The notes below the pieces were generated by a model. It ran no database searches and had not been told where the DNA came from. It saw only the letters and a list, made by a program, of their open reading frames with translations. A program made the position numbers and the translations under genes. DNA of 64,000 bases. It comes from Terriglobia bacterium (lineage in GTDB: Bacteria; Acidobacteriota; Terriglobia; Bryobacterales; Bryobacteraceae). This document shows positions 1 to 64,000 of this stretch, one piece after another. The stretch lies in contig CAVQYP010000004.1 of assembly GCA_963718155.1 (NCBI GenBank), positions 373,943 to 437,942 of the forward strand, read 5' to 3'. The first letter of the stretch is position 1. Each line of letters opens with the position of its first letter.

Positions 1-1667
1 TACGCTCGCGCCAGCGCAGAACAGGGTTTTGTACGGCGGCTGCTTGATGATCTCGAAGTCCGCGTGAACGTCAGTCCGGCGGATTTCGAGAAAATCCCGA
101 CGACCGGCGCGGTTGTCGCGCTTTCGAACCACCCCTTCGGGATTCTGGACGGCGTCATGCTGGCCGACCTGCTGCCGCGTGTGCGCCCGGATGTTCGGAT
201 TTTGACGAATCAGTTACTCGGCGCTTTGCCGGAACTGGCGCCGCTCTGCTTTTTTATCGACCCGTTCGACCGCCCGCAGAGCCGCCTCGCCAATGGCCGG
301 GCGCTCAAGCAGGCGATCGGGCATTTGCGCGCCGGCGGTCTCCTGCTTGATCTTTCCCGGCCGGCGAAGTCTCTCACTTCGATCTGAAGAAGACGCGCCA
401 TTTGCGATCCCGAGTGGAACCATACCGCGGCGCGATTGATTCGGATTACGCGCGCGAAGTCTCTGCCGATTCTGATTCAGGGCGCGAACGGGATCCCGTT
501 CCAGATGCTGGGCATGGTTCATCCGCGATTGCGGACCGCCGCATTGCCGGTTGAGTTGCTGAACAAGCGTGGCAAGTCTGTCGAGATCAGAATCGGCGGA
601 GTGATCGACCATGCGCGCATCGAAGCGCTCGCGGACGATGCGGAAGCGACCCGTTATCTGCGGCTGCGCACCGAGTTACTCGCCCGCAGAGGGTGCGCCT
701 CGGGCCAGGTGACCGCAGGTGAGTGCGCCTGTGGCCGCGCCCATTCCGGCTGACTCGCTGGCGCGTGAGATCGAGGCGCTGCCAGCGGACTGTCTGCTCG
801 AGGAGACGCGCGAATTCAGCGTCTACCTGGCCGGTGCCGCCGATATTCCGCTCGCCCTTGCAGGAGATCGGGCGTTTGCGCGAAGTTACGTTTCGCGCGG
901 CGGGGGAAGGGACCGGCGAGCCGCGCGATCTCGATCGCTTCGATCCGCATTATCTGCACCTGTTTCTCTGGAATAAGGAGAAGCGCGAGATTGCGGGCGG
1001 TTACCGCATGTGCGATGTGCCCGCTCAGATGGCCCGCTTCGGGATCAAGGGACTTTATACCGAATCGCTGTTCCGGTTCAATGCGCGATTTGTGCGGCAA
1101 CTGGGGCCGTCGATCGAGCTGGGGCGGTCGTTTATTCGTCCTGAATATCAACGCCAGTTTGCGCCGCTGCTGCTGCTGTGGAAAGGCATCGGGGCGTGGG
1201 TGGCGCGGCATCCGCAGTATGCGACTCTGATCGGCGCGGTGAGTGTGAGTAATCAGTACTCGCCGGCTTCGCGGGAGCTGATTGCGCGGTATTTCGAAAA
1301 ACAGAGCGCGAGCGAGGGATGGCGCGGAGCCGTCAAAGCCCGCAGGCCGCTGCGGGGAATCTCGTTCAGAAATGGGAGACGCAGGCTCTTTGTTCTCTGC
1401 TGCCGGATGTGGAAGATCTCTCGGCTCCCATCGCCGACCTCGAACCGGACGGCAAGGGGATTCCGATTCTGGTCAGGCAATACGTGAAACTGGGCGGCAA
1501 GCTGCTGGCCTTCAGTGTCGATCCCCAGTTCGGCAATACGCTCGACGGGTTCGTGATGGTCGACCTGACGCGCACGAGTCCCGAGATCCTCTGCGCGCTA
1601 CATGGGACGGGAACGGGCACAGGGGTTTCTTGCATGGCATCGGACATCGCGGCCGCGCGTGGCGTGA
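1..1667 (+). pseudogene. OlsF-like bifunctional acyltransferase: PlsC-type acyltransferase domain followed by a GNAT/OlsB-like N-acyltransferase domain. The 5' end lies outside the window and the frame is broken at least 5 times.
   Basis: Sensible protein sequence hops between frames. Segments: 64-387 (VALSNHPFGILDG acyltransferase motif region), 436-753, about 720-860, about 860-1355 (FRAAGEGTG..DRFDPHYLHLFLW..ELGRSFIRPEYQ, GNAT/hemolysin-like), about 1355-1590, then ..ARYMGRERAQGFLAWH to TGA at 1665-1667. Family name is from memory. Confidence 0.55.
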
Positions 1668-1711
1668 AGTGCGCGCGGTGTTTCCGATAAGCGATCATAG
1701 GGCTTCTGCGT

Positions 1712-2368
1712 ATGCCGGATCAGAAGCTTGTAAGGAAGCCGGAACCGCGCTGGCCTGCGATTGTAGCCACGCTCTCCGTCGGAATGTTGTTCTATGCGAT
1801 GCCCGATTCGCTGACCGTGGGCCCGGGGTGGTCTGTGTTGGTGGTTGTCGCACTTCTGCTGATTCCCGCAACGGTCTCTCACCGGATCGGCCGCGTCGAT
1901 TTGAATGAGATCTTCGCCTACACGAATCTTGGCGTAATCACGCTGGCGGTGCTGTCGTCGCTGGTGCTGCTGGTTGTCAGGCTGCCCGCCCATAAGGAAT
2001 CGCCTGTGGAGTTGCTGCGCGCGGCAGCGGCGTTATGGGTCAGTAACGTCCTGGTGTTCGCATCATGGTACTGGCGACTCGACGGCGGCGGACCCAATGA
2101 GCGCGATAAGCTTCCGGTCCATAAGGACGGGGCGTTCCTCTTTCCTCAGATGATGATGGATCCGGCGCTTCGGGAAGAGATGGGAGAGGATCGCTGGAAT
2201 CCGGGGTTTGTCGATTATTTGTTCCTTGCGTTCAATACAAGCACGGCGTTTTCACCGACGGACGTGCCCGTGCTGTCGCGGTGGGCGAAGGTGATGATGA
2301 TCCTGCAGTCGGTGATTTCGCTCGCGACTCTCGCGCTGCTGGCTGCGCGCGCGATTAATATCCTTTAG
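1712..2368 (+). CDS. DUF1345-like integral membrane protein
   Basis: Intact 218-aa ORF with several hydrophobic helices. The FLAFNTSTAFSPTDV and WAKVMMILQSVISL segments are typical of the DUF1345 family as I recall it. Confidence 0.7.
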   Translation: MPDQKLVRKPEPRWPAIVATLSVGMLFYAMPDSLTVGPGWSVLVVVALLLIPATVSHRIGRVDLNEIFAYTNLGVITLAVLSSLVLLVVRLPAHKESPVELLRAAAALWVSNVLVFASWYWRLDGGGPNERDKLPVHKDGAFLFPQMMMDPALREEMGEDRWNPGFVDYLFLAFNTSTAFSPTDVPVLSRWAKVMMILQSVISLATLALLAARAINIL

Positions 2369-2507
2369 CAGTGTCCGGAGAAGCCAGCCAATCGCTCCCT
2401 GCCGGTCGCGGCTCGGAAACGTGTGCGTTGAATCAGAAAGGGTTACCGGGCTGCGCCTGTCGACAAGCGGTAACCAGGGGGCATTTTTCCGCAGCCTGCC
2501 AGCCAGG

Positions 2508-2538
2508 ACTACCGGCGAGAAAGATCGCCAGTGCTACC
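2508..2538. repeat. REP-like intergenic hairpin, copy 1 (ACTACCGGCGAGAAAGATCGCCAGTGCTACC)
   Basis: GGCGA/TCGCC stem with GAAAGA loop and extended imperfect arms. Overlaps the kbl stop codon (2534-2536) at a convergent gene junction. Related copies at 3904, 9527 and 23689. Confidence 0.6.
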
Positions 2539-3730
2539 CGACGATCTCCATGCGGCTGCCGACGGTCTTGAAGACATCGAGTGCGCGGTCGAGTTGTTCG
2601 CGGGTATGCTCTGCGTTGACGATGGTGCGCACACGCGCTTTGTCTCTGGCGACAGTAGGGAATCCGATGCCGGTGGCGAATACGCCTTGTTTGAATAATT
2701 CTGCCGAGAATCGATGCGCTTTCGATGCTTCGCCGACCATGACCGGTGTAATGGGCGTCTCGCTGATTCCGGTGTCGAAGCCGGCGTCGACGAGGCCTTT
2801 CTTGAAGTGGCGCGTGTTGGACCAGAGACGTTCGATGCGTTCGGGTTCGCTTTCAAGAACGTCAAACGCGGCGATGCAGGCGGCGGCGATTCCGGGCGGG
2901 TGCGAGGTTGAAAAAAGGAATGGGCGCGCACGGTGGTACAGAAATTCGATCAGGTCTTTCGTCCCGCAGACGTATCCGCCCAGCACACCGATCGCTTTCG
3001 AAAGCGTTCCTACCTGAATATCCACGCGGCCGTGCAGACCGAAATGGTCCACAGTGCCGCGGCCGTTGCGGCCGAGAACTCCGGAGGAATGGGCATCGTC
3101 GATCATCATGATCGCGGCGTGCCGTTCGGCGTGCTCCACGAGTTGGGGCAAAGGTCCGATATCGCCGTCCATGGAGAACACGCCGTCGGTGATCAGCAGT
3201 TTGCGGCCTTTCACGCCGTCGAGTTCCTCGAGAATGCGTCCGGCGCCCTCGTGATCCTTGTGTTTGAAGACATGTATCTTCGCCTTCGACAGCCGGCAGC
3301 CATCGATGATGCTGGCGTGGTTCAGTTCATCGGAAATGATGTGATCTTCCGGGGTGAGCACGGCTGAGACTGTTCCGGCATTGGCGGCGAAGCCGGATTG
3401 AAAGACGACGCATGCCTCGACGTTCTTGAACTTCGCGATCCGGCGCTCCAGTTCCATGTGGAGCTCCATGGTGCCGGAGATTGTGCGGACTGCCCCGGAG
3501 CCGGCGCCGTATTTGCGGGTGGCTTCAACGGCGGCTTCGATGAGTTTCGGGTGAGTAGTCAGGCCGAGATAGTTGTTGGAGGCGAGATTGACGACGTCTT
3601 TGCCGTCGAAGATGGATTCCGCCGCGCTGGGACCTTCGAGTATGCGCAGGCGCTGGTATGTGCCGGCTTTCTTCCACTCTGAAATCTGTTCGCCGAGGTA
3701 TGCGAGCGGGTCCTGTCGCGTCGAGGTCAT
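2534..3730 (-). CDS. kbl: Glycine C-acetyltransferase (2-amino-3-ketobutyrate CoA ligase), alpha-oxoamine synthase family; BioF-like is the alternative
   Basis: Intact 398 aa. SNNYLGL, DELNHASIIDG, DDAHSSG and the PLP-lysine context GTLSKAIG are present. Full-length match to the Kbl pattern as I remember it. Confidence 0.88.
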   Translation of the reverse strand: MTSTRQDPLAYLGEQISEWKKAGTYQRLRILEGPSAAESIFDGKDVVNLASNNYLGLTTHPKLIEAAVEATRKYGAGSGAVRTISGTMELHMELERRIAKFKNVEACVVFQSGFAANAGTVSAVLTPEDHIISDELNHASIIDGCRLSKAKIHVFKHKDHEGAGRILEELDGVKGRKLLITDGVFSMDGDIGPLPQLVEHAERHAAIMMIDDAHSSGVLGRNGRGTVDHFGLHGRVDIQVGTLSKAIGVLGGYVCGTKDLIEFLYHRARPFLFSTSHPPGIAAACIAAFDVLESEPERIERLWSNTRHFKKGLVDAGFDTGISETPITPVMVGEASKAHRFSAELFKQGVFATGIGFPTVARDKARVRTIVNAEHTREQLDRALDVFKTVGSRMEIVG

Positions 3731-3903
3731 CTCAGTTATTTATTGTGCCGCACAGGTGTTTCGTGCAGGAATTCGTTCACATCGGGCGATCAGCGCGACG
3801 CAGATGGCTGCGCATGTTATTCCTCCGCCGTCAACGCGAGAGCCTGACAAGGTGGAAAAGCGCGACTTGAATATCACCCGTTGAAGATGCGGTTTTTACA
3901 AGG

Positions 3904-3930
3904 GGCGGAGACAAGATCGCCGGCGCTACC
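3904..3930. repeat. REP-like element, copy 2 (GGCGGAGACAAGATCGCCGGCGCTACC)
   Basis: Shares the CAAGATCGCC..GCTACC core with copies at 2508 and 23689. Lies in the 395-bp kbl/SIS divergent intergenic region. Confidence 0.45.
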
Positions 3931-4126
3931 AGCGGCGACGTAAAGTTCCGCGCCGAGCGGAAGCTCGGCGGCAGGGCAGAAGCCGTGACCCCACAAAGCT
4001 GCGCAGCGTCTTCCAGTTTTCGCGTCCCGCAAATGCGGACGGTAACCTGCGGAAAGGACTTCGATGCCAGCTTCTCGTTCTGATCCTCACCGTTCCGACA
4101 CCAGGCGCACTGTGCCGGGCTCGAAG

Positions 4127-5176
4127 ATGCTTGCCGAAATACGCGAGCAGCCCGGCGCGCTGAGTCGTACCCTGGAGGCATGCACGAAAACGGCGGAGGA
4201 GTTGCGGCGGCGTTTCGAAAAACACCGGCCGCGACTGGTCGTAATCGTTGCGCGCGGTACCTCGGACAACGCGGCCATTACGGGCCGGTACCTGATCGAG
4301 ATCACGACCGGCATACCGGTGTCGCTGGCCGCCCCTTCGACGCTGACGCTTTACGGCGCGAAGATCGATTACCGGGACGCTCTGGTGGTGGGGATTTCAC
4401 AGTCCGGGGAGTCCACGGACACTAAGGCGTTGGTGCAAAGCGCGAGAAACTCCGGCGCCGTAACGGTTGGTGTTACCAATGAAGCGTCCAGCGCACTGGC
4501 GAAGATCGCCGAATTTGTTCTGCCTTGCCGTGCAGGCAAGGAGAACAGCATTGCCGCAACGAAAACTTACACTGCGCAATTACTGGCGATGTATCTGTTG
4601 AGCTATGCGCTTGGAGGGTTCATCAGGTCGGATGAGTTAGCGCGGTTGCCCCAGTGGGTGGAGCGCGCACTGAAAATCGAGGGTCGGATCGCGGAGACCG
4701 CGGAACGCTATCGATTCATGACCCGCACGGTCACGGTCGCGCGCGGTTTGAACTACGGGAACGCGCTGGAATTCGGCCTCAAGCTGATGGAGACGTGCTA
4801 TGTGACCACGGAGCGATTTTCGGCGGCCGACCTGATGCATGGGCCGATCGCGATTGTTGAGGAATCGTTCCCGGCCTTTGTTTTTGCGCCTGGGGGCGTG
4901 ACGTGGCAGTCGGTCCGAAAGGTCGTGCAGCATCTGAATCAACTGAAAGGCGACACGCTGGTGATCACGGACGCGCGAGAATCCGATACGCGCGATCTTC
5001 CGGCACGATTCATTCGTGTGCCCGCCGGGTTCAAGCCTCGCGGGCCGGTGAGCGATCTTTACACGCCGATTCCTTATATCGTGCCGGCGCAATTGTTCGC
5101 GGCGCACCTGTCCGTGCAGAAGGGGCTTGATCCGGATCGGCCCAGAGCTTTGAAAAAGGTAACTCTTACGATGTAA
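4127..5176 (+). CDS. SIS-domain sugar phosphate isomerase/aminotransferase-like protein (GlmS isomerase-half / AgaS-like)
   Basis: The ORF runs from 4064, but the conserved N-terminus MLAEIREQPGAL starts at 4127. ARGTSDNA and GISQSGESTD SIS motifs are present, with two SIS-like halves. Confidence 0.8.
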   Translation: MLAEIREQPGALSRTLEACTKTAEELRRRFEKHRPRLVVIVARGTSDNAAITGRYLIEITTGIPVSLAAPSTLTLYGAKIDYRDALVVGISQSGESTDTKALVQSARNSGAVTVGVTNEASSALAKIAEFVLPCRAGKENSIAATKTYTAQLLAMYLLSYALGGFIRSDELARLPQWVERALKIEGRIAETAERYRFMTRTVTVARGLNYGNALEFGLKLMETCYVTTERFSAADLMHGPIAIVEESFPAFVFAPGGVTWQSVRKVVQHLNQLKGDTLVITDARESDTRDLPARFIRVPAGFKPRGPVSDLYTPIPYIVPAQLFAAHLSVQKGLDPDRPRALKKVTLTM

Positions 5177-5224
5177 GCCAGCTGCTGAAGGTCAGGCAGG
5201 ATCACAGAGGTAAACTGTAAAGCC

Positions 5225-5650
5225 ATGTACAAGACCCTTCTGCACGAGTGGTTCGAGGAAATCTGGAACAAAGGGGACGGGTCAGCCGCACACCGCCTGA
5301 TGGCGCCCGACGCCCTGATACACAATCTGGCTCAGGACGGCAAGGATAGTGTCGGAGTTGCGGCCTTTCTCGATTTCTTTGAAAAGTTCAGGGCAGCGTT
5401 TCCGGACACCCGGATTGATCTCCACGAGACTGCAAGTGAGGGCGATGTTCTCTCCGGTCGCTGGACGTTTCACGGGACCCACGCGGGCCATGGGCTCGGA
5501 TTTCCTCCGACCAATCGGCCGGTCTCATTAGACGGAATGAGCTTTGCCCGTATCAAAGACGGACGAATGGTAGAGGCCTGGAATGTCTGGGATGCTGCCG
5601 GAATGCGAGACCAGATAGGGTTCACCAATGTCCCGCCCGCAGCGGGCTGA
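5225..5650 (+). CDS. SnoaL-like ester cyclase family protein
   Basis: 141 aa. The N-terminal EWFEEIWNKGD motif and ..GRWTFHGTHAG..G.PPTNR.. are typical of the ester cyclase (SnoaL-like) fold. Confidence 0.7.
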   Translation: MYKTLLHEWFEEIWNKGDGSAAHRLMAPDALIHNLAQDGKDSVGVAAFLDFFEKFRAAFPDTRIDLHETASEGDVLSGRWTFHGTHAGHGLGFPPTNRPVSLDGMSFARIKDGRMVEAWNVWDAAGMRDQIGFTNVPPAAG

Positions 5651-5657
5651 CAAGGCT

Positions 5658-8600
5658 TCAGAACTGCAGCTTCAGCGACAGTTGAATTGCTCGGGGGCCG
5701 CCGATGTTGAAGATGGGGTTCAAGCCGAAGGCGCCGCCGCCCACCTGACTGTTAGCGATGGTCGCCGTCGATATGCCGAACAGTCCGGATCCGATGGTGG
5801 AGACAGGATTGGCGAAGTTCGGATGGTTCAAGGCATTGAACAAATCGGCGCGAAACAAGAGATTGATTGTCTCCGTAATGGGGAAAGAACGACGGGCGGA
5901 GAGGTCGATCTGGACCAGGTCGAAGCCCCGAAGAGCGTTCCGTCCGACATTGCCCTGCACATTTGTGGCAGGGACGACCAGAGTCGCGGGATTGAGTTGT
6001 CTTCCTCCGGCAACATTGGGGTTGTCAATCCATACGGGAAGTCCGGGGACCAGATCGGATCGAAAATCGTAGCTTCCGAAGCCGATATCACGCTTGTAAG
6101 TGACATTGATGGGGAGAGCGGTTTGCGCGGTGATAATTCCGTCCAGGCCCCATCCGCCGGTGAGCGCGTTGGCCCAGCCCGTGCGCGAAGCCGACGGGAT
6201 TTGAAACGAAAACCCTCCATGAAACGAGTGCCGGATGTCGAAGTCCGAATCGCCCCGGTTCGAGGAGGGAGGCTGAAAAATGCCGGGAACAGACGCCAGA
6301 GTATCCGAGGAGTTGGTGTCGATCGAATGGCCCCATGTATAGCCCATGTTGGCCGCCAGACTGTGAGTCAGCCGGCGCTCATACTGGATCTGGAGAGCAT
6401 TGTAGTCGGAGTAGCCTGAATTATCTGTCCAGGTAACCGAATAGATGTTCGAGGTAACTACCGGGTAATTGACCGCATACAGCAGTTTCCGCCCCGCGGA
6501 CCCGACATAGCTGACGGTGAGCGAATCATTATGACTCAGCGCCTGCTGAACGGCCAGGTTCCATTCCCATATGCGCGGCGCCTCGAAGTCGGGCGGAAAC
6601 ATAAAAAACAAATTCCCGGGCGGCGGCTGCATTAGATTCACTTGGGGAAGCCGTACCTGCGCCGGGTTCACGGGGAGGCTGCTGTTGAGGAGGACGGTGC
6701 CCTGTCCCGCCGGATAACCGCTGACCCAGGGCTGCGACGAGGCTTCCGCGATGCCGGTGTCGTAGAAGAGTCCGCCTCCCGCGCGCAAAACTGTTTCCCG
6801 GCCGGGCTGCCGCCGCAGCTGCCACGCTGCGCCGAGACGCGGAGCGAAGTTCGTGTGCGAGGCGCTCCACAAGGGCGTTCCCGGAATGCCCGCGACCACG
6901 TTTCCAGTCGCGTAGTTTCCGAGCAGCGGCACGAGGTCTCCGTTATTCGGGTCCAGGCTATGGGGCACCGAATTGAAGTCCCAGCGCAGGCCATAAGTCA
7001 GATTCAATTGTGACGAAACTCTCCAGGTGTCCTGGGCATAAAAAGACAGGCTCGTTATTTCTGTGCGGGCGCGCGACGGAGCGATACTGTGAAACGCATC
7101 GAGCTGGTTGTTTACCAGTCCGGTTACGCCGTCGAACTGAAAGTACTGATCGCCGCCCGCGGTAATGAGCGGAAGTAATTCCCGATAGTCGATTCCGAAC
7201 TTCAACTGATGGCTGCCGGATATGTAGTTCACGCCATCGACAATATTTATCTGCCGCTCCTCCAAAGCGCCGGTGTTGCCGCCGAAAAGATCTCCGCCCG
7301 GATCGCCCAAATTGACGAACGAGTAATTTTCAGCCGGCGACGTTCCGGGCAGGAGCAGTAAGTTGGACGGAACAACGGCGCCGCCGAATGTATCCATCGT
7401 AAATCGCGATTGATTGGTGCTGTTGCTGACGTTCAGGCGTAAGTCTGTCGTCGCGACGGAGTTGAAGATGTAAGTCAATCCCGCGGACAGGGATCTTTGT
7501 GTCACTTCGGTGACCACACTATCCGCGAGGCTGGCTGAGCCGCTGTTGGACCGGCTCGTCTTTCCGGAGGGCGCCCAGGTAAAGGTGGCAAATCCCCGAA
7601 GGTTTGCGGTGAAAATCTGGTCCAGTTTCCCGAGCGTCGAGTTCGTGCTCAGGGGATTCGAGTAACCGGATGAAAACCTTGCCCGATCGTTGCCGAGATC
7701 CGGACCGTTCGGGACTGGGAAGGCATCGATAAAAGGCTGCGCTGCCTCGGGCGCCGACTGACGGGCCGAGAGCGAAGGAACTGTGGTTACGGCGAAATGT
7801 GGCTCTACCAGACGTTGCGCTTCCCAGGAGACGAAAAAGAAGGTTTTGTCGCGCACGACCGGTCCACCGAGGACCCCGCCGAAATCGTTTGACCGCAGCG
7901 GCGGTTTGGGCTGACCTGCCTGGTTTACGAACCAGTCCGCGGCGTCCAGTTTGTCGTTGCGAAAATAATCGAAAGCCGTGCCGTGAAAGGCGTTCGTGCC
8001 GGAACGAGTGACGAGAAGGACCTGAGCTCCCGGCGTGCGTCCATACTCAGGCGCGTAAGAACTGGTGAGGATGCGAAATTCCTGGAGGGCATCAACGGAT
8101 ACCATGCTGTTCGTGCCGCCGGCGACGTTATAACCTGCGTTATTCCCGCCCGCGGATTGATAACCGGTGACGGTGCTTACGGCGTTTACTCCATCGACGC
8201 TGAAGCTGTTGGCGGAGGCACGCAGGCCGTTCACGACGAACTGGCCGTTACTGTTTTGCGCGTTGGAAAGGTTCACTCCGGGAGCCAGAGTGATCAGATT
8301 CTGGAAGCTTCTTCCGTTCAGGGGAATGTTATCCGTCAGTTGCCGGCCCACCACGGTGCTGACCGAGGCACCGGCGATCTGGAGCAAATCGCCGCCGCTG
8401 TTGACCGTGACGGTCTGCGCCGCCTTACCTACATAGAGGGTGAAATCGATTTGAGCCTGTTGCGCAACCACGAGCGGAATGCCTGTTCGCCGCTGTGCGT
8501 CGAATCCGGCCGCTTCAACGTCAACTTCGTAGGTGCCCGAAGGCAGATCGGTAAGGCTGTAAAGGCCCGAATCGTTCGATCGTGTGAATCTGCCGCTGCG

Positions 8601-8765
8601 ATTTTCCTGGTTTATCACGGCAAGGCGTGCACCCGATATCGCCAGTCCGCTGCTATCGAAAATGCGGCCGGACAAGGTGGCCTGCTGGGCCTGGAGCGCC
8701 GATGCCGCGAATACGACAGCAATGAGGAGTGATGCAATACGGCACAAATACACTCGGAGTCTCAT
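5658..8765 (-). CDS. TonB-dependent receptor with N-terminal carboxypeptidase-regulatory-like domain
   Basis: The ORF extends to 8873. The likely start at 8765 gives signal peptide MRLRVYLCRIASLLIAVVFAASALQAQ. A CarboxypepD_reg-like segment follows (LSGRIFDSSGLAISGARLAV..GTYEVDVEAAGF), then a long beta-barrel ending LSLKLQF. Confidence 0.85.
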   Translation of the reverse strand: MRLRVYLCRIASLLIAVVFAASALQAQQATLSGRIFDSSGLAISGARLAVINQENRSGRFTRSNDSGLYSLTDLPSGTYEVDVEAAGFDAQRRTGIPLVVAQQAQIDFTLYVGKAAQTVTVNSGGDLLQIAGASVSTVVGRQLTDNIPLNGRSFQNLITLAPGVNLSNAQNSNGQFVVNGLRASANSFSVDGVNAVSTVTGYQSAGGNNAGYNVAGGTNSMVSVDALQEFRILTSSYAPEYGRTPGAQVLLVTRSGTNAFHGTAFDYFRNDKLDAADWFVNQAGQPKPPLRSNDFGGVLGGPVVRDKTFFFVSWEAQRLVEPHFAVTTVPSLSARQSAPEAAQPFIDAFPVPNGPDLGNDRARFSSGYSNPLSTNSTLGKLDQIFTANLRGFATFTWAPSGKTSRSNSGSASLADSVVTEVTQRSLSAGLTYIFNSVATTDLRLNVSNSTNQSRFTMDTFGGAVVPSNLLLLPGTSPAENYSFVNLGDPGGDLFGGNTGALEERQINIVDGVNYISGSHQLKFGIDYRELLPLITAGGDQYFQFDGVTGLVNNQLDAFHSIAPSRARTEITSLSFYAQDTWRVSSQLNLTYGLRWDFNSVPHSLDPNNGDLVPLLGNYATGNVVAGIPGTPLWSASHTNFAPRLGAAWQLRRQPGRETVLRAGGGLFYDTGIAEASSQPWVSGYPAGQGTVLLNSSLPVNPAQVRLPQVNLMQPPPGNLFFMFPPDFEAPRIWEWNLAVQQALSHNDSLTVSYVGSAGRKLLYAVNYPVVTSNIYSVTWTDNSGYSDYNALQIQYERRLTHSLAANMGYTWGHSIDTNSSDTLASVPGIFQPPSSNRGDSDFDIRHSFHGGFSFQIPSASRTGWANALTGGWGLDGIITAQTALPINVTYKRDIGFGSYDFRSDLVPGLPVWIDNPNVAGGRQLNPATLVVPATNVQGNVGRNALRGFDLVQIDLSARRSFPITETINLLFRADLFNALNHPNFANPVSTIGSGLFGISTATIANSQVGGGAFGLNPIFNIGGPRAIQLSLKLQF

Positions 8766-8905
8766 GCGAGGCGAGGGAATGGTAACACCCGCTTCTCTGC
8801 GTGCTACACGCTGTTTCGACACCGTGATGGTCTTGGAGAGAACAGAAGTAGTTTGCCGGGCCGGTTCGGTCAACGTAAAGTTACGGTATACTTTTCGAGA
8901 GACTG

Positions 8906-9454
8906 ATGCTGATCCTCGATGCGGTTCTGGCCGTCATTCTTGCCCTGCCTGGAACTCCGTCAAAACCACCTTCACCCGCAGCGCAGCCCGCGGCTGTTCC
9001 GCAGGGCGGCCCGGAACTCGCTCGCGCCGTCAAAGCCGAACTTGAGTCTATTGCGGGAACCGGCTCTGTGGAAGTGAGCACGGAGAGCCAGTTCCGCTTC
9101 AACGTGCGCATCACGATACAGACTTTCAACTCAAAAATCTGCAGGCAGATTTACGAACGCGAAATGGGTCTGCACCAGTTGTTTCCCGACGTGAATTTCA
9201 ATTTCTACTACAGCGTTCCCGAACTGACGCGAGCCATCAAAGCGGATCTGGAGTCGATCTCGGGACGCGACACGGTGGATATCAGCATCGACAGCAAATC
9301 GCTGCTGAACGTTAGCGTTGCCATACCCGCCTTCAGTGCCCAGGTCTACAGCGAGATCTTCGCCCGGGAGCTGGAGTTTTACCGCGCTTTCCCGGACCTG
9401 AATTTCGATTTTTATATTCGGCGGTCTGCGGCTGAAACGGCGCCTACGGTTTGA
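8906..9454 (+). CDS. Hypothetical protein made of two tandem ~66-aa repeats behind a Pro-rich N-terminus
   Basis: Repeat 1 (nt 9011-9208): [47 protein letters not shown]. Repeat 2 (nt 9215-9418): [47 protein letters not shown]. Confidence 0.55.
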
Positions 9455-9526
9455 CGAGCCGTTCGGCGCGACGGGGTTTCATATTGCTTGTGGGCTGGCG
9501 GCCCCCGAAATGCTCCGGCACCCAAA

Positions 9527-9554
9527 GTAACCGGCGAGAAAATCGCAGTGTTAC
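9527..9554. repeat. REP-like intergenic hairpin, copy 3 (GTAACCGGCGAGAAAATCGCAGTGTTAC)
   Basis: Outer arms GTAAC/GTTAC and inner arms GGCGA/TCGC. Sits 2 nt from the reconstructed stop (9557-9559) of the MacB-like permease, at a convergent junction. Confidence 0.6.
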
Positions 9555-9556
9555 CG

Positions 9557-10823
<1,267 letters not shown>

Positions 10824-10825
10824 GG

Positions 10826-12032
10826 CTATTGCAGGATGACTTGCTGGCCTTCCGTCAGGCCTTTGAGCGATTTCGGTTTTGGCGCCGTTGCTGATGCCCG
10901 TGGTGATGGCGACCTTGCGGAAGCCCTTCTCGTTGGTGGGATCGGGAATCTGGACCGCGGTCGATTTGTCCTTGTTATAGGTAACCGCGCCTTCGGGGAT
11001 CGCCAGCACTCCTTTGTGCTCGTCCAGAATGATCTCGGCGTTGGCCGTCATCTGAGCTTTGAGGATGTGCTTTTCGTTCGAGATCGAGACACGCACTTCG
11101 AACGTGGTGACGTTGTCTTTTTCCGCGCCCATCGGCGAATTCTTGGTCACACGCCCCGGAAACTTCTGCTCCTTGAACGATTCGACCGTGATGCGCGCCG
11201 GCTGCCCGAGATAGACCTTGCCGATATCGCTCTCATCGACCTTGCCTTTGATGTAGACCTCGTTCAGATCGCCCACTGTCATGATGAGGGTGGCGCTCGA
11301 ACCCAGCAGCAGAATCGAACTCACCGCGTCTCCCACTTCGCTGTCGCGCGACAGACACGACGCCATCGATGGGCGAGACGATCGTCGCGTTGCGCAGATT
11401 TTCTTCCGCGATGGAAACGGTGGCCTGCTGTTGTTCGAGAGCGTGCCTGAGCTTTGGCGATGGCGGCCGCCGCGCTCGACAGATTCGCCTTCGCCGATTC
11501 CTGTTTCTGCACGGCCAGGTCGATAGTTTTTCTCCGCGTCGTCGCGCGCGTTCTGCGCGATCAGACCATCGGTGAACATCTTCGCGCCGCGCTCCATGTC
11601 GCGTTTCAGGAATGGCACGTCCGGGCCCGGTGGCATCCACCTTATAGCGTTGGTAATCGGCCTGCGCGCTGCGCAAGAGCGGCCTGCGCGACATGCAGCG
11701 CGGCCTCCTGCTGATGCAGCGCGGGAATCAGATCGTTCTGATCGAGTTCGCAGATCACGTCGCCCTTGTGAACGAAGTCGCCGACGTTCACCGGCAGCTT
11801 CAGGATGATCCCGCTGGCCTTGGCTTTGATCTCAACCTGGGTGACCGGCTGAACTTTTCCGGTCGCGACGACGGATCGCGCAAGATCCATGCGCTCGACC
11901 TTCGCCAGTCTTTTCCGGATCGATTTTGGCGGGTTTGCTGCCGATCGCTTTGAGCGAGACAACGGCAGCGCTCGCCAGCACGACGATCGTCAGGGTGACC
12001 CAGATCAGACGTTTTCGTTTTTTTGCGGCCAT
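10826..12032 (-). pseudogene. HlyD/MacA-family efflux periplasmic adaptor, at least 7 frame breaks
   Basis: MAAKKRKRLIWVTLTIVVLASAAV (TM anchor), GKVQPVTQVEIKAKASGIILKLPV (lipoyl-like), coiled-coil segments in three frames, then IVSPIDGVV and LGQPARITVESF. The reconstructed end ..GLTEGQQVILQ stops at 10826. Confidence 0.7.
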
Positions 12033-12041
12033 GCTTTGGAC

Positions 12042-13048
12042 TCAGAGGTTATACGTGAGCAACGGTGAAAAAGTTCGCATGAAACGATCATGCGAAGCGC
12101 GAAAAGTACCCACCAGTTCACGGGCGCGGCGCACGCCCAGCTCCGGCAGTAATTTGCTTAGTTCTATCGCGATTTTCACCGGCGCGGAGGGGTTCCAGAA
12201 CGTTGCCGTTCCCACCTCGACGAGTGAAGCGCCCGCGATCATGAATTCCGCCGCATCTTCACCGCTGGCGATTCCGCCGAGGCCGATTACCGGGATCTTC
12301 ACGACGCTCGCCGCCTGATGCACCATCCGCAGGGCGATCGGCTTGATCGCCGGGACCCGAGAGGCCGCCGTAGCCCGCCCCGATGCGCGGCTGTCTCGTC
12401 TTTGCATCGATCGCCAGTGAGATGAAGGTGTTGATGAGCGAAATGGCGTCGGCTCCGCTTTGTTCGCAGATGCGGGCGAACGGCTCGATGGCGGCCACGT
12501 TCGGCGAGAGTTTCACGATTACGAGGCCTTTGCGCCGCGGATTTGACTCCGGAAATGAGGTCCGCAAGGGCCTATTCGTCCACTCCGAAGGCGAGGCCGC
12601 CGTGTTTCGTGTTGGGGCAGGAGACGTTCAGTTCGTAAGCGGCGATGCCTTCGGCATCGTTGAGGGCGTGTACGACTTCGAGGTAATCTTCGGGGGCGTA
12701 ACCGAAGACGTTTGCGATTACGGGTGTGGAATAGCGGCGCAGCGCGGGCAGTTTGTTCGCGATGAACTCGCGTACCCCGACGTTCTGCAGGCCGACCGAG
12801 TTGATCATGCCGGCGCGCGCCTCCCACAGGCGTGGGGCGGGGTTGCCCGCGGATGGGTTCGCGGGAGAGGCCTTTCACGACGATGCCGCCCAGTTGATTC
12901 AGATCGACGAGACTTTCGAATTCGACGCCGTAGCCGAACGTGCCGGATGCGGCGAGCACGGGGTTGCGGAAGTGAATGCCGCAGACGTCATCTCGAGAGA
13001 GGTTGTTTCGGGACCGAGCGTTTCGGGAGTGGCCGCCGGATTCTTCAT
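12042..13048 (-). pseudogene. pyrD: Dihydroorotate dehydrogenase (class 1-like), frame broken at least 4 times
   Basis: [45 protein letters not shown] and IPVIGLGGIASGEDAAEFMIAGASLVEVGTA occur in order but in different frames. Confidence 0.7.
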
Positions 13049-13152
13049 CGGGAAGCGAGTCCTGACAATGCAAACAGCATTTGGAGTGGAGTTTAGCAGA
13101 GCCCTTCAGGTGGTAGACTATTCGGTTTAGTACCTGGTACCGTATATTTAGG

Positions 13153-13482
13153 TTGTCAAAAACTGAGTTTATGGGGGCGGTGACGAATAACGAGGGAATT
13201 CTTGGCGTGAGGAACTGGCGGCAGCAAAGAGGCATCAGCCTGGAGGCCATCGCTGCATCGACCAAACTCAGCGTGCGACAGCTTGAAGCAATTGAGTCCG
13301 GCGATTTCAGCCGATTGCCTGGAGGTATCTACAATACCAGTTATATCCGGCAGTATGCGCGCGCCATCCAGTTTGAAGAGGCCGATTTGCTGGATTTCTA
13401 TCGCGACTCGTGCAAGAGTGCGAACACTCAACCCAACGGAAATCGCGGTCCGCAGATTTCCGGGGCTTTGTTTCAGATTTAG
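13153..13482 (+). CDS. Helix-turn-helix protein (RodZ N-terminal-like / Xre-type)
   Basis: [47 protein letters not shown] resembles the RodZ-type HTH. The start is uncertain (TTG at 13153 or ATG at 13171). Confidence 0.55.
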
Positions 13483-13587
13483 ACCAGACACTCCCTCCCG
13501 GTCGTGGCTCGGTGAGTATCTGCAATCGTGCGGATACGCCTACGCCAGTGCTGCCACAAAGGCGAATCTGGCCGCAGATCAACGCCG

Positions 13588-14454
13588 CTAAGACAGATTC
13601 GCGGCCAAATATTCGTCTACCGCTCGCGCCAGGTCTGGCATAGGTTCGATATCAGACAGCCTCATTCTCGCGTTCTCCAGGGCCGAGTATGGCGGCCTGG
13701 CCGCAGCCGTGCGGTATTCGGCGGCGTTTGTCGGGCTGAGATTCGCTTTGACGCCGGACTTCTCGAAGATCATTCGGGCGAACTCGAACCATGAGATGGG
13801 CTGGCCGCCTCCGATGTGGAAGACGCCTTCGAGATCTCGTTCGAGCAGATCGATTGCGCGGCTTGCCAGCGCGGGTGCGTAAGTGGGGGATGCCGTGTAG
13901 TCCTCAACCACGCGGATCGGCTTTCCTTCGCGCGCAAGACGCAGCATGAGTTCGATGAAATTACCGCGGGCCGTGCGCCGTCCGGCCGGGCCGAAAACTC
14001 CCGAGGTGCGCACGATGATCGGCCGATCGGGATAGGCCTGGCAGTAGAGCTCGCCCGCAAGTTTAGAGACGGCGTAGGCGCCGAGCGGGTGCGTGGCGTC
14101 GGTTTCGACGTAGGGCCTGCCGAGGGCGCCGTCGAAGACGTAGTCGGTTGAGAAATGAATCAGGCGGGCACCGAGTTGCTTGCACCCGACGGCAAGGTTG
14201 CGCACTCCGAGCGCGTTTGCCTGGAAGGCCGCTAAAGGTTCCCGCTCCGCGAGATCTACCTGGTTATATGCCGCCGCGTTGAAGACCGCGAATGGCTTGA
14301 AATCGGCCAGGGCTTCGTCTACCTTCGTTTGATCGCAGATATCGAGCGCGGCACGCTCGAAGGCGCGCACTTCGTAGCCGCGCCTTGCCAGTTCGGCGGA
14401 AAGCTCTACGCCCAGTTGTCCGAGAGAACCGAAAACGGCGACCTTTTGGGGCAA
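13588..14454 (-). CDS. rfbD: dTDP-4-dehydrorhamnose reductase
   Basis: Intact 288 aa. N-terminal Rossmann motif VFGSLGQLG, STDYVFDG and Y..SK motifs, full-length RmlD pattern. Confidence 0.85.
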   Translation of the reverse strand: MPQKVAVFGSLGQLGVELSAELARRGYEVRAFERAALDICDQTKVDEALADFKPFAVFNAAAYNQVDLAEREPLAAFQANALGVRNLAVGCKQLGARLIHFSTDYVFDGALGRPYVETDATHPLGAYAVSKLAGELYCQAYPDRPIIVRTSGVFGPAGRRTARGNFIELMLRLAREGKPIRVVEDYTASPTYAPALASRAIDLLERDLEGVFHIGGGQPISWFEFARMIFEKSGVKANLSPTNAAEYRTAAARPPYSALENARMRLSDIEPMPDLARAVDEYLAANLS

Positions 14455-14460
14455 TCGCTT

Positions 14461-14898
14461 TTACCAGTGGAGTTCGAAAAACAGCGCGAAGATCACGGCG
14501 AGAACGAGGACCAGAGCCATGCCCGACCAGGCCAGCCAGGGGACGCGATGAGCAGGCACCGGAACCTCTTCGACTTCCGCTTCGACCGTCGTCGGCAGGG
14601 GATCGTGCCCAGTGTTGGCTTCGCGGCGGGCCAGCACCTGTGTGATCTGTTCCTTGCCCGCGCGATCAGCGATCACGATCGTTCCCGAATTGTGGCTCGT
14701 GGTGGTCTCAAGCAATTGCTTGCGAAGCGGTTCGGGAACGTCCTGCACGGAGCGGTAAAAGCCGCGCTCGCCGCCCGCGGAAATCATGACAACGGAAGTC
14801 TTCATTACGCCGGAAACGTTGCGCAGCAAACTGACTCCGCACTCCGGGCAAATGCCCGCGTGGCCGTTGAATTCGGAATGGCACTTCGGACAGGTCAT
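14461..14898 (-). CDS. Zinc-ribbon protein with C-terminal transmembrane helix
   Basis: MTCPKCHSEF..GICPECG (CxxC..CxxC). The C-terminal segment WLAWSGMALVLVLAVIFALFF is hydrophobic. Confidence 0.55.
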   Translation of the reverse strand: MTCPKCHSEFNGHAGICPECGVSLLRNVSGVMKTSVVMISAGGERGFYRSVQDVPEPLRKQLLETTTSHNSGTIVIADRAGKEQITQVLARREANTGHDPLPTTVEAEVEEVPVPAHRVPWLAWSGMALVLVLAVIFALFFELHW

Positions 14899-14915
14899 GC
14901 TGTGTGCCCGTTACA

Positions 14916-15848
14916 TCATCCGTTGACGGCAAGCGGCAGACGCTGCTCGCGCACTGTGGGGTTCTGCGCGCCGAACTGGCCAAGAATTACCTGAATGAAG
15001 CCCAGAGCGGCCTTGGGAAGCGCCTTGTCTTTGCGATAGATCAGCCCCAGCTTTCGCAGCATGGGCTCCGGCGCGAGCGGGATGCTTGCGAGGGTGCCCG
15101 CCTTCACTTCTTCGACGCAATTGGAGGCGGCCAGGAAACTGATTCCGAGGCCCGCCATCGCGAAGCGCTTCATGGTTTCCGAAGAATCGAGTTCCATGGA
15201 AACCCGGAGTTCGTCTTCCACGCTTTCGAACCAGGTATTCAGACGGCTTCGGGTCATTCCGGTCTGCGGAAGAAGAAGAGGGTAAGCGACCACGTCCTCG
15301 CATCGAACTTTTTCCATTCTCGCAAGAGGGTGATCGGCGGGCACGATCGCGCGAACCTCATCGCGATAAATGTCCACAACCTGAACGCGTTTTTCGAGGA
15401 CGGGAAGCTGCGTCAGTCCGAAATCCGCTACGTTTTCCATGACCGCTTCGACTACGCGCGATCCGTAAGAGCGGTTTACCTGCAGCTGAACGCCGGGGAA
15501 CTGAATTTTGTATTCAGCGAAGACCTTCGGCAGAACGTAAATGCAGGTTGCTTCGTTGGCGGCGATCACAAGTTCGCCGCGCGGTGAAGTCTCGAGCTCG
15601 TTGAGGGAATTCTGCGCCTGGCGGCGGATGTCGAGCAACTGCTCGGCGTATTCCGCGAAGATCCTCCCGGCCGTCGTCAGAGAAATGCGGCTGCCAAACC
15701 TCTCAAAAAGTTCGGCTTTCAGTTCATGTTCGAGCTGGCGAATTTGAGCGCTGATGGCGGGCTGAGTTCGATAGCACGTCTGAGCTGCCTTGGAGAAGCT
15801 CTTCAATCGAACGATTTCCAGAAAGGTATGGAGCTGATCAAAATCCAT
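14916..15848 (-). CDS. LysR-family transcriptional regulator
   Basis: The N-terminal HTH (FLEIVRLKSFSKAAQTCYRTQPAISAQIRQLEHEL) and a LysR substrate-binding domain fit the 310-aa length. Confidence 0.85.
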   Translation of the reverse strand: MDFDQLHTFLEIVRLKSFSKAAQTCYRTQPAISAQIRQLEHELKAELFERFGSRISLTTAGRIFAEYAEQLLDIRRQAQNSLNELETSPRGELVIAANEATCIYVLPKVFAEYKIQFPGVQLQVNRSYGSRVVEAVMENVADFGLTQLPVLEKRVQVVDIYRDEVRAIVPADHPLARMEKVRCEDVVAYPLLLPQTGMTRSRLNTWFESVEDELRVSMELDSSETMKRFAMAGLGISFLAASNCVEEVKAGTLASIPLAPEPMLRKLGLIYRKDKALPKAALGFIQVILGQFGAQNPTVREQRLPLAVNG

Positions 15849-15988
15849 TCAGTGCCATCTTTAGCCGGCGGGGAACGATGTCAAGACGTGGACTCCGATG
15901 TGAATTGACTGCCATTTTACCATCGACTGTAGATGGTATCAGGCTCCCCTCATTTTTCCGAATTTCAAAAGACGTCGTAAAGTGAAGT

Positions 15989-17077
15989 TTGACTGCGAGA
16001 ATTCTGGTTTTCGCGCTGCTCGGCGTGGCTCTGCTCGCCCAGACGGCCGATCAGGTGCTGATCGTGGTCAACCGGCAATCGCGCGATTCGCGGGAAATCG
16101 GCGAATATTATTTGAAAAAGCGCGGCGTTCCGCTTGCAAACCTGTGCGAGATCGATACCGCGCCGGTTGAGCAGATCACGCGGGAAGTTTACGACCGCGA
16201 AGTAAAGGCCCGTGTCGCCGGATTTCTCAAACAAAGGGGTCTCACCGAAAACATTCTTTACATGGTTACGACCGCGGGTGTTCCGCTCAAGGTGAGCGGC
16301 GATGGGGCCGGAGTGCGGAACACGGAGGCCTCCGTGGATTCCGAACTCACCCTGCTCTATGCGCAACTGCACGGCGCACCGCTCTCGTTACCTGGCGCCG
16401 GGGTTAATCCGTTCTTCGGGCGGCGCGACGTGCGGTTCGAACATCCGCGGTTTGCGATGTATCTTGTAACGCGCCTCGCCGCGTACGACATGGCCGGTAT
16501 GAAGGGGCTCGTGGATCGGGCGCTGCTGGCGCGAAATACCGGCAAGTTTGTGATTGACGCGCGAGCAGACAACAGCACACCGGGTAACCAGTGGCTGCGG
16601 GAGGCGGCGCGGCTTTTGCCGAAGGATCGCCTGGTTCTGGACGACTCCCCGGCTGTCGTGACGGACCAGAAAGATGTGATCGGGTATGCTTCGTGGGGAT
16701 CGAACGACCCGGACCGCACGCGACGGTTCCTGCATTTTCAATGGCTGCCGGGCGCGATTGCGACGGAGTTTGTATCGACCGACGGGCGCACCTTCAAGCG
16801 TCCCCCCGATGCATGGCGGCTGGGCACGTGGAAGGACCCTTCGACGTGGTTTGAAGGCGGCCCACAAACGCTGGCCGCGGAGTACATATATGAAGGCGCC
16901 ACGGGAGTGTCAGGGCAGGTGAACGAACCCTATCTGAGTTTCTGTCCGCGCCCCGATTATGTGCTGCCGGCTTATTTTGCGGGCCGAAATCTGGCGGAAA
17001 GTTACTATTTGGGAATTCCGGGACTCAGCTGGATGAATATCGTGATCGGCGACCCGCTTACTCCTCTGCGGCCGTGA
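15989..17077 (+). CDS. TIGR03790-like conserved secreted protein
   Basis: Signal peptide followed by VLIVVNRQSRDSREIGEYYLKKRGVP..ASVDSELTLLY, the pattern I associate with TIGR03790. TTG start. Confidence 0.65.
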   Translation: MTARILVFALLGVALLAQTADQVLIVVNRQSRDSREIGEYYLKKRGVPLANLCEIDTAPVEQITREVYDREVKARVAGFLKQRGLTENILYMVTTAGVPLKVSGDGAGVRNTEASVDSELTLLYAQLHGAPLSLPGAGVNPFFGRRDVRFEHPRFAMYLVTRLAAYDMAGMKGLVDRALLARNTGKFVIDARADNSTPGNQWLREAARLLPKDRLVLDDSPAVVTDQKDVIGYASWGSNDPDRTRRFLHFQWLPGAIATEFVSTDGRTFKRPPDAWRLGTWKDPSTWFEGGPQTLAAEYIYEGATGVSGQVNEPYLSFCPRPDYVLPAYFAGRNLAESYYLGIPGLSWMNIVIGDPLTPLRP

Positions 17078-17704
17078 TTATTTCGCGTCCTGAATGGTGA
17101 GTTCTTCGGCGGGTCCGCCAGCCATCATCTTCGCCGAATCGTAGAAACCGGCGGTCGTCAGGTGAATCTGCACTTCTTTTTTGCCTTTGTTTACCCAAAA
17201 CCAGCCGTGAATGCCCGTGGTCGGGGCGGTGAAGGAGCCGTAGGCGTGATCCTGTCCGATCTTGTCGTCGAGTTGATAGCTTTCGAAGTAATCGGGACGG
17301 GGTTTCTTGTCGGGTTCCCCGTGGAATTCGAATTGAACTTTGCCGTCGGCCTTCCACGAATAAACCATTCCAGCGCCCTTCTGCATGTGGTATTTGATCT
17401 CGACACCCTCGCCTGGCCCGAGTGCGAGGTCTTCGCTGTCGGTTTTATAAATCGCCGGCTGTGCGGTGTAGATCCCGCTTTGGGCAGGAGTTGCGCGGCC
17501 TCCGGAATTCGCGGGCTCGGCGGCTTTGGAGAGATCGGTGAGACCGAGGAGGCGGCCCGTTTTCAGGGGGTCGATTCCATACTCGGCCGGCAGCACGGCG
17601 ACCAGCAGAATCACTGCCGCCGCGGCGAGCGCGATGGCAGAAGCCTTCAGAATTACTTTTCTCGACGGGACGAGAACGGCGGGTATTGTGTCCTGGTCAA
17701 CCAT
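17078..17704 (-). CDS. Membrane-anchored hypothetical protein, in an operon with the HupE/UreJ gene
   Basis: 208 aa with one N-terminal TM helix (ASAIALAAAAVILLVAVLPA). Starts 13 nt downstream of the HupE-like gene. Confidence 0.6.
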   Translation of the reverse strand: MVDQDTIPAVLVPSRKVILKASAIALAAAAVILLVAVLPAEYGIDPLKTGRLLGLTDLSKAAEPANSGGRATPAQSGIYTAQPAIYKTDSEDLALGPGEGVEIKYHMQKGAGMVYSWKADGKVQFEFHGEPDKKPRPDYFESYQLDDKIGQDHAYGSFTAPTTGIHGWFWVNKGKKEVQIHLTTAGFYDSAKMMAGGPAEELTIQDAK

Positions 17705-17716
17705 GATTTGTCTCCG

Positions 17717-18421
17717 TTACGAAGCAACCAGATATCCGGTTACCTGATATCCGACGAGCACGAAGCCAACGACCATCAGGGCGGTGTTGGTGGCGAAGGC
17801 GTAGTGGCGGAAACCGCTGTGGCTCCGCCAGAAGCTCAGAAGAATTACGATCGCCGTGAGCGCGAGCACCTGTCCGATCTCGACGCCGATGTTAAAGCTG
17901 ATTATGTTTGTAATCAGACCGTTTTTTGAGAGGTCCAGTTCCTGAAGCTTCGTCGCCAGACCGAAGCCGTGGAACAGACCGAAGATCAGAACGGCAATTT
18001 TCGTGTTGGGTTCGAAGCCGAAAAGGCGCTGAAATCCGCCCATGTTGTCGAATGCTTTGTAGACCACCGAGAAGCCAATGATGGCGTCGATAAGATACGC
18101 GTTCGCGTGAATATTGCCGAATACCCCGGCGAGCAGGGTAACGCTGTGGCCTATGGTGAACAGGCTGACATACAGTACGACATCCTTGAGCTTGTAGAGG
18201 AAGAAGACCACACCGACGAGGAAGGCCAGATGATCGTATCCGGTCACCATGTGTTTCGCTCCGAGGTACATGAAGGCGGGTATCGCAGTGCCTTTGTTCG
18301 ATTGCACGAAGCTTGCATCGCGCTTCGAAACGTTGTGGGCGCTTGCCGAAATCGGGAACATCAGCCCGAAGACGATCAGAAGGATGGCGACTATAGCCGC
18401 GGAACGTCGGAACTCGGTCAT
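17717..18421 (-). CDS. HupE/UreJ-family membrane protein (putative Ni/Co transporter accessory protein)
   Basis: The start at 18421 gives MTEFRRSAAIVAILL. Contains HMVTGYDHLAFLVGV and FTIGHSVTLL plus multiple TM helices. Confidence 0.75.
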   Translation of the reverse strand: MTEFRRSAAIVAILLIVFGLMFPISASAHNVSKRDASFVQSNKGTAIPAFMYLGAKHMVTGYDHLAFLVGVVFFLYKLKDVVLYVSLFTIGHSVTLLAGVFGNIHANAYLIDAIIGFSVVYKAFDNMGGFQRLFGFEPNTKIAVLIFGLFHGFGLATKLQELDLSKNGLITNIISFNIGVEIGQVLALTAIVILLSFWRSHSGFRHYAFATNTALMVVGFVLVGYQVTGYLVAS

Positions 18422-18572
18422 AATTGGTTGCCAGACAAAGCGTATCACCGCTCGGAAGGGGCATCCAGGCACGAGCGGTCACGTGCGCGTCAGTGACGCG
18501 CGTATCTGGTTGATTTCATTGGCAAGTGCGAGAATCGGTTGGTTGCGGGAGAATCTTCGGGCGAGAGTGCGT

Positions 18573-18986
18573 CTAAACAATCTCGATTCCTTCGGCGCGT
18601 GCTGCTCGTTCCAGGGAGCCATCCACTGTCGCGAGCGCGATGCGGTTCCGCATCGCCAGTTCAAGATACGCCGCATCATACGCGGTCAATCCATGGTTGC
18701 GGCTGAGAAGGTGAGTCAAGTGAAACACGGTTCGGGAGTCAGGTGCATCGACGTCAACCGGCAACCGTTCCAAATCTGCCAGAAATGTCTGAGTTAATTC
18801 GTTTGTCAGGCGTTTGCGCTTTTCGCCCATGAGGAGAGCGTTCAGCACTTCGTGACGCCAGAAAGAGGTGACGGCCGGTTTATCGCCCAACGCAATTCTC
18901 TCGGAAATCTCTTCCGCTTTGCGGGCTTCCTCATCAGGAAAACACCATGTCAGTACGACGGAAGCGTCAAGGACGAAGCGCGTCAC
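18573..18986 (-). CDS. vapC: PIN-domain toxin (VapC-like)
   Basis: 137 aa. Begins MTRFVLDASVVLTW, with acidic residues spaced as in PIN domains. Overlaps the upstream small antitoxin gene by 4 nt. Confidence 0.8.
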   Translation of the reverse strand: MTRFVLDASVVLTWCFPDEEARKAEEISERIALGDKPAVTSFWRHEVLNALLMGEKRKRLTNELTQTFLADLERLPVDVDAPDSRTVFHLTHLLSRNHGLTAYDAAYLELAMRNRIALATVDGSLERAARAEGIEIV

Positions 18987-19222
18987 CGCCTGCTCTCGTC
19001 GAGCAACTGCCTGATCGTCATGCCACCCAGGGACACGCCGTGGCGTTTACCGAAACTTCCCAACCGACGCGCCGCTTCGGCGACGGATGAATCCGACGAG
19101 CCGCCGTCGCCGTGAATCCGTTCCAAGAGAACCTGTTCAGCGAAAGTCTCCAGCGGAAGCCCGCCCGCCTTTGCTTTCAGCGCCGGCAGCGCATCGTCAG
19201 GGATATGTAGAGTCAGGTTCAT
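18983..19222 (-). CDS. Type II antitoxin (VapB-like)
   Basis: 79-aa ORF whose stop overlaps the vapC start, the classic TA arrangement. Confidence 0.65.
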   Translation of the reverse strand: MNLTLHIPDDALPALKAKAGGLPLETFAEQVLLERIHGDGGSSDSSVAEAARRLGSFGKRHGVSLGGMTIRQLLDESRR

Positions 19223-19355
19223 AGCCTTGCCTTTTTCAGGTTAACTCGTCATTGATCGGCTACGCGATTTTCGGAACGGTCAGGAGGCGACGGAGCATCC
19301 GAGCGAGTACCTCGCGCTATGTCAAACAGACCGGGATGTTACGCAGGATTGTCAC

Positions 19356-20168
19356 TTAATTCAGCGCGTCGACTGCGGCTTTCATGTCCCGAAGCATTTT
19401 ATCGACGGCATCGTGCGTGCGTTTGGTGCCCCACCACCCGAAGCCGGTCGGGACGGGTCGGGAAAGTGTCATGCTGTCCAGTTCGACGTCGACGCCGCCG
19501 TCGCGCTCGCGCACGAACCAGAAGGTGTTTGTGCGCCACAGAAATCCGTGGTCTTCGCCCTCGGGATAGTAGCCCCGGCTCACATCCTTCGGGTCAAGCC
19601 ACTCGCGAATACTCGTCGCGCTCGATGCCGACTGCCACCGGTGCGGATCGAGAAGCCGGTAATGTGTATCGTAGGTGCAGTCATAGGCCACCCCAATCCA
19701 GAGCGTAGATTGAGTCAGCGAGATGTGGGAAGTGTAATGCTCGTCCGCCGGTGTACTGTCGGGGTTTCGCACGGCGCTCCCTTTGAGAACCTCCGGCTTG
19801 AAGTACTTCGGATAGTTGGGATAATCCCGCATGATCCTGCTGACCTTCTCGATCGTTCCGCCTGATACGTACATCGCGCCGGAAAAATGGTGAATGCTGC
19901 CGCCCGTGATGTCTCGGTTCTCGCGGGGTTCGACGACCGGCTTACCAGCTGCGAAAGTGCCATTGCGGACGCAACAGGATGCCGTGTCAATCCACATCTT
20001 TCCCGACTCTGCGTAAGGCGTGGCGACATCGCGTTCGAATTGCGATACGTAGTTCTGGAAAGCCTGAAGGGCAGCAGGATCCAGATGAAAGACAGGAATT
20101 ACAGAGGCGTGCAACGCGGCACAGCATACGGCGGACCCCAGGCACGCCGCCGCCAGAGGAAATCTCAT
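19356..20168 (-). CDS. Secreted hypothetical protein
   Basis: 270 aa with signal peptide MRFPLAAACLGSAVCCAALHA. I cannot name a domain. Confidence 0.55.
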   Translation of the reverse strand: MRFPLAAACLGSAVCCAALHASVIPVFHLDPAALQAFQNYVSQFERDVATPYAESGKMWIDTASCCVRNGTFAAGKPVVEPRENRDITGGSIHHFSGAMYVSGGTIEKVSRIMRDYPNYPKYFKPEVLKGSAVRNPDSTPADEHYTSHISLTQSTLWIGVAYDCTYDTHYRLLDPHRWQSASSATSIREWLDPKDVSRGYYPEGEDHGFLWRTNTFWFVRERDGGVDVELDSMTLSRPVPTGFGWWGTKRTHDAVDKMLRDMKAAVDALN

Positions 20169-20217
20169 TCCTTCTAACTATAACTGTCGCATGTGCGCGG
20201 ACTGCCGGATTCGTCGC

Positions 20218-20826
20218 TCACCGGGGGCGGATCAGAGAGAGAAATTCGTCCCGCGTTTCCTTGTTTTTGCGGAACGCGCCCAGCATGGCGCTGGTTACGG
20301 TGCCCGAATGCTGCTTTTCCACGCCCCGCATCATCATGCAGAAGTGCTGCGCTTCGGCAATCACGCCCACGCCGAGCGGATCGAGCAGGTCCTGAATGCA
20401 CTGCGCGACCTCCTGAGTGAGGCGCTCCTGAATCTGCAGGCGACGCGCGTAGACGTCCACAATTCGCGGCATTTTGCTGAGGCCGATCACCTTGTTGCGG
20501 GCGAGATACGCCACGTGCATTTTGCCGTAGAACGGCAGCATGTGGTGCTCGCACATGCTGAAGAACTCGATGTCTTTCACGATCACCATTTCGTCGTATT
20601 TCACTTCGTAGATGGCGCCGTTTACGATCTTGCCAATGTCCGCCGTGTAGCCGCTGGTCAGAAAGCGGAGCGCCTTCTCGACCCGCTCAGGGGTCCGCAC
20701 CAGGCCCTCGCGGCGGGGATCTTCGCCGATCGACTCAATCACCTGCTCGATCAGAGGCGCGATTGGCTTCCCCGGCGTGGGGGAAATGAGTTTGACGACT
20801 GCCGACTTCTTATTCATATACACCAT
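20218..20826 (-). CDS. folE: GTP cyclohydrolase I
   Basis: [34 protein letters not shown] and the HFCMMMRGV motif are all present. Confidence 0.9.
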
Positions 20827-21258
20827 TCATACAAGTCGCGTAATTTCACAGATGTTTCGCTCCGTCTCGCGGATGCGGACCGTATCGAGGCTTGGTTTGC
20901 CGTCCGGGAAGACCTCCGGCCATCCCTCCCGCAGTCGTCGTTCCACTTCGAGGGTAAGATTCTCGGTTGTGGGAACGGCGCTCCGAAAGGCCGCTACCTC
21001 CTCGTTCAGGTTACGAAGACGGAGAGGGGCGATAACCCGTTGTTCGGCCAATCCATCGAGAGCCGGGATGTCCACCACGCGCCCCGTTTTCGGGTCCACC
21101 TCCCCGCGAACGGTTACTTCGACCTCGTAATTATGCCCATGCCCCCACGGATTATTGCATTTTCCATAGACTTCGCGGTTTTCCTCATCGCTCAGGGTGG
21201 GCGAATGCAGGCGGTGCGACGCCGAAAACGCGTACCTGCGAGTAAGCCTGACAATCAT
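20827..21258 (-). CDS. 6-pyruvoyl-tetrahydropterin / 6-carboxytetrahydropterin synthase family protein
   Basis: FSASHRL..CNNPWGHGHNYEVEV..VVD motif set. 143 aa. Abuts folE with no gap. Confidence 0.85.
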   Translation of the reverse strand: MIVRLTRRYAFSASHRLHSPTLSDEENREVYGKCNNPWGHGHNYEVEVTVRGEVDPKTGRVVDIPALDGLAEQRVIAPLRLRNLNEEVAAFRSAVPTTENLTLEVERRLREGWPEVFPDGKPSLDTVRIRETERNICEITRLV

Positions 21259-21666
21259 TGCGGACCCCGGTATTCGACGGACAATTCGCTCGTTTCGTGG
21301 ACGCGTACTGAGGACAGATGAGCGGGCGCCGGAATCGCGGAGACGAGGCGATTCCAGATATCGATCGAGATATTTTCGACTGTGGGCACGATGCGGTCGA
21401 ACGGCTCGACTTCACGGTTCAAAAGTCTGTGATCGTAAATGTTTATTACCCTGTCTTCAAGAATTTCCTTGAGCTGTTTCAGATCGAGGACCATGCCGGT
21501 GACCGGATCGGGATCACCTTCGATAGCCGACCTCGATCACATAATTGTGTCCATGGCCGAGCGGATTCGCTGCCGCGCCGTACACCCGGTCATTCTCGGC
21601 ATCAGAGAGCAGGGAGGAACGGCAGATGTGCGAGGCGGAGAATTCGACTTTCTTCGAGATCACCAT
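21255..21666 (-). pseudogene. Second PTPS/QueD-family paralogue, one frame break near 21528
   Basis: The N-terminal part MVISKKVEFSASHICR..ANPLGHGHNYVIEV (from 21666) is out of frame with the C-terminal part GMVLDLKQLKEILEDRV..VRVHETS (21255-21494). Confidence 0.65.
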
Positions 21667-21716
21667 GTCATGTTGGACGCCGATATCTGGTTCAATAGAA
21701 TTATAGGAAACCAGCC

Positions 21717-22244
21717 ATGAAGCTTGATCGCATCCAACTCGATCGGATCCTTCAGATCGGCATCTGCGTGATGCTCTTCGCCTTTGTGGGAGTGCTCTAT
21801 CAATCGCTGCACGACAATGTCGTAAAGGCAGGGGACAAAGCTCCGGCCTTCAGCCTCCAGGCCGACAATGGAAAAACGATCACGGCCCGCGATTTCGGCG
21901 GCAAGCTTTTGCTGCTCAACTTCTGGGCTTCCTGGTGCGCCCCCTGCGTAGACGAGGTTCCGGCCATGGACCAGATGGCGCGGGAACTGGGTCCGAAGGG
22001 CCTTGTGGTCCTTGCGATCAGTCAGGACGAGGACCCGAGCGCTTATAAGCAGTTTCTGGACCGCAATCCGGTTTCTTTCATGACCGTACGGGATCCCAGC
22101 AAGAAAGTTCAGTTGCGCTACGGAACCACGCTGATCCCGGAAAGTTACCTGATCGATCGCGATGGCAAGGTGATTGAGAAGTTCGTCTCGTCGCAGAACT
22201 GGGCATCACCCCGAATGATTCAGCATGTCCAGTCCCTTCTCTAG
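21717..22244 (+). CDS. TlpA/redoxin-family thiol-disulfide oxidoreductase
   Basis: N-terminal TM helix. LLLNFWASWCAPCVDEVP contains a thioredoxin CxxC motif. Confidence 0.8.
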   Translation: MKLDRIQLDRILQIGICVMLFAFVGVLYQSLHDNVVKAGDKAPAFSLQADNGKTITARDFGGKLLLLNFWASWCAPCVDEVPAMDQMARELGPKGLVVLAISQDEDPSAYKQFLDRNPVSFMTVRDPSKKVQLRYGTTLIPESYLIDRDGKVIEKFVSSQNWASPRMIQHVQSLL

Positions 22245-23683
22245 TGAACGCCGCCTTCCGGGCTCGGCGAAGAAGAGAATTGTCGATCTCGTCGGTGCCC
22301 GCGGATACCTCGACCAGCCAGCCGATCTGACGCTTTACGAATACGACGGAAGCGTTGATAAGGCGCGGCCTGAACTCGTCGTTTTTCCCCGGACGACGGA
22401 CGAAGTCGCCGCAATCGTGAAGATCGCAGCGGAGCATGGCGTGCCGATCACTGGGCGGGGCGCCGGTACGGGTTTGAGCGGTGGGGCCATTCCGCGCGAA
22501 GGCGGGATTACGATCGGCTTCTCGCGCATGAACCGAATTCTCGAGATCGATCTCGAGAATGAGCGCGCGGTTCTGCAGCCGGGAGTTGTGAATCTCGACA
22601 TTACTCTTGCGGTGCAATCAGCCGGCTATTTTTACGCGCCGGACCCTTCCAGCCAGCGCGCATGCACGATTGGCGGAAACGTGGCGGAGAACTCGGGAGG
22701 GCCGCACACGCTGGCTTATGGCGTAACGACGAACCATGTTCTGGGCCTCGAGTTTGTCATGCCCGACGGCACAATTCATATGACCGGCGGCAAGGAACAG
22801 GATCTTCCGGGCTATGACCTGACCGGGCTTCTTACGGGGTCCGAAGGCACCATGGCGCTGGTGACAAAGATCATTGTGCGGCTCATGCGGCAGCCGGAGA
22901 AGGTGAAAACGCTGCTTGCCGTTTACAATTCTCCTTCCGACGCGGCCGACACGGTGGCGGAGATCACCGCGTGCGCAATTACGCCCGTTGCAGTCGAGAT
23001 GCTCGATGGTGAAATGCTTCGGATGGTGGAAGTGGCGACCCACGCAGGCTATCCGATGGACGCGGCAGCAGTGCTGCTGATCGAACTGGAAGGACTTGTC
23101 GAAGCGGTGGAAGAGCAGACAGAGCAGATTCGCGACGGTTTGCGAGCGATGCGGCGCGCGTGAGTTCCGGGTCGCGAAGTCGGCAGAAGAACGGGAATTG
23201 CTGTGGAAGGGACGTAAGAACGCTTTCGGCGCGGTAGGCCGGGTCAGTTCGTCGTATTATGTGCAGGATGGTGTCGTCCCGCGGACACAGGTGGCGCCCA
23301 CGCTGCGGTATATCGCCGAAGTCGCGAAGCGTCACGACGTTCGCATCAGCAACATTTTTCATGCTGGGGACGGCAATCTGCATCCCATCATTCTTTTCAA
23401 CTCGCATCTGCCGGGTGAACTGGATCGGGCGCGCGCGGCCGGGGAAGATATTCTCAGCTATTGCATTTCGGTAGGTGGGTCGATCACTGGCGAACACGGG
23501 GTGGGCATGGAGAAAAATGAATTGATGGACAAGCTGTTTCCGGCGGCTTCCCTCGATTACATGAAGAAGTTCAAGACTCTGTTTGATCCGCAAGACAAGC
23601 TCAATCCGGGGAAGGTTTTGCCGACCGGGCGCGGTTGTCTGGAGATCCGGCAAGCGCCGCTTACCCGCCGCACCGCTGTGTAA
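22225..23683 (+). pseudogene. FAD-linked oxidase (GlcD-like), single frame break near 23135
   Basis: The FAD_binding_4 region (VVFPRTTDEVAAIVKIAAEHGVPITGRGAGTGLSGGA) is in 22225-23163. The C-terminal region (GDGNLHP..GSITGEHGVG..KLNPGKV) is in 23096-23683, in a different frame. Confidence 0.75.
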
Positions 23684-23688
23684 GAGGT

Positions 23689-23712
23689 GTAACCGGCGAC
23701 AAGATCGCCGGC
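23689..23712. repeat. REP-like intergenic hairpin, copy 4 (GTAACCGGCGACAAGATCGCCGGC)
   Basis: Perfect 7-bp stem CCGGCGA/TCGCCGG with CAAGA loop. Lies between convergent stops at 23683 and 23725. Confidence 0.6.
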
Positions 23713-23724
23713 CCCCACTCGCGC

Positions 23725-24246
23725 TCAGATCAGGGCGAACGGGGGAGTGTTGTGGACGTTACTCGCAGCTCGGTTGATGTTGCCCTCGGCGATTCGCGTT
23801 AAGGTTTGATCGGATGTCTTTTCCTCGCCGAGAATTTCGTCGAGCAGGCTTGCCACTTCCTCAAGACCCAGTGTTCGCGCGAAGGAAACAAGCGAACCGT
23901 ACAAGCCGATCTCATAATGTTCGATTTGATTCGCCGAAAAGATCAGCGACGCGTCCATCAGGGGCGAGCGGTCGAGATGGGCGATCATTTTTTCGCTCTC
24001 TTCCACTAATATCCGTATGGGCTCGCTCTTCTCGGCCGCCGGCGCGCGATCCAGGCGGGTGAATACCTGTTCGAGACGATAAACATGCCCTTTAGTCTCG
24101 ACCGTGTGGACGTCCAGAGCATGTTTCAGCTCCTGAGAGGAAGCGGATTCGCTCATCTTCGGCAGATGCTTCAGCAGAAGATGTTCGCAGTCCCAGGCGT
24201 ACTCCAGGCCGCGCTGGAACAGGTCTGACAGGTTATCGAGCAACAT
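23725..24246 (-). CDS. DUF892 / YciE-YciF-like ferritin-like protein
   Basis: 173 aa, helical. The N-terminus LLDNLSDLFQRGLEYAWDCEHLLLKHLPKM and the later ..ALDVHTVETKGHVYRLEQVF.. match the YciF-type pattern as I recall it. Confidence 0.7.
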   Translation of the reverse strand: MLLDNLSDLFQRGLEYAWDCEHLLLKHLPKMSESASSQELKHALDVHTVETKGHVYRLEQVFTRLDRAPAAEKSEPIRILVEESEKMIAHLDRSPLMDASLIFSANQIEHYEIGLYGSLVSFARTLGLEEVASLLDEILGEEKTSDQTLTRIAEGNINRAASNVHNTPPFALI

Positions 24247-24304
24247 GGGAATTCTCTCCTGTTGTCGTGAAGATTAGCACGTCACGGGCCAAATGTGCCA
24301 GAGC

Positions 24305-25390
24305 TTATTCCGTTTGCTTAAAGGGCCAGAGCTTGAAAAACTCTGCGTGAAATACAAGCAGCGGGAACGTGACCCCCAGGAGAGCCGACGCGATCCACAG
24401 TTCGAAGTCATAAGCGGGTGGGCCGGCTTTCAAAGGTCCCGTCACCCGGCTGGACAGAGCATTATAAACCTCGAAGAGCAGCGTTCCGACCACAACGACG
24501 GTGGCGAAGTTGCAAAATCCCTTCAGGGGCTGTTTGAGTTTCGAGTACAAAGAACCCTGCAGCATGTTCAAAACTATGATCGTGCCGAAGATGAATGCCA
24601 CCGGGACATGCACCATGAAAGAAACAACGTCCATGTTCAGGGCTATGACCCCGATGTAATAGGCAACGAATCCCCCAATGAGGCAGATCAGAGTCCAGAC
24701 AATACCGAGAGCCGGCTGCTTCATGATTCGGGGAAACTTTGTCAGCGGCCAGAGATCGAAGCTGAGCATCAGGAACATGACCGCAATGACCGTCACGTAA
24801 TATACGACGGCGCTCCATGCGTTGAAGAGCCCTTGTGGATCGAGCGACGCCACATATACGGGCGCCCCGCGCATGAATGCGTAGTTGAAACATACCCGGA
24901 AGATGACATATGCGACCAGATAGCATGACGCCAGCATCGCAAGTCCGGCCGGCACCGGCCTCGCAATCATACTCATGAACGGCCAGCCGCCCCACATGAT
25001 CGAAGCCGCGAAAGTAGTGAGAACAACAATAATGATGAACATCAGCAGGAATGGGGTGGGCGGGTTGATGCCGCCGTTCACCGTATAGAAGAAGAGGGCG
25101 CCGGTAACGACGCCAGCCACAAGCGTGAGCAGAGCCAGCAACACACCTCTCGCAGGCTGACTTCGCGATGCGGCAAATCGCGGATGCTTTGTAGCCCACG
25201 TAATACCGATGACGATCTGCATGGGGATCACGCATTCAATGCAGTAGGCTACCCACCCGGTAAACGTGGAAAGCTCGAAAAGCGAGATAAAGGCGAGTGA
25301 GATGGCAACGATCACAGCGGTCGCGATCAGGCCCGCGGCTGGCTGGTGAGGTGAAACAGACCTGGGTTCTGGTTTTGCGTTTTCTGGCAT
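24305..25390 (-). CDS. Polytopic membrane protein of unknown function
   Basis: The ORF extends to 25753, but the region upstream of ATG 25390 is repeat or promoter DNA. From 25390 there are 361 aa with about 10 hydrophobic helices. Confidence 0.6.
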   Translation of the reverse strand: MPENAKPEPRSVSPHQPAAGLIATAVIVAISLAFISLFELSTFTGWVAYCIECVIPMQIVIGITWATKHPRFAASRSQPARGVLLALLTLVAGVVTGALFFYTVNGGINPPTPFLLMFIIIVVLTTFAASIMWGGWPFMSMIARPVPAGLAMLASCYLVAYVIFRVCFNYAFMRGAPVYVASLDPQGLFNAWSAVVYYVTVIAVMFLMLSFDLWPLTKFPRIMKQPALGIVWTLICLIGGFVAYYIGVIALNMDVVSFMVHVPVAFIFGTIIVLNMLQGSLYSKLKQPLKGFCNFATVVVVGTLLFEVYNALSSRVTGPLKAGPPAYDFELWIASALLGVTFPLLVFHAEFFKLWPFKQTE

Positions 25391-25425
25391 GCGGTCTCCG
25401 ATTTCGGTCCCTGGTAGCGTATCAT

Positions 25426-25469
25426 GGTTTCCCAGGAAAGGGTTTCCCGGGACAGGGTTTCCCGGACAG
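25426..25469. promoter_or_regulatory. Three tandem direct repeats GGTTTCCC(A/G)GGA(A/C)AG in a divergent promoter region
   Basis: Repeats at 25426-25440 (GGTTTCCCAGGAAAG), 25441-25455 (GGTTTCCCGGGACAG) and 25456-25469 (GGTTTCCCGGACAG). The first contains the dyad TTTCC..GGAAA. They lie 21 nt upstream of the dioxygenase start. Confidence 0.55.
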
Positions 25470-25489
25470 CTTGAGATAACGGGAACGCT

Positions 25490-26392
25490 ATGCGCGCAAT
25501 CGACGAAAACACAATCACAGACGCTGCCATCGAGCAGATGTCTTCCACGCCGGATCCACGTTTCCGGGAGATCATGGCCGCCGCCGTTCGCCATCTTCAC
25601 GCCTTTGCGCGCGAAGTGGATCTGACACCGGAGGAGTGGCTGGAAGGAATCAAATTCCTCACGGCGACGGGCCAGATGTGTACGGCTTTTCGCCAGGAGT
25701 TCATTCTGCTCTCCGACACTCTGGGGCTGAGCAGCCTGGTCAATTCGCTGCATGACAAGCGAGCGACGGAATCCAGCACGAAATCGAGTTTACTGGGTCC
25801 GTTCTATCGCCAGGATTCGCCGACTTTTGAGTTAGGGCAATCGATTGCCGTAAAAGCAAAAGGACCCGAGATCGGTATCTACGGCCGCATCACAGATGCG
25901 GACGGGCGCGGCGTTCCGCACGCATCAATAGAGATCTGGCAACCCGACGAAGATGGGGACTATGACCTGCAGAAGCACGATCCGAAGGAGATGGATCTGC
26001 GCGGGCGGTTTTATACCAATGCCGAAGGCGGCTATTACCTGCGTACCATTCGCCCGCTCGGTTACATGATTCCGATGGATGGGCCGGTGGGCGACATGAT
26101 CCGTGCCCAGAAACGCCACGGTTTTCGCCCCGCGCATATTCATTTCCTCATCGGCGCGCCGGGATACCGGGAGGTGGTGACGGCGCTGTACATTTCCGGC
26201 GATGACCATATCGATTCTGACACCGTCTTCGGGGTGACTGACTCTCTTGTGGCGGAAGTCAGGCCTGACGACCAAGCCTCTCCGTTTGGAAGCCTTCCGG
26301 CCATCCGGTTCGACTTCACGCTGGCTGCGGCGAGTGACGCCCATTCGGGGCGTGTTGGCGCGGATCCTTCACAGATAACTGCCACCGCATAA
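25490..26392 (+). CDS. Intradiol ring-cleavage dioxygenase (hydroxyquinol/catechol 1,2-dioxygenase)
   Basis: The Dioxygenase_N-like N-terminus is followed by a catalytic core with GRPAHIHF-type motif (HGFRPAHIHFLIGAPGY). 300 aa. Confidence 0.85.
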   Translation: MRAIDENTITDAAIEQMSSTPDPRFREIMAAAVRHLHAFAREVDLTPEEWLEGIKFLTATGQMCTAFRQEFILLSDTLGLSSLVNSLHDKRATESSTKSSLLGPFYRQDSPTFELGQSIAVKAKGPEIGIYGRITDADGRGVPHASIEIWQPDEDGDYDLQKHDPKEMDLRGRFYTNAEGGYYLRTIRPLGYMIPMDGPVGDMIRAQKRHGFRPAHIHFLIGAPGYREVVTALYISGDDHIDSDTVFGVTDSLVAEVRPDDQASPFGSLPAIRFDFTLAAASDAHSGRVGADPSQITATA

Positions 26393-26654
26393 GTCAGATA
26401 ACCGCAACCGCGTACATCGTTCCACACGAGTCACGGTGACGTTTCCGCTAAGTCCGCAGGCGGTATGCTGGGCGCACTCCGGTCGGGTGGTGTGTACTGC
26501 TTCGCGCAACGGGCGCTTCCTGGCTTGCACTGTTCGGTAAAAACCTGAACTTCCGCGATGTTCAGTACTCAGGCGGCGCGAGCCTTACGTAAAAAAATGT
26601 AAGTGCCAAAATATCAAGGCTAGAATAAGTAACTTCAGGGCAAGCCCGGTTAAG

Positions 26655-27200
26655 ATGGCCGATTTACTGTTTCAGGAGAGAATGTCTGAAGATCCGGACG
26701 CACCGATGTCTGTCCCGATAAGTGCAGGCGAACCTCGGGTTGACGCCGAAAGGGACCGTCCAGGTGGCCGGCCGCGTTTCCGGATTTTACTTGTCGAAGA
26801 TAACCGCGCCGACGTATTCCTGGTAGAGGAAGCCCTCAAGGCCCACGGTGTTCCGGCGGATATTCACGCGGTTGAGGACGGTGCGGAAGCAGTTGCCGTT
26901 ATCGAGCGGGCCGAGAGCGATCCGGATGCATTCTTTCCTGGCATCGTCGTGCTCGACCTCAACCTTCCCAAAAAGAGCGGAGCTGAAGTCCTGCGCCTGA
27001 TGAGGCAAAGCCCACGTTTCAAGACGTTGCCCGTAATCGTACTCACGTCGTCGGATTCGATCAGAGACCGCACCGAAGTGGCGCGCCTGGGGGCCAACAG
27101 ATACTTCCGGAAGCCCGCGACTTACGATGAATTCCTTGAGGTCGGCGCCGTCCTGAACGAGATGCTGGCTGAGATCGAAGATAAAAAAGGCACAAACTGA
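26655..27200 (+). CDS. Stand-alone response regulator (receiver domain only)
   Basis: ILLVEDNRADVFLV, VLDLNLPKKSG and PVIVLTSS are receiver-domain motifs. There is no output domain. Confidence 0.8.
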   Translation: MADLLFQERMSEDPDAPMSVPISAGEPRVDAERDRPGGRPRFRILLVEDNRADVFLVEEALKAHGVPADIHAVEDGAEAVAVIERAESDPDAFFPGIVVLDLNLPKKSGAEVLRLMRQSPRFKTLPVIVLTSSDSIRDRTEVARLGANRYFRKPATYDEFLEVGAVLNEMLAEIEDKKGTN

Positions 27201-27217
27201 ACGGGTATGTACTACGT

Positions 27218-28309
27218 TCATTGCGCAATCATCTTCAGAATCATCCCCGTGTCGGTCGCGAGCCAGACGTGACTTTCGTCCGGCCCGGCGATGATGGCGC
27301 TGTGGGCGACGGCGCGATAGTCGACCGGCATCTCTGTCCAGTGTTCGAGATCATCGCTGGTCAAAACCTTTAGCTTGCCGGGAATGGGGCTTCGGTAGAT
27401 CGTGCCCATCGTCTCGTAACCGGCGATGATCGCCCGTTCCGAACCCGCAAAGGCGCGGACGTCGGTAATCGCGCGGTTCTTCTCGCGAAAGGCGCTTTCG
27501 CTCTTGCCGGTGTGCAGATTAATGCGGTAAACCTCGCTGGGATATTCGAATTGGTCTCTGTATTCGGTCAATGCGAGCGCGGTGCCCTGAGGCGTCATGC
27601 TGACGCGCGTCACCTGGCCGAACACGGACGCTTCACTCTTGGTCCAGGATTTTCCCGCATTGTTGGTCTCGATCAGAACTCCGTAGCTCGGCAACTGGCG
27701 GCGCTTCGACGCCTGCTCCGGTTCCATCCAGGTCGGACCGCCCGGGCGCGGCGGAATGTTCCAGCCCGTGATGATGCCATTGTTTCCGGAAAATTCTATG
27801 GACCCGAAGGTGGTAAAGGTCGGGTCGCCCTGCACTTCTTTGGCGATAGGAAGAAGGGTCCACGTCTGGCCGCCATCCGTTGTCTCGAATATTCGTTTCT
27901 CAAGGCCCGCAGCGTAACCGTGGTTCTTGTCCAGAAACCAGACTCGCAGCATGCCGGATGGCGCTTTGGCCAGCTTTGTCCAGCTGCGCCCGGATTCCTC
28001 GGTACGCCAGATGCCCTTTTCGGTCACCATCCAGCCGGTGGAATCGTCGAGGAAGAACATCGCGAGACCGGCCTCTTTGACGGGCGTTTCGCTCCAGCGC
28101 TGACCACCGTCGCTGGTGACGAGAACGATCGGGCGGTCTTTGTCGTGACGGTCGGTACTGAAACCGCAGGCGATGCCGCGCGCTGCAGAAGGAAACTTCA
28201 GGTCATTGATGGTGAGGGTACTATCGATCTGCCGGTACTGATACTGAATATCCCAATGAGGATCATCCCCGAATGCAAGGGCGGTAACCGTTAGTAATCC
28301 GAATAACAA
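27218..28309 (-). CDS. Ycf48/BNR-like beta-propeller protein
   Basis: Repeated S/TDGGQxW motifs (TSDGGQRWSE, TEESGRSWTK, TTDGGQTWTL, TNNAGKSWTK). TTG start, short signal-like N-terminus. Confidence 0.7.
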   Translation of the reverse strand: MLFGLLTVTALAFGDDPHWDIQYQYRQIDSTLTINDLKFPSAARGIACGFSTDRHDKDRPIVLVTSDGGQRWSETPVKEAGLAMFFLDDSTGWMVTEKGIWRTEESGRSWTKLAKAPSGMLRVWFLDKNHGYAAGLEKRIFETTDGGQTWTLLPIAKEVQGDPTFTTFGSIEFSGNNGIITGWNIPPRPGGPTWMEPEQASKRRQLPSYGVLIETNNAGKSWTKSEASVFGQVTRVSMTPQGTALALTEYRDQFEYPSEVYRINLHTGKSESAFREKNRAITDVRAFAGSERAIIAGYETMGTIYRSPIPGKLKVLTSDDLEHWTEMPVDYRAVAHSAIIAGPDESHVWLATDTGMILKMIAQ

Positions 28310-28340
28310 TGCGTAACATCGGTGCGTAAACTCCAGCGTC

Positions 28341-28946
28341 TCATACGCGCGGCCGCGCGGGGCCGGACGCCAGCACCAACTCGGCGTGGTTAATGGATTC
28401 CACGGTTGACGGGGACATCCGCGCCAGCGCGAGCGCGCAGCCGACCTGTTCGCCGAGCGTGGTGAGCACTTCCATTTCGCCGCCCGTGTGCTGGTGAGCT
28501 TGCCGGTGCTGTACGTTAATCACCCCGACGACCTTATTCCGCGCAATCACCGGGGCCGAGAGAAATGCCTCGAACGTGTCTTCGGGAAGTTCGCCGAAAT
28601 ACTTGAACCGCGGATCGCGGTAAGCCTCGCGCGAAATCGCCAGCAAGCGGCGTTCTCGCGCCACCCATCCGGTCAGGCCCTCATTGAGTTTCAGGCGAAT
28701 CCGGCCGATTTCCGCGTCATGGTGCGTATTGGAAGCGCAGAGCACGAGATTGTCGGCGTCGCACAAATAAACGAGGCACGAATCGCACTCCGTATACTCG
28801 ACCACCAGCGAAACAATCCCCTGCAGAACCTCCTGAAGAGTCATGTCTCGAACCATGAAACGGCTGACCTTCTGGAACAGCCGCAGCTGTTGTTCGATCC
28901 GCTGGAAGCGGCTTTCGAGGTCCTTTGCCTTCGACACGGCTTTCAT
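28341..28946 (-). CDS. GAF-domain protein
   Basis: The ORF extends to 29297. The likely start at 28946 gives MKAVSKAKDLESRF.. The GAF core is LNEGLTGWVARERRLLAI..SAPVIARNKVVGVINVQH. Confidence 0.75.
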   Translation of the reverse strand: MKAVSKAKDLESRFQRIEQQLRLFQKVSRFMVRDMTLQEVLQGIVSLVVEYTECDSCLVYLCDADNLVLCASNTHHDAEIGRIRLKLNEGLTGWVARERRLLAISREAYRDPRFKYFGELPEDTFEAFLSAPVIARNKVVGVINVQHRQAHQHTGGEMEVLTTLGEQVGCALALARMSPSTVESINHAELVLASGPARPRV

Positions 28947-28959
28947 TATAGTGTAAAGT

Positions 28960-30168
28960 TTGCCTGAAACCGCCCAGCTCTCCGCGCCCAGCAATACACT
29001 GCGGATCGAGTACTCAAGGATAGAAATCGAGAGGATTCGCCAGAGGGCGTGTGCGGGGCTCTTAGCCCTGCCACGCGGGGGCATGGGCGTCGGCGGGCTG
29101 CTGATCGGCGAGATCGTATTGACTGAAGGAAAAGCGGGAGAAGAGCACTGCCTCAACGTCCGGGTATTGGGCTCGATCGATATTCCGTGCTCGCATGCCG
29201 CCGGTCCCGCTTTCCGGCTAACAGCCGCCGAAATCGAGCGGGGCAGGGAACTGATAGCCCTTGCGCCGGGACGCGTTATTGGATGGTATTGCTCCAAAAC
29301 ACGGGGCGCCGCGACGCTCGGCGAGGCCGAACTTGCGCTGCATCGGGATTTGTTCCCGGAACCCGGTCGAATCGCTTTGATGGTTCGCCCGAGTACCGTC
29401 CAATCCAGCCATGCGGTCTTCTTTTATGCCGACCAGAACGGCCAGGTGGTTAAAGGAATCGAATCGGAACTGGACGAATGGGTTGGAGAGGAGAATGTCC
29501 CGGAAAAGGATGCCTCGAGATTCGATCTGCGCCCGTTAACCCCAGAGTCCCAACCGGCTCCGCCGCTGGAACCGGAACCCGCGCGGCCTGCCACCTCGAA
29601 GGTGCGGCCGCCGACGCCGGGTGTTTCGGGCAGGAAGCCGGTAACCACCCCGTCGTTGGGGTATTCAACCACCGCTCCCGCCGAGCGCCGCCGGTTTGGT
29701 TTGATCGCACTAATCGCACTTCTGGTTGCGGGAGTACTGGCTTTTCTGACTCAGAATTTCTGGCTTCCCCGGCCGCCTCTGAAGCTCGCAGTCAGTGAGG
29801 CAGGTGGAGTTCTCACGATCCGATGGAACGCCCCAGCCGTTCGTGGAATCGATTCCGCTTCGCTGTTCGTGAACGACGGTGGAAAGCTGAGGACACTATC
29901 TCTCGACCGCTTCGTTTTGAAACGGGGTTTTCTCACCTACGAGCCGATATCCGAGCGCGTCAACGCAACACTTTCCGCCCGCAACTCCAAGGCGATGATC
30001 GGTTGGTTTGCGTCGGCGCCCAGAGCCGTGCCGGATTCGACGCCGTCGTCGCAACCTGAACCCCGAACTCCGGTCGCTCAAGCTCCGACGCCGGCATTCC
30101 AGATTCCGACGGCCTCGGCCGTTGATACATCTGCGGATAAGCTCTGCGAACGACTGCCGGTGTCATAA
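28960..30168 (+). CDS. Membrane protein with an N-terminal MPN/JAB-like domain lacking the JAMM metal motif, a Pro-rich linker, one TM helix and an extracytoplasmic C-terminal domain
   Basis: GWYCSKTRG occupies the place of the GWYHSHP-type motif. Linker: PAPPLEPEPARPATSKVRPPTPG. TM helix: FGLIALIALLVAGVLAFL. TTG start only 13 bp from the divergent GAF gene start. Confidence 0.5.
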   Translation: MPETAQLSAPSNTLRIEYSRIEIERIRQRACAGLLALPRGGMGVGGLLIGEIVLTEGKAGEEHCLNVRVLGSIDIPCSHAAGPAFRLTAAEIERGRELIALAPGRVIGWYCSKTRGAATLGEAELALHRDLFPEPGRIALMVRPSTVQSSHAVFFYADQNGQVVKGIESELDEWVGEENVPEKDASRFDLRPLTPESQPAPPLEPEPARPATSKVRPPTPGVSGRKPVTTPSLGYSTTAPAERRRFGLIALIALLVAGVLAFLTQNFWLPRPPLKLAVSEAGGVLTIRWNAPAVRGIDSASLFVNDGGKLRTLSLDRFVLKRGFLTYEPISERVNATLSARNSKAMIGWFASAPRAVPDSTPSSQPEPRTPVAQAPTPAFQIPTASAVDTSADKLCERLPVS

Positions 30169-30183
30169 TCGAAAATCTACTTC

Positions 30184-31096
30184 ATGCCCATTCGCAGCAT
30201 GACCGGCTTTGCCCGGGTCTCACGCTCTACCCCGTCAGGCGAACTGGTCCTTTCCATTAAAACGGTGAATCACCGGGGACTGGATATGCACTTCCACATG
30301 CCGCTCGATTTCGATGCGGTGGAAAATGCCTTGCGCGCTGCCGTGAGGAAGCGCGTCGCCCGCGGCCATGTGCAGTTGCAGGTGAACCTGAGGCGGACGG
30401 ATGGCGCTCGCGGTGGCCACGATGATCAACGAACCTTTGCTGCGTGCATGGCTCGACACCTTTCGAGATCTTGCCGGCCGGTTCGGAATCGAGTCTCTGC
30501 CGGATCTCAACCAGGCCCTTCGGTTGCCTGGCATGATGGAATCCCGCCCGGAGCATTCCGCGACGGGGTCGCCGGCCGACGAAACCGTGGAAAATGACGC
30601 GCTCGCCGCTGCGGCGGAAGCGCTCGATCAGCTCGACGCGTTCCGGGCGCGCGAGGGCGCAGCCATCGAAGACGAAATTCGCATGCGCTCAGCGTCCATT
30701 CGCGGAATTGTGCAGCGCATGGAGGAGATCCGCAGCCGCGCCCTGCCGTTTTTTCAGCAGAGGCTTCGCGATCGTCTCGGTGAAATGCTCGGAGGCGCGC
30801 AGATCGATCCCGCGAGAATCGTTCAGGAGGCGGCGATTCTTGCGGAACGAAGCGACATCAGCGAGGAACTTGTTCGGTTAAAAACCCATGCGGATCAAGC
30901 TGACGCCCTCCTCTCGGCCGAAGGTGAAACCGGCAAAAAGCTGGATTTTCTTCTCCAGGAGATGAATCGCGAAACCAACACGATCCTTTCGAAGACGGGC
31001 GGCCTCGGAGAAGCGGGTTTGTGTTTGACGGACCTGGGGCTCGCCACCAAAGCCGAAATCGACAGGATCCGGGAGCAGGCTCTGAACATCGAATGA
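30184..31096 (+). pseudogene. yicC: YicC-family stress-induced protein, single frame break near 30400
   Basis: The N-terminus MPIRSMTGFAR..SIKTVNHRGLD (30184-) and the C-terminus KKLDFLLQEMNRETNTILSK..EIDRIREQALNIE (30401-31096) are in different frames. Confidence 0.75.
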
Positions 31097-31713
31097 CCTG
31101 CATTTTTATTATTTCGGCGCCATCCGGCTCGGGCAAATCGACGCTTGTTTCACGCCTGATGCAAGAGGTCGACCGCCTCACCTTTTCTGTGTCTTACACC
31201 ACAAGAAAGCCGCGCGGGGACGAAATCCCAGGCGAGGCGTACCATTTCATTGAGCGGGCGGAATTCGACCGGCGCCTGGCCGCGGAAGAGTTCCTGGAAT
31301 CAGCGGAGGTTTTCGGCAACTGTTACGGGACGCATCTGGACGCGCTGACGATCGCCGAAAAGGACAACAAAGACCTCGTGCTCGACATTGACGTACAGGG
31401 TGCGGCACAATTGAAGAAGCGGATCCCGGACGCCGTCAGTATTTTCATTCTGCCGCCTTCGCGGCAAATCCTGGAGCAACGCCTCCGCGCACGCAGTCAG
31501 GATAACGAAGAAGTGATTCGCCGCCGGTTGGCCGATGCGGCGCTGGAGATTCGCAATTACAGCCTGTACGATTACGTGCTGGTGAATGATGATCTGAATC
31601 CTGCCGCCGAAACTTTGAAGGCGATCGTCAGAGCAGAGCGCGCTCGACGCGTAAGGGTCGAAGACAAGATCCGTCCGATTCTGACCACTTTTGGTCAGGC
31701 AATGGGAGTATAG
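31093..31713 (+). CDS. gmk: Guanylate kinase
   Basis: P-loop SAPSGSGKSTL, then VSYTTRKPRGDE. The ATG overlaps the yicC stop (ATGA). Confidence 0.9.
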   Translation: MTCIFIISAPSGSGKSTLVSRLMQEVDRLTFSVSYTTRKPRGDEIPGEAYHFIERAEFDRRLAAEEFLESAEVFGNCYGTHLDALTIAEKDNKDLVLDIDVQGAAQLKKRIPDAVSIFILPPSRQILEQRLRARSQDNEEVIRRRLADAALEIRNYSLYDYVLVNDDLNPAAETLKAIVRAERARRVRVEDKIRPILTTFGQAMGV

Positions 31714-31718
31714 AAAAG

Positions 31719-31973
31719 ATGACAGAAACACCGCCCCGCAACAATTCGCATTGCTCGATTCCGGACGATCCGGACCAGAGCACCTACCGCTTTATCATTG
31801 TGGCCGCCAAGCGTGCCCGCCAACTCCAGGGTGGGCAGCGTCCCGTCCTGCCTACGTCCTCGAAGAAATCGACGGTGATTGCGATGGAGGAAGCACGTCG
31901 CGGACTCGTAAAGTACGAGATCCAGAATGACATCGTTCTGGTGGAAGATCTGCCGGAACTCGAACAGGTCTGA
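31719..31973 (+). CDS. rpoZ: DNA-directed RNA polymerase subunit omega
   Basis: YRFIIVAAKRARQL motif, 84 aa, in the conserved gmk-rpoZ position. Confidence 0.8.
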   Translation: MTETPPRNNSHCSIPDDPDQSTYRFIIVAAKRARQLQGGQRPVLPTSSKKSTVIAMEEARRGLVKYEIQNDIVLVEDLPELEQV

Positions 31974-31993
31974 CTTTTACCTGAGGCCTGGCT

Positions 31994-33212
31994 TTGCGCG
32001 TTATCCTGGGCGTGAGCGGTGGAATCGCGGCATACAAGGCCGCTGAGCTTGCGCGCGCTCTCGTACGTGACGAGCCACCAAGTCCAGGTTATTCTTACAC
32101 ATGGCGCGGAAGAGTTCATCCGGCCCCTCACCTTCGCTTCGCTGACGGGGCGGAAGGTCATTACCGATCTTTTTTCAGGGGCGAGCCCGGAATCCACTCT
32201 CTCGAGCGCGGTCGAGCACATTGCTGTCGCCCGCGAAAACGACCTGCTTCTGGTGGCGCCCGCTACCGCTAATGTGGTCGCGAAATTCGCGCTGGGCCTC
32301 GCCGACGATTTCCTGTCAACTCTGTATCTTGCGTTTCGCGGGCCGGTAATTCTGGCGCCTGCCATGAATGAAGAGATGTGGGCCCATCCGGCCGTCCACG
32401 CAAACATCGAAACGCTTCGCCGACGGGGGAATATAGTAGTCGATCCCGACGACGGTTATCTGGCTTGCGGCACTTACGGTCCAGGCCGGCTCGCGGAATT
32501 GCCGAAGATCCTTGAAGCCGTGGAAGGCGCTTTGCGGCCTCCAGTTCGGGATCTGGAAGGCGAAACCATCCTGATCACGGCCGGGCCGACGCAGGAACCG
32601 CTTGACCCCGTCCGCTATCTCTCGAACCGGTCCAGCGGGAAAATGGGTTACGCGCTCGCTCATGGGGCGCTCGACCGCGGCGCGCACGTCATTTTGGTCA
32701 CGGGGCCGGTAAGTCTTACGCCACCCTCCGGGGCCGAGGTCGTGCACGTTCATACGGCCGCCGAAATGCGCGACGCGGTCTTCGCGAATCTGGAGCCGGC
32801 CACGGTTGTCATCAAGTGCGCTGCAGTGGCAGATTTCCGACCTTCCACAGAATCGAAGCAAAAGATTAAGAAGACATCCGCACGCCTGTCGCTCGAACTC
32901 GATCCCACGCCCGATATTCTCGCCGAACTTGGACGCAAGAGAGGGGACCGTCTGCTCATCGGTTTTGCGGCTGAAACCGGCGATCTCGAAGCCGAAGCCC
33001 GCCGGAAACTCGAAGGCAAGAATTGCGACATGATCGTCGCGAACCTTGTCGGTCAATCCGATACCGGTTTCGAGTCCGATTCAAATGAAGTGGTGCTTGC
33101 GCTGCGGACCGGTGAGATGATTCCGCTTCCGCGGGCATCGAAACGCGAAATCGCGGACCAGATCCTGAGCCAGATTCTTAAGCTCCGCCGCGCCGCAACG
33201 GCCGCCCGATGA
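31994..33212 (+). pseudogene. coaBC: Bifunctional phosphopantothenoylcysteine decarboxylase / phosphopantothenate-cysteine ligase, frame break near 32065
   Basis: MRVILGVSGGIAAYKAAELARALVR (frame of 31994) continues as HQVQVILTHGAEEFI.. in the frame of 32019. The CoaB part has ITAGPTQEPLDPVRYLSNRSSGKMG. Confidence 0.8.
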
Positions 33213-33982
33213 GTCCCGAGGAACTTCGCCGCAGGCTGGAATTCTACCAGGATCTCGGGATTAAACAGATCTATCGTCGAACGCCAGCGGCTCTGAGTGA
33301 AACGTCGGCGGCTCGGACTCAAACGCGGGCGGCCGCCCCCGAAAAGCCCGCAGTTGCCGTCGCCGAAAAAATGCCCATCGATATTGCTCTCCCCGGTCTG
33401 GTGCCGGTCGGCGACACCCTGGATAAAATCCGGGCGGACATCGGCGATTGTACCCGCTGCCGCCTTCACAAGGACAGGAACAAGATCGTCTTTGGTACGG
33501 GCGATTCCGGCGCGAAGCTTGTGTTCGTCGGCGAAGGGCCGGGCGCGGACGAAGACGCGCAGGGACTTCCGTTTGTCGGCCGGGCGGGCCAGCTTCTGAC
33601 ACAGATGATCGAAGGCACCTCGGCGAAGGAAGGCATCCCGCTCAAGCGTGCCGATGTCTACATCTGCAATGTGGTCAAGTGCCGGCCGCCTGAAAACCGT
33701 ACGCCCGAGCCGGATGAGATGGAAATCTGTGGCCAGTTCCTGTTCCGTCAGCTTCTGACGATCAAGCCGCGAGCGATCTGCGCCTTGGGATCGACCGCCG
33801 CCAAAGCGTTGCTGGGCGGCCGGGACGGGGTTACGAAACTCAGGGGCAAGTGGCATAAATGGCATGAAATCCCCCTTATGGTGACCTTCCATCCGTCTTA
33901 CCTGCTGCGGCCTTACAACCAGAATGCGAAGCGCGAGGCATGGGAGGACCTGAAGAAGGTCCTGCATTTTGTTTACGATTGA
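33209..33982 (+). CDS. Uracil-DNA glycosylase, family 4
   Basis: CTRCRL (Fe-S Cys), [11 protein letters not shown] motif A, GRAGQLL and HPSYLLR motif B. Confidence 0.85.
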
Positions 33983-33985
33983 TCT

Positions 33986-34201
33986 TCAACGCTGAATATT
34001 CTCTTCGAGGTGCTTCAGGCGCGCGTCGAGCACTTGCTCCATCCGAAACATTTCACTGCGAAGTAGCTCCTTTACATCGTCAATGTGGCGATGAGTCTCG
34101 TCGATGCGACGGTTCGTGTCCGCGAACCGGATGTCGACCGCGCGAGCAAAATCGTTGAGCCGTTGATTATTAATTAACGAGTATGCCGATTGACACGGCA
34201 A
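33986..34201 (-). CDS. Small coiled-coil protein (hypothetical)
   Basis: 71-aa ORF with a heptad-like charged sequence. No family assigned. Confidence 0.4.
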   Translation of the reverse strand: MPCQSAYSLINNQRLNDFARAVDIRFADTNRRIDETHRHIDDVKELLRSEMFRMEQVLDARLKHLEENIQR

Positions 34202-34600
34202 ATGTCGGGAATGCGGCTGTAGCCAGAGCAGTTACCAGTTGATCTGAAGCGATCACTTGTTTGCGAGAGTATCAGGTTCACTGCTATCGCGGCGCTGACG
34301 GCTCTTTGTAAGGTGCGGTCTTCTTGTCCGGGTCTATCCGACCATCAGATAGGTAATGTGGTCGGGGATTTCAGTGGACAAATAAAGAACGATGATCACA
34401 TCGGCGGCGTTCAAGTAATGGATCTGTCGATTCCGTCCGCACTCATCCCGGGCCGTTCTGCCGCCGGACGGTTTTCTCGTTGCCGGCGCGCTTAACCCGA
34501 TTCACGAGATCCGGACCGGTCAATAGAGTCGCTCACTGATCGTGCTCGGCGACAGCTCCCTTTCGGGCGGCGCCGGCGAGTACTGCCGTCCGGAAAAGCG

Positions 34601-36460
34601 TTACCAGATGAATTCTCTGGCCTTATCTCGTTTGTCGTACCCGTCGAGCACGTGCACGACACGGATTTTCTTCATCGTTACCGGCGATAACTGCCCGATC
34701 GGAATGTAAACGATAGTCCGGCCGAACCGGGCCGCAACGTTCCGGAAGACCGACCGCGGCGGTTTCGCCGCCACATACACCACATATTTCTGAATCGAAT
34801 AATCCAGACCGGCGAGCAACAATCTCTCCGCCTTGGTCTCCGCAAAATCGTAATCCGGATCGGCCCAGACGTCGTACATTCGGCGCGCCGGGAGACTCAT
34901 CAAAAACCCGCCGTACTCGGCCCGCCCGATCCCCGGACCAACCAGATGCTCGAACGGATAGGTCGAATAAAAGGCCATGTCCGACTCGTTCTGATGCTCG
35001 CCCAGCCACGTGGTCATGTAGTTGTATCGCCCGTCGCGGTCGTCGTCGAAAATAACCACCACCGACCCGACCTCGCCGTGAATCTTCTGGATATTCCTGA
35101 CGAAGATCTTGCCATCGTGCCAGTTGCGAATCGTCTCGCGCAGATCGATGCCATCGAGCAGCGATGCGGTGAACGGCTCTACGGTGGCGCGCTCTTCGGA
35201 TAACACGCTCTTCCCCTTCTTCTTCAGGAATCGCCCGAAATCCTCGATGACCATGTCTTCCGGCGGATAGGAACAGATACTCGCGCCATTCAATTCGCTG
35301 GCCCACTCGCCGGGAAACTTCTCCTTGCGGCGGGGTTTGAGTCTGAGATTGCCGAGTCGCCGTTTGGTGCTTGGCAGTCTGCGCCGCAGCCGCATTCGCC
35401 GAGTATTCAGCCAGACTTCATCACCGGAGATCCTGACGGTTTCGATGTCGCTCAGAGTCTGTTGATAGGAGTATCGGGAGGCGGTCTCCCAGACGTCCCA
35501 TGCGTAGTTCTCATCCACGATCGAGCGGGCCGCGATCGTGAGATCGAAGAGCGCCGCCGACAAATGATGGTTCGTCAGCGCGAGGTTCCTGCTGTAGCGC
35601 GCGAGCAACCTCCGCTGCCAGGCGTGCATTTTCTCGCCCGTATTCAGGGCGTAGGCGTGCTCGGCCTCCTGAAACACGGCCATCTGCACCCTCGGACGGT
35701 CCACCATGGCAGGGTCGCGCATCTCCACGCGGAACATTTCATAACGCTCCTGGAGAAACGGGTATTCCGTCGTGATCTCGCCCAAACACTCCGGATGCGC
35801 ATTAACCAGCTGCAGATTTTCGCGCCTGCGCCGCTCAGGTTCGGGTTGCGGCATTTCCATCGCATCCAGAACCGGGTCCAGCAGATTCAACGATAGAACC
35901 ACGAGAACACGCGCCAGCGGATCCGCGCCCTGCAGTTTCCATGCGATTCCCCCGGCGAAGCGCTCCAACTCCTGCGTCCGTTCCTGCGGATAAACTCGAT
36001 ACGCCTCCACGTACTGGCTGAGCGGAATTGAGGTCAGCGCGTAAGAGTCCGGGTAGGTATCGGCGAGGTGGGGGCGTTCACAGGAATCCGGATCCGCGAA
36101 TACGATCTGTGCACCGATCTCCTGGGCGCTGCGAATCGCCTCGACAAACGGATCGGCTGGCTCAACCGGAACATAGACAGCCTGTTCGGTTTCTTCCTCG
36201 CTGCTCCGATAAGCCTTGTCCGGGGAGGAAACGTCGTTATAGAAGACGATGGATACCTGAGGGAGCCTCTGGATGGCGTCCAGATAAAAGCTCTCGAACG
36301 TATCCGGCAGTTCAATCGCGACGACCTGTGGGCGCTCGGCGAGTATCCGCCTCCGCACTTCGATTGCGAACTCGAGACGGCCCGGTACTACGGGAAGATA
36401 GCCAAACCGGCCGCGCTGGAGACTTGAGAACTCAACTGACGACCCGCTGTCGCCGGACAT
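34601..36460 (-). CDS. Large uncharacterised protein, DUF5682-like (YehM-like) by recollection
   Basis: Intact 619 aa. Overlaps the end of the upstream AAA ATPase gene by 29 nt. The N-terminus GYLPVVPGRLEFAIEVRRRILAERPQVVAIELP resembles the TraB/ChaN-like start of DUF5682 proteins. Confidence 0.65.
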   Translation of the reverse strand: MSGDSGSSVEFSSLQRGRFGYLPVVPGRLEFAIEVRRRILAERPQVVAIELPDTFESFYLDAIQRLPQVSIVFYNDVSSPDKAYRSSEEETEQAVYVPVEPADPFVEAIRSAQEIGAQIVFADPDSCERPHLADTYPDSYALTSIPLSQYVEAYRVYPQERTQELERFAGGIAWKLQGADPLARVLVVLSLNLLDPVLDAMEMPQPEPERRRRENLQLVNAHPECLGEITTEYPFLQERYEMFRVEMRDPAMVDRPRVQMAVFQEAEHAYALNTGEKMHAWQRRLLARYSRNLALTNHHLSAALFDLTIAARSIVDENYAWDVWETASRYSYQQTLSDIETVRISGDEVWLNTRRMRLRRRLPSTKRRLGNLRLKPRRKEKFPGEWASELNGASICSYPPEDMVIEDFGRFLKKKGKSVLSEERATVEPFTASLLDGIDLRETIRNWHDGKIFVRNIQKIHGEVGSVVVIFDDDRDGRYNYMTTWLGEHQNESDMAFYSTYPFEHLVGPGIGRAEYGGFLMSLPARRMYDVWADPDYDFAETKAERLLLAGLDYSIQKYVVYVAAKPPRSVFRNVAARFGRTIVYIPIGQLSPVTMKKIRVVHVLDGYDKRDKAREFIW

Positions 36461-37334
36461 AGCGCAAGGCCTCCTCGCCCAACGTCTCCAAAAGCGCCGT
36501 TTCGAGCGCCTCCCTTTCGTGCTCGCGGCCGGTCGCGAGGCTCTTCAGCTTGATCGCATAGCGCGCCAGGTTAATGCCGTCCCGCACGCTGTAGCGCTCG
36601 TCAGCGGCGTGCGCCTGTTGCAGGAAGTCGGTCACGTATTCGAGAATATGGCCTTCTGCGAACGGCAGGTTTTCCTTGAGGATCAGATACTCCTCATCCT
36701 TCTCGGGAAAATCGATCAGGATCTGCGGCTGCAGACGCGAATGGATGTACTCGGGAAGTTCGAACGTCGAAGAATCGTCGTTCATCGTCGTTACCAGCCG
36801 GAAATTCGGGTGCGCCTTGATCTTCACGCCGGCGACGATGCTTTCCACGTAGCGGCGATTATCCAGCAACGGCGCAAGACTTGCCCAGCTCTTCTCGCTC
36901 ATCCGGTTGCCTTCGTCGAGAATGACGATTCCGCCCAGAATCATTGCGCTTACCAGCGCGGAGGCCACATAGCGAAGGCGGCCGGCGCCTTCGATTACCG
37001 GGGTTACGAGGAGATCTTCCGGGCGAGTGTCGAGCGTGGCCTGCATGATGAACACGTCCCGGCCCATCCGTTTGGCGGCGGCATAAGCCAGCGTCGTCTT
37101 GCCGACACCCGGTTTGCCGATCAGCCGAGGGCTCATCGGAACATCGTTTTCCGTCACCACCATCCACGCGGCCAGCAAATGCCGCATCAATTCTTCCTGT
37201 CCGACCCACCGGACAGGCAACTCGTCGGGATGGGCCAGGTGAAGGGTAACTCCTTCGATCTCGACTGTCATGGATAATTCAATTGTAGCGGGGTCGCGGC
37301 TCTTGCTGTGGCCGAAGTGTTGCTGTTTCATCAC
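36432..37334 (-). CDS. AAA+ ATPase (MoxR / AAA_5 / CbbQ-NorQ-like)
   Basis: Walker A LIGKPGVGKTTLA, Walker B GGIVILDEGNRM, 300 aa. Confidence 0.85.
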   Translation of the reverse strand: MMKQQHFGHSKSRDPATIELSMTVEIEGVTLHLAHPDELPVRWVGQEELMRHLLAAWMVVTENDVPMSPRLIGKPGVGKTTLAYAAAKRMGRDVFIMQATLDTRPEDLLVTPVIEGAGRLRYVASALVSAMILGGIVILDEGNRMSEKSWASLAPLLDNRRYVESIVAGVKIKAHPNFRLVTTMNDDSSTFELPEYIHSRLQPQILIDFPEKDEEYLILKENLPFAEGHILEYVTDFLQQAHAADERYSVRDGINLARYAIKLKSLATGREHEREALETALLETLGEEALRYVRRQRVVS

Positions 37335-37736
37335 GCGCAGGGACCTGGAGCCGGTCTACTCGCCTTCGCCGACGAGCTGAGACAGGCTCGTCATATGGTC
37401 CACCTACCGGATCTCTATCGATGGTCGAACATTCGATGATCTCGATGCCGGCGTTGCTTTCACCAAGGACATCGGGTTCGACACCATCCTCGAAAAGGTC
37501 TGCTTGCCGCCGTGGATCTGCCGCATCCTGTGATTTACGCTGGATTCTGCGTTCCGGTGGCCGAGTTTGGTGGTTCGTGGCCAGATGCGGCAGCCGTCCA
37601 GGTCCATTTCTGAAAAAGCCCAGCTTTTCCTGTATCCCGGAAACCGCCGCCTTTTCGCCGATAAGAGCCTGCCCGCATTATGTTGCGGCCACCGCTGCCC
37701 TGCTTACCGCGCGAGTAATCCGTCTCCTGAACGCTC

Positions 37737-38498
37737 TTACCCTCGAACCAAAGCATTAAACCGCGTGTATCCGCCCCGGCTTACCGGAATCTTCGAACCA
37801 TCCGACAACACCGCCAGCCAGGTGTCCTTCGTATTCGGGTCGATCCGGGTGATTCGCTCGAGGTTTACGAGATACGACCGGTGCACCCGCACGAACCGCT
37901 TCGGATCGAGCGCCGCTTCCAGACTGGCAATCGTCTGCTGCTTCAGCCACATCCTGCCTTCGCTGCGGAGCCCGACATAATCGTCCTGCGCCTCGGCGTA
38001 ATCGAGCTTGCCGGCAGGGATCACGTGAACTCGGGCCCCGTCCTTCACTACCACCCTTTCCAGGTATTCGCCGTCCGGCCGTGCCGCATTCTTTAAATCC
38101 ATGGGCAGCGACGCGGGCCGCTCCTCGCCCACGCGCCTCGCGACTTTTTCCATAGCCGCGCGGAAACGCTCCGCCCCGAACGGCTTGAGCAGATAATCCA
38201 CGGCCGCGGCGTCGAACGCGCGCATTGCGTATTGGTCGAACGCAGTAACGAACACCACGGCGATGCGCGCATCGATCAACTCCAGCACCTCAAAACCGTC
38301 CAGCTTCGGCATCTGAATATCGAGAAAGAGCACATCCGGCTTGCATTCGCCGCATGCTTTAACCGCCTCAAAGCCGTTCGAGCACTCGGCAGCGATCTCC
38401 ATTTCAGGACACTCGCGCAGCAGATACTCGCGGACTACGCCGCGCGCCAGGTCTTCATCGTCCGCAATTACGGCTTTCATCCCAACGGTTCTCATCAC
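37737..38498 (-). CDS. LytR/AlgR-family response regulator (REC + LytTR DNA-binding domain)
   Basis: The REC domain has VLFLDIQMPKLDG. The C-terminal LytTR region is ..FVRVHRSYLVNLERI. Confidence 0.85.
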   Translation of the reverse strand: MMRTVGMKAVIADDEDLARGVVREYLLRECPEMEIAAECSNGFEAVKACGECKPDVLFLDIQMPKLDGFEVLELIDARIAVVFVTAFDQYAMRAFDAAAVDYLLKPFGAERFRAAMEKVARRVGEERPASLPMDLKNAARPDGEYLERVVVKDGARVHVIPAGKLDYAEAQDDYVGLRSEGRMWLKQQTIASLEAALDPKRFVRVHRSYLVNLERITRIDPNTKDTWLAVLSDGSKIPVSRGGYTRFNALVRG

Positions 38499-39523
38499 GA
38501 AGCCCTTGAAGGCAGGATCAGCGTAACGCGATACACGTCGTCGCTCGCCTCCACTTCCAGTTTTCCAGCGTTGCCATAGCGCGCTTCCAGACGCTGGCGG
38601 ACGTTTGCCAGACCGATGCCGCTTCGGCTTGCCGGCGCCTGCGGGTCATAAGGGTTTTCGATTGAAAACAACAAGCCCTCGCGCACCCGCCGGCCCAGCA
38701 TCAGAATCTCGCCCCCCTCATCGAGCAGAGCGATTCCGTGCTTCACGGCATTTTCCACCAGCGGCTGAATCAGCAGCGCCGGCACCTCGCACTCGTCGCA
38801 CTCCGGTTCCAGATCCTCATGCAACCGCAGTCGCTTGCCGAAACGCACCTGTTCCACGTCCAGGTACATGCGCGTCAACTCCATTTCTTCGCGGAACGGA
38901 ATCGAAGGGCGCTCTCCCAGACGAAGTGACGTGCGCAGAAAGTCCGCCAGCCGGATGCACATTTCCCGGGCGCGTCCCGCGTCGCTCGATGTCAGCGCGC
39001 TGATGGAATTCAGGCTGTTGAACAGGAAATGCGGATTTACCTGGGCTTTCAGGGCGCGCCATTGCGCCTCGCGCGCGAGCAGTTCCGACCGACGCGAAGT
39101 CTGCGCCTCGATCACCACGTAATGCATCGCGATCGAGAGCAGGTAGATCATCGCGACCATCACGCTGAGTACCGGCTGGGCAGCGACGAAGCGCCGGTCG
39201 AGTCCCGGGAAAATGCCGGAAAAGCCGCTCGCGGAAAGGCGCGCTATCAGGAGCACTCCCCCGGCCACTACCATCGCCGCCAACACGTGCTGCCCCAGCA
39301 GACGGGGGGCGACAGACGACCGCAATGGAAGCGCCCGGCAAACGTACCAGGGCGACAAGCAAACGAAATCCAGCACCACTATTACCGGGATGATAATCGC
39401 GGCGGTCTCCGCCGGCCGGAGCGATCCGGCGACTGAAACCAGCATCCCGAGAATCGCGCCCAGCGGAACCCAGACCAAGAGATACAGCAGGAAGAATTTC
39501 CAGTTCTGAAAGATCGGATGCAT
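38495..39523 (-). CDS. LytS/YehU-type sensor histidine kinase (His_kinase + HATPase_c)
   Basis: TM-rich N-terminus, then LKAQVNPHFLFNSLNSI (PF06580-type H-box) and an ATPase domain. 4-nt overlap with the response regulator. Confidence 0.85.
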   Translation of the reverse strand: MHPIFQNWKFFLLYLLVWVPLGAILGMLVSVAGSLRPAETAAIIIPVIVVLDFVCLSPWYVCRALPLRSSVAPRLLGQHVLAAMVVAGGVLLIARLSASGFSGIFPGLDRRFVAAQPVLSVMVAMIYLLSIAMHYVVIEAQTSRRSELLAREAQWRALKAQVNPHFLFNSLNSISALTSSDAGRAREMCIRLADFLRTSLRLGERPSIPFREEMELTRMYLDVEQVRFGKRLRLHEDLEPECDECEVPALLIQPLVENAVKHGIALLDEGGEILMLGRRVREGLLFSIENPYDPQAPASRSGIGLANVRQRLEARYGNAGKLEVEASDDVYRVTLILPSRAS

Positions 39524-39543
39524 TCCACGTCAGTTCTTGATGT

Positions 39544-40454
39544 TCAGTTCTTGATAACGACCGCGCCAAAGACCGCGTCGCCTCGAATCACGAGAGTTGG
39601 CGGTTCGACGCCCGGCTCCGGCCTTGGCGGAATGGTCTTGTCTTCGAAAGATCCGAAGACAGCGGAGCCGATTCGCTCGACGCGCCAGGTTCGAGGCACA
39701 GTGATTTCGATCCCTCCGAAGACCGCGTCGGCTCGAAGCACGGCGCGCCGATCGGGAGCGGTGATGGTGGCGTTGGTTAAATCCAGTTCAAAGCCCCCGA
39801 AAACGGCCTCCACCTTGCCGCCTTCGAAGCCCTGGCTTTCCACGCGGCGGTCCGCGCTGCTGAAGACAACCTGTTCCGTGATCCGGTTTCCGAAGAAATT
39901 ACTCTCTTGAGGCATCGACGCCCGATCGCGCATACGGGGCCACCAGTCGGCCGATTGCCATCGACACTTCCCTGTCAGCATCGTCAGTCCGAAGGCGATC
40001 AGCAGCAGCGGCCAGATTACGCCCGCCGTCACATGGATGATGTGCAAATTGCCGAGTACCAGGAGAACACCGGCCAGAATCACCACGGAGGACCAGATAA
40101 TCGACTGTGTGTCTCGCCGGTGCTCGATCATGATCACGCCCCACACGACCAGCGCCACCGGCCAGTAAGCTCCAATATTCCGAATCGGGAGAATATCCAG
40201 ATTTTCCAGAAAGAGCAGCGCCCCGACGACGATCATCGCCAGCGCGACCAGCGAGCCGCGCCTGTTTCTCACCGGTTTTCTCCCGACGTCGCCCACAGGT
40301 AGAGTTCTTCGAGCCCGGTAGCGATCAATCCGATTGGCCACAAGTTCCAATATCCCGCAACCGGCAGCACACCGAATCTGGCGGTCAGGGAGAGTACGGC
40401 GAATAGAACCAGCATCAGGGGAAGCGCCGCCTGACCCGGATAAAACAATCTCAT
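39544..40454 (-). CDS. LiaF-like (DUF2154) membrane protein; the N-terminal TM pair is probably joined through a frame break near 40270
   Basis: 39544-40350 has TM helices plus C-terminal beta-repeats (VFGGFELDL, AVFGGIEITVP, AVFGSFE, AVFGAVVI). 40269-40454 encodes an extra TM pair ending at an overlapping out-of-frame stop. Confidence 0.55.
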
Positions 40455-40536
40455 GGCCCGATCTTAAGTTCGATCGGGGACCCGGCTCACTCGATTTTCG
40501 GCAAAACCCGCATTACCACCGGTGAACGGCGAATTT

Positions 40537-41301
40537 CTATTTGCCTACCAGATGCGGAAGATCCTTATTGTTTTCCTCGCAGACGTAATCGAGCAGTTCC
40601 GTGTCCGGCATCAGTTCGACTGGATATGACACGGTCCACGATTTCTTATACGCTTTGGGATCGTTCACGGTGATCTGAAGGTCCATGTGGCCGAAGTCGC
40701 GGCGATGGTATCGCTCGATTACGTGCAGCGCGTCCGAATGCGGATGGCCGCCGGTGTCGATCCAGGTGTTGTCGTTGAAGCCACCCGTTTCCACCACCAG
40801 CGTGTCGCCGTCCCATCTGCCGGTTGAGTAACCCATCCAGGTGGGATTTGCATTTGCGGGAATGGCGCGCCCATCCGTGAAGATCTGGCGAAAAGTCTTG
40901 AATGCCTCGAAAAGAATCACAATCTCGCCGGGAGTTTGAATTACCTTCCAGGGATACGGAACCGCACTCATTTGTGGCACGCCCGGTAACAGGCAATGTC
41001 CGACCGGGTCGTCTTTACTGAGAGTGTTCTGACGCTGGCTGTAGAGTTCCGCCGCCCAGGGCTGGAGTTGCACTTCGTCTGGCTTGAGATCGGCGGCGAG
41101 GTTCACCGTGTACTTCACTCCGTTCGGCTGTTTCCAGATACCGGAAAGATCCGGCTTGCCGTCTGCGGTTCGGGGCGCGGGGGCTCTCAGATTGGGCTTG
41201 CCGTCCGCGGTTCGCGGGAGGTCATGCGAGGGATAATTCAGCCATTGAGCGGAAAGCACTCCCGCGAAGGCAAAGGCGCCGACCAGCGTTTTTCTATGCA
41301 A
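40537..41301 (-). CDS. Secreted hypothetical protein
   Basis: The ORF extends to 41565. The likely TTG start at 41301 gives signal peptide (M)HRKTLVGAFAFAGVLSAQ. Contains the tandem motif RTADGKPNL..RTADGKPDL. Confidence 0.55.
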   Translation of the reverse strand: MHRKTLVGAFAFAGVLSAQWLNYPSHDLPRTADGKPNLRAPAPRTADGKPDLSGIWKQPNGVKYTVNLAADLKPDEVQLQPWAAELYSQRQNTLSKDDPVGHCLLPGVPQMSAVPYPWKVIQTPGEIVILFEAFKTFRQIFTDGRAIPANANPTWMGYSTGRWDGDTLVVETGGFNDNTWIDTGGHPHSDALHVIERYHRRDFGHMDLQITVNDPKAYKKSWTVSYPVELMPDTELLDYVCEENNKDLPHLVGK

Positions 41302-41389
41302 GGCGATTTCTCCGAACGCGATTATACAGCCGCCGCGCGCAAGAAATAACCGAACGGACGGGCGGCAGTATTCGTCAGAGAGAGAGAAG

Positions 41390-42157
41390 TTGATGAAGAA
41401 ACTTGCGCTTTTGGTTGCGGTCGCAACTGTTATGCCGGGGCAGGCGCCGGTGTCAGGCCCCGAGTCGAATAACGGCCCCGCGTTCGAAGTGGCCGCGATC
41501 CGCCCCGCAAACGATGACGGCAACCACGACAATGACAGCGACAACGGCATCGTCCGGATACACAACTACACTCTGAAGCGGTTGATTTCCCGCGCGTGGG
41601 AAATCGATATGAGCGAGATATACGGTGGGCCGAACTGGATCGATTCCGAGAGCTATGACATCAACGCGAAAATTCCCGCCGAGTTCGTACGGGCGTACAA
41701 CAAAGTGCCCCAAATGATGCAGAATCTCCTGGCAGAACGGTTCCGACTTCGAATTCATCGCGAACCGCGCCAGATAGCGGGTTATCAGCTCCTGTTGGCA
41801 AAAAAAGGTCTTCGTATGGAAAACGCAAGGCCGGATCAGAAAGATTCCAGCAGCATGAACTCGAATAATTCGAATCTCAAAGCTCAGAACGTAACGATGG
41901 AAGCTTTTGCGAGGTATCTGTCACGCAATCGGGACATAGGGAAGATCGTGGCGGACAAAACGGGTTTGACGGGCGGATTCAACTTTGAGCTGGAATGGAC
42001 TCCTGAACGGATCGAATCCAGTCCCGATCCCTCCACTGATGATCACCCCTCAATATTCACGGCGATCCAGGATCGTCTCGGCTTGAAACTGGAACCAGGC
42101 AGGGTAGATGTGCTGACAATCGTAATCGACCGCGCGGAAAAACCTGACGCAAACTGA
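41390..42157 (+). CDS. TIGR03435-like soil-associated (Acidobacterial) protein
   Basis: Signal peptide, FEVAAIRP, NYTLKRLISRAWEI and YGGPNWIDSESYDINAK are hallmarks of TIGR03435 as I recall it. Confidence 0.75.
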   Translation: MMKKLALLVAVATVMPGQAPVSGPESNNGPAFEVAAIRPANDDGNHDNDSDNGIVRIHNYTLKRLISRAWEIDMSEIYGGPNWIDSESYDINAKIPAEFVRAYNKVPQMMQNLLAERFRLRIHREPRQIAGYQLLLAKKGLRMENARPDQKDSSSMNSNNSNLKAQNVTMEAFARYLSRNRDIGKIVADKTGLTGGFNFELEWTPERIESSPDPSTDDHPSIFTAIQDRLGLKLEPGRVDVLTIVIDRAEKPDAN

Positions 42158-42183
42158 ATTTTCAGGAAGGCGTTCCGGCCGGG

Positions 42184-42504
42184 CTATTTCGCCTCGACGA
42201 TTGAGTCCACCTGAATCGTTTTGTTCTTCGGATTCAGAGTCCCCCTGACTGTAACTCTTTTTCCCGCAAACTTCTCCGGCGTCTTCTGATCGCTCAGGGT
42301 CCAGCTTTGCTTACCGTCATACAGAACGTACGAAGCGCCATGGGATGCGACGCAGGCGATCACGCATTCGGCGTTCGTCGGGCCCATCTTCATATGCGAA
42401 TGATCGGCATCGGAGCACTCGCTATCCGTAATGACACCAGTAAACTGGCCTTGCGCCGCGAGGAGCACCGCGCCGAGCGCAAGACCAGAAGCCAGACGCT
42501 TCAT
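42184..42504 (-). CDS. Small secreted Cys-containing hypothetical protein
   Basis: 106 aa with signal peptide MKRLASGLALGAVLLAAQG and three Cys residues. Confidence 0.55.
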   Translation of the reverse strand: MKRLASGLALGAVLLAAQGQFTGVITDSECSDADHSHMKMGPTNAECVIACVASHGASYVLYDGKQSWTLSDQKTPEKFAGKRVTVRGTLNPKNKTIQVDSIVEAK

Positions 42505-42525
42505 AAACGCCCTTCGGCGTTGTTA

Positions 42526-43077
42526 TTATTCGCCCGGGGTCATGAGGTGGGCTGTCGTGGTGCCCGCATTCATGATCCATACGCCACCCTGCTTGTTGTT
42601 ATCCGGCAGGCCAAGCGACTGAGTCGTAGCACCAGGAACGGCAATTGTCATATGCGTACGCAGATGGTCGGCGTCCGCGCCCATCACGTGATACCAGACG
42701 GAACCGAACTCCGGCTTAACTCGCGTACCGTCCTTCTCGGCCGCATCGATCGCCGCCTGAACAGTCTTCTTGTCACCCATTGCCTCAAACTTCAGGTTCT
42801 GAGCGGCCCGATCAAGGTTCCCGAGGTTCGTGCACTCCGCGGCGAACGGTTGCTGACCCGGCTGGCCGGAACGGTCGTAGCAGACCAGCTTATTCGTCCC
42901 CTTTCGCAGCGTGTCGTATGTGAAATCGGACTTCCACTTGATTACCGTGGCGCCGTCTTTCAATTGTTTCGGGGCGGCAGTTAACGCCTTCTGAAGGGCG
43001 GGGTCGTCGGACGCTTGCGCGAACGCGCCGGCCGAAACCGCCAGTATGCCTAAAAGAACCTGTACCGTGCGTTTCAT
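42526..43077 (-). CDS. Secreted hypothetical protein
   Basis: The ORF extends to 43263. The ATG at 43077 gives signal peptide MKRTVQVLLGILAVSAGAFAQA. Confidence 0.55.
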   Translation of the reverse strand: MKRTVQVLLGILAVSAGAFAQASDDPALQKALTAAPKQLKDGATVIKWKSDFTYDTLRKGTNKLVCYDRSGQPGQQPFAAECTNLGNLDRAAQNLKFEAMGDKKTVQAAIDAAEKDGTRVKPEFGSVWYHVMGADADHLRTHMTIAVPGATTQSLGLPDNNKQGGVWIMNAGTTTAHLMTPGE

Positions 43078-43202
43078 TATGTGAACTCCCAATTCGTTCG
43101 CCCGGATCTTTATTGCCCGGGCGATCAGAGTCAGTATATCGCGATATGCGCGATTGAACCGGACAAGGGTTAGCGAGCCCTCCCGACGGTGTAAGCCAGG
43201 CG

Positions 43203-46200
43203 CTATTGCAATGCCGCGGCTTGCACACTCACGTGCCCGGTGGTTCCCGACGTCAGCGTCCATGTCACGGTAAGAGTCTGTCCCGGGCTTCCCGCAGTGT
43301 AAGTCAGCGTATAGTTGCCGTCGTACTGCCCGGCGGAGCCCGCCGCCGTGTTTGTGTAATCCGCAGCGGATCCGTCCGAGAGGTGCGCGGTCAGCGTACC
43401 TGCGCCATTCCAGCCCGAAACATGCACCGTCAGCTTGCGCGTCGTTGTGTCGGCTGGAGCGGTAAAGGAGAACCCGTTGCCAAGGCCGTAGACGAAAACA
43501 TCGTTCGTGTCGCTGGAGGCAATGTCAGGGGGAGTTCCATCCGTCCAGCTCACGGATCGGAGGTCGGTCGATTGCGTCGTCGGCGCCGTCCCGATTGTCG
43601 TATAGGTGCTCAGTTGAGCCGTCACGCCCGCCTTCCGGTGCAGTGCGGCGTCTCCCCAATGTATCCAGTCGATGGGCCCCTCCGCGGTCAGATTCACCTC
43701 TGCTTGCGAAGTTGTAGCGGATCCAGCCAGAGAACCGACAGCCGCAGTAGTCAACGCCGCCGCCATCAAGGTGACATTCCCCGAGGTGCCCGATGTCATC
43801 GTCCAGGTCACCGTAAGACTCTGTCCCGCGCTGGCCGCACTATAGGTGAGCGTATAGTTGCCGTCGTACTGCCCGGTGGAACCCGCTGTCGTGTTCGTGT
43901 AATCGAGCGCGGAGCCGTCTGAGAGGTGTGCGGTTAGTGTAGCCCCGCTGTTCCATCCACCGACGTGCAGTATGAGCTTCCGCGTCGTCGTATCGGCGGG
44001 AGCGGTGAGGGACAAACCGTCGCCGATCGAGTAGACAAAAATTCCATTCCGGTTATTTGTGACACTTCCCGTGGATGTGCCGTCGGTCCAGCTTACAGAC
44101 CGCGGATCGCAACAGTATTGCAGCGCCGGCGCCCAGCCGACTACGGTGTAGCTGGTCAGCTGTGGAGGTACGCCCGCCTTCCGGTTTACTGCGGAGTCCC
44201 CCCAGTGAATCCAGTCGACGGTTCCTTCCGCGGTGAGGTTCACTGCAGGCGCTGACGTGGAAACCGTTCCGCTCAAAGAACCGCTGAGTGTTGGAGGCGT
44301 ATTTGTAAGACTGAAGATGGCGGATGTCCCCACACCTGCCGCAGTCGCCGTAACCGTATAGCTGCCTGCCTGTCCGTTAGCCGTGAATGCGGGCGCTGTG
44401 GCCAGTCCGGAGGCATTGGTCGTAACCGTTGCAGTAGCCGACCCGCCGAAGGTTCCGCTGGCCCCGCTTCCCGGCGCCGTGAACGTAACTGCCACCCCGG
44501 CTGCCAGGTTGCCGAGGGCATCCGTTACGGTCGCCTGTAGCGCCGTGGCGAACATCGTGCTCGCGACGGTGCTCTGCAGTGTACCCGCGCTTGCCGTTAC
44601 GTTTGCCGACTGCAGGGACGCTCCACTTATGGCTATATTTCCCGTACCGGCGGTCAGAGCCCAGGTCACCCTCAGTGTTTGTCCGGCGCTTCCCGCACGA
44701 TAGGTCAGAGTATAATTGCGAGCGTACTGGCCGCTGGCCAGCGTGGTGGTATCCGTGAAGTCCGGAGCTGATCCATCTGAGAGATGTGCGGTTAGTTTGC
44801 CGGCGCTGTTCCAGCCGCCCACATGTACGACGAACGTCACCGTCGCGATGCCGGCGGGAGCTGTAATCGAGAGGGTTTGGCCAACGCCGCGGATATAGAC
44901 TCCACCCTGATTCAGGCTGCCGCTCGCGGTGGGAGCGCCATCGGTCCAGCTGATGGCACGCAAACCGTCGCTGTAGCCGACGGTTGGCCCCGATGCGACG
45001 AGGGCTCCTAACTGGGAGGTAACTCCTGCCTTGCGATTTACCCCCTCCGGCCCCCAGTGCTCCCAGTCCGAACTGCCTTCCATGGTCAGGTTAACCGCAG
45101 CGCTGGAGCTGTCTCCTGTGCCCGTCAGGTGGCCGCCAGCGGCGGTGGCAAGCAATCCATAAACGTTCAATACTTTGTCGAAGGTGGGTAAGTATACGTA
45201 GCCGTTCGCTACGGTCGGAGGACACCACTTGGCCCAGCTTCCGGCATTGTCGCGCGTCTTATTCTGGTTACTGTCCCAGAGTTCGGTCGCGACATTCGAT
45301 GCGTCAAAAGCGCGCAGAATCCCGGGATGAGCGTTACCGTCGTTGCCGCCGGCTCCAGGGTAGGTATAGGTGGCCCAAAGAATCCCAGTGCCTGGCGTAT
45401 TGCCGTTCGCAGAGACGGAGATTGCCGGTTCATTCGAATAGTCGTCGGGAACGATAAACATGCCCTGCGTCGGAGTTGTGTTAAAGGTAGTGCCGTTGAA
45501 GGCAAAAGCCTTGAGAATATCTCTTCTTCCCCACGAATACAGGGTCGAGTTATAAAAAGCAGATCCGCCGAAGATGCCCCCGTCGCCGGTCGTCAGGAAG
45601 TCGTAAGTTCCCTGCCACTCTTGCACCACCTGATCGGTCATGGCGTTAAACTTCCCCAAATTATTCAAATTCCAGAGGAAAAAGGTGCCGGCCTTCCCGA
45701 CCCCCACGCCGAGAGATGTGCCAGGTATGAGAATCGGTCCACTGGACCCGAGGTCGGCATCGTCCGGATCCAGCTGGCTCTGATTTGAGGGAGAGAAGTA
45801 ATCGACGACTGCCAGGTTACTCGGATTTAACTTAAGCATGCTGTCGCCGTAATCCGTACCACCGTTATTCGCGTCCAACGGTCCCTGACCGGATTGCACG
45901 TAAATGAAACCATTCGCATCCGCTGCGGGAGCCACGCCGCCCTGCCATACACCGCTAGCGTGTGAATTGGGCGCAAGGCACCGAACCGCTGTTTGCTGAA
46001 GAGTGGTGGCGTTGTATCCAAATATCCAACCCTGGTAGGGCTCGATATCGAGGTGCGAACCGAAGCCTATATATATGTTGCCGTTCGAGAGGAGAAGCCC
46101 GGGCCTTTGCCAGTGATTAATGGGAACAAAATTCATTACACCGTTGCTGCTGCCTGTCCCCTTGCCGGGTGCACTACCCTGGATTGCGACAGGCCCGTTA

Positions 46201-46724
46201 AACTTCTCCGCTCCCGTTGTAACATCGAGAGCGTGCAAACGGAAGATCCCGTTGCCGCCCTCATACGTTTCGGCTACCACGTAAAGAGTGCCGGATGATT
46301 CGTCGATGACGGGCGTACCCGTAATTCCGATTTCGGGGATGAGATTGTCGGTGGCTCCAATTACCGGAGCCGGCATTGGCGTTCCGAGAGTAACTTGCCA
46401 GAGTGGAGTCGCCGTTTTTGGATCGTCAGCGTCAAACGCGTAGACGCTATCGTGCTCCGTAGCCACGTACACGACATTATGTACACCTTTATTCGGGATA
46501 ATTACCGTCGAAAGATAGAGCGGTTGGGCGTAGATTTGTCCGTCCACGTTTCTCGCGAATAATTTGCCAAAAGAACTGGAATTTACGGTGGATGTATTCA
46601 GTACCGTTTCGCTTGTATTTGCGCCGGTTCGGTTGACATCATTGTGCTGCGTGGCGACGGCCACCTGGCCCGTCAGAACAGATGGAATAAATAGCAATCC
46701 TATTTGAAACAGGCTGACTTTCAC
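43203..46724 (-). CDS. 1173-aa secreted protein: N-terminal PQQ/BamB-like beta-propeller, three ~170-aa repeated modules and one bacterial Ig-like domain
   Basis: Signal peptide MKVSLFQIGLLFIPSVLTGQ. Propeller at about nt 45150-46652. Repeated modules at nt 44610-45107, 43749-44261 and 43206-43718 share NLTAEG..DWIHWGD..NRKAGV..SVSWTDGT..TAPADTTTRKL..HVGGWN..LTAHLSDGSA.DYTNT..GQYDGNYTLTY. Ig-like segment at 44301-44582. Confidence 0.85.
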   Translation of the reverse strand: MKVSLFQIGLLFIPSVLTGQVAVATQHNDVNRTGANTSETVLNTSTVNSSSFGKLFARNVDGQIYAQPLYLSTVIIPNKGVHNVVYVATEHDSVYAFDADDPKTATPLWQVTLGTPMPAPVIGATDNLIPEIGITGTPVIDESSGTLYVVAETYEGGNGIFRLHALDVTTGAEKFNGPVAIQGSAPGKGTGSSNGVMNFVPINHWQRPGLLLSNGNIYIGFGSHLDIEPYQGWIFGYNATTLQQTAVRCLAPNSHASGVWQGGVAPAADANGFIYVQSGQGPLDANNGGTDYGDSMLKLNPSNLAVVDYFSPSNQSQLDPDDADLGSSGPILIPGTSLGVGVGKAGTFFLWNLNNLGKFNAMTDQVVQEWQGTYDFLTTGDGGIFGGSAFYNSTLYSWGRRDILKAFAFNGTTFNTTPTQGMFIVPDDYSNEPAISVSANGNTPGTGILWATYTYPGAGGNDGNAHPGILRAFDASNVATELWDSNQNKTRDNAGSWAKWCPPTVANGYVYLPTFDKVLNVYGLLATAAGGHLTGTGDSSSAAVNLTMEGSSDWEHWGPEGVNRKAGVTSQLGALVASGPTVGYSDGLRAISWTDGAPTASGSLNQGGVYIRGVGQTLSITAPAGIATVTFVVHVGGWNSAGKLTAHLSDGSAPDFTDTTTLASGQYARNYTLTYRAGSAGQTLRVTWALTAGTGNIAISGASLQSANVTASAGTLQSTVASTMFATALQATVTDALGNLAAGVAVTFTAPGSGASGTFGGSATATVTTNASGLATAPAFTANGQAGSYTVTATAAGVGTSAIFSLTNTPPTLSGSLSGTVSTSAPAVNLTAEGTVDWIHWGDSAVNRKAGVPPQLTSYTVVGWAPALQYCCDPRSVSWTDGTSTGSVTNNRNGIFVYSIGDGLSLTAPADTTTRKLILHVGGWNSGATLTAHLSDGSALDYTNTTAGSTGQYDGNYTLTYSAASAGQSLTVTWTMTSGTSGNVTLMAAALTTAAVGSLAGSATTSQAEVNLTAEGPIDWIHWGDAALHRKAGVTAQLSTYTTIGTAPTTQSTDLRSVSWTDGTPPDIASSDTNDVFVYGLGNGFSFTAPADTTTRKLTVHVSGWNGAGTLTAHLSDGSAADYTNTAAGSAGQYDGNYTLTYTAGSPGQTLTVTWTLTSGTTGHVSVQAAALQ

Positions 46725-47045
46725 TAGATAATCCCCCGTTAAAAAGGTGAGATTTTTGTAATGGATTTCACATTATAGCACCGGCCTCTCGTTAAATAAA
46801 AGTACATTGCGTACCAAACTCGGTAAAAAGAACGCGCCGTGTTCAAGCGCCCACAATGGCGTCGGCCTGCGCCCTGAGCCGGAATTTCGCTGCGGATACC
46901 TCGATATCCGGCGTCAATTAGGTGCAAACAACAACGTTAACCGGAGGCCTGGCTTCCGTCAACCTCTCTTCAGTCGAGCCGGACTATCTTCGGGCTCGAG
47001 CTGTCTCTAAACCTTCAAAGCGTGGAGATGACGCCCGGGGGCCAT

Positions 47046-47436
47046 ATTTACCGTTGTCACGCGCGAACACGGTTCAACATCGAGGTGCGAACCGAAGCCT
47101 ATATATTATGTTGCCGTTCGACAAAAGAAGCCGGGCCGTTGCCAGTAATTGATGGGGATAAACTTCATCACACCGTTGCTGCTGCCTGTTCCCGTGCCGG
47201 GTCCACTGCCCTGGATTGCGACAGGCCCGTTAAACTTCTCCTCTCCTGTTGTGACATCGAGAGAATGCAAACGGAAGATCCCGGCTGCCGCCCTCATAGG
47301 TTTCAGCTACCACGTACCATTTCGCTGGTATCGGCGACGGCTCGGTTGACATCATTGTGCTGCGAGTAACGGCCACCTGGCCTGTCAGAACAGACGGACT
47401 AAGTAGTAATCCTATTGAAAACAGGTTAACTTTCAC
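47046..47436 (-). pseudogene. Decayed, internally deleted copy of the 5' part of the 1173-aa gene
   Basis: MKVNLFSIGLLLSPSVLTGQVAV.. matches MKVSLFQIGLLFIPSVLTGQVAV. GIFRLHSLDVTTGEEKFNGPVAIQGSGPGTGTGSSNGVMKFIPINYWQRPG matches aa 159-209 of the intact gene. It carries frameshifts and a roughly 310-bp deletion. Confidence 0.75.
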
Positions 47437-47512
47437 TAAATAATCCCCCGCAAAGATGTCAGTGTTTTGAAGATTTCAAACTATAGCACCGACTTATCGT
47501 CCTTTAAAATAC

Positions 47513-47871
47513 AGCCTCCTCAGCGAAATTTGTGGGTAACATTCGAGTCTACGATGGCCCATAACCTCATTAAACCCCTGCCAGATTGAGCGTTCAGCGA
47601 TGGTCGGAGGTCGCGTGAGTGTCGTATTTTCACAGGGACGTTTTTTGGAGCTGATGCGGGGTCAAGTACGACACCCGTTGGTTCATCCCCGCCATCGCAA
47701 TCCCTTAGCGTTTCCTCTCGCCCGATAACCCCGACGGCCCGCCAGATAGCGGTTTCGGACGAGTCAACATCCCGCGCTCAGCTCTTTTGTGCGGCACCGC
47801 AATTCCGCCTGTCAATGAGGGGTTCAGCAGCGATCATTGGCGAAGTTACCCACAAATTCCGCCGAAGACCC
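47513..47871. mobile_element. MITE-like non-autonomous insertion (~359 bp) with imperfect terminal inverted repeats and a 7-bp flanking direct repeat
   Basis: The left end ..CAGCGAAATTTGTGGGTAAC and the right end GTTACCCACAAATTCCGCCG are reverse complements (14 nt perfect, about 23 of 25 overall). AAAATAC flanks both sides (47506-47512 and 47872-47878). The paralogous sequence at 46790-46832 lacks the insert. Confidence 0.55.
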
Positions 47872-47908
47872 AAAATACGTACCAAACTCGATTAAAGAAG
47901 CCGCGATC

Positions 47909-48307
47909 TTACACCCGCCGGCGCCGCAGGTCCAGAATCAAGCGCATCACGCGCTGCTCCAGATCGCTCCTCGCCGCGCGGTAGATCTCTATCGGGGATT
48001 TATAAGGATCCTGCACCTGCCACTCGATCAGTTCCTTCGGAGGGGGGCCGGGCAAACGAAATCCGGCCATATTAATGACCAGATCGTAGTTAACTATAGT
48101 TAGCAGATCGTAGCGCCTCGGCACGTGGCGCGAGATATCGACGTTCAGCTCCGCCATCACCTCTACCGTCTCGGGCATTACTGACGGTACCGGAGCCAGG
48201 CCGGCGCTTGAGGCCTTTAGAACATCGCTGCCATAGAGGTTGGCGAAGCCCTCTGCCATGGGACTTCGGCACGTATTACCGATGCAGACAAAAAGAACCC
48301 GTTTCAA
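47909..48307 (-). CDS. Low-molecular-weight protein tyrosine phosphatase / ArsC(LMWP)-family protein
   Basis: CX5R(S) P-loop: VCIGNTCRSPMAEG. 132 aa. Confidence 0.8.
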   Translation of the reverse strand: MKRVLFVCIGNTCRSPMAEGFANLYGSDVLKASSAGLAPVPSVMPETVEVMAELNVDISRHVPRRYDLLTIVNYDLVINMAGFRLPGPPPKELIEWQVQDPYKSPIEIYRAARSDLEQRVMRLILDLRRRRV

Positions 48308-48889
48308 AGCTTGCTCAGGAATAACTTATGCACCCGTCGTATCCTGCGTGAGTTCCGGATGAAATGTTGCGACCAGATGGCGGCCTTGCTCCACCAGCAC
48401 CGGGTCGCCTTCATATTGTGCCAGAACTCGTACGCCCGGGCCGGTGCGGCGGATGATCGGCGCCCGGATGAAGACCGCTTCCACGTCTCCCTCGCCCGCA
48501 CGCTGCTCGAAACTCGGAACCTGGATGAATGTTCGCCACGCGGCTATCGATCTGCCGCCCGTAAGCGTTGCGCTCCACCGTCAGATCGATCAGGCCGAAG
48601 CTCTCCTGCGCCGGATTCTGGACTTCCTTCGCCAGCAGAATCGCGCCGGCGCAGGTCCCGAAAACCGGTTTTTCGCGCGCAAACTCCCGTAGCGGCTCTT
48701 TCAGATTCATGAAGTTCAGGAGCTTGAGCATGGTGGTGCTCTCGCCGCCCGGAATCACCAGGCCGTCGACGTTCTGTCAGATCCTCGGCCGTCCGCACGA
48801 GGACGGGTTCCGCGCCCGCGCGCTCGAGCGCCTTCGCATGCGCTTCGAAATCGCCCTGCAGCGCGAGAATGCCCGACCCTTTTCTTCAT
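48304..48889 (-). pseudogene. pdxT: Pyridoxal 5'-phosphate synthase glutaminase subunit, at least 4 frame breaks
   Basis: MKKRVG / [19 protein letters not shown] / [30 protein letters not shown] / ..HLVATFHPELTQDT / RVHKLFLSKL occur in order but in different frames. Confidence 0.7.
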
Positions 48890-48909
48890 TCCCTTATCTC
48901 CAGGCGTTA

Positions 48910-49797
48910 TCACCAGCCCCGCGTCTGCATCAGCTCTTCTTCCGGCAGCTTCGAAATGTCGAGGCCCGGCATCGCCATCCCGAGTTCTTCGCTCGCTTCG
49001 AGCAGCTTCTCCGGATCGTTGAAGTAAGTCGTGGCCTTCACGATGGCTTTCGCGCGCGCCTCCGGATCTTCGCTCTTGAAGATGCCGGAGCCGACGAACA
49101 CCGCTTCGGCGCCCAGTTGCATCACCAGCGCCGCATCGGCCGGCGTCGCGATTCCGCCCGCGGAAAAATTCGGCACCGGCAGCTTGCCATGCTCCGCCAC
49201 CCACTCCACCAGTTCCAGCGGAGCGCCCAGATTCTTCGCCTCGTGCACCAGTTCTTCTTTGCCCAGCACCGTGAGCTGCCTCATCTCCTTGACGATCGTG
49301 CGGATGTGGCGCACCGCTTCGACGATGTTGCCCGATCCCGCTTCGCCCTTGGTGCGAATCATGGCCGCGCCTTCGGCGATCCGCCGCAGCGCTTCGCCCA
49401 GATTGCGCGCGCCGCACACGAACGGCACTTTGAAATCGCGCTTGTCGATGTGGTGTTCTTCATCGGCCGGCGTCAGCACTTCGCTCTCGTCGATGTAATC
49501 GACGCCCAGCGCTTCCAGAATGCGCGCTTCCGTGAAGTGGCCGATGCGCGCCTTCGCCATCACCGGAATCGAGACCGTCGCCATGATCTCGCGGATCTTG
49601 CTGATCGGCGACATGCGCGCCACGCCGCCTTCCTTGCGAATATCCGAAGGCACGCGTTCCAGCGCCATCACCGCGACGGCGCCCGCTTTTTCGGCAATCA
49701 CCGCCTGTTCGGCGTTGACGACGTCCATGATGACGCCGCCCTTCAGCATCTCGGCCAGTCCGACCTTCAGCCGAAATTGTTCGTCTTGAAGAACCAT
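48910..49797 (-). CDS. pdxS: Pyridoxal 5'-phosphate synthase lyase subunit
   Basis: The start at 49797 gives [32 protein letters not shown]. Contains [15 protein letters not shown]. Intact 295 aa, very strong PdxS pattern. Confidence 0.92.
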
Positions 49798-49825
49798 TAC
49801 TCTCTCCTGATTTTGTGTTCCCAAC

Positions 49826-51283
49826 TCAAACCAGCGCGAGCGCCGGATGCGAATCCCGATTCTCTCTCGCATCGGCCGCATTCTGGATTAACCTGCCTAA
49901 AATCTCGATTCCCTTGCGGATCTCATTCGGATCGAGACCCGCGAAACTCAGCCGCAGCCCGGAATCGAGCGACCGCGACACGGAAAAATATCGCCCGGGA
50001 AGGTAATCGATGCCTGCCTGCTGCGCGAGCCCGCGCAATGCGACCGCGTCCAGATCGCCCGGTAAATTGATCCACATGTTCATGCCGCCGGCCGGAACCT
50101 TCCACTCGCACATCGGCAAAAACCTGCGGCAGGATTGATCGAGCGCCCGCAGCTTTTCCTTTGCCGCCGCAATCACGATTTCCTGATGCCGTGCGAGCTT
50201 GCCCGACTCTGCGAATCGCAAGAGGAAGGCCTGCGAAAGATGATCCGTGTGCAGATCCGCAAGCTGTTTGAGCTCGGTAGCGCGGGCGATTACCGGACGG
50301 GGCGCGATAATCCAGCCCACGCGAATTCCTGGAAACGCGATTTTCGAAAAACTCCCCAGCAGAATCACATTGGGATCGAGCTGTTTCAGCCGTGGAGGCT
50401 CGCCAGACGAACACGCCAGCTCGCTGTAGATGTCGTTCTCGATCACAGCCGCACCGGCGGAGCGAGCCAGACCGCAAATCTCGGCGCGATGCGCTTCCGG
50501 AATTGTCGCGCCGGTCGGATTTTGAAACGAGGGCGTTACCACCACCACTTTGGCGCCTGCATCGAGAGCCCGTTCCAGGGAATAGAGATCGACGCCTTCC
50601 GCGTCCGTCGCAACACCGATCAGTTCCGCGCCCGCTTCCAGAAACAGGTTCTTGAGCCCGGGATAGACCGGCTCTTCCAGCGCGACCCTCTCACCAGCGC
50701 GAACCAGCGCACGCCGGAGCAGATCCAGCGCCTGCTGGCATCCGTTGGTGATGAGGATGTCGTCCGATTCCCGCGCGATCCCGTTGCGAATCGCCTGATC
50801 CATGAGATAGCGGCGCAAAGGTTCGTAACCGCCGGGCGAACCGAGCTGCATCAGGTTCTTGAGATTTTCGCTTTCGAGAACCTCGCGACAGCACTCCCGA
50901 AATTCCCCAAGCGGGAACAGTTTCTCCGAAGGCCGTGAACTCGTAAAACTGATGACGCCGTTCAACGAACTTCCGGCTCCTGTCGAAGCCGACGCCGTCA
51001 ACGTTCGGGACCAGTTGAGGGAGCCCGGATCAGGCTCGGGAACTCCGCAAACATAGCTGCCGCGTCCCACTTCGCCCTTAACCAGACCTTCGGCTTCGAG
51101 AATGTCATACGCCGCTGAGATCGTAGTTCGGTTCAAGCCGAGCTTCAAAGCAAGTTCACGAGTGGGAGGAAGGCGGTCGCCGCGACGGAGTTCGCCGTTC
51201 TCCATGAGCCGCTTCAGGTATGACCCGAGCTGCCGATATATCGGGATCTCTGAGCCAGGATCCAGGTTGGGCCGAAACTCCAT
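49826..51283 (-). CDS. MocR-family regulator (GntR HTH + aminotransferase-like domain), PdxR-like by context
   Basis: N-terminal wHTH: [51 protein letters not shown]. The aminotransferase fold has [14 protein letters not shown] (PLP Lys). Lies 28 bp upstream of pdxS on the same strand. Confidence 0.8.
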
Positions 51284-51378
51284 CGCAAATTTACTATAAC
51301 AGATTGGACTGGCAAATGGACTGGCAAAAAGCCCAGCCAATCAGCCATTGGACGGTCCGATAAAATGCGAAGCAGGCT

Positions 51379-52308
51379 ATGGGAATTCGGCGACTCACAA
51401 TTCTGCTTGTGACGGTTTTTCTGGCGGCAGGGATCTCGGCGAAAAAGAAAAATCCCGACGACATCACCCAGACGCTCGACCTTCCGAAAGATCCTCCGGT
51501 GGTCGCGGTTGGCCAGACGAACCGTCTGACCTTTCACGTTTCGCCTCTTTCGGCGAAGGGGCTTCTTTCACAGCAGACGCGCGAAGCGCTGAAAGCGATC
51601 TTGAGGGAAAACGGGGGCGCCCAGATTATTCATATCCGCGCGTTCGTTGCCGGAAGCGGCGACCTGCGGCGAATTCCACAGATCGTAAGCGAGGTTTTCA
51701 CCGCGAAGAAGATGCAGCTGCCATCAGTAAGCGTGGTGCTTGTGGGCGCTTTGGAACTCCGGGACGCCCAGGTGGTGCTGGAAAGCGTTTCCGAGGCAAA
51801 AAAGGAAGTAAATCCGGACGGACTCCTCTTTATTGAAGCCCAGCCGCCGGATCAGCTGGCAATGCGCCTCGGGAGCGCAGCCGCGCTTCAGGTGACGTGT
51901 TTCGTCGCTTCCATCGATAACACGGCTTCGCTCGCCGCCCGTTTTCCATCCGCCGCTGTCGATATCGTGCAAGCGCAGCGGAGCCCTTCGCGTGCCGGAA
52001 CAAATTGCGAAGCCGTCGGGCGAGGGCACAACCTGGAAGCCGCAAAACTGGCATTCACGGGTACCCAAATATCGTTCGGGGCCGATAAAGCAGCGGCCAA
52101 CCTGGCTTTTGAACACCTGAACCGCGACCTCCAGGCGGGAGGCGCGGACAAGTCCGGAATCGTCGCGACGAATGTCTACTCGTTGTCCGAAAGAATGCAT
52201 GACCTGGTCCCGTCGCTTCCGGGCGTTCTGACGTTCGCGCCTGTTGAAGGCGTTGCATCCGCCGATGGAGTTTTCGCTGTGGATTCCATTGCCGCAGTGC
52301 CGAGGTGA
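51379..52308 (+). CDS. Secreted hypothetical protein
   Basis: 309 aa with signal peptide MGIRRLTILLVTVFLAAGISA. No confident domain call. Confidence 0.55.
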   Translation: MGIRRLTILLVTVFLAAGISAKKKNPDDITQTLDLPKDPPVVAVGQTNRLTFHVSPLSAKGLLSQQTREALKAILRENGGAQIIHIRAFVAGSGDLRRIPQIVSEVFTAKKMQLPSVSVVLVGALELRDAQVVLESVSEAKKEVNPDGLLFIEAQPPDQLAMRLGSAAALQVTCFVASIDNTASLAARFPSAAVDIVQAQRSPSRAGTNCEAVGRGHNLEAAKLAFTGTQISFGADKAAANLAFEHLNRDLQAGGADKSGIVATNVYSLSERMHDLVPSLPGVLTFAPVEGVASADGVFAVDSIAAVPR

Positions 52309-52335
52309 AGGTACCACGTGAAGGTAATATGAAAC

Positions 52336-53499
52336 GTGTTCAAACGGGTGATCTGGATCGTGCTCGACAGCCTTGGCGTGGGCGAAATGCCGGACGCCGC
52401 AGCTTATGGCGATACCGGCAGCGATACTTTGGGGAACATCGCTCGCGTCCGCGGCCTTAACGTGCCGAATCTCTGCAAGCTGGGTCTCGGCAATCTGAAG
52501 CCGATCCCGGAACTGCCGAAAGCGAACCCGCCGGAGGGCGCTTACGGCCGCTGCACTCTGGCATCTCCGGGAAAAGACACCACGACCGGTCACTGGGAGA
52601 TGGCCGGAATTCATTTGGCCAGGCCGTTTCCCTTGTTTCCCGACGGTTTCCCTGCCGCCATCATGGACGAGTTCGAAAAACAGATCGGCCGTTCGGCGAT
52701 CGGAAACAAGGCCGCCTCCGGCACCGAGATCATCAAGGAACTCGGCGAAGAACATATGCGGACGGGCTCGCCGATCGTTTATACCTCCGCGGACAGTGTT
52801 TTCCAGATTGCCGCCCATGAAGAGGTAATCCCGCTTTGGGAGCTATACAGGATGTGCGAGATCGCGCGCGCCATCCTGCGCGGGCCTTACGAAGTAGGCC
52901 GCGTGATCGCGCGTCCGTTCGAGGGGGCTCCCGGTGAATTCATGCGCACCGCGAATCGCCACGATTATGCGGTTCCTCCCCCAAAAGGAATGCTGCTGGA
53001 CAAGCTTGCGGATCGCAAGGTGGAGGTTTACAGCGTCGGCAAGATTTTTGATGTGTTCCTGGGGCGCGGCATCGAGGATCACGTAACTACAAAAAGCAAT
53101 GCGGACGGCATGGCAAAGACGCTCGAAGCGATGAACGAAGTTAACGCGGGACTTGTGTTCGTGAATCTTGTGGACTTCGACCAGCAATATGGCCATCGCA
53201 ACGACGTGGAAGGCTACGCAGGGGCTATCGAGGAGTTCGATCGGTGGCTGCCGCAGTTCCGGTCAGCGCTCGAACCCACGGATCTGGCAATCATTACGGC
53301 AGACCACGGCTGCGATCCCACCACTGCTTCCACTGACCACAGCCGCGAGTACACGCCCTTGCTCGTCTTCGGGCCAAAAGCGCGGGGAGGCGCCGATCTC
53401 GGATTGCGGGGCACCTTGAGCGATATTGGCCAGACCGTCGCCGAGAATTTTGGCACATCGATTGAAAAAGGAACAAGTTTCTTAAGCCGCGTTGCGTAA
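52336..53499 (+). CDS. deoB: Phosphopentomutase
   Basis: RVIWIVLDSLGVGEMPDA, ITADHGCDPT and the overall length fit DeoB. GTG start. Confidence 0.85.
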   Translation: MFKRVIWIVLDSLGVGEMPDAAAYGDTGSDTLGNIARVRGLNVPNLCKLGLGNLKPIPELPKANPPEGAYGRCTLASPGKDTTTGHWEMAGIHLARPFPLFPDGFPAAIMDEFEKQIGRSAIGNKAASGTEIIKELGEEHMRTGSPIVYTSADSVFQIAAHEEVIPLWELYRMCEIARAILRGPYEVGRVIARPFEGAPGEFMRTANRHDYAVPPPKGMLLDKLADRKVEVYSVGKIFDVFLGRGIEDHVTTKSNADGMAKTLEAMNEVNAGLVFVNLVDFDQQYGHRNDVEGYAGAIEEFDRWLPQFRSALEPTDLAIITADHGCDPTTASTDHSREYTPLLVFGPKARGGADLGLRGTLSDIGQTVAENFGTSIEKGTSFLSRVA

Positions 53500-53516
53500 A
53501 CGGTTGCACTGAAAAA

Positions 53517-54269
53517 ATGAGCAGACGACGGATGATGGCAGGCAACTGGAAGATGTATAAAACGCCTGCGGATACGCACGCGTTTTTCGAAGCCTTCAAA
53601 CCAATGATCGCCGGTGTCAACCACTGCGAGATCGTGATCTGTCCCCCATTTCCCAATCTGCCGGCCGCAATCGAGGAAGCGCAAGCCAGCAATATCGCGA
53701 TCGGCGGTCAAAACCTCCACTGGGGCAGGGAAGGCGCGGTTACCGGCGAAGTTTCGGGCCACATGCTCCAGGCAGTCGGCTGCCGGTTCGTTGTGATCGC
53801 GCACAGCGAGCGCCGGCAGTACTTCGGCGAAACTGAGCCCGACGTTGTTCGAAAAACGCAGGCGGCGATCGAGTTCGGCCTGGGGCCGATCGTGTGTTTG
53901 GGAGAACGCCTCGATGAGCGGGAAGGAAATCGGACCGAGGAAGTGCTCGGCGAGCAGTTCGATGGCGGACTTGCGCCTCTGACGCCGGAGCAGTTCGCGA
54001 AGGTTGTGATCGCGTATGAACCTGTCTGGGCAATCGGAACGGGAAAAACCGCCACCCCGGCGATTGCCGCTGACGCGCACCGTTTTCTGCGTGCCAAAGC
54101 GGCCGCCCGATTTGGAGACGAGCTTGCCGGGGCAGTGAGAATCCTTTACGGAGGCAGCGTCAAGCCGGACAATGTGAATAAGTTGATGGCGGAAGAAGAG
54201 ATTGACGGCGCGCTCGTGGGGGGCGCCAGCCTCGAACCGGCCTCATTCGCTTCGATCGTGAAATTTTAG
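53517..54269 (+). CDS. tpiA: Triose-phosphate isomerase
   Basis: MAGNWKMYK, VVIAHSERR, AYEPVWAIGTG and LYGGSVKP motifs. Confidence 0.92.
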   Translation: MSRRRMMAGNWKMYKTPADTHAFFEAFKPMIAGVNHCEIVICPPFPNLPAAIEEAQASNIAIGGQNLHWGREGAVTGEVSGHMLQAVGCRFVVIAHSERRQYFGETEPDVVRKTQAAIEFGLGPIVCLGERLDEREGNRTEEVLGEQFDGGLAPLTPEQFAKVVIAYEPVWAIGTGKTATPAIAADAHRFLRAKAAARFGDELAGAVRILYGGSVKPDNVNKLMAEEEIDGALVGGASLEPASFASIVKF

Positions 54270-54275
54270 ATAACC

Positions 54276-55040
54276 ATGCTGGAAGAATCCCTTCAAACAT
54301 TTCAGGAACAAGTCGAGACATCGCTTCAGAACGTCAATGCGTTGACGCGGCGGCTAAAGAAACTCGCCGCCGCCGCGCATACGGGAGATCTTCGAGAGAT
54401 CGATAAGGGCCTGGCGGACATCAACACCGTCGCTGCAACGGCCGTCGAAGGCGTCGCGGGGATCGAGTTCCGCTTTGACGAGGAGAGTTACTTTGAGAAC
54501 GGATTTCTCAAGGAGATCGTTGAGACCGCCGCCGCCGCTGGAATGAGCGTGTTTGCGCTGGACGGTAAGCTTTACTGCTACCCTTTGCTGGTGCGTCTGA
54601 AACCCTCGGAACGCGCGGTGCAGATCGGCAAGAAAATGGAACGCGGTATTCGCCCCTCGGCTCTGCTCGCGAAGCTGCGGGCGATGCAGATGAAGCCCGC
54701 ACGGTTCAAGCCGGAGGGTTTTCTTGAACTTCTCTTTCGCGTTTGGAAAAGAAGCGTGCGGGAGGAAAGAAAGATCGTCCTCTTGAACGAGATATACGAT
54801 CTGCTGACGCTCATGCCCGGCAGCGCAAGAGACTACACTCGTGAAGAGTTCGCGCGCGACTTGTACCTGCTCGACCGCAGCGGTGTGAACCAGACGCGCG
54901 ACGGTTTCATCGTCAGTCTTCCCGCCAGTACGGGAACCCGTAACGCCGCGGCGACTCTCGTTTGCATTGCGGAAGACGGATCGGAAAAGCGATATTACGG
55001 GATCGGTTTCGAACGCGCATCGGCGGAGGCTGCCGGATGA
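54276..55040 (+). CDS. Cassette gene A: 254-aa protein of unknown function (coiled-coil N-terminus)
   Basis: Starts 6 nt after the tpiA stop, and its own stop overlaps the start of gene B (ATGA at 55037-55040). I cannot recognise a domain. Confidence 0.7.
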   Translation: MLEESLQTFQEQVETSLQNVNALTRRLKKLAAAAHTGDLREIDKGLADINTVAATAVEGVAGIEFRFDEESYFENGFLKEIVETAAAAGMSVFALDGKLYCYPLLVRLKPSERAVQIGKKMERGIRPSALLAKLRAMQMKPARFKPEGFLELLFRVWKRSVREERKIVLLNEIYDLLTLMPGSARDYTREEFARDLYLLDRSGVNQTRDGFIVSLPASTGTRNAAATLVCIAEDGSEKRYYGIGFERASAEAAG

Positions 55041-55972
55041 CGGAGTGGCTCCAGGCGATCGATCGCGAGTATCTCGGCGATTACGTTCTCGCCGGCGGAG
55101 GTTCTCTAAAATTCGCGATCGGTCCTCCTGAGAGCGTCCGCGAAGCGTTCGATGAGCTCGAAGCCGCGGCCCTCCGGCGTGAATTCGTCTTTATCGAACT
55201 CGGCGCCGCGGAGACAAAGCTGAACCGCAGCGATCACGTCTTCTTCGATATCGCAAAGCACATCGATTGGGAAGGTCTGGCGCGAAGCTACGTCATCTCC
55301 TCCTTCGCAAAACGCGGATTCTCGATTGCCGCCTGCGGAACTCCCATCGATTTGACAGCGGCCGCGCAGGCAGCCGGGTTGGACGAATCGCTCCTTCGGG
55401 GCTATATGCGGGAATCGGTGCTGGAGTTGTATCAGGACTATGCGATGTCCCAGGAGTTCCGTTTGGCCATGATTCAACTCTGCCGCGCGGAGATTGCGGG
55501 CCTCGAGAACTCCGCCGAAGCCGTGAAGCGGTGGCTTCGGGGAGAGTTAAAGCGAATCTCGGAAGTCAGGACCGCGAAGCTGTTTCAGAAGATCGGCCGT
55601 CAGAACGCGCGCCTGATGCTGCAGTCGCTCGCTTACTGGATGCGGCGGAATGGCGTTCCCGGGCTTGTACTGACAATCGATCTCGCACGCTGTCTCGAGA
55701 ATGTGAAAAAGGCCGACCGGGGCTCTGGCTACTACTATTCATCCAGCGCGCTGACCGAAGTTTACGAGATGCTTCGGCAGCTGATCGACGGATCTTCAAG
55801 TCTCGAAGGGGTACTGATCGCGGTGCTGGCGCCCGGCAGCTTTTTGTCCGATGAGAGGCGCGGGGTAGACCGTTACCAGGCGCTCAAGATGCGGATCTTC
55901 GACGATGTCCGCACCCACGGACGCCAGAACATTCTTGCTCCGCTGGTGCGTCTGAGCGAGCAAGCGGTATAG
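55037..55972 (+). CDS. Cassette gene B: 311-aa P-loop-like protein with degenerate Walker motifs (possible inactive paralogue of gene C)
   Basis: AGGGSLKF sits where Walker A would be and LVLTIDLA where Walker B would be. The start is translationally coupled to gene A. Confidence 0.65.
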   Translation: MTEWLQAIDREYLGDYVLAGGGSLKFAIGPPESVREAFDELEAAALRREFVFIELGAAETKLNRSDHVFFDIAKHIDWEGLARSYVISSFAKRGFSIAACGTPIDLTAAAQAAGLDESLLRGYMRESVLELYQDYAMSQEFRLAMIQLCRAEIAGLENSAEAVKRWLRGELKRISEVRTAKLFQKIGRQNARLMLQSLAYWMRRNGVPGLVLTIDLARCLENVKKADRGSGYYYSSSALTEVYEMLRQLIDGSSSLEGVLIAVLAPGSFLSDERRGVDRYQALKMRIFDDVRTHGRQNILAPLVRLSEQAV

Positions 55973-55984
55973 AAGGAAGTAGAG

Positions 55985-57289
55985 ATGTCGCCCGAAGAAA
56001 AGATGATCGAAAAATTCGCCGCGAGAAGCGCGATTGAGGCTCTCCGCGCCGGAGTGCCGAACGCTTACGGTGTGCGTGCTTTGGGTTGCGATCAGCCGAA
56101 AGTCGAGCTGGAGTTTACACAGCAGCTTGAGGGTGCGGGCGGAATCTTTGGCCATTCGGGAAGGGGACTGCTGATCCAGGGAGACTTCGGGACAGGGAAG
56201 TCGCATACGCTCGAATTCCTGCGCGAAACGGCGCTCGACCGCAAGTTCGTCTGCAGCCAGCTGTACATCAGCAAGGAAACGCCTCTGCACGATCCCGTCA
56301 AGCTGTTCCAGGCGGCCGCCGAGAGTGCGGTTGCGCCGAATCGCACCGGATCGGCCTTTGTCGAAATTGCCAATCAGCTGGTCTTCAACTCGCAGTCATA
56401 TCGCGGCTTCGAAAGGTGGGCAAATCAGGCGGCGACGGGGCTGGATGCACGTTTCCCGGCTTCTCTTTTGCTGTTTGAGCAGTTTCAGTCCGACCACGAG
56501 TTCCGTGATCAGATCATCCGCTTCTGGGCGGGCGGGAAACTCGCCGCGGCCGAGGTCAAATCGCGGATCAAGCAAATCGGGGAGAGCTGGGCGCCGGGCT
56601 TTACAAGCCAGCGGGATCTCGCGATTCAGCGGTTCCGATTCGCCAGCCGGCTGACGCGCGCCGCAGGATATGCGGGCTGGGTGCTCCTGATCGACGAAGT
56701 GGAACTGATCGGAACCTACAGCCCTCTGCAACGGGCCAAATCATACATCGAGATCGGGAGAATGATGACGGCCGCCGACGATCCCGGCATGGCGGCGATT
56801 CCCATTCTCGCAATTACGGAAGACTTCGCCGAAGCCGTTTTGAAAGAGAAGGGCGATCTGGACAGGATACCGGTGATTCTGCAGGAGCGGACGCAGTTCG
56901 CGGGTACGCCCGACGCCTCGCTTGCTTCAGCGGGCATGAGAATTCTGGCGGAGAAGGGTATCTCGCTCAAGCGGCCCGGCGAAAGCGCGCTCGACGAGAC
57001 GTATGGAAGGATTCGCGCGCTCTACACGCAGGCTTTCGATTGGGAGCCGCCTGTGCCCGCCGATTATGAGCAGGCCGCGATCCGACGCGAGCAGAGCACG
57101 CCATTGCGGGCATATATTCGACGTTGGATCACGGAATGGGATCTGCAGCGGCTCTATCCGGACACGATAGTCGAAATCGAGACCGCGAAGTGGAGCACGG
57201 ATTACAGCGAAAATGCCGAAGAAGAAAGCCCCGCCGACGAAGCCCCGAGCGATCAGAGTTTAGTCGATGACCTAATAGGGGATATTTAA
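55985..57289 (+). CDS. Cassette gene C: 434-aa P-loop NTPase, DUF2791/BrxD-like by recollection
   Basis: Walker A GDFGTGKS (aa 66-73), Walker B WVLLIDEVE, acidic C-terminal tail. GGAAG lies upstream of the ATG, which is 12 nt after the gene B stop. Confidence 0.72.
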   Translation: MSPEEKMIEKFAARSAIEALRAGVPNAYGVRALGCDQPKVELEFTQQLEGAGGIFGHSGRGLLIQGDFGTGKSHTLEFLRETALDRKFVCSQLYISKETPLHDPVKLFQAAAESAVAPNRTGSAFVEIANQLVFNSQSYRGFERWANQAATGLDARFPASLLLFEQFQSDHEFRDQIIRFWAGGKLAAAEVKSRIKQIGESWAPGFTSQRDLAIQRFRFASRLTRAAGYAGWVLLIDEVELIGTYSPLQRAKSYIEIGRMMTAADDPGMAAIPILAITEDFAEAVLKEKGDLDRIPVILQERTQFAGTPDASLASAGMRILAEKGISLKRPGESALDETYGRIRALYTQAFDWEPPVPADYEQAAIRREQSTPLRAYIRRWITEWDLQRLYPDTIVEIETAKWSTDYSENAEEESPADEAPSDQSLVDDLIGDI

Positions 57290-57310
57290 GGTCGAGAAGC
57301 CGGCCAAACC

Positions 57311-59198
57311 TCACGCCGCGCTACTGCCGGCTTGCTGGTGCGACTTATTTCCCGCCCCTTCCGAAGACGAATAGCGCACACCCAGGTGGCGCGCCATGCA
57401 GAAGAAGATTTCTGTCTGGCGAAATGGCTTGAAAGTGAAGTCGTCAAAGCCTGCGCGCATCACCCCGTCACGCTCCGAAGCATCTGCAGACGCGGTTATG
57501 GCAGCGATCTTTACCTCCGCCCCGCCGTCCAACTGGCGAATCCGCCGTGTCGCTTCCGTGCCACTCAACTGAGGCAGACCCAGATCCATCCAGATAAAGT
57601 GCGGCCGCCACTGCTGGAACGCCTCGATCCCGAGTGCTCCATTCTCCGCGACCCTCACCTGAAAGCCGGCGCGAGTCAGCATCTTCCGCAAGACCGTGGC
57701 GCTTTCAGGGTCGTCTTCGACAATCAGAACGCGCCATTCCGGTTGGCCTGATTCCAGGATGAAAGGATGCCCCGGGGCCAGTTCTACGCCGTAAGTCTCC
57801 GACTCCGTTGCCAGTTCCAGCGGCAGTTCGACCACGAAACGTGAACCTCGGCCCACCTCGCTCTCAACAAGCAGCGTCCCGCCCATCAGCTCTACAAATC
57901 GGCGAGTAATCGTCAGGCCGAGACCTGTGCCCGTTTGTGGACCAGGATTGCGCACCTGTTCGAACGGCTCGAATATGCGGCCCAGGTCGTGTTGTGGCAT
58001 CCCCACGCCGCTGTCCTCAATATCGAAACAAAACCGGGCGCGTCCGGGTTCGTCAGCCGGCTGAGCGCTCAACCGTAGCTTTACGGTTCCTTCTTTTGTG
58101 AACTTGATGGCGTTGCCGAGCAGGTTGATGAGGATTTGCCGCAACTTCGGCGCATCTACGCGGACGTAGCGCGGCACTTTAGGAGCTTGATGGTAAACGA
58201 GCGCCAGATGCTTCTCCTCCGCCCGGCCCCGCATCATTTCAACCACCGTTCGCACCGTGGAGATCAAATCGCTGGCTGCGATCGCGAGTTCCTCTTTGCC
58301 AGCCTCGATTTTGGCGACATCCAGCACGTCGTCGATCAGTCCCAGGAGATGCTCGCCGCTGCGGCCGATCGCGTCGATGTCTTCACGCTGATCGGCGGTT
58401 GGGTTACTCTCGCTCAGGAGCTCGGAGGATGCCAGGATGACGCTGAGGGGCGTACGAAGTTCGTGGCTCATATTGGCCAGGAACGCGCTCTTGGCCCGGT
58501 TGGCGGACTCCGCCTGATCGCGCGCCTCGACCAGTTCCGCGGTTCGCTGCGTCACCAGGTGTTCCAGGTGCTCCTTGTATTCCTGCAAGTTCCTTGCGGT
58601 CACGGCGAGACTGCTCCAGTGCAGCTTGCAGCGTTTTTAAAACGTGCGCCACCGGGACCCCGCCGATCAGGACGGTGAACACGAGGAATGACCAGATTCC
58701 CAATGGTGTTGCTGCAACGTAGTGCGGGAACTCCACGCCGGCGATTTTGAAAATCGCGAAGGCCAGAGCGCTGCTCAGGCTCACGCCCGTCGTCCAGAGT
58801 GCCCCTCTGAACCCGAGAAGCCAAGCCGCCGAGATGGGAATGGTCACGTAAAGGGATAGCACCGGGCTGTCGATTCCGGTGTGGAATGCGGCTATCAGAG
58901 TGGTGTACAACCAGGCGGTGGCCATGTACACCAGGCTGGCTCGCCGGAGGGATCCAAGGCGAAGCAGAAACAACGCCGTGACGCAGCCGGTTTCCGCCAG
59001 GGCAAAAAGGCCGAACCTGTGTATCGTAATCGGGTAGATGGTCGTGACGAAGTGTCCGAATATGAACCAGCCCACCAGAAAAAGGTTGAGGCCATGCAGC
59101 GTCTGAGCGGTAGTATCGGCCGCAAGAGGGCCGCGGAGACGCAACGCATGAGTAACGTTTCGAACGCGCTGCCGAAATGAGGACCGCTCGCTCAACAT
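57311..59198 (-). pseudogene. Hybrid sensor histidine kinase (TM sensor + HisKA + HATPase_c + REC), frame break near 58600
   Basis: 58404-59198 encodes about 6 TM helices. 57311-58603 has the H-box FLANMSHELRTPL, the G-boxes and a C-terminal receiver (VLIVEDD..IWMDLGLPQLSG). The two halves are in different frames. Confidence 0.72.
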
Positions 59199-59389
59199 GT
59201 GACCTCAATACCGAATCACAGACCGCCGATCACGAACGATGGCGAGCCTGAAAATGTACCTTAACGCCCGCTGCAAAATATCATAATACCACATAAACTG
59301 AATCAGGAGCTGGCTGAGCGTTAAAACGCTGCTCAGAAAACTGAAGCTGCTTGTTATCAAGGTTTTAACATCTGGGATCTCGGGCTAGA

Positions 59390-62300
59390 ATGCGGATCGG
59401 GGTCATTTATTTCATTTGCCTTATTCGCGACAAGTCCGATTCTCGCGCAGACACTGCTCGGCGCAGGAGCTCTCGGCGGCACCATTCGCGACGAATCCGG
59501 CGCGGTGGTAGCCGACGCCAAGGTCAGTCTGACGGAAGAATCGAAGGGCTTAGTCCGCGAATCCAAGTCCGACCGCGATGGATCGTTCCTGTTTCCGGCG
59601 ATCATCGCGGGCGTGTATTCCATTAGAGCGGAGAAGCGCAGGTTTCAGCCCCGCGCGGATAAACGGCTTAAAGATCGAAATCGGGGAACAGGCCTCCGTA
59701 GTGATCGACTTACGGCTCGAGGCGCTCCGAACGGTACTTACTGTACAGGCTCCCACAACAATAGAACTCGACGCGGGAAGCCAACTCCCGAGGTTCGGTA
59801 GTGGATTCCGAACAGGTTCGGGAGTTACCGCTGAATGGCCGCAATCTGCTGGACTTGGCGGGGTTGGCGGCTGGCGCACTGGAACTCAACCTCCCCGAAG
59901 TATCAGTTTTCCAACAACGTGGGGCTGACTGAGCGCACGATTGTTCTACCCGCAACGCTTCCCAACTCGGTGACTTATTCCCTGAACGGCATTAACATTA
60001 CCGGGTCGAGGGACGGTGAGTTGGCCCTTAGTCCCTCAGTTGCGGCCGTCGACCAGTTCAAAGTGCAGCAGAGTTTCCTGATGCCGGACGAGGGGGTCAA
60101 TCCGGCTGTCGTAAATATCGTGACCAAGAGCGGAAGTAACCGGTTCCATGGCGACGCCTTCGAGTTTCTGCGGAACGGGAGCCTCGACGCCCGAAGTTTC
60201 TTTGCCACCGGCCCGGAGGACTTGAAACGGAACCAGTTCGGTGTCGCGCTCGGAGGACCGATACGGAAAGACCGGGTGTGGTTTCATGGGTTTTACGAGG
60301 GGCTCCGGCAACTCCGGCGTTCTCCACCGCCGGATTCAGCCCGACCGAAGACATGTTCCAGGGAAATTTCGCAGGAACGGGGCACATCATCTACAACCCG
60401 GCCAGCTTTGATCCGTCTTCCGGAACTCGCCAGCCATTTCCTGGCAATGTCATTCCCTTGAGCCAGATCAACCGGGTGGCGCAGAATCTCCTGCCCTACT
60501 ACCTGCCGGGTTCAAGCCTCTCGAGTATTCCGAGCAACATCCGCGGGAATCCGCGAGATACCGTGAACGACGATCAGGGCGGAGTACGAGTGGACGCGGC
60601 GTTGCATGCAGGCAACATCAATTGTTCGGCCAGATCTTCCAGCAGAATACGCCATCGGATCAACCCGGATTGTATCCGTTCAGCGGACTCCTGTACCATG
60701 AATGGTTCGACCCTGGCGATGTTGCAGGAAGTGTGGACGGTGAGTCCTCAAGCGGTGAACACTTTGAGGACTTGGCTTTCTGCGCAACTTCGCGACCGGT
60801 GGCAATGAGGCGCAAGGTCAGGGCCCGATCCTTGCCTCCATCGGAATAGCGAATACCTTCGAGCAAAGTGGAGTCACCGCGATTAATCTGCAGGGATATT
60901 CTTCGTTTGGCAGAGCCAACGGCGAGGTTGGCAACCACGACAACACCTGGCAATTCGATGAGGAGTTCACGTACATCGGGGGCGGCACCATTTCGCGTTT
61001 GGGGCTGATTTGCGTTACCGGCGTGGATGGCACCAGAACGGAAACGGGAACGCGCTGGGAAGCCTCTCGTTCCAGCCTGCGTTCACCGCTCAGTTGACAT
61101 CGAACTCTCAAGGGCAACTGGTCCCGCTGGCGAACACCGGCGATTCCTTTGCCGATTTCCTGCTCGGGCTTCCTGTCACCGGTACTTTGCTCGGTTTCCC
61201 GGTGGTCCAGTATCGGGCGACGCAGTTCACTCCGTTCTTTCAGGACAGTTGGAAGCTTACGAGTAATCTGACTCTGAATTACGGGATTTCCTGGTTTCTG
61301 GACCCTCCTCCCGAGCCTCAGGGTTCGGCGCGCAATTTGATCCATGGCTTCGATACGCAGACCGGTCTGCTGACTTTCGCCGTTCTTGGTCAGATGAGTT
61401 ATCACGCGGTAGCTACCGACAAGAACAATTTCGCGCCGCGCCTGGGTCTGGCTTGGAAGCCGGATTTTCTCAGGAACACGGTAATTCGCGCCGGCGCCGG
61501 AGTTTACTACTCTCCGTTCCAGTGGTTCTGGGCTCCCTACCCGCTGATCGGCTCGCCTGTAGGAGCGGGCACCAGTTTCACGAATGCGCTCGCCAACCCG
61601 CAGCCGGCGTATGTGATGGGCATGAACATTTTTCCCGCGGCCGCAACCGGTGGCGTGACCCCAGAGCTACGCGACGAACCTCGCCGCCGGGAATGGTGGC
61701 AACAGCCCTGAATCCCGACTTCCGAACGGCTTATGTCAGCCAATGGAACCTTTCCATCCAGCACGGCCTCGGCCGGAACGATTCTGGTCGACCTGGACTA
61801 TCTGGGCTCGAGCGGGCACAAACTGCCAAATGTCTCGGATATTTCGCAATGCCGGCCCACCGCCAACCTGTTCTGCGGCGCCAAAACCTGGCCGCAATAT
61901 GGTGCGTTGCTGTACGCGCAAAGCGGCGGCAATTCGTCCTATGAGGCTTTGATCGCCAAATACGAACATCGCGCGGCATACGGCCTGAATTTGCGATTCG
62001 AATATGCGTTGGCCAAAGCGATCACCGACACCTTTCAACTCACTGTCGCGGCCAACAATCAGATATCGGATTGCCAGGCTTGTTCGAAGGGCCCCGCGAC
62101 GTTCGATGTTCGCCAGCGGGCGGTGGGCAGCGTGGTGTGGGCGTTGCCCTTCGGCCGCGGACAACGCTTTGGTGGGCAGTTGCCGGGATGGGCAAACATT
62201 GCCGCGGGAGGATGGACCCTGACCGCGATTGCTACATTCTCCACCGGCCAGCCAATACAACTGGCAGCGCCGAACCAGACGGGCAACGCTTTTATCACTC

Positions 62301-62662
62301 CACTTCCGAACCGCGTTTGTGACGGACGAAGCAGCCAGCTTTCCGGCAACATTCGTCAGAATGGTTTCCTGTGGTTCGACACCGCGTGCTTTCCTGTGCC
62401 GGCGGTTGGGTATTTCGGCAACAGTGGTCCCACGGTGATCAACGGCCCCGGGATCAACAACTGGGATATCGGCGCGGAGAAGTCCTTCGTTCTTCCGCGA
62501 GAGGCAGCGAGAGTGCAGCTTCGGGCAGAGCTGTTCAACGCCTGGAATCACGCCCAGTTCAGCCAGCCCAACGGTAATGCTGGTGCAGGCCCGAACTTCG
62601 GCCGTATTTCGGCCAGCGGCCCCGGGCGCCTGATACAAGTCGCCGCCAAGGTTTATTGGTAG
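59390..62662 (+). pseudogene. TonB-dependent receptor (CarboxypepD_reg type), at least 8 frame breaks
   Basis: Signal peptide MRIGVIYFI.., then GTIRDESGAVVADAKVSL..DGSFLFPAIIAGVYSIRAEK. Barrel segments are spread over ORFs 59835-60461, 60278-60808, 61010-61711 and 61733-62662. Ends ..RLIQVAAKVYW. Confidence 0.7.
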
Positions 62663-62779
62663 GCGATACAGCATCACACGAACATACTCGCTAACGGTAC
62701 GGTTAGAACTCCAGCAACTCCAAAAACTTTCGTTAGGCCCCTGGGCCTGCCGCCGAGCCCCAGCCCGGCGCGGAACCTC

Positions 62780-63350
62780 ACGTCAGCCGGTAGCGCTGGC
62801 GATCGCCGGTGTCCGTCCGCCGCAAAGCCTTGGAAACCTCGTGAGTAGTTTTTTCAATGATGCTGCGCCGCCCACGCCGTGGCGGGTTCGCGTCGATGGC
62901 GCCGATTGGGCGCACCCCGAAGGCCCCCATTCCTCCGTTCACACCTGTCCGCACCACCCGTGCGCATGTGTCATGGAACCATGCGCGGCGCATTGCGTGG
63001 GCACGGCATCGGCTTCCCGAATGGGAATATGTCCCTGGGCGGCGAACTGACTCCCGAAGCTCGCGACGGGTGCCGCCGGACGCGCTTGCGCCCAACGGCT
63101 TCGGCCTTTACAGCCCATTGGGCAACGCGTGGGAGTAGTGCGCGGATTTTTTCGATCCCGTTTGGCACGTGGACACGGCCCGGCTCGATCCGGCCGGGCG
63201 ACCGCCCGGCGACCGGAGAGTTATGAAAAGCGGTTCGTACTTGCGTCACGATCCGTATTGCTGGCTGTATCGCCACGCTGCTCGAACGGGAACGCAACCG
63301 GACGCGTAACGGGCATGCCGATAATTCCGATTTTTCGAAGGACTCAATTT
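62780..63350 (+). pseudogene. Formylglycine-generating enzyme (SUMF1/FGE-sulfatase) family remnant, 5'-truncated and frameshifted
   Basis: Fragments VDGADWAHPEGP, HVSWNHA..AWA, LPEWEYV, NGFGLYSPLGNAWEW and MKSGSYLRHDPYC follow the FGE motif order across three frames. There is too little upstream space for the N-terminal roughly 130 aa. Confidence 0.6.
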
Positions 63351-64000
63351 GCGGCGCCGATGGATGCCGATTCACGCCGATCGGAAACGTGGGGCGGTCA
63401 GATATCCCGCGCAAGGCGGAAACCAGTTACTTAAGAAAAACGCGCTCGGGAAAATCAGAAAATCGAGCTACAGGCGCGTAGCGCTTTTTCATCTTCCGTT
63501 GTGGCCAAAGCGTAGCGGCGGCCGTGGGTGAGTCACACGCCTCATCCCGGAAAAATCGCTTTAGGATCAGTCACTTGGTTCGACGCAGGCAAAAATCGCT
63601 CTTTGCGTCTGCCACAATGAGTCCGAAAATGCCTCCCATTCCTCAACGTCAAGCCGGCCGCTCCGTTCTGGCGCATCCGCACGCGTTCAGGTCGCCGGAA
63701 GGCACATCTCCCGACGCGTTTTTTCCAAACAAACTGAACCTAACCTCGGGCAAATACGGAGAAGGCAAATATGGAGACGATTACGCAGAAGCCGCTTACG
63801 CTCGTCCCTCCTCCCCGGCTCAAACTCTCCCAGTGCGCCCGGTTGCGAATCGTCAACCCGCCCCTTTTTTGCCCAAACGAACCCGAGAACTGATAGAAAA
63901 CACAGGAACCGGCGCCGCGACCCCGCCCAAATGCGCCACTCTACGGCCCCGATTTCCCTCCCTGTTCGCCCCATTTGCGATACTCAGGAGCATTAACTGA

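What the first reader, a model, noticed from the sequence alone, without database searches (positions are those of the whole stretch)
54276..57289. Tightly coupled three-gene P-loop cassette inserted behind tpiA: candidate uncharacterised NTPase system
Three co-oriented ORFs carry coupling signatures. Gene A starts 6 nt after the tpiA stop. The start of gene B overlaps the stop of gene A (ATGA at 55037-55040). Gene C starts 12 nt after gene B, with GGAAG upstream. Gene C (434 aa) has a canonical Walker A (GDFGTGKS) and Walker B (VLLIDEVE). Gene B (311 aa) has the same layout with degenerate motifs (AGGGSLKF, LVLTIDLA), so B and C look like an inactive/active paralogue pair. Gene A (254 aa) has no domain I can name. 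From memory, C and perhaps B resemble the DUF2791/BrxD-type P-loop family (PF10923) known from BREX type 2 and Ter-linked conflict systems. No PglZ, methyltransferase, BrxC, helicase or TerB gene lies nearby, so it is not a recognisable BREX or Shango locus. The cassette sits directly behind the glycolytic gene tpiA and ends against a convergent kinase gene, which fits a self-contained roughly 3-kb insertion.
Basis: partly seen in the sequence, partly recalled or inferred. Interest (0 to 1): 0.8.

Follow-up and report, generated by a model that had tools for sequence, protein, structure and literature searches.

The report
Helicase-less BrxD-like ATPase trio
Behind the glycolysis gene tpiA sit three tightly packed genes: a protein with no known relatives, a dead copy of a BrxD-type ATPase and a live copy; elsewhere the same trio usually leads an undescribed five-gene cassette ending in a DNA helicase-nuclease, so this is probably a stripped-down variant of an unnamed defence-like system.

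Summary
Genes A (54276-55040), B (55037-55972) and C (55985-57289) are real, intact and under purifying selection as strong as tpiA (dN/dS 0.07-0.15). B and C both pass the Pfam cut-off for PF10923 (BrxC/BrxD, formerly DUF2791). C keeps invariant Walker A and B motifs; B has lost its P-loop. A gives a confident AlphaFold model but matches no family and no known fold.

In 56 of 58 genomes with enough sequence after A, B and C follow in the same order. These genomes span at least eight phyla.

In 43 of 48 non-acidobacterial loci where it could be judged, C is followed by D (about 188 aa, unknown) and/or E (an SNF2 helicase, usually fused to an Mrr nuclease). The window belongs to a separate acidobacterial clade that always lacks D and E. 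The 64-kb window holds no D, E or other known defence gene.

It is not BREX type 2 and not Shango. I found no family model or paper that describes it. The most likely role is an ATP-driven, DNA-associated sensor or loader module of a defence-like system, here working without its usual helicase-nuclease. That function is inferred, not shown.

The parts
53517..54269 (+). tpiA (triosephosphate isomerase). This is context: the upstream gene of the probable shared transcript deoB-tpiA-A-B-C.
   Evidence: Pfam TIM 1.5e-87. deoB at 52336-53499 lies 17 nt upstream. No terminator-like site lies in the 6-nt tpiA-A gap, and the scan found no more sites than in shuffled sequence. The deoB-tpiA pair is conserved without the trio in L073-L081.
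54276..55040 (+). Gene A, 254 aa, a member of an unnamed family. It has an N-terminal antiparallel helical hairpin (2-61), a small alpha/beta domain (72-125), a basic helical segment (127-205, pI 9.8) and a C-terminal beta region (211-247).
   Evidence: No hit in Pfam, NCBIfam, PADLOC or PHROGs. 378 homologues in the word-indexed search and 958 representative clusters at E<=1e-3 in the exhaustive search. AlphaFold2 pLDDT 91.4, pTM 0.77. No Foldseek match at E<=0.001 in PDB or BFVD. 20 invariant columns in 71 sequences. dN/dS 0.07-0.09. pI by segment.
55037..55972 (+). Gene B, 311 aa, a catalytically dead BrxD-family (PF10923) P-loop protein. The P-loop is deleted. The Walker B Asp (D215) is kept but the catalytic Glu is lost. 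Several Arg residues are invariant (R188, R218, R247, R286, R305).
   Evidence: Pfam PF10923 2.8e-18, 66.5 bits against a cut-off of 22.2. PADLOC BrxD 1.9e-12 and SngB 5.4e-8. NCBIfam BrxD 42 bits against a cut-off of 350. Alignments. AlphaFold2 pLDDT 93.2, pTM 0.91. Foldseek gives only weak matches to P-loop ATPases such as TrwB, Cdc6, RdrA and HslU, with E>=0.02. dN/dS 0.13-0.15.
55985..57289 (+). Gene C, 434 aa, an active-looking BrxD-family (PF10923) AAA+ ATPase. Walker A is G66-S73 (K72) and Walker B is D237-E238. The acidic C-terminal tail ends in the clade-specific motif SDQSLVDDLIGDI.
   Evidence: Pfam PF10923 2.5e-19. PADLOC BrxD 2.2e-13 and SngB 1.3e-8. NCBIfam BrxD 50 bits against a cut-off of 350. 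Motif residues are invariant in 24 orthologues. Tail comparison. Sources name homologues only 'BREX system ATP-binding domain-containing protein' or 'DUF2791 family P-loop domain-containing protein'. dN/dS 0.09-0.10.
55037..55040 (+). ATGA overlap between the stop of A and the start of B, a signature of translational coupling.
   Evidence: Sequence read directly. The ORF coordinates imply the same overlap in L001, L002 and L003.
57311..59198 (-). Convergent hybrid histidine kinase. It marks the 3' boundary of the cassette and is not part of it. In this window it is split by a frameshift.
   Evidence: Pfam HisKA, HATPase_c and Response_reg. Synteny with L002 ends right after C, at 57298. The frameshift is seen against the 628-aa ORF of L001.

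Best explanation
A-B-C is an accessory, horizontally spread gene module. It is built around a pair of BrxD-family (ORC/Cdc6-like AAA+) proteins: C hydrolyses ATP, and B is a conserved non-catalytic partner that has lost its P-loop. A is a dedicated third subunit with a previously unseen fold.

In most lineages this trio forms the first three genes of a five-gene cassette, A-B-C-D-E. E is an SNF2 translocase, usually fused to an Mrr-type nuclease.

By analogy with the two other settings where stand-alone BrxD-type ATPases occur, I infer that A/B/C assemble on DNA and use ATP to recognise a target and to load or switch on the helicase-nuclease. Those settings are the BrxD-BrxHI pair of BREX type 2 and the SngB-SngC pair of Shango. 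This would make the cassette a defence-like or DNA-conflict system.

The window carries a distinct acidobacterial variant that has only A-B-C. It is tightly coupled, probably co-transcribed with deoB-tpiA, and under strong purifying selection. In this variant the ATPase module presumably works on its own or with a partner encoded elsewhere. The clade-specific C-terminal tail of C is a candidate docking peptide for such a partner.

Shown: gene integrity, family membership of B and C, motif status, conservation of the trio, linkage to D/E elsewhere, absence of D/E here, and selection.
Inferred: that A, B and C form a complex, that they bind DNA, that they load an effector, that the role is defence, and that they are transcribed with tpiA.
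For: Family and motifs.

Trio conservation: 56 of 58 loci with at least 2.4 kb after A have B then C in order. These loci come from Acidobacteriota, Chloroflexota, Nitrospirota, Syntrophales and other Deltaproteobacteria, Bacillota, Armatimonadota, Gemmatimonadota and Binatia.

D and E: they follow C in 43 of 48 non-acidobacterial loci that could be judged. E contains SNF2-rel_dom, Helicase_C and Mrr_cat; its best PADLOC match is ZorD at 1e-72.

ABC-only clade: it is monophyletic and is the deep sister of all other loci under midpoint rooting.

Accessory and mobile character: the trio was detected in only 72 of 185,579 species genomes, by a scan for two nearly invariant A-family peptides. Flanking genes are unrelated between loci, with 193 Pfam families among 136 flanking ORFs. 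Some loci lie next to type I R-M, DruA, PsyrA, DRT or PDC-S01 genes. Acidobacterial copies sit in four different neighbourhoods.

Selection: dN/dS 0.07-0.15.

Analogy: PMC12839542 classifies BrxD as an ORC/Cdc6 AAA+ ATPase, notes its tight pairing with the helicase BrxHI, and proposes helicase loading. Shango consists of a TerB-like protein, an ATPase and a DEAD/DEAH helicase, and has shown anti-phage activity.

A pairing of an active with an inactive ORC/Cdc6-like P-loop protein is also the BrxC-BrxB theme in BREX.
Against: There is no experimental evidence for any member of this family.

The window's locus lacks the only recognisable effector (E). The 64-kb window contains no known defence gene.

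All five proteins are about equally well conserved, at 53-58% mean pairwise identity. No component evolves fast, as sensors in defence systems often do. BrxB, for example, is described as rapidly evolving.

No copy was found on plasmids, phages or viral contigs, and no integrase or transposase recurs in the flanks.

The flank sampling shows only a modest presence of defence genes, and some of the PADLOC matches (mad2/3, GajB, TmtA) may be generic ATPase or helicase hits.

The tight link to tpiA would equally fit constitutive, housekeeping-style expression.

The A/B/C complex was not modelled.
Confidence: 0.5

Rival explanations
1. The acidobacterial trio depends on a helicase-nuclease or another effector encoded elsewhere in the genome. 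It is therefore a split version of the five-gene system and not an autonomous module.
For: In other phyla D and E are almost always adjacent. C in the ABC-only clade carries its own conserved C-terminal peptide, SDQSL[IV]DD[VL][IL]GDI, in place of the DYTEDxxLE tail of five-gene loci. This could be a docking site for a different partner. Five scattered non-acidobacterial loci also lack D and E next to C.
Against: No D or E homologue lies in the 64-kb window or in the 5-6 kb flanks of six acidobacterial loci. No conserved neighbour was found in that clade. Whole genomes could not be searched with these tools.
Confidence: 0.25
2. The trio has been co-opted for a housekeeping or DNA-maintenance role in these Acidobacteria, for example as an ORC/Cdc6-like DNA-bound ATPase complex. 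Its expression with tpiA would reflect constitutive need, not defence.
For: The gap after tpiA is 6 nt, and the scan found no promoter-like site and no terminator-like site in that gap. Purifying selection is as strong as on tpiA. All components are well conserved with no hypervariable part. There are no defence genes in the window.
Against: The distribution is very patchy: 72 of 185,579 species genomes, and only seven loci of the ABC-only clade including the window. The position in the genome differs between acidobacterial carriers. None of 80 related tpiA loci carries the trio. The closest relatives of the trio are linked to a helicase-nuclease.
Confidence: 0.15
3. The trio is a decaying remnant of a five-gene cassette that lost D and E, and it no longer functions.
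For: D and E are the rule elsewhere, and single-tip losses do occur (L020, L024, L030, L060, L064). Neighbouring genes in the window, the histidine kinase and the outer-membrane protein gene, are frameshifted.
Against: All three ORFs are intact, with invariant motifs. dN/dS is 0.07-0.15. The ABC-only form persists across a clade whose members have diverged to 52-60% protein identity. It also keeps overlapping start and stop codons.
Confidence: 0.04
4. The locus is a fragment or divergent form of BREX type 2 or Shango.
For: B and C give weak PADLOC hits to BrxD (about 1e-12 to 1e-13) and SngB (about 1e-8).
Against: NCBIfam BrxD scores are 42 and 50 bits against a cut-off of 350. The window has no PglW, PglX, PglY, PglZ, BrxHI, TerB protein or SngC. 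A has no TerB match. In relatives the helicase is of the SNF2/ZorD type, not Lhr/Ski2-like or DEAD/DEAH-box as in those systems.
Confidence: 0.02

Closest known systems
BrxD, the stand-alone ATPase of BREX type 2 (Pgl), paired with the helicase BrxHI
   Same: It is a stand-alone PF10923 P-loop protein of about 430 aa with no extra domains. It is classified as an ORC/Cdc6-type AAA+ ATPase (PMC12839542). It is tightly linked to an SF2 helicase, as C is linked to E in most relatives of this locus.
   Different: B and C score far below the NCBIfam BrxD cut-off (42 and 50 bits against 350). There is no PglW, PglX, PglY or PglZ. This system has two paralogues, one inactive, plus the unknown proteins A and D. 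The partner helicase in relatives is SNF2(-Mrr), not the Ski2/Lhr-like BrxHI. The window has no helicase at all.
Shango (SngA TerB-like protein, SngB ATPase, SngC DEAD/DEAH helicase)
   Same: It is a small cassette that combines a PF10923-type ATPase with an SF2 helicase and a third, non-enzymatic protein. It has shown anti-phage activity. B and C give weak PADLOC SngB hits.
   Different: There is no TerB domain: A matches nothing. The ATPase is duplicated into an active and an inactive copy. The helicase of relatives is SNF2 with an Mrr nuclease. An extra gene D is present in relatives, while the window has neither D nor a helicase.
BrxB-BrxC pair of BREX (an inactive STAND/ORC-Cdc6-like P-loop protein with an active ORC/Cdc6 AAA+ ATPase)
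   Same: It shares the same architectural idea: a dead P-loop protein encoded next to, and working with, an active ORC/Cdc6-like ATPase. In BREX these follow a small putative DNA-binding protein (BrxA), giving the same A-B-C gene order.
   Different: B matches PF10923, not the BrxB family, and A did not match BrxA by sequence or fold. BrxB is described as rapidly evolving, whereas B is the best conserved of the three proteins in the 24-sequence alignments (mean column identity 58%). C lacks the long DNA-binding and coiled-coil extensions of BrxC.
ZorD (Zorya type I) and DpdE, SNF2 helicases that in ZorD are fused to an Mrr-like nuclease
   Same: Protein E of the related five-gene loci has the same SNF2 plus Mrr_cat make-up. 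Its best PADLOC hits are ZorD (1e-72) and DpdE (3e-62).
   Different: E is absent from the window. NCBIfam ZorD and DpdE scores are far below their cut-offs. Among the 136 flanking ORFs sampled, none of the listed PADLOC hits was to ZorA, ZorB, ZorC or a Dpd partner.

Membership tests
Pfam PF10923 (BrxC_BrxD, formerly DUF2791) | The whole-protein score is above the Pfam gathering cut-off of 22.2 bits. | tested here: met
   B scores 66.5 bits and C scores 70 bits. All listed homologues of B and C carry PF10923 in the precomputed annotation. A does not match.
Pfam PF10923 (BrxC_BrxD, formerly DUF2791) | Intact Walker A (GxxxxGK[ST]) and Walker B (hhhhDE) motifs, as expected of an active ATPase. 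| tested here: met
   Met for C: GDFGTGKS and LLIDE are invariant in 24 orthologues. Not met for B: it has no GK[ST], its P-loop is reduced to about 2 residues, and D215 is not followed by Glu.
BrxD proper (NCBIfam NF033438, equivalog) | A score of at least 350 bits. | tested here: not met
   B scores 42.2 bits and C scores 50 bits. The orthologues from L011 score 45 and 70 bits.
BREX type 2 (Pgl) system | PglW, PglX (methyltransferase), PglY/BrxC, PglZ and BrxHI are present in the locus. | tested here: not met
   59 other ORFs of the 64-kb window gave no PADLOC hit at E<=1e-8. The flanking genes are deoB, tpiA and a histidine kinase.
Shango | An SngA protein with a TerB domain. | tested here: not met
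   A has no TerB or other Pfam match, even when 71 family members are scanned at E<=1. A has no PADLOC match.
Shango | An adjacent SngC DEAD/DEAH-box helicase. | tested here: not met
   There is no helicase in the window. In related loci the helicase is of the SNF2 type, with ZorD and DpdE as best matches.
Unnamed A-B-C-D-E cassette (defined here from 72 loci) | An A-family protein followed by an inactive and then an active PF10923 paralogue, in that order on one strand. | tested here: met
   The window has this arrangement. 56 of 58 loci with at least 2.4 kb after A have the same order.
Unnamed A-B-C-D-E cassette (defined here from 72 loci) | D (about 188 aa) and E (SNF2 helicase with or without Mrr nuclease) lie directly downstream of C. 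| tested here: not met
   D and E are absent from the window and from all six other loci of the acidobacterial clade. They are present in 43 of 48 other loci that could be judged.
[quoted passage not shown] | A helix-extension-helix insert after strand 2, an arginine finger, and a C-terminal helical bundle, seen in a structure. | tested here: inconclusive
   The B model matches Cdc6/ORC, TrwB, HslU and RdrA only weakly (E 0.02-0.2, TM 0.2-0.35). C was not modelled. The classification of BrxD is taken from PMC12839542.

The most novel reading that the evidence does not exclude
A-B-C(-D-E) is a previously undescribed, phylogenetically widespread conflict system. A heteromeric BrxD-type AAA+ motor (active C with dead B) and a protein of new fold (A) control an SNF2-Mrr helicase-nuclease. 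The acidobacterial ABC-only clade would then show that this ATPase module has a function of its own without the helicase-nuclease. That function could be a new effector-free or trans-acting mode of immunity, or a domesticated DNA-maintenance role.
Probability: 0.35. Interest if true: 0.75.

Novelty: new variant of a known kind. Interest (0 to 1): 0.6.

Why it matters
Stand-alone BrxD/SngB-type ATPases are among the least understood parts of BREX type 2 and Shango. Their role, possibly helicase loading, is only conjecture.

This family offers a compact natural test case. It has an active/inactive ATPase pair, a dedicated partner with a new fold, and two natural versions, one with and one without the helicase-nuclease. 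Comparing the two versions could show what the ATPase module does by itself.

The family is confined to uncultured soil and sediment lineages. It is missing from PADLOC 2.0 and NCBIfam 2026 and from the plasmid and phage collections. Current defence-system annotation would therefore overlook it.

Tried and rejected
- Direct B-versus-C comparison: BLASTP gave E=0.5. hhalign of the two 24-sequence profiles gave probability 8% and E=0.004, with a colinear alignment that matches the Walker B strands. This is too weak to prove paralogy on its own.
- Sequence search of A, B and C profiles against PDB chains: only noise. A matched coiled-coil designs, and C matched TnsC, BrxC and others at E>=0.05.
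- Foldseek of the A model against PDB and BFVD: nothing at E<=0.001.
- Foldseek of the B model: only weak matches to generic P-loop ATPases.
- Scan of 71 A-family members against Pfam at E<=1: only coiled-coil noise.
- hhalign of A against D, D against B and D against C: no relationship.
- Idea that A is less basic in the ABC-only clade: rejected, because pI varies from 5.3 to 10.1 in both groups.
- Base composition as a sign of insertion: no contrast, with GC 0.56-0.60 in the cassette and 0.57-0.62 in the flanks.
- Promoter and terminator scan: not informative, as counts were no higher than in shuffled sequence.
- Exact look-up of A in the assembly index: not on record.
- Plasmid, phage and IMG/VR searches with A: no match.
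- Literature searches for DUF2791, PF10923, BrxD-like, and BrxD with SNF2: no description of this cassette.
- The 2012 Ter-systems paper (PMC4104200), which from my memory discusses DUF2791-helicase operons, is not held in the library.
- A true empty site (deoB-tpiA followed directly by the histidine kinase) was not found. The nearest tpiA locus without the trio (L073, 80% TpiA identity) has different downstream genes.


Full report
**What is in the window.**
- tpiA runs from 53517 to 54269 (Pfam TIM, 1.5e-87).
- Gene A (54276-55040, 254 aa) starts 6 nt after the tpiA stop.
- Gene B (55037-55972, 311 aa) starts with the ATGA that overlaps the stop of A.
- Gene C (55985-57289, 434 aa) starts 12 nt after B.
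- A convergent hybrid histidine kinase ends 21 nt after C.

The longer TTG-started ORF at 54962 is an artefact, because orthologues of B begin at the residues encoded from 55037. Base composition does not set the cassette apart from its flanks. The promoter and terminator scan is uninformative.

**The genes are real.** Two Terriglobia MAG contigs, L001 and L002, are 89% and 86% identical in DNA across the region from deoB and tpiA through B. Against them, dN/dS is 0.07-0.09 for A, 0.13-0.15 for B and 0.09-0.10 for C. tpiA gives 0.067.

**What the proteins are.** B and C both pass the Pfam gathering score for PF10923, the BrxC/BrxD family formerly called DUF2791 (2.8e-18 and 2.5e-19).
- PADLOC gives only weak BrxD hits (about 1e-12 to 1e-13) and SngB hits (about 1e-8).
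- The NCBIfam BrxD equivalog scores 42 and 50 bits against a cut-off of 350. The two proteins belong to the domain family but are not BrxD.

In 24 orthologues of C, the Walker A residues (F68, G69, G71, K72, S73, H74) and the Walker B residues D237 and E238 are invariant.

B has no GK[ST] motif. Its AlphaFold model (pLDDT 93.2, pTM 0.91) places SLKFAI as strand beta-1, with only about two residues (G29-P30) before helix alpha-1, which starts at P31. The P-loop is therefore essentially deleted. The Walker B strand survives, with D215 invariant, but the catalytic Glu is missing. Several arginines are invariant.

Direct B-to-C similarity is weak. BLASTP gives E=0.5, and hhalign gives 8% probability, although the alignment is colinear and matches the Walker B strands. 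The case for paralogy therefore rests on both proteins passing the same Pfam model.

A matches nothing in Pfam, NCBIfam, PADLOC or PHROGs, even when 71 members are scanned at E<=1. It still forms a sizeable and well-conserved family: 378 homologues in the indexed search and 958 representative clusters in the exhaustive search. Its model is confident (pLDDT 91.4). It shows a long helical hairpin, a small alpha/beta domain, a basic helical segment and a C-terminal beta region. It has no Foldseek match at E<=0.001 in PDB or BFVD.

**The trio is a conserved unit, and usually part of something larger.** A scan of one genome per species (185,579 species) with two nearly invariant A-family peptides found 72 loci. 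They come from Acidobacteriota, Chloroflexota, Nitrospirota, Syntrophales and other Deltaproteobacteria, Bacillota, Armatimonadota, Gemmatimonadota and Binatia. Of 58 loci with at least 2.4 kb after A, 56 have B and then C on the same strand.

Clustering all flanking ORFs revealed two further genes directly after C in most loci.
- D is about 188 aa and has no family.
- E is 560-820 aa with SNF2-rel_dom and Helicase_C, and usually a C-terminal Mrr_cat nuclease. Its best PADLOC matches are ZorD (1e-72) and DpdE.

NCBIfam (June 2026) has no model for A or D, and E falls below every cut-off.

A neighbour-joining tree of C shows that the window, L001-L005 and L072 form a monophyletic acidobacterial clade. 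Under midpoint rooting it is the deep sister of all other loci. No member of this clade has D or E, although 3.4-6.7 kb of sequence follows C in each. Among the remaining loci that could be judged, 43 of 48 have D and/or E, and the five exceptions are scattered single tips. The window contains no D or E homologue anywhere. None of its other 59 ORFs hits a PADLOC model at E<=1e-8. Acidobacteriota can also carry the five-gene form, as in L027 from Pyrinomonadaceae, so the ABC-only form is not simply how this phylum carries the system.

**Mobility and context.** Only L001 and L002 share the deoB-tpiA-A-B-C arrangement. L001 is syntenic with the window well past C, whereas synteny with L002 stops right after C.

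Other members of the clade lie next to unrelated genes. These include a molybdopterin oxidoreductase, a gltD-like gene with a GNAT acetyltransferase, an RNase_H_2-superfamily gene with an IrrE-like peptidase, and a TonB-type outer-membrane protein.

Eighty tpiA loci from metagenomes (46-80% TpiA identity) include several with the conserved deoB-tpiA pair. None has A, B or C. In the closest of them (L073), tpiA is followed by a lolD-like gene and clpC. This fits an addition behind tpiA in a recent ancestor, although an exact empty site was not found.

Across all loci the flanks are heterogeneous, with 193 Pfam families in 136 ORFs. A minority of flanking genes are known defence genes: type I R-M, DruA, PsyrA, DRT and PDC-S01. 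No A homologue occurs in 72,556 plasmids, 50,697 phage records or IMG/VR.

**Mechanism.** What follows is inference. Stand-alone PF10923 ATPases are known from two settings.
- In BREX type 2, BrxD forms a tight pair with the helicase BrxHI. BrxD is classified there as an ORC/Cdc6 AAA+ ATPase and is proposed to load or activate the helicase (PMC12839542).
- In Shango, an ATPase sits with a TerB-like protein and a DEAD/DEAH helicase, and the system protects against phages.

BREX also pairs an active ORC/Cdc6-like ATPase (BrxC) with a dead P-loop protein (BrxB).

The five-gene cassette has the same logic. I therefore propose that C is the motor, B is a non-catalytic subunit, and A is an adaptor or DNA-binding subunit. 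Together they would recognise a DNA target and load or switch on the SNF2-Mrr effector.

In the window's clade the effector gene is missing, yet all three genes are strongly constrained and translationally coupled. The module must therefore do something without a neighbouring helicase-nuclease. The tail of C differs between the two forms: SDQSL[IV]DD[VL][IL]GDI in the ABC-only clade and DYTEDxxLE in five-gene loci. It is a plausible docking peptide for a different partner.

Several points count against a classical defence reading. All five proteins are about equally conserved (53-58% mean pairwise identity), so no component looks like a fast-evolving sensor. The window is not a defence island. 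The link to tpiA suggests constitutive expression.

**Comparison with known systems and novelty.** The locus fails the membership tests for BrxD proper, BREX type 2 and Shango. It is a member of the PF10923 domain family. I found no model or paper that describes the A-B-C or A-B-C-D-E arrangement. The 2012 Ter-systems paper could not be read. I rate it a new variant of a known kind, namely systems that combine a BrxD-type ATPase with a helicase. It has one component of unknown fold and a natural helicase-less lineage.

**Caveats.** Loci were found through A only, so trio conservation is conditional on A being present. All loci are from MAGs or metagenomes. Flanking ORFs were called mechanically. 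The tree is a simple neighbour-joining tree with midpoint rooting. The window itself shows frameshifts in two neighbouring genes. These may be assembly errors, but A, B, C, tpiA and deoB are intact.

Noticed in passing
window 57311-59198 (- strand): The hybrid histidine kinase downstream of C is split by a frameshift near 58587-58603. In L001 the orthologue is one 628-aa ORF. Residues 1-204 and 202-628 of that ORF map to different frames in the window.
   Followed up: partly
window 59400-62660 (+ strand): A TonB-type outer-membrane protein gene is broken into at least six frame segments relative to L001. It is either a pseudogene or carries long-read indel errors. This is a caution for reading any single ORF in this window.
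   Followed up: partly
L001 9700-9826, L002 9694-9846, window 3910-4012 (- strand): A GC-rich element of about 90-150 nt that folds into three hairpins lies between B and C in both closest relatives. At that spot the window has only a 12-nt spacer, but it carries a copy (85-92% identical) at 3910-4012. This looks like a dispersed REP- or MITE-like repeat.
   Followed up: partly
window 57170-57286 (C-terminal tail of C); the same region in L001-L005 and L072: C proteins of the ABC-only clade end in a conserved SDQSL[IV]DD[VL][IL]GDI peptide after an acidic stretch. C proteins of five-gene loci instead carry DYTEDxxLE followed by an acidic tail. This may be a partner-docking motif that changed when D and E were lost or gained.
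   Followed up: partly
L048 11043-14456, L070 6924-10424, L037 12005-14980: In three deltaproteobacterial or Binatia loci, a gene of about 1150 aa is inserted between C and D. In L048, the copy scanned against Pfam, it combines a zinc ribbon, a guanylate/adenylate cyclase domain, an AAA_16/STAND domain and TPR repeats; the L070 and L037 genes cluster with it by sequence.
   Followed up: partly
L010 11628-13322, L031 11082-13379, L022 6054-8423: E is variable. Some copies lack the Mrr nuclease domain (L010, 564 aa). In L031, and apparently in L022, D and E are fused into one protein. The nuclease is therefore not an obligatory part of the five-gene cassette.
   Followed up: partly
L069 7762-8460: This Chloroflexota contig has an A homologue (residues 2-224 matched) with no B or C in the 6.6 kb that follow. 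It is the only such case among 58 loci with enough sequence.
   Followed up: no
L005 6201-7943 and 11482-11994: In one acidobacterial ABC-only locus, a 580-aa protein with an RNase_H_2-superfamily (exonuclease-like) domain lies directly upstream of A on the same strand. An IrrE-like M78 peptidase lies downstream. These may be local partners, but they are not conserved in the clade.
   Followed up: no
window 51379-52308 (+ strand): A 309-aa ORF of unknown function lies directly upstream of deoB on the same strand. It is conserved in L001 and L002 and may be the first gene of the same transcript as deoB-tpiA-A-B-C.
   Followed up: no
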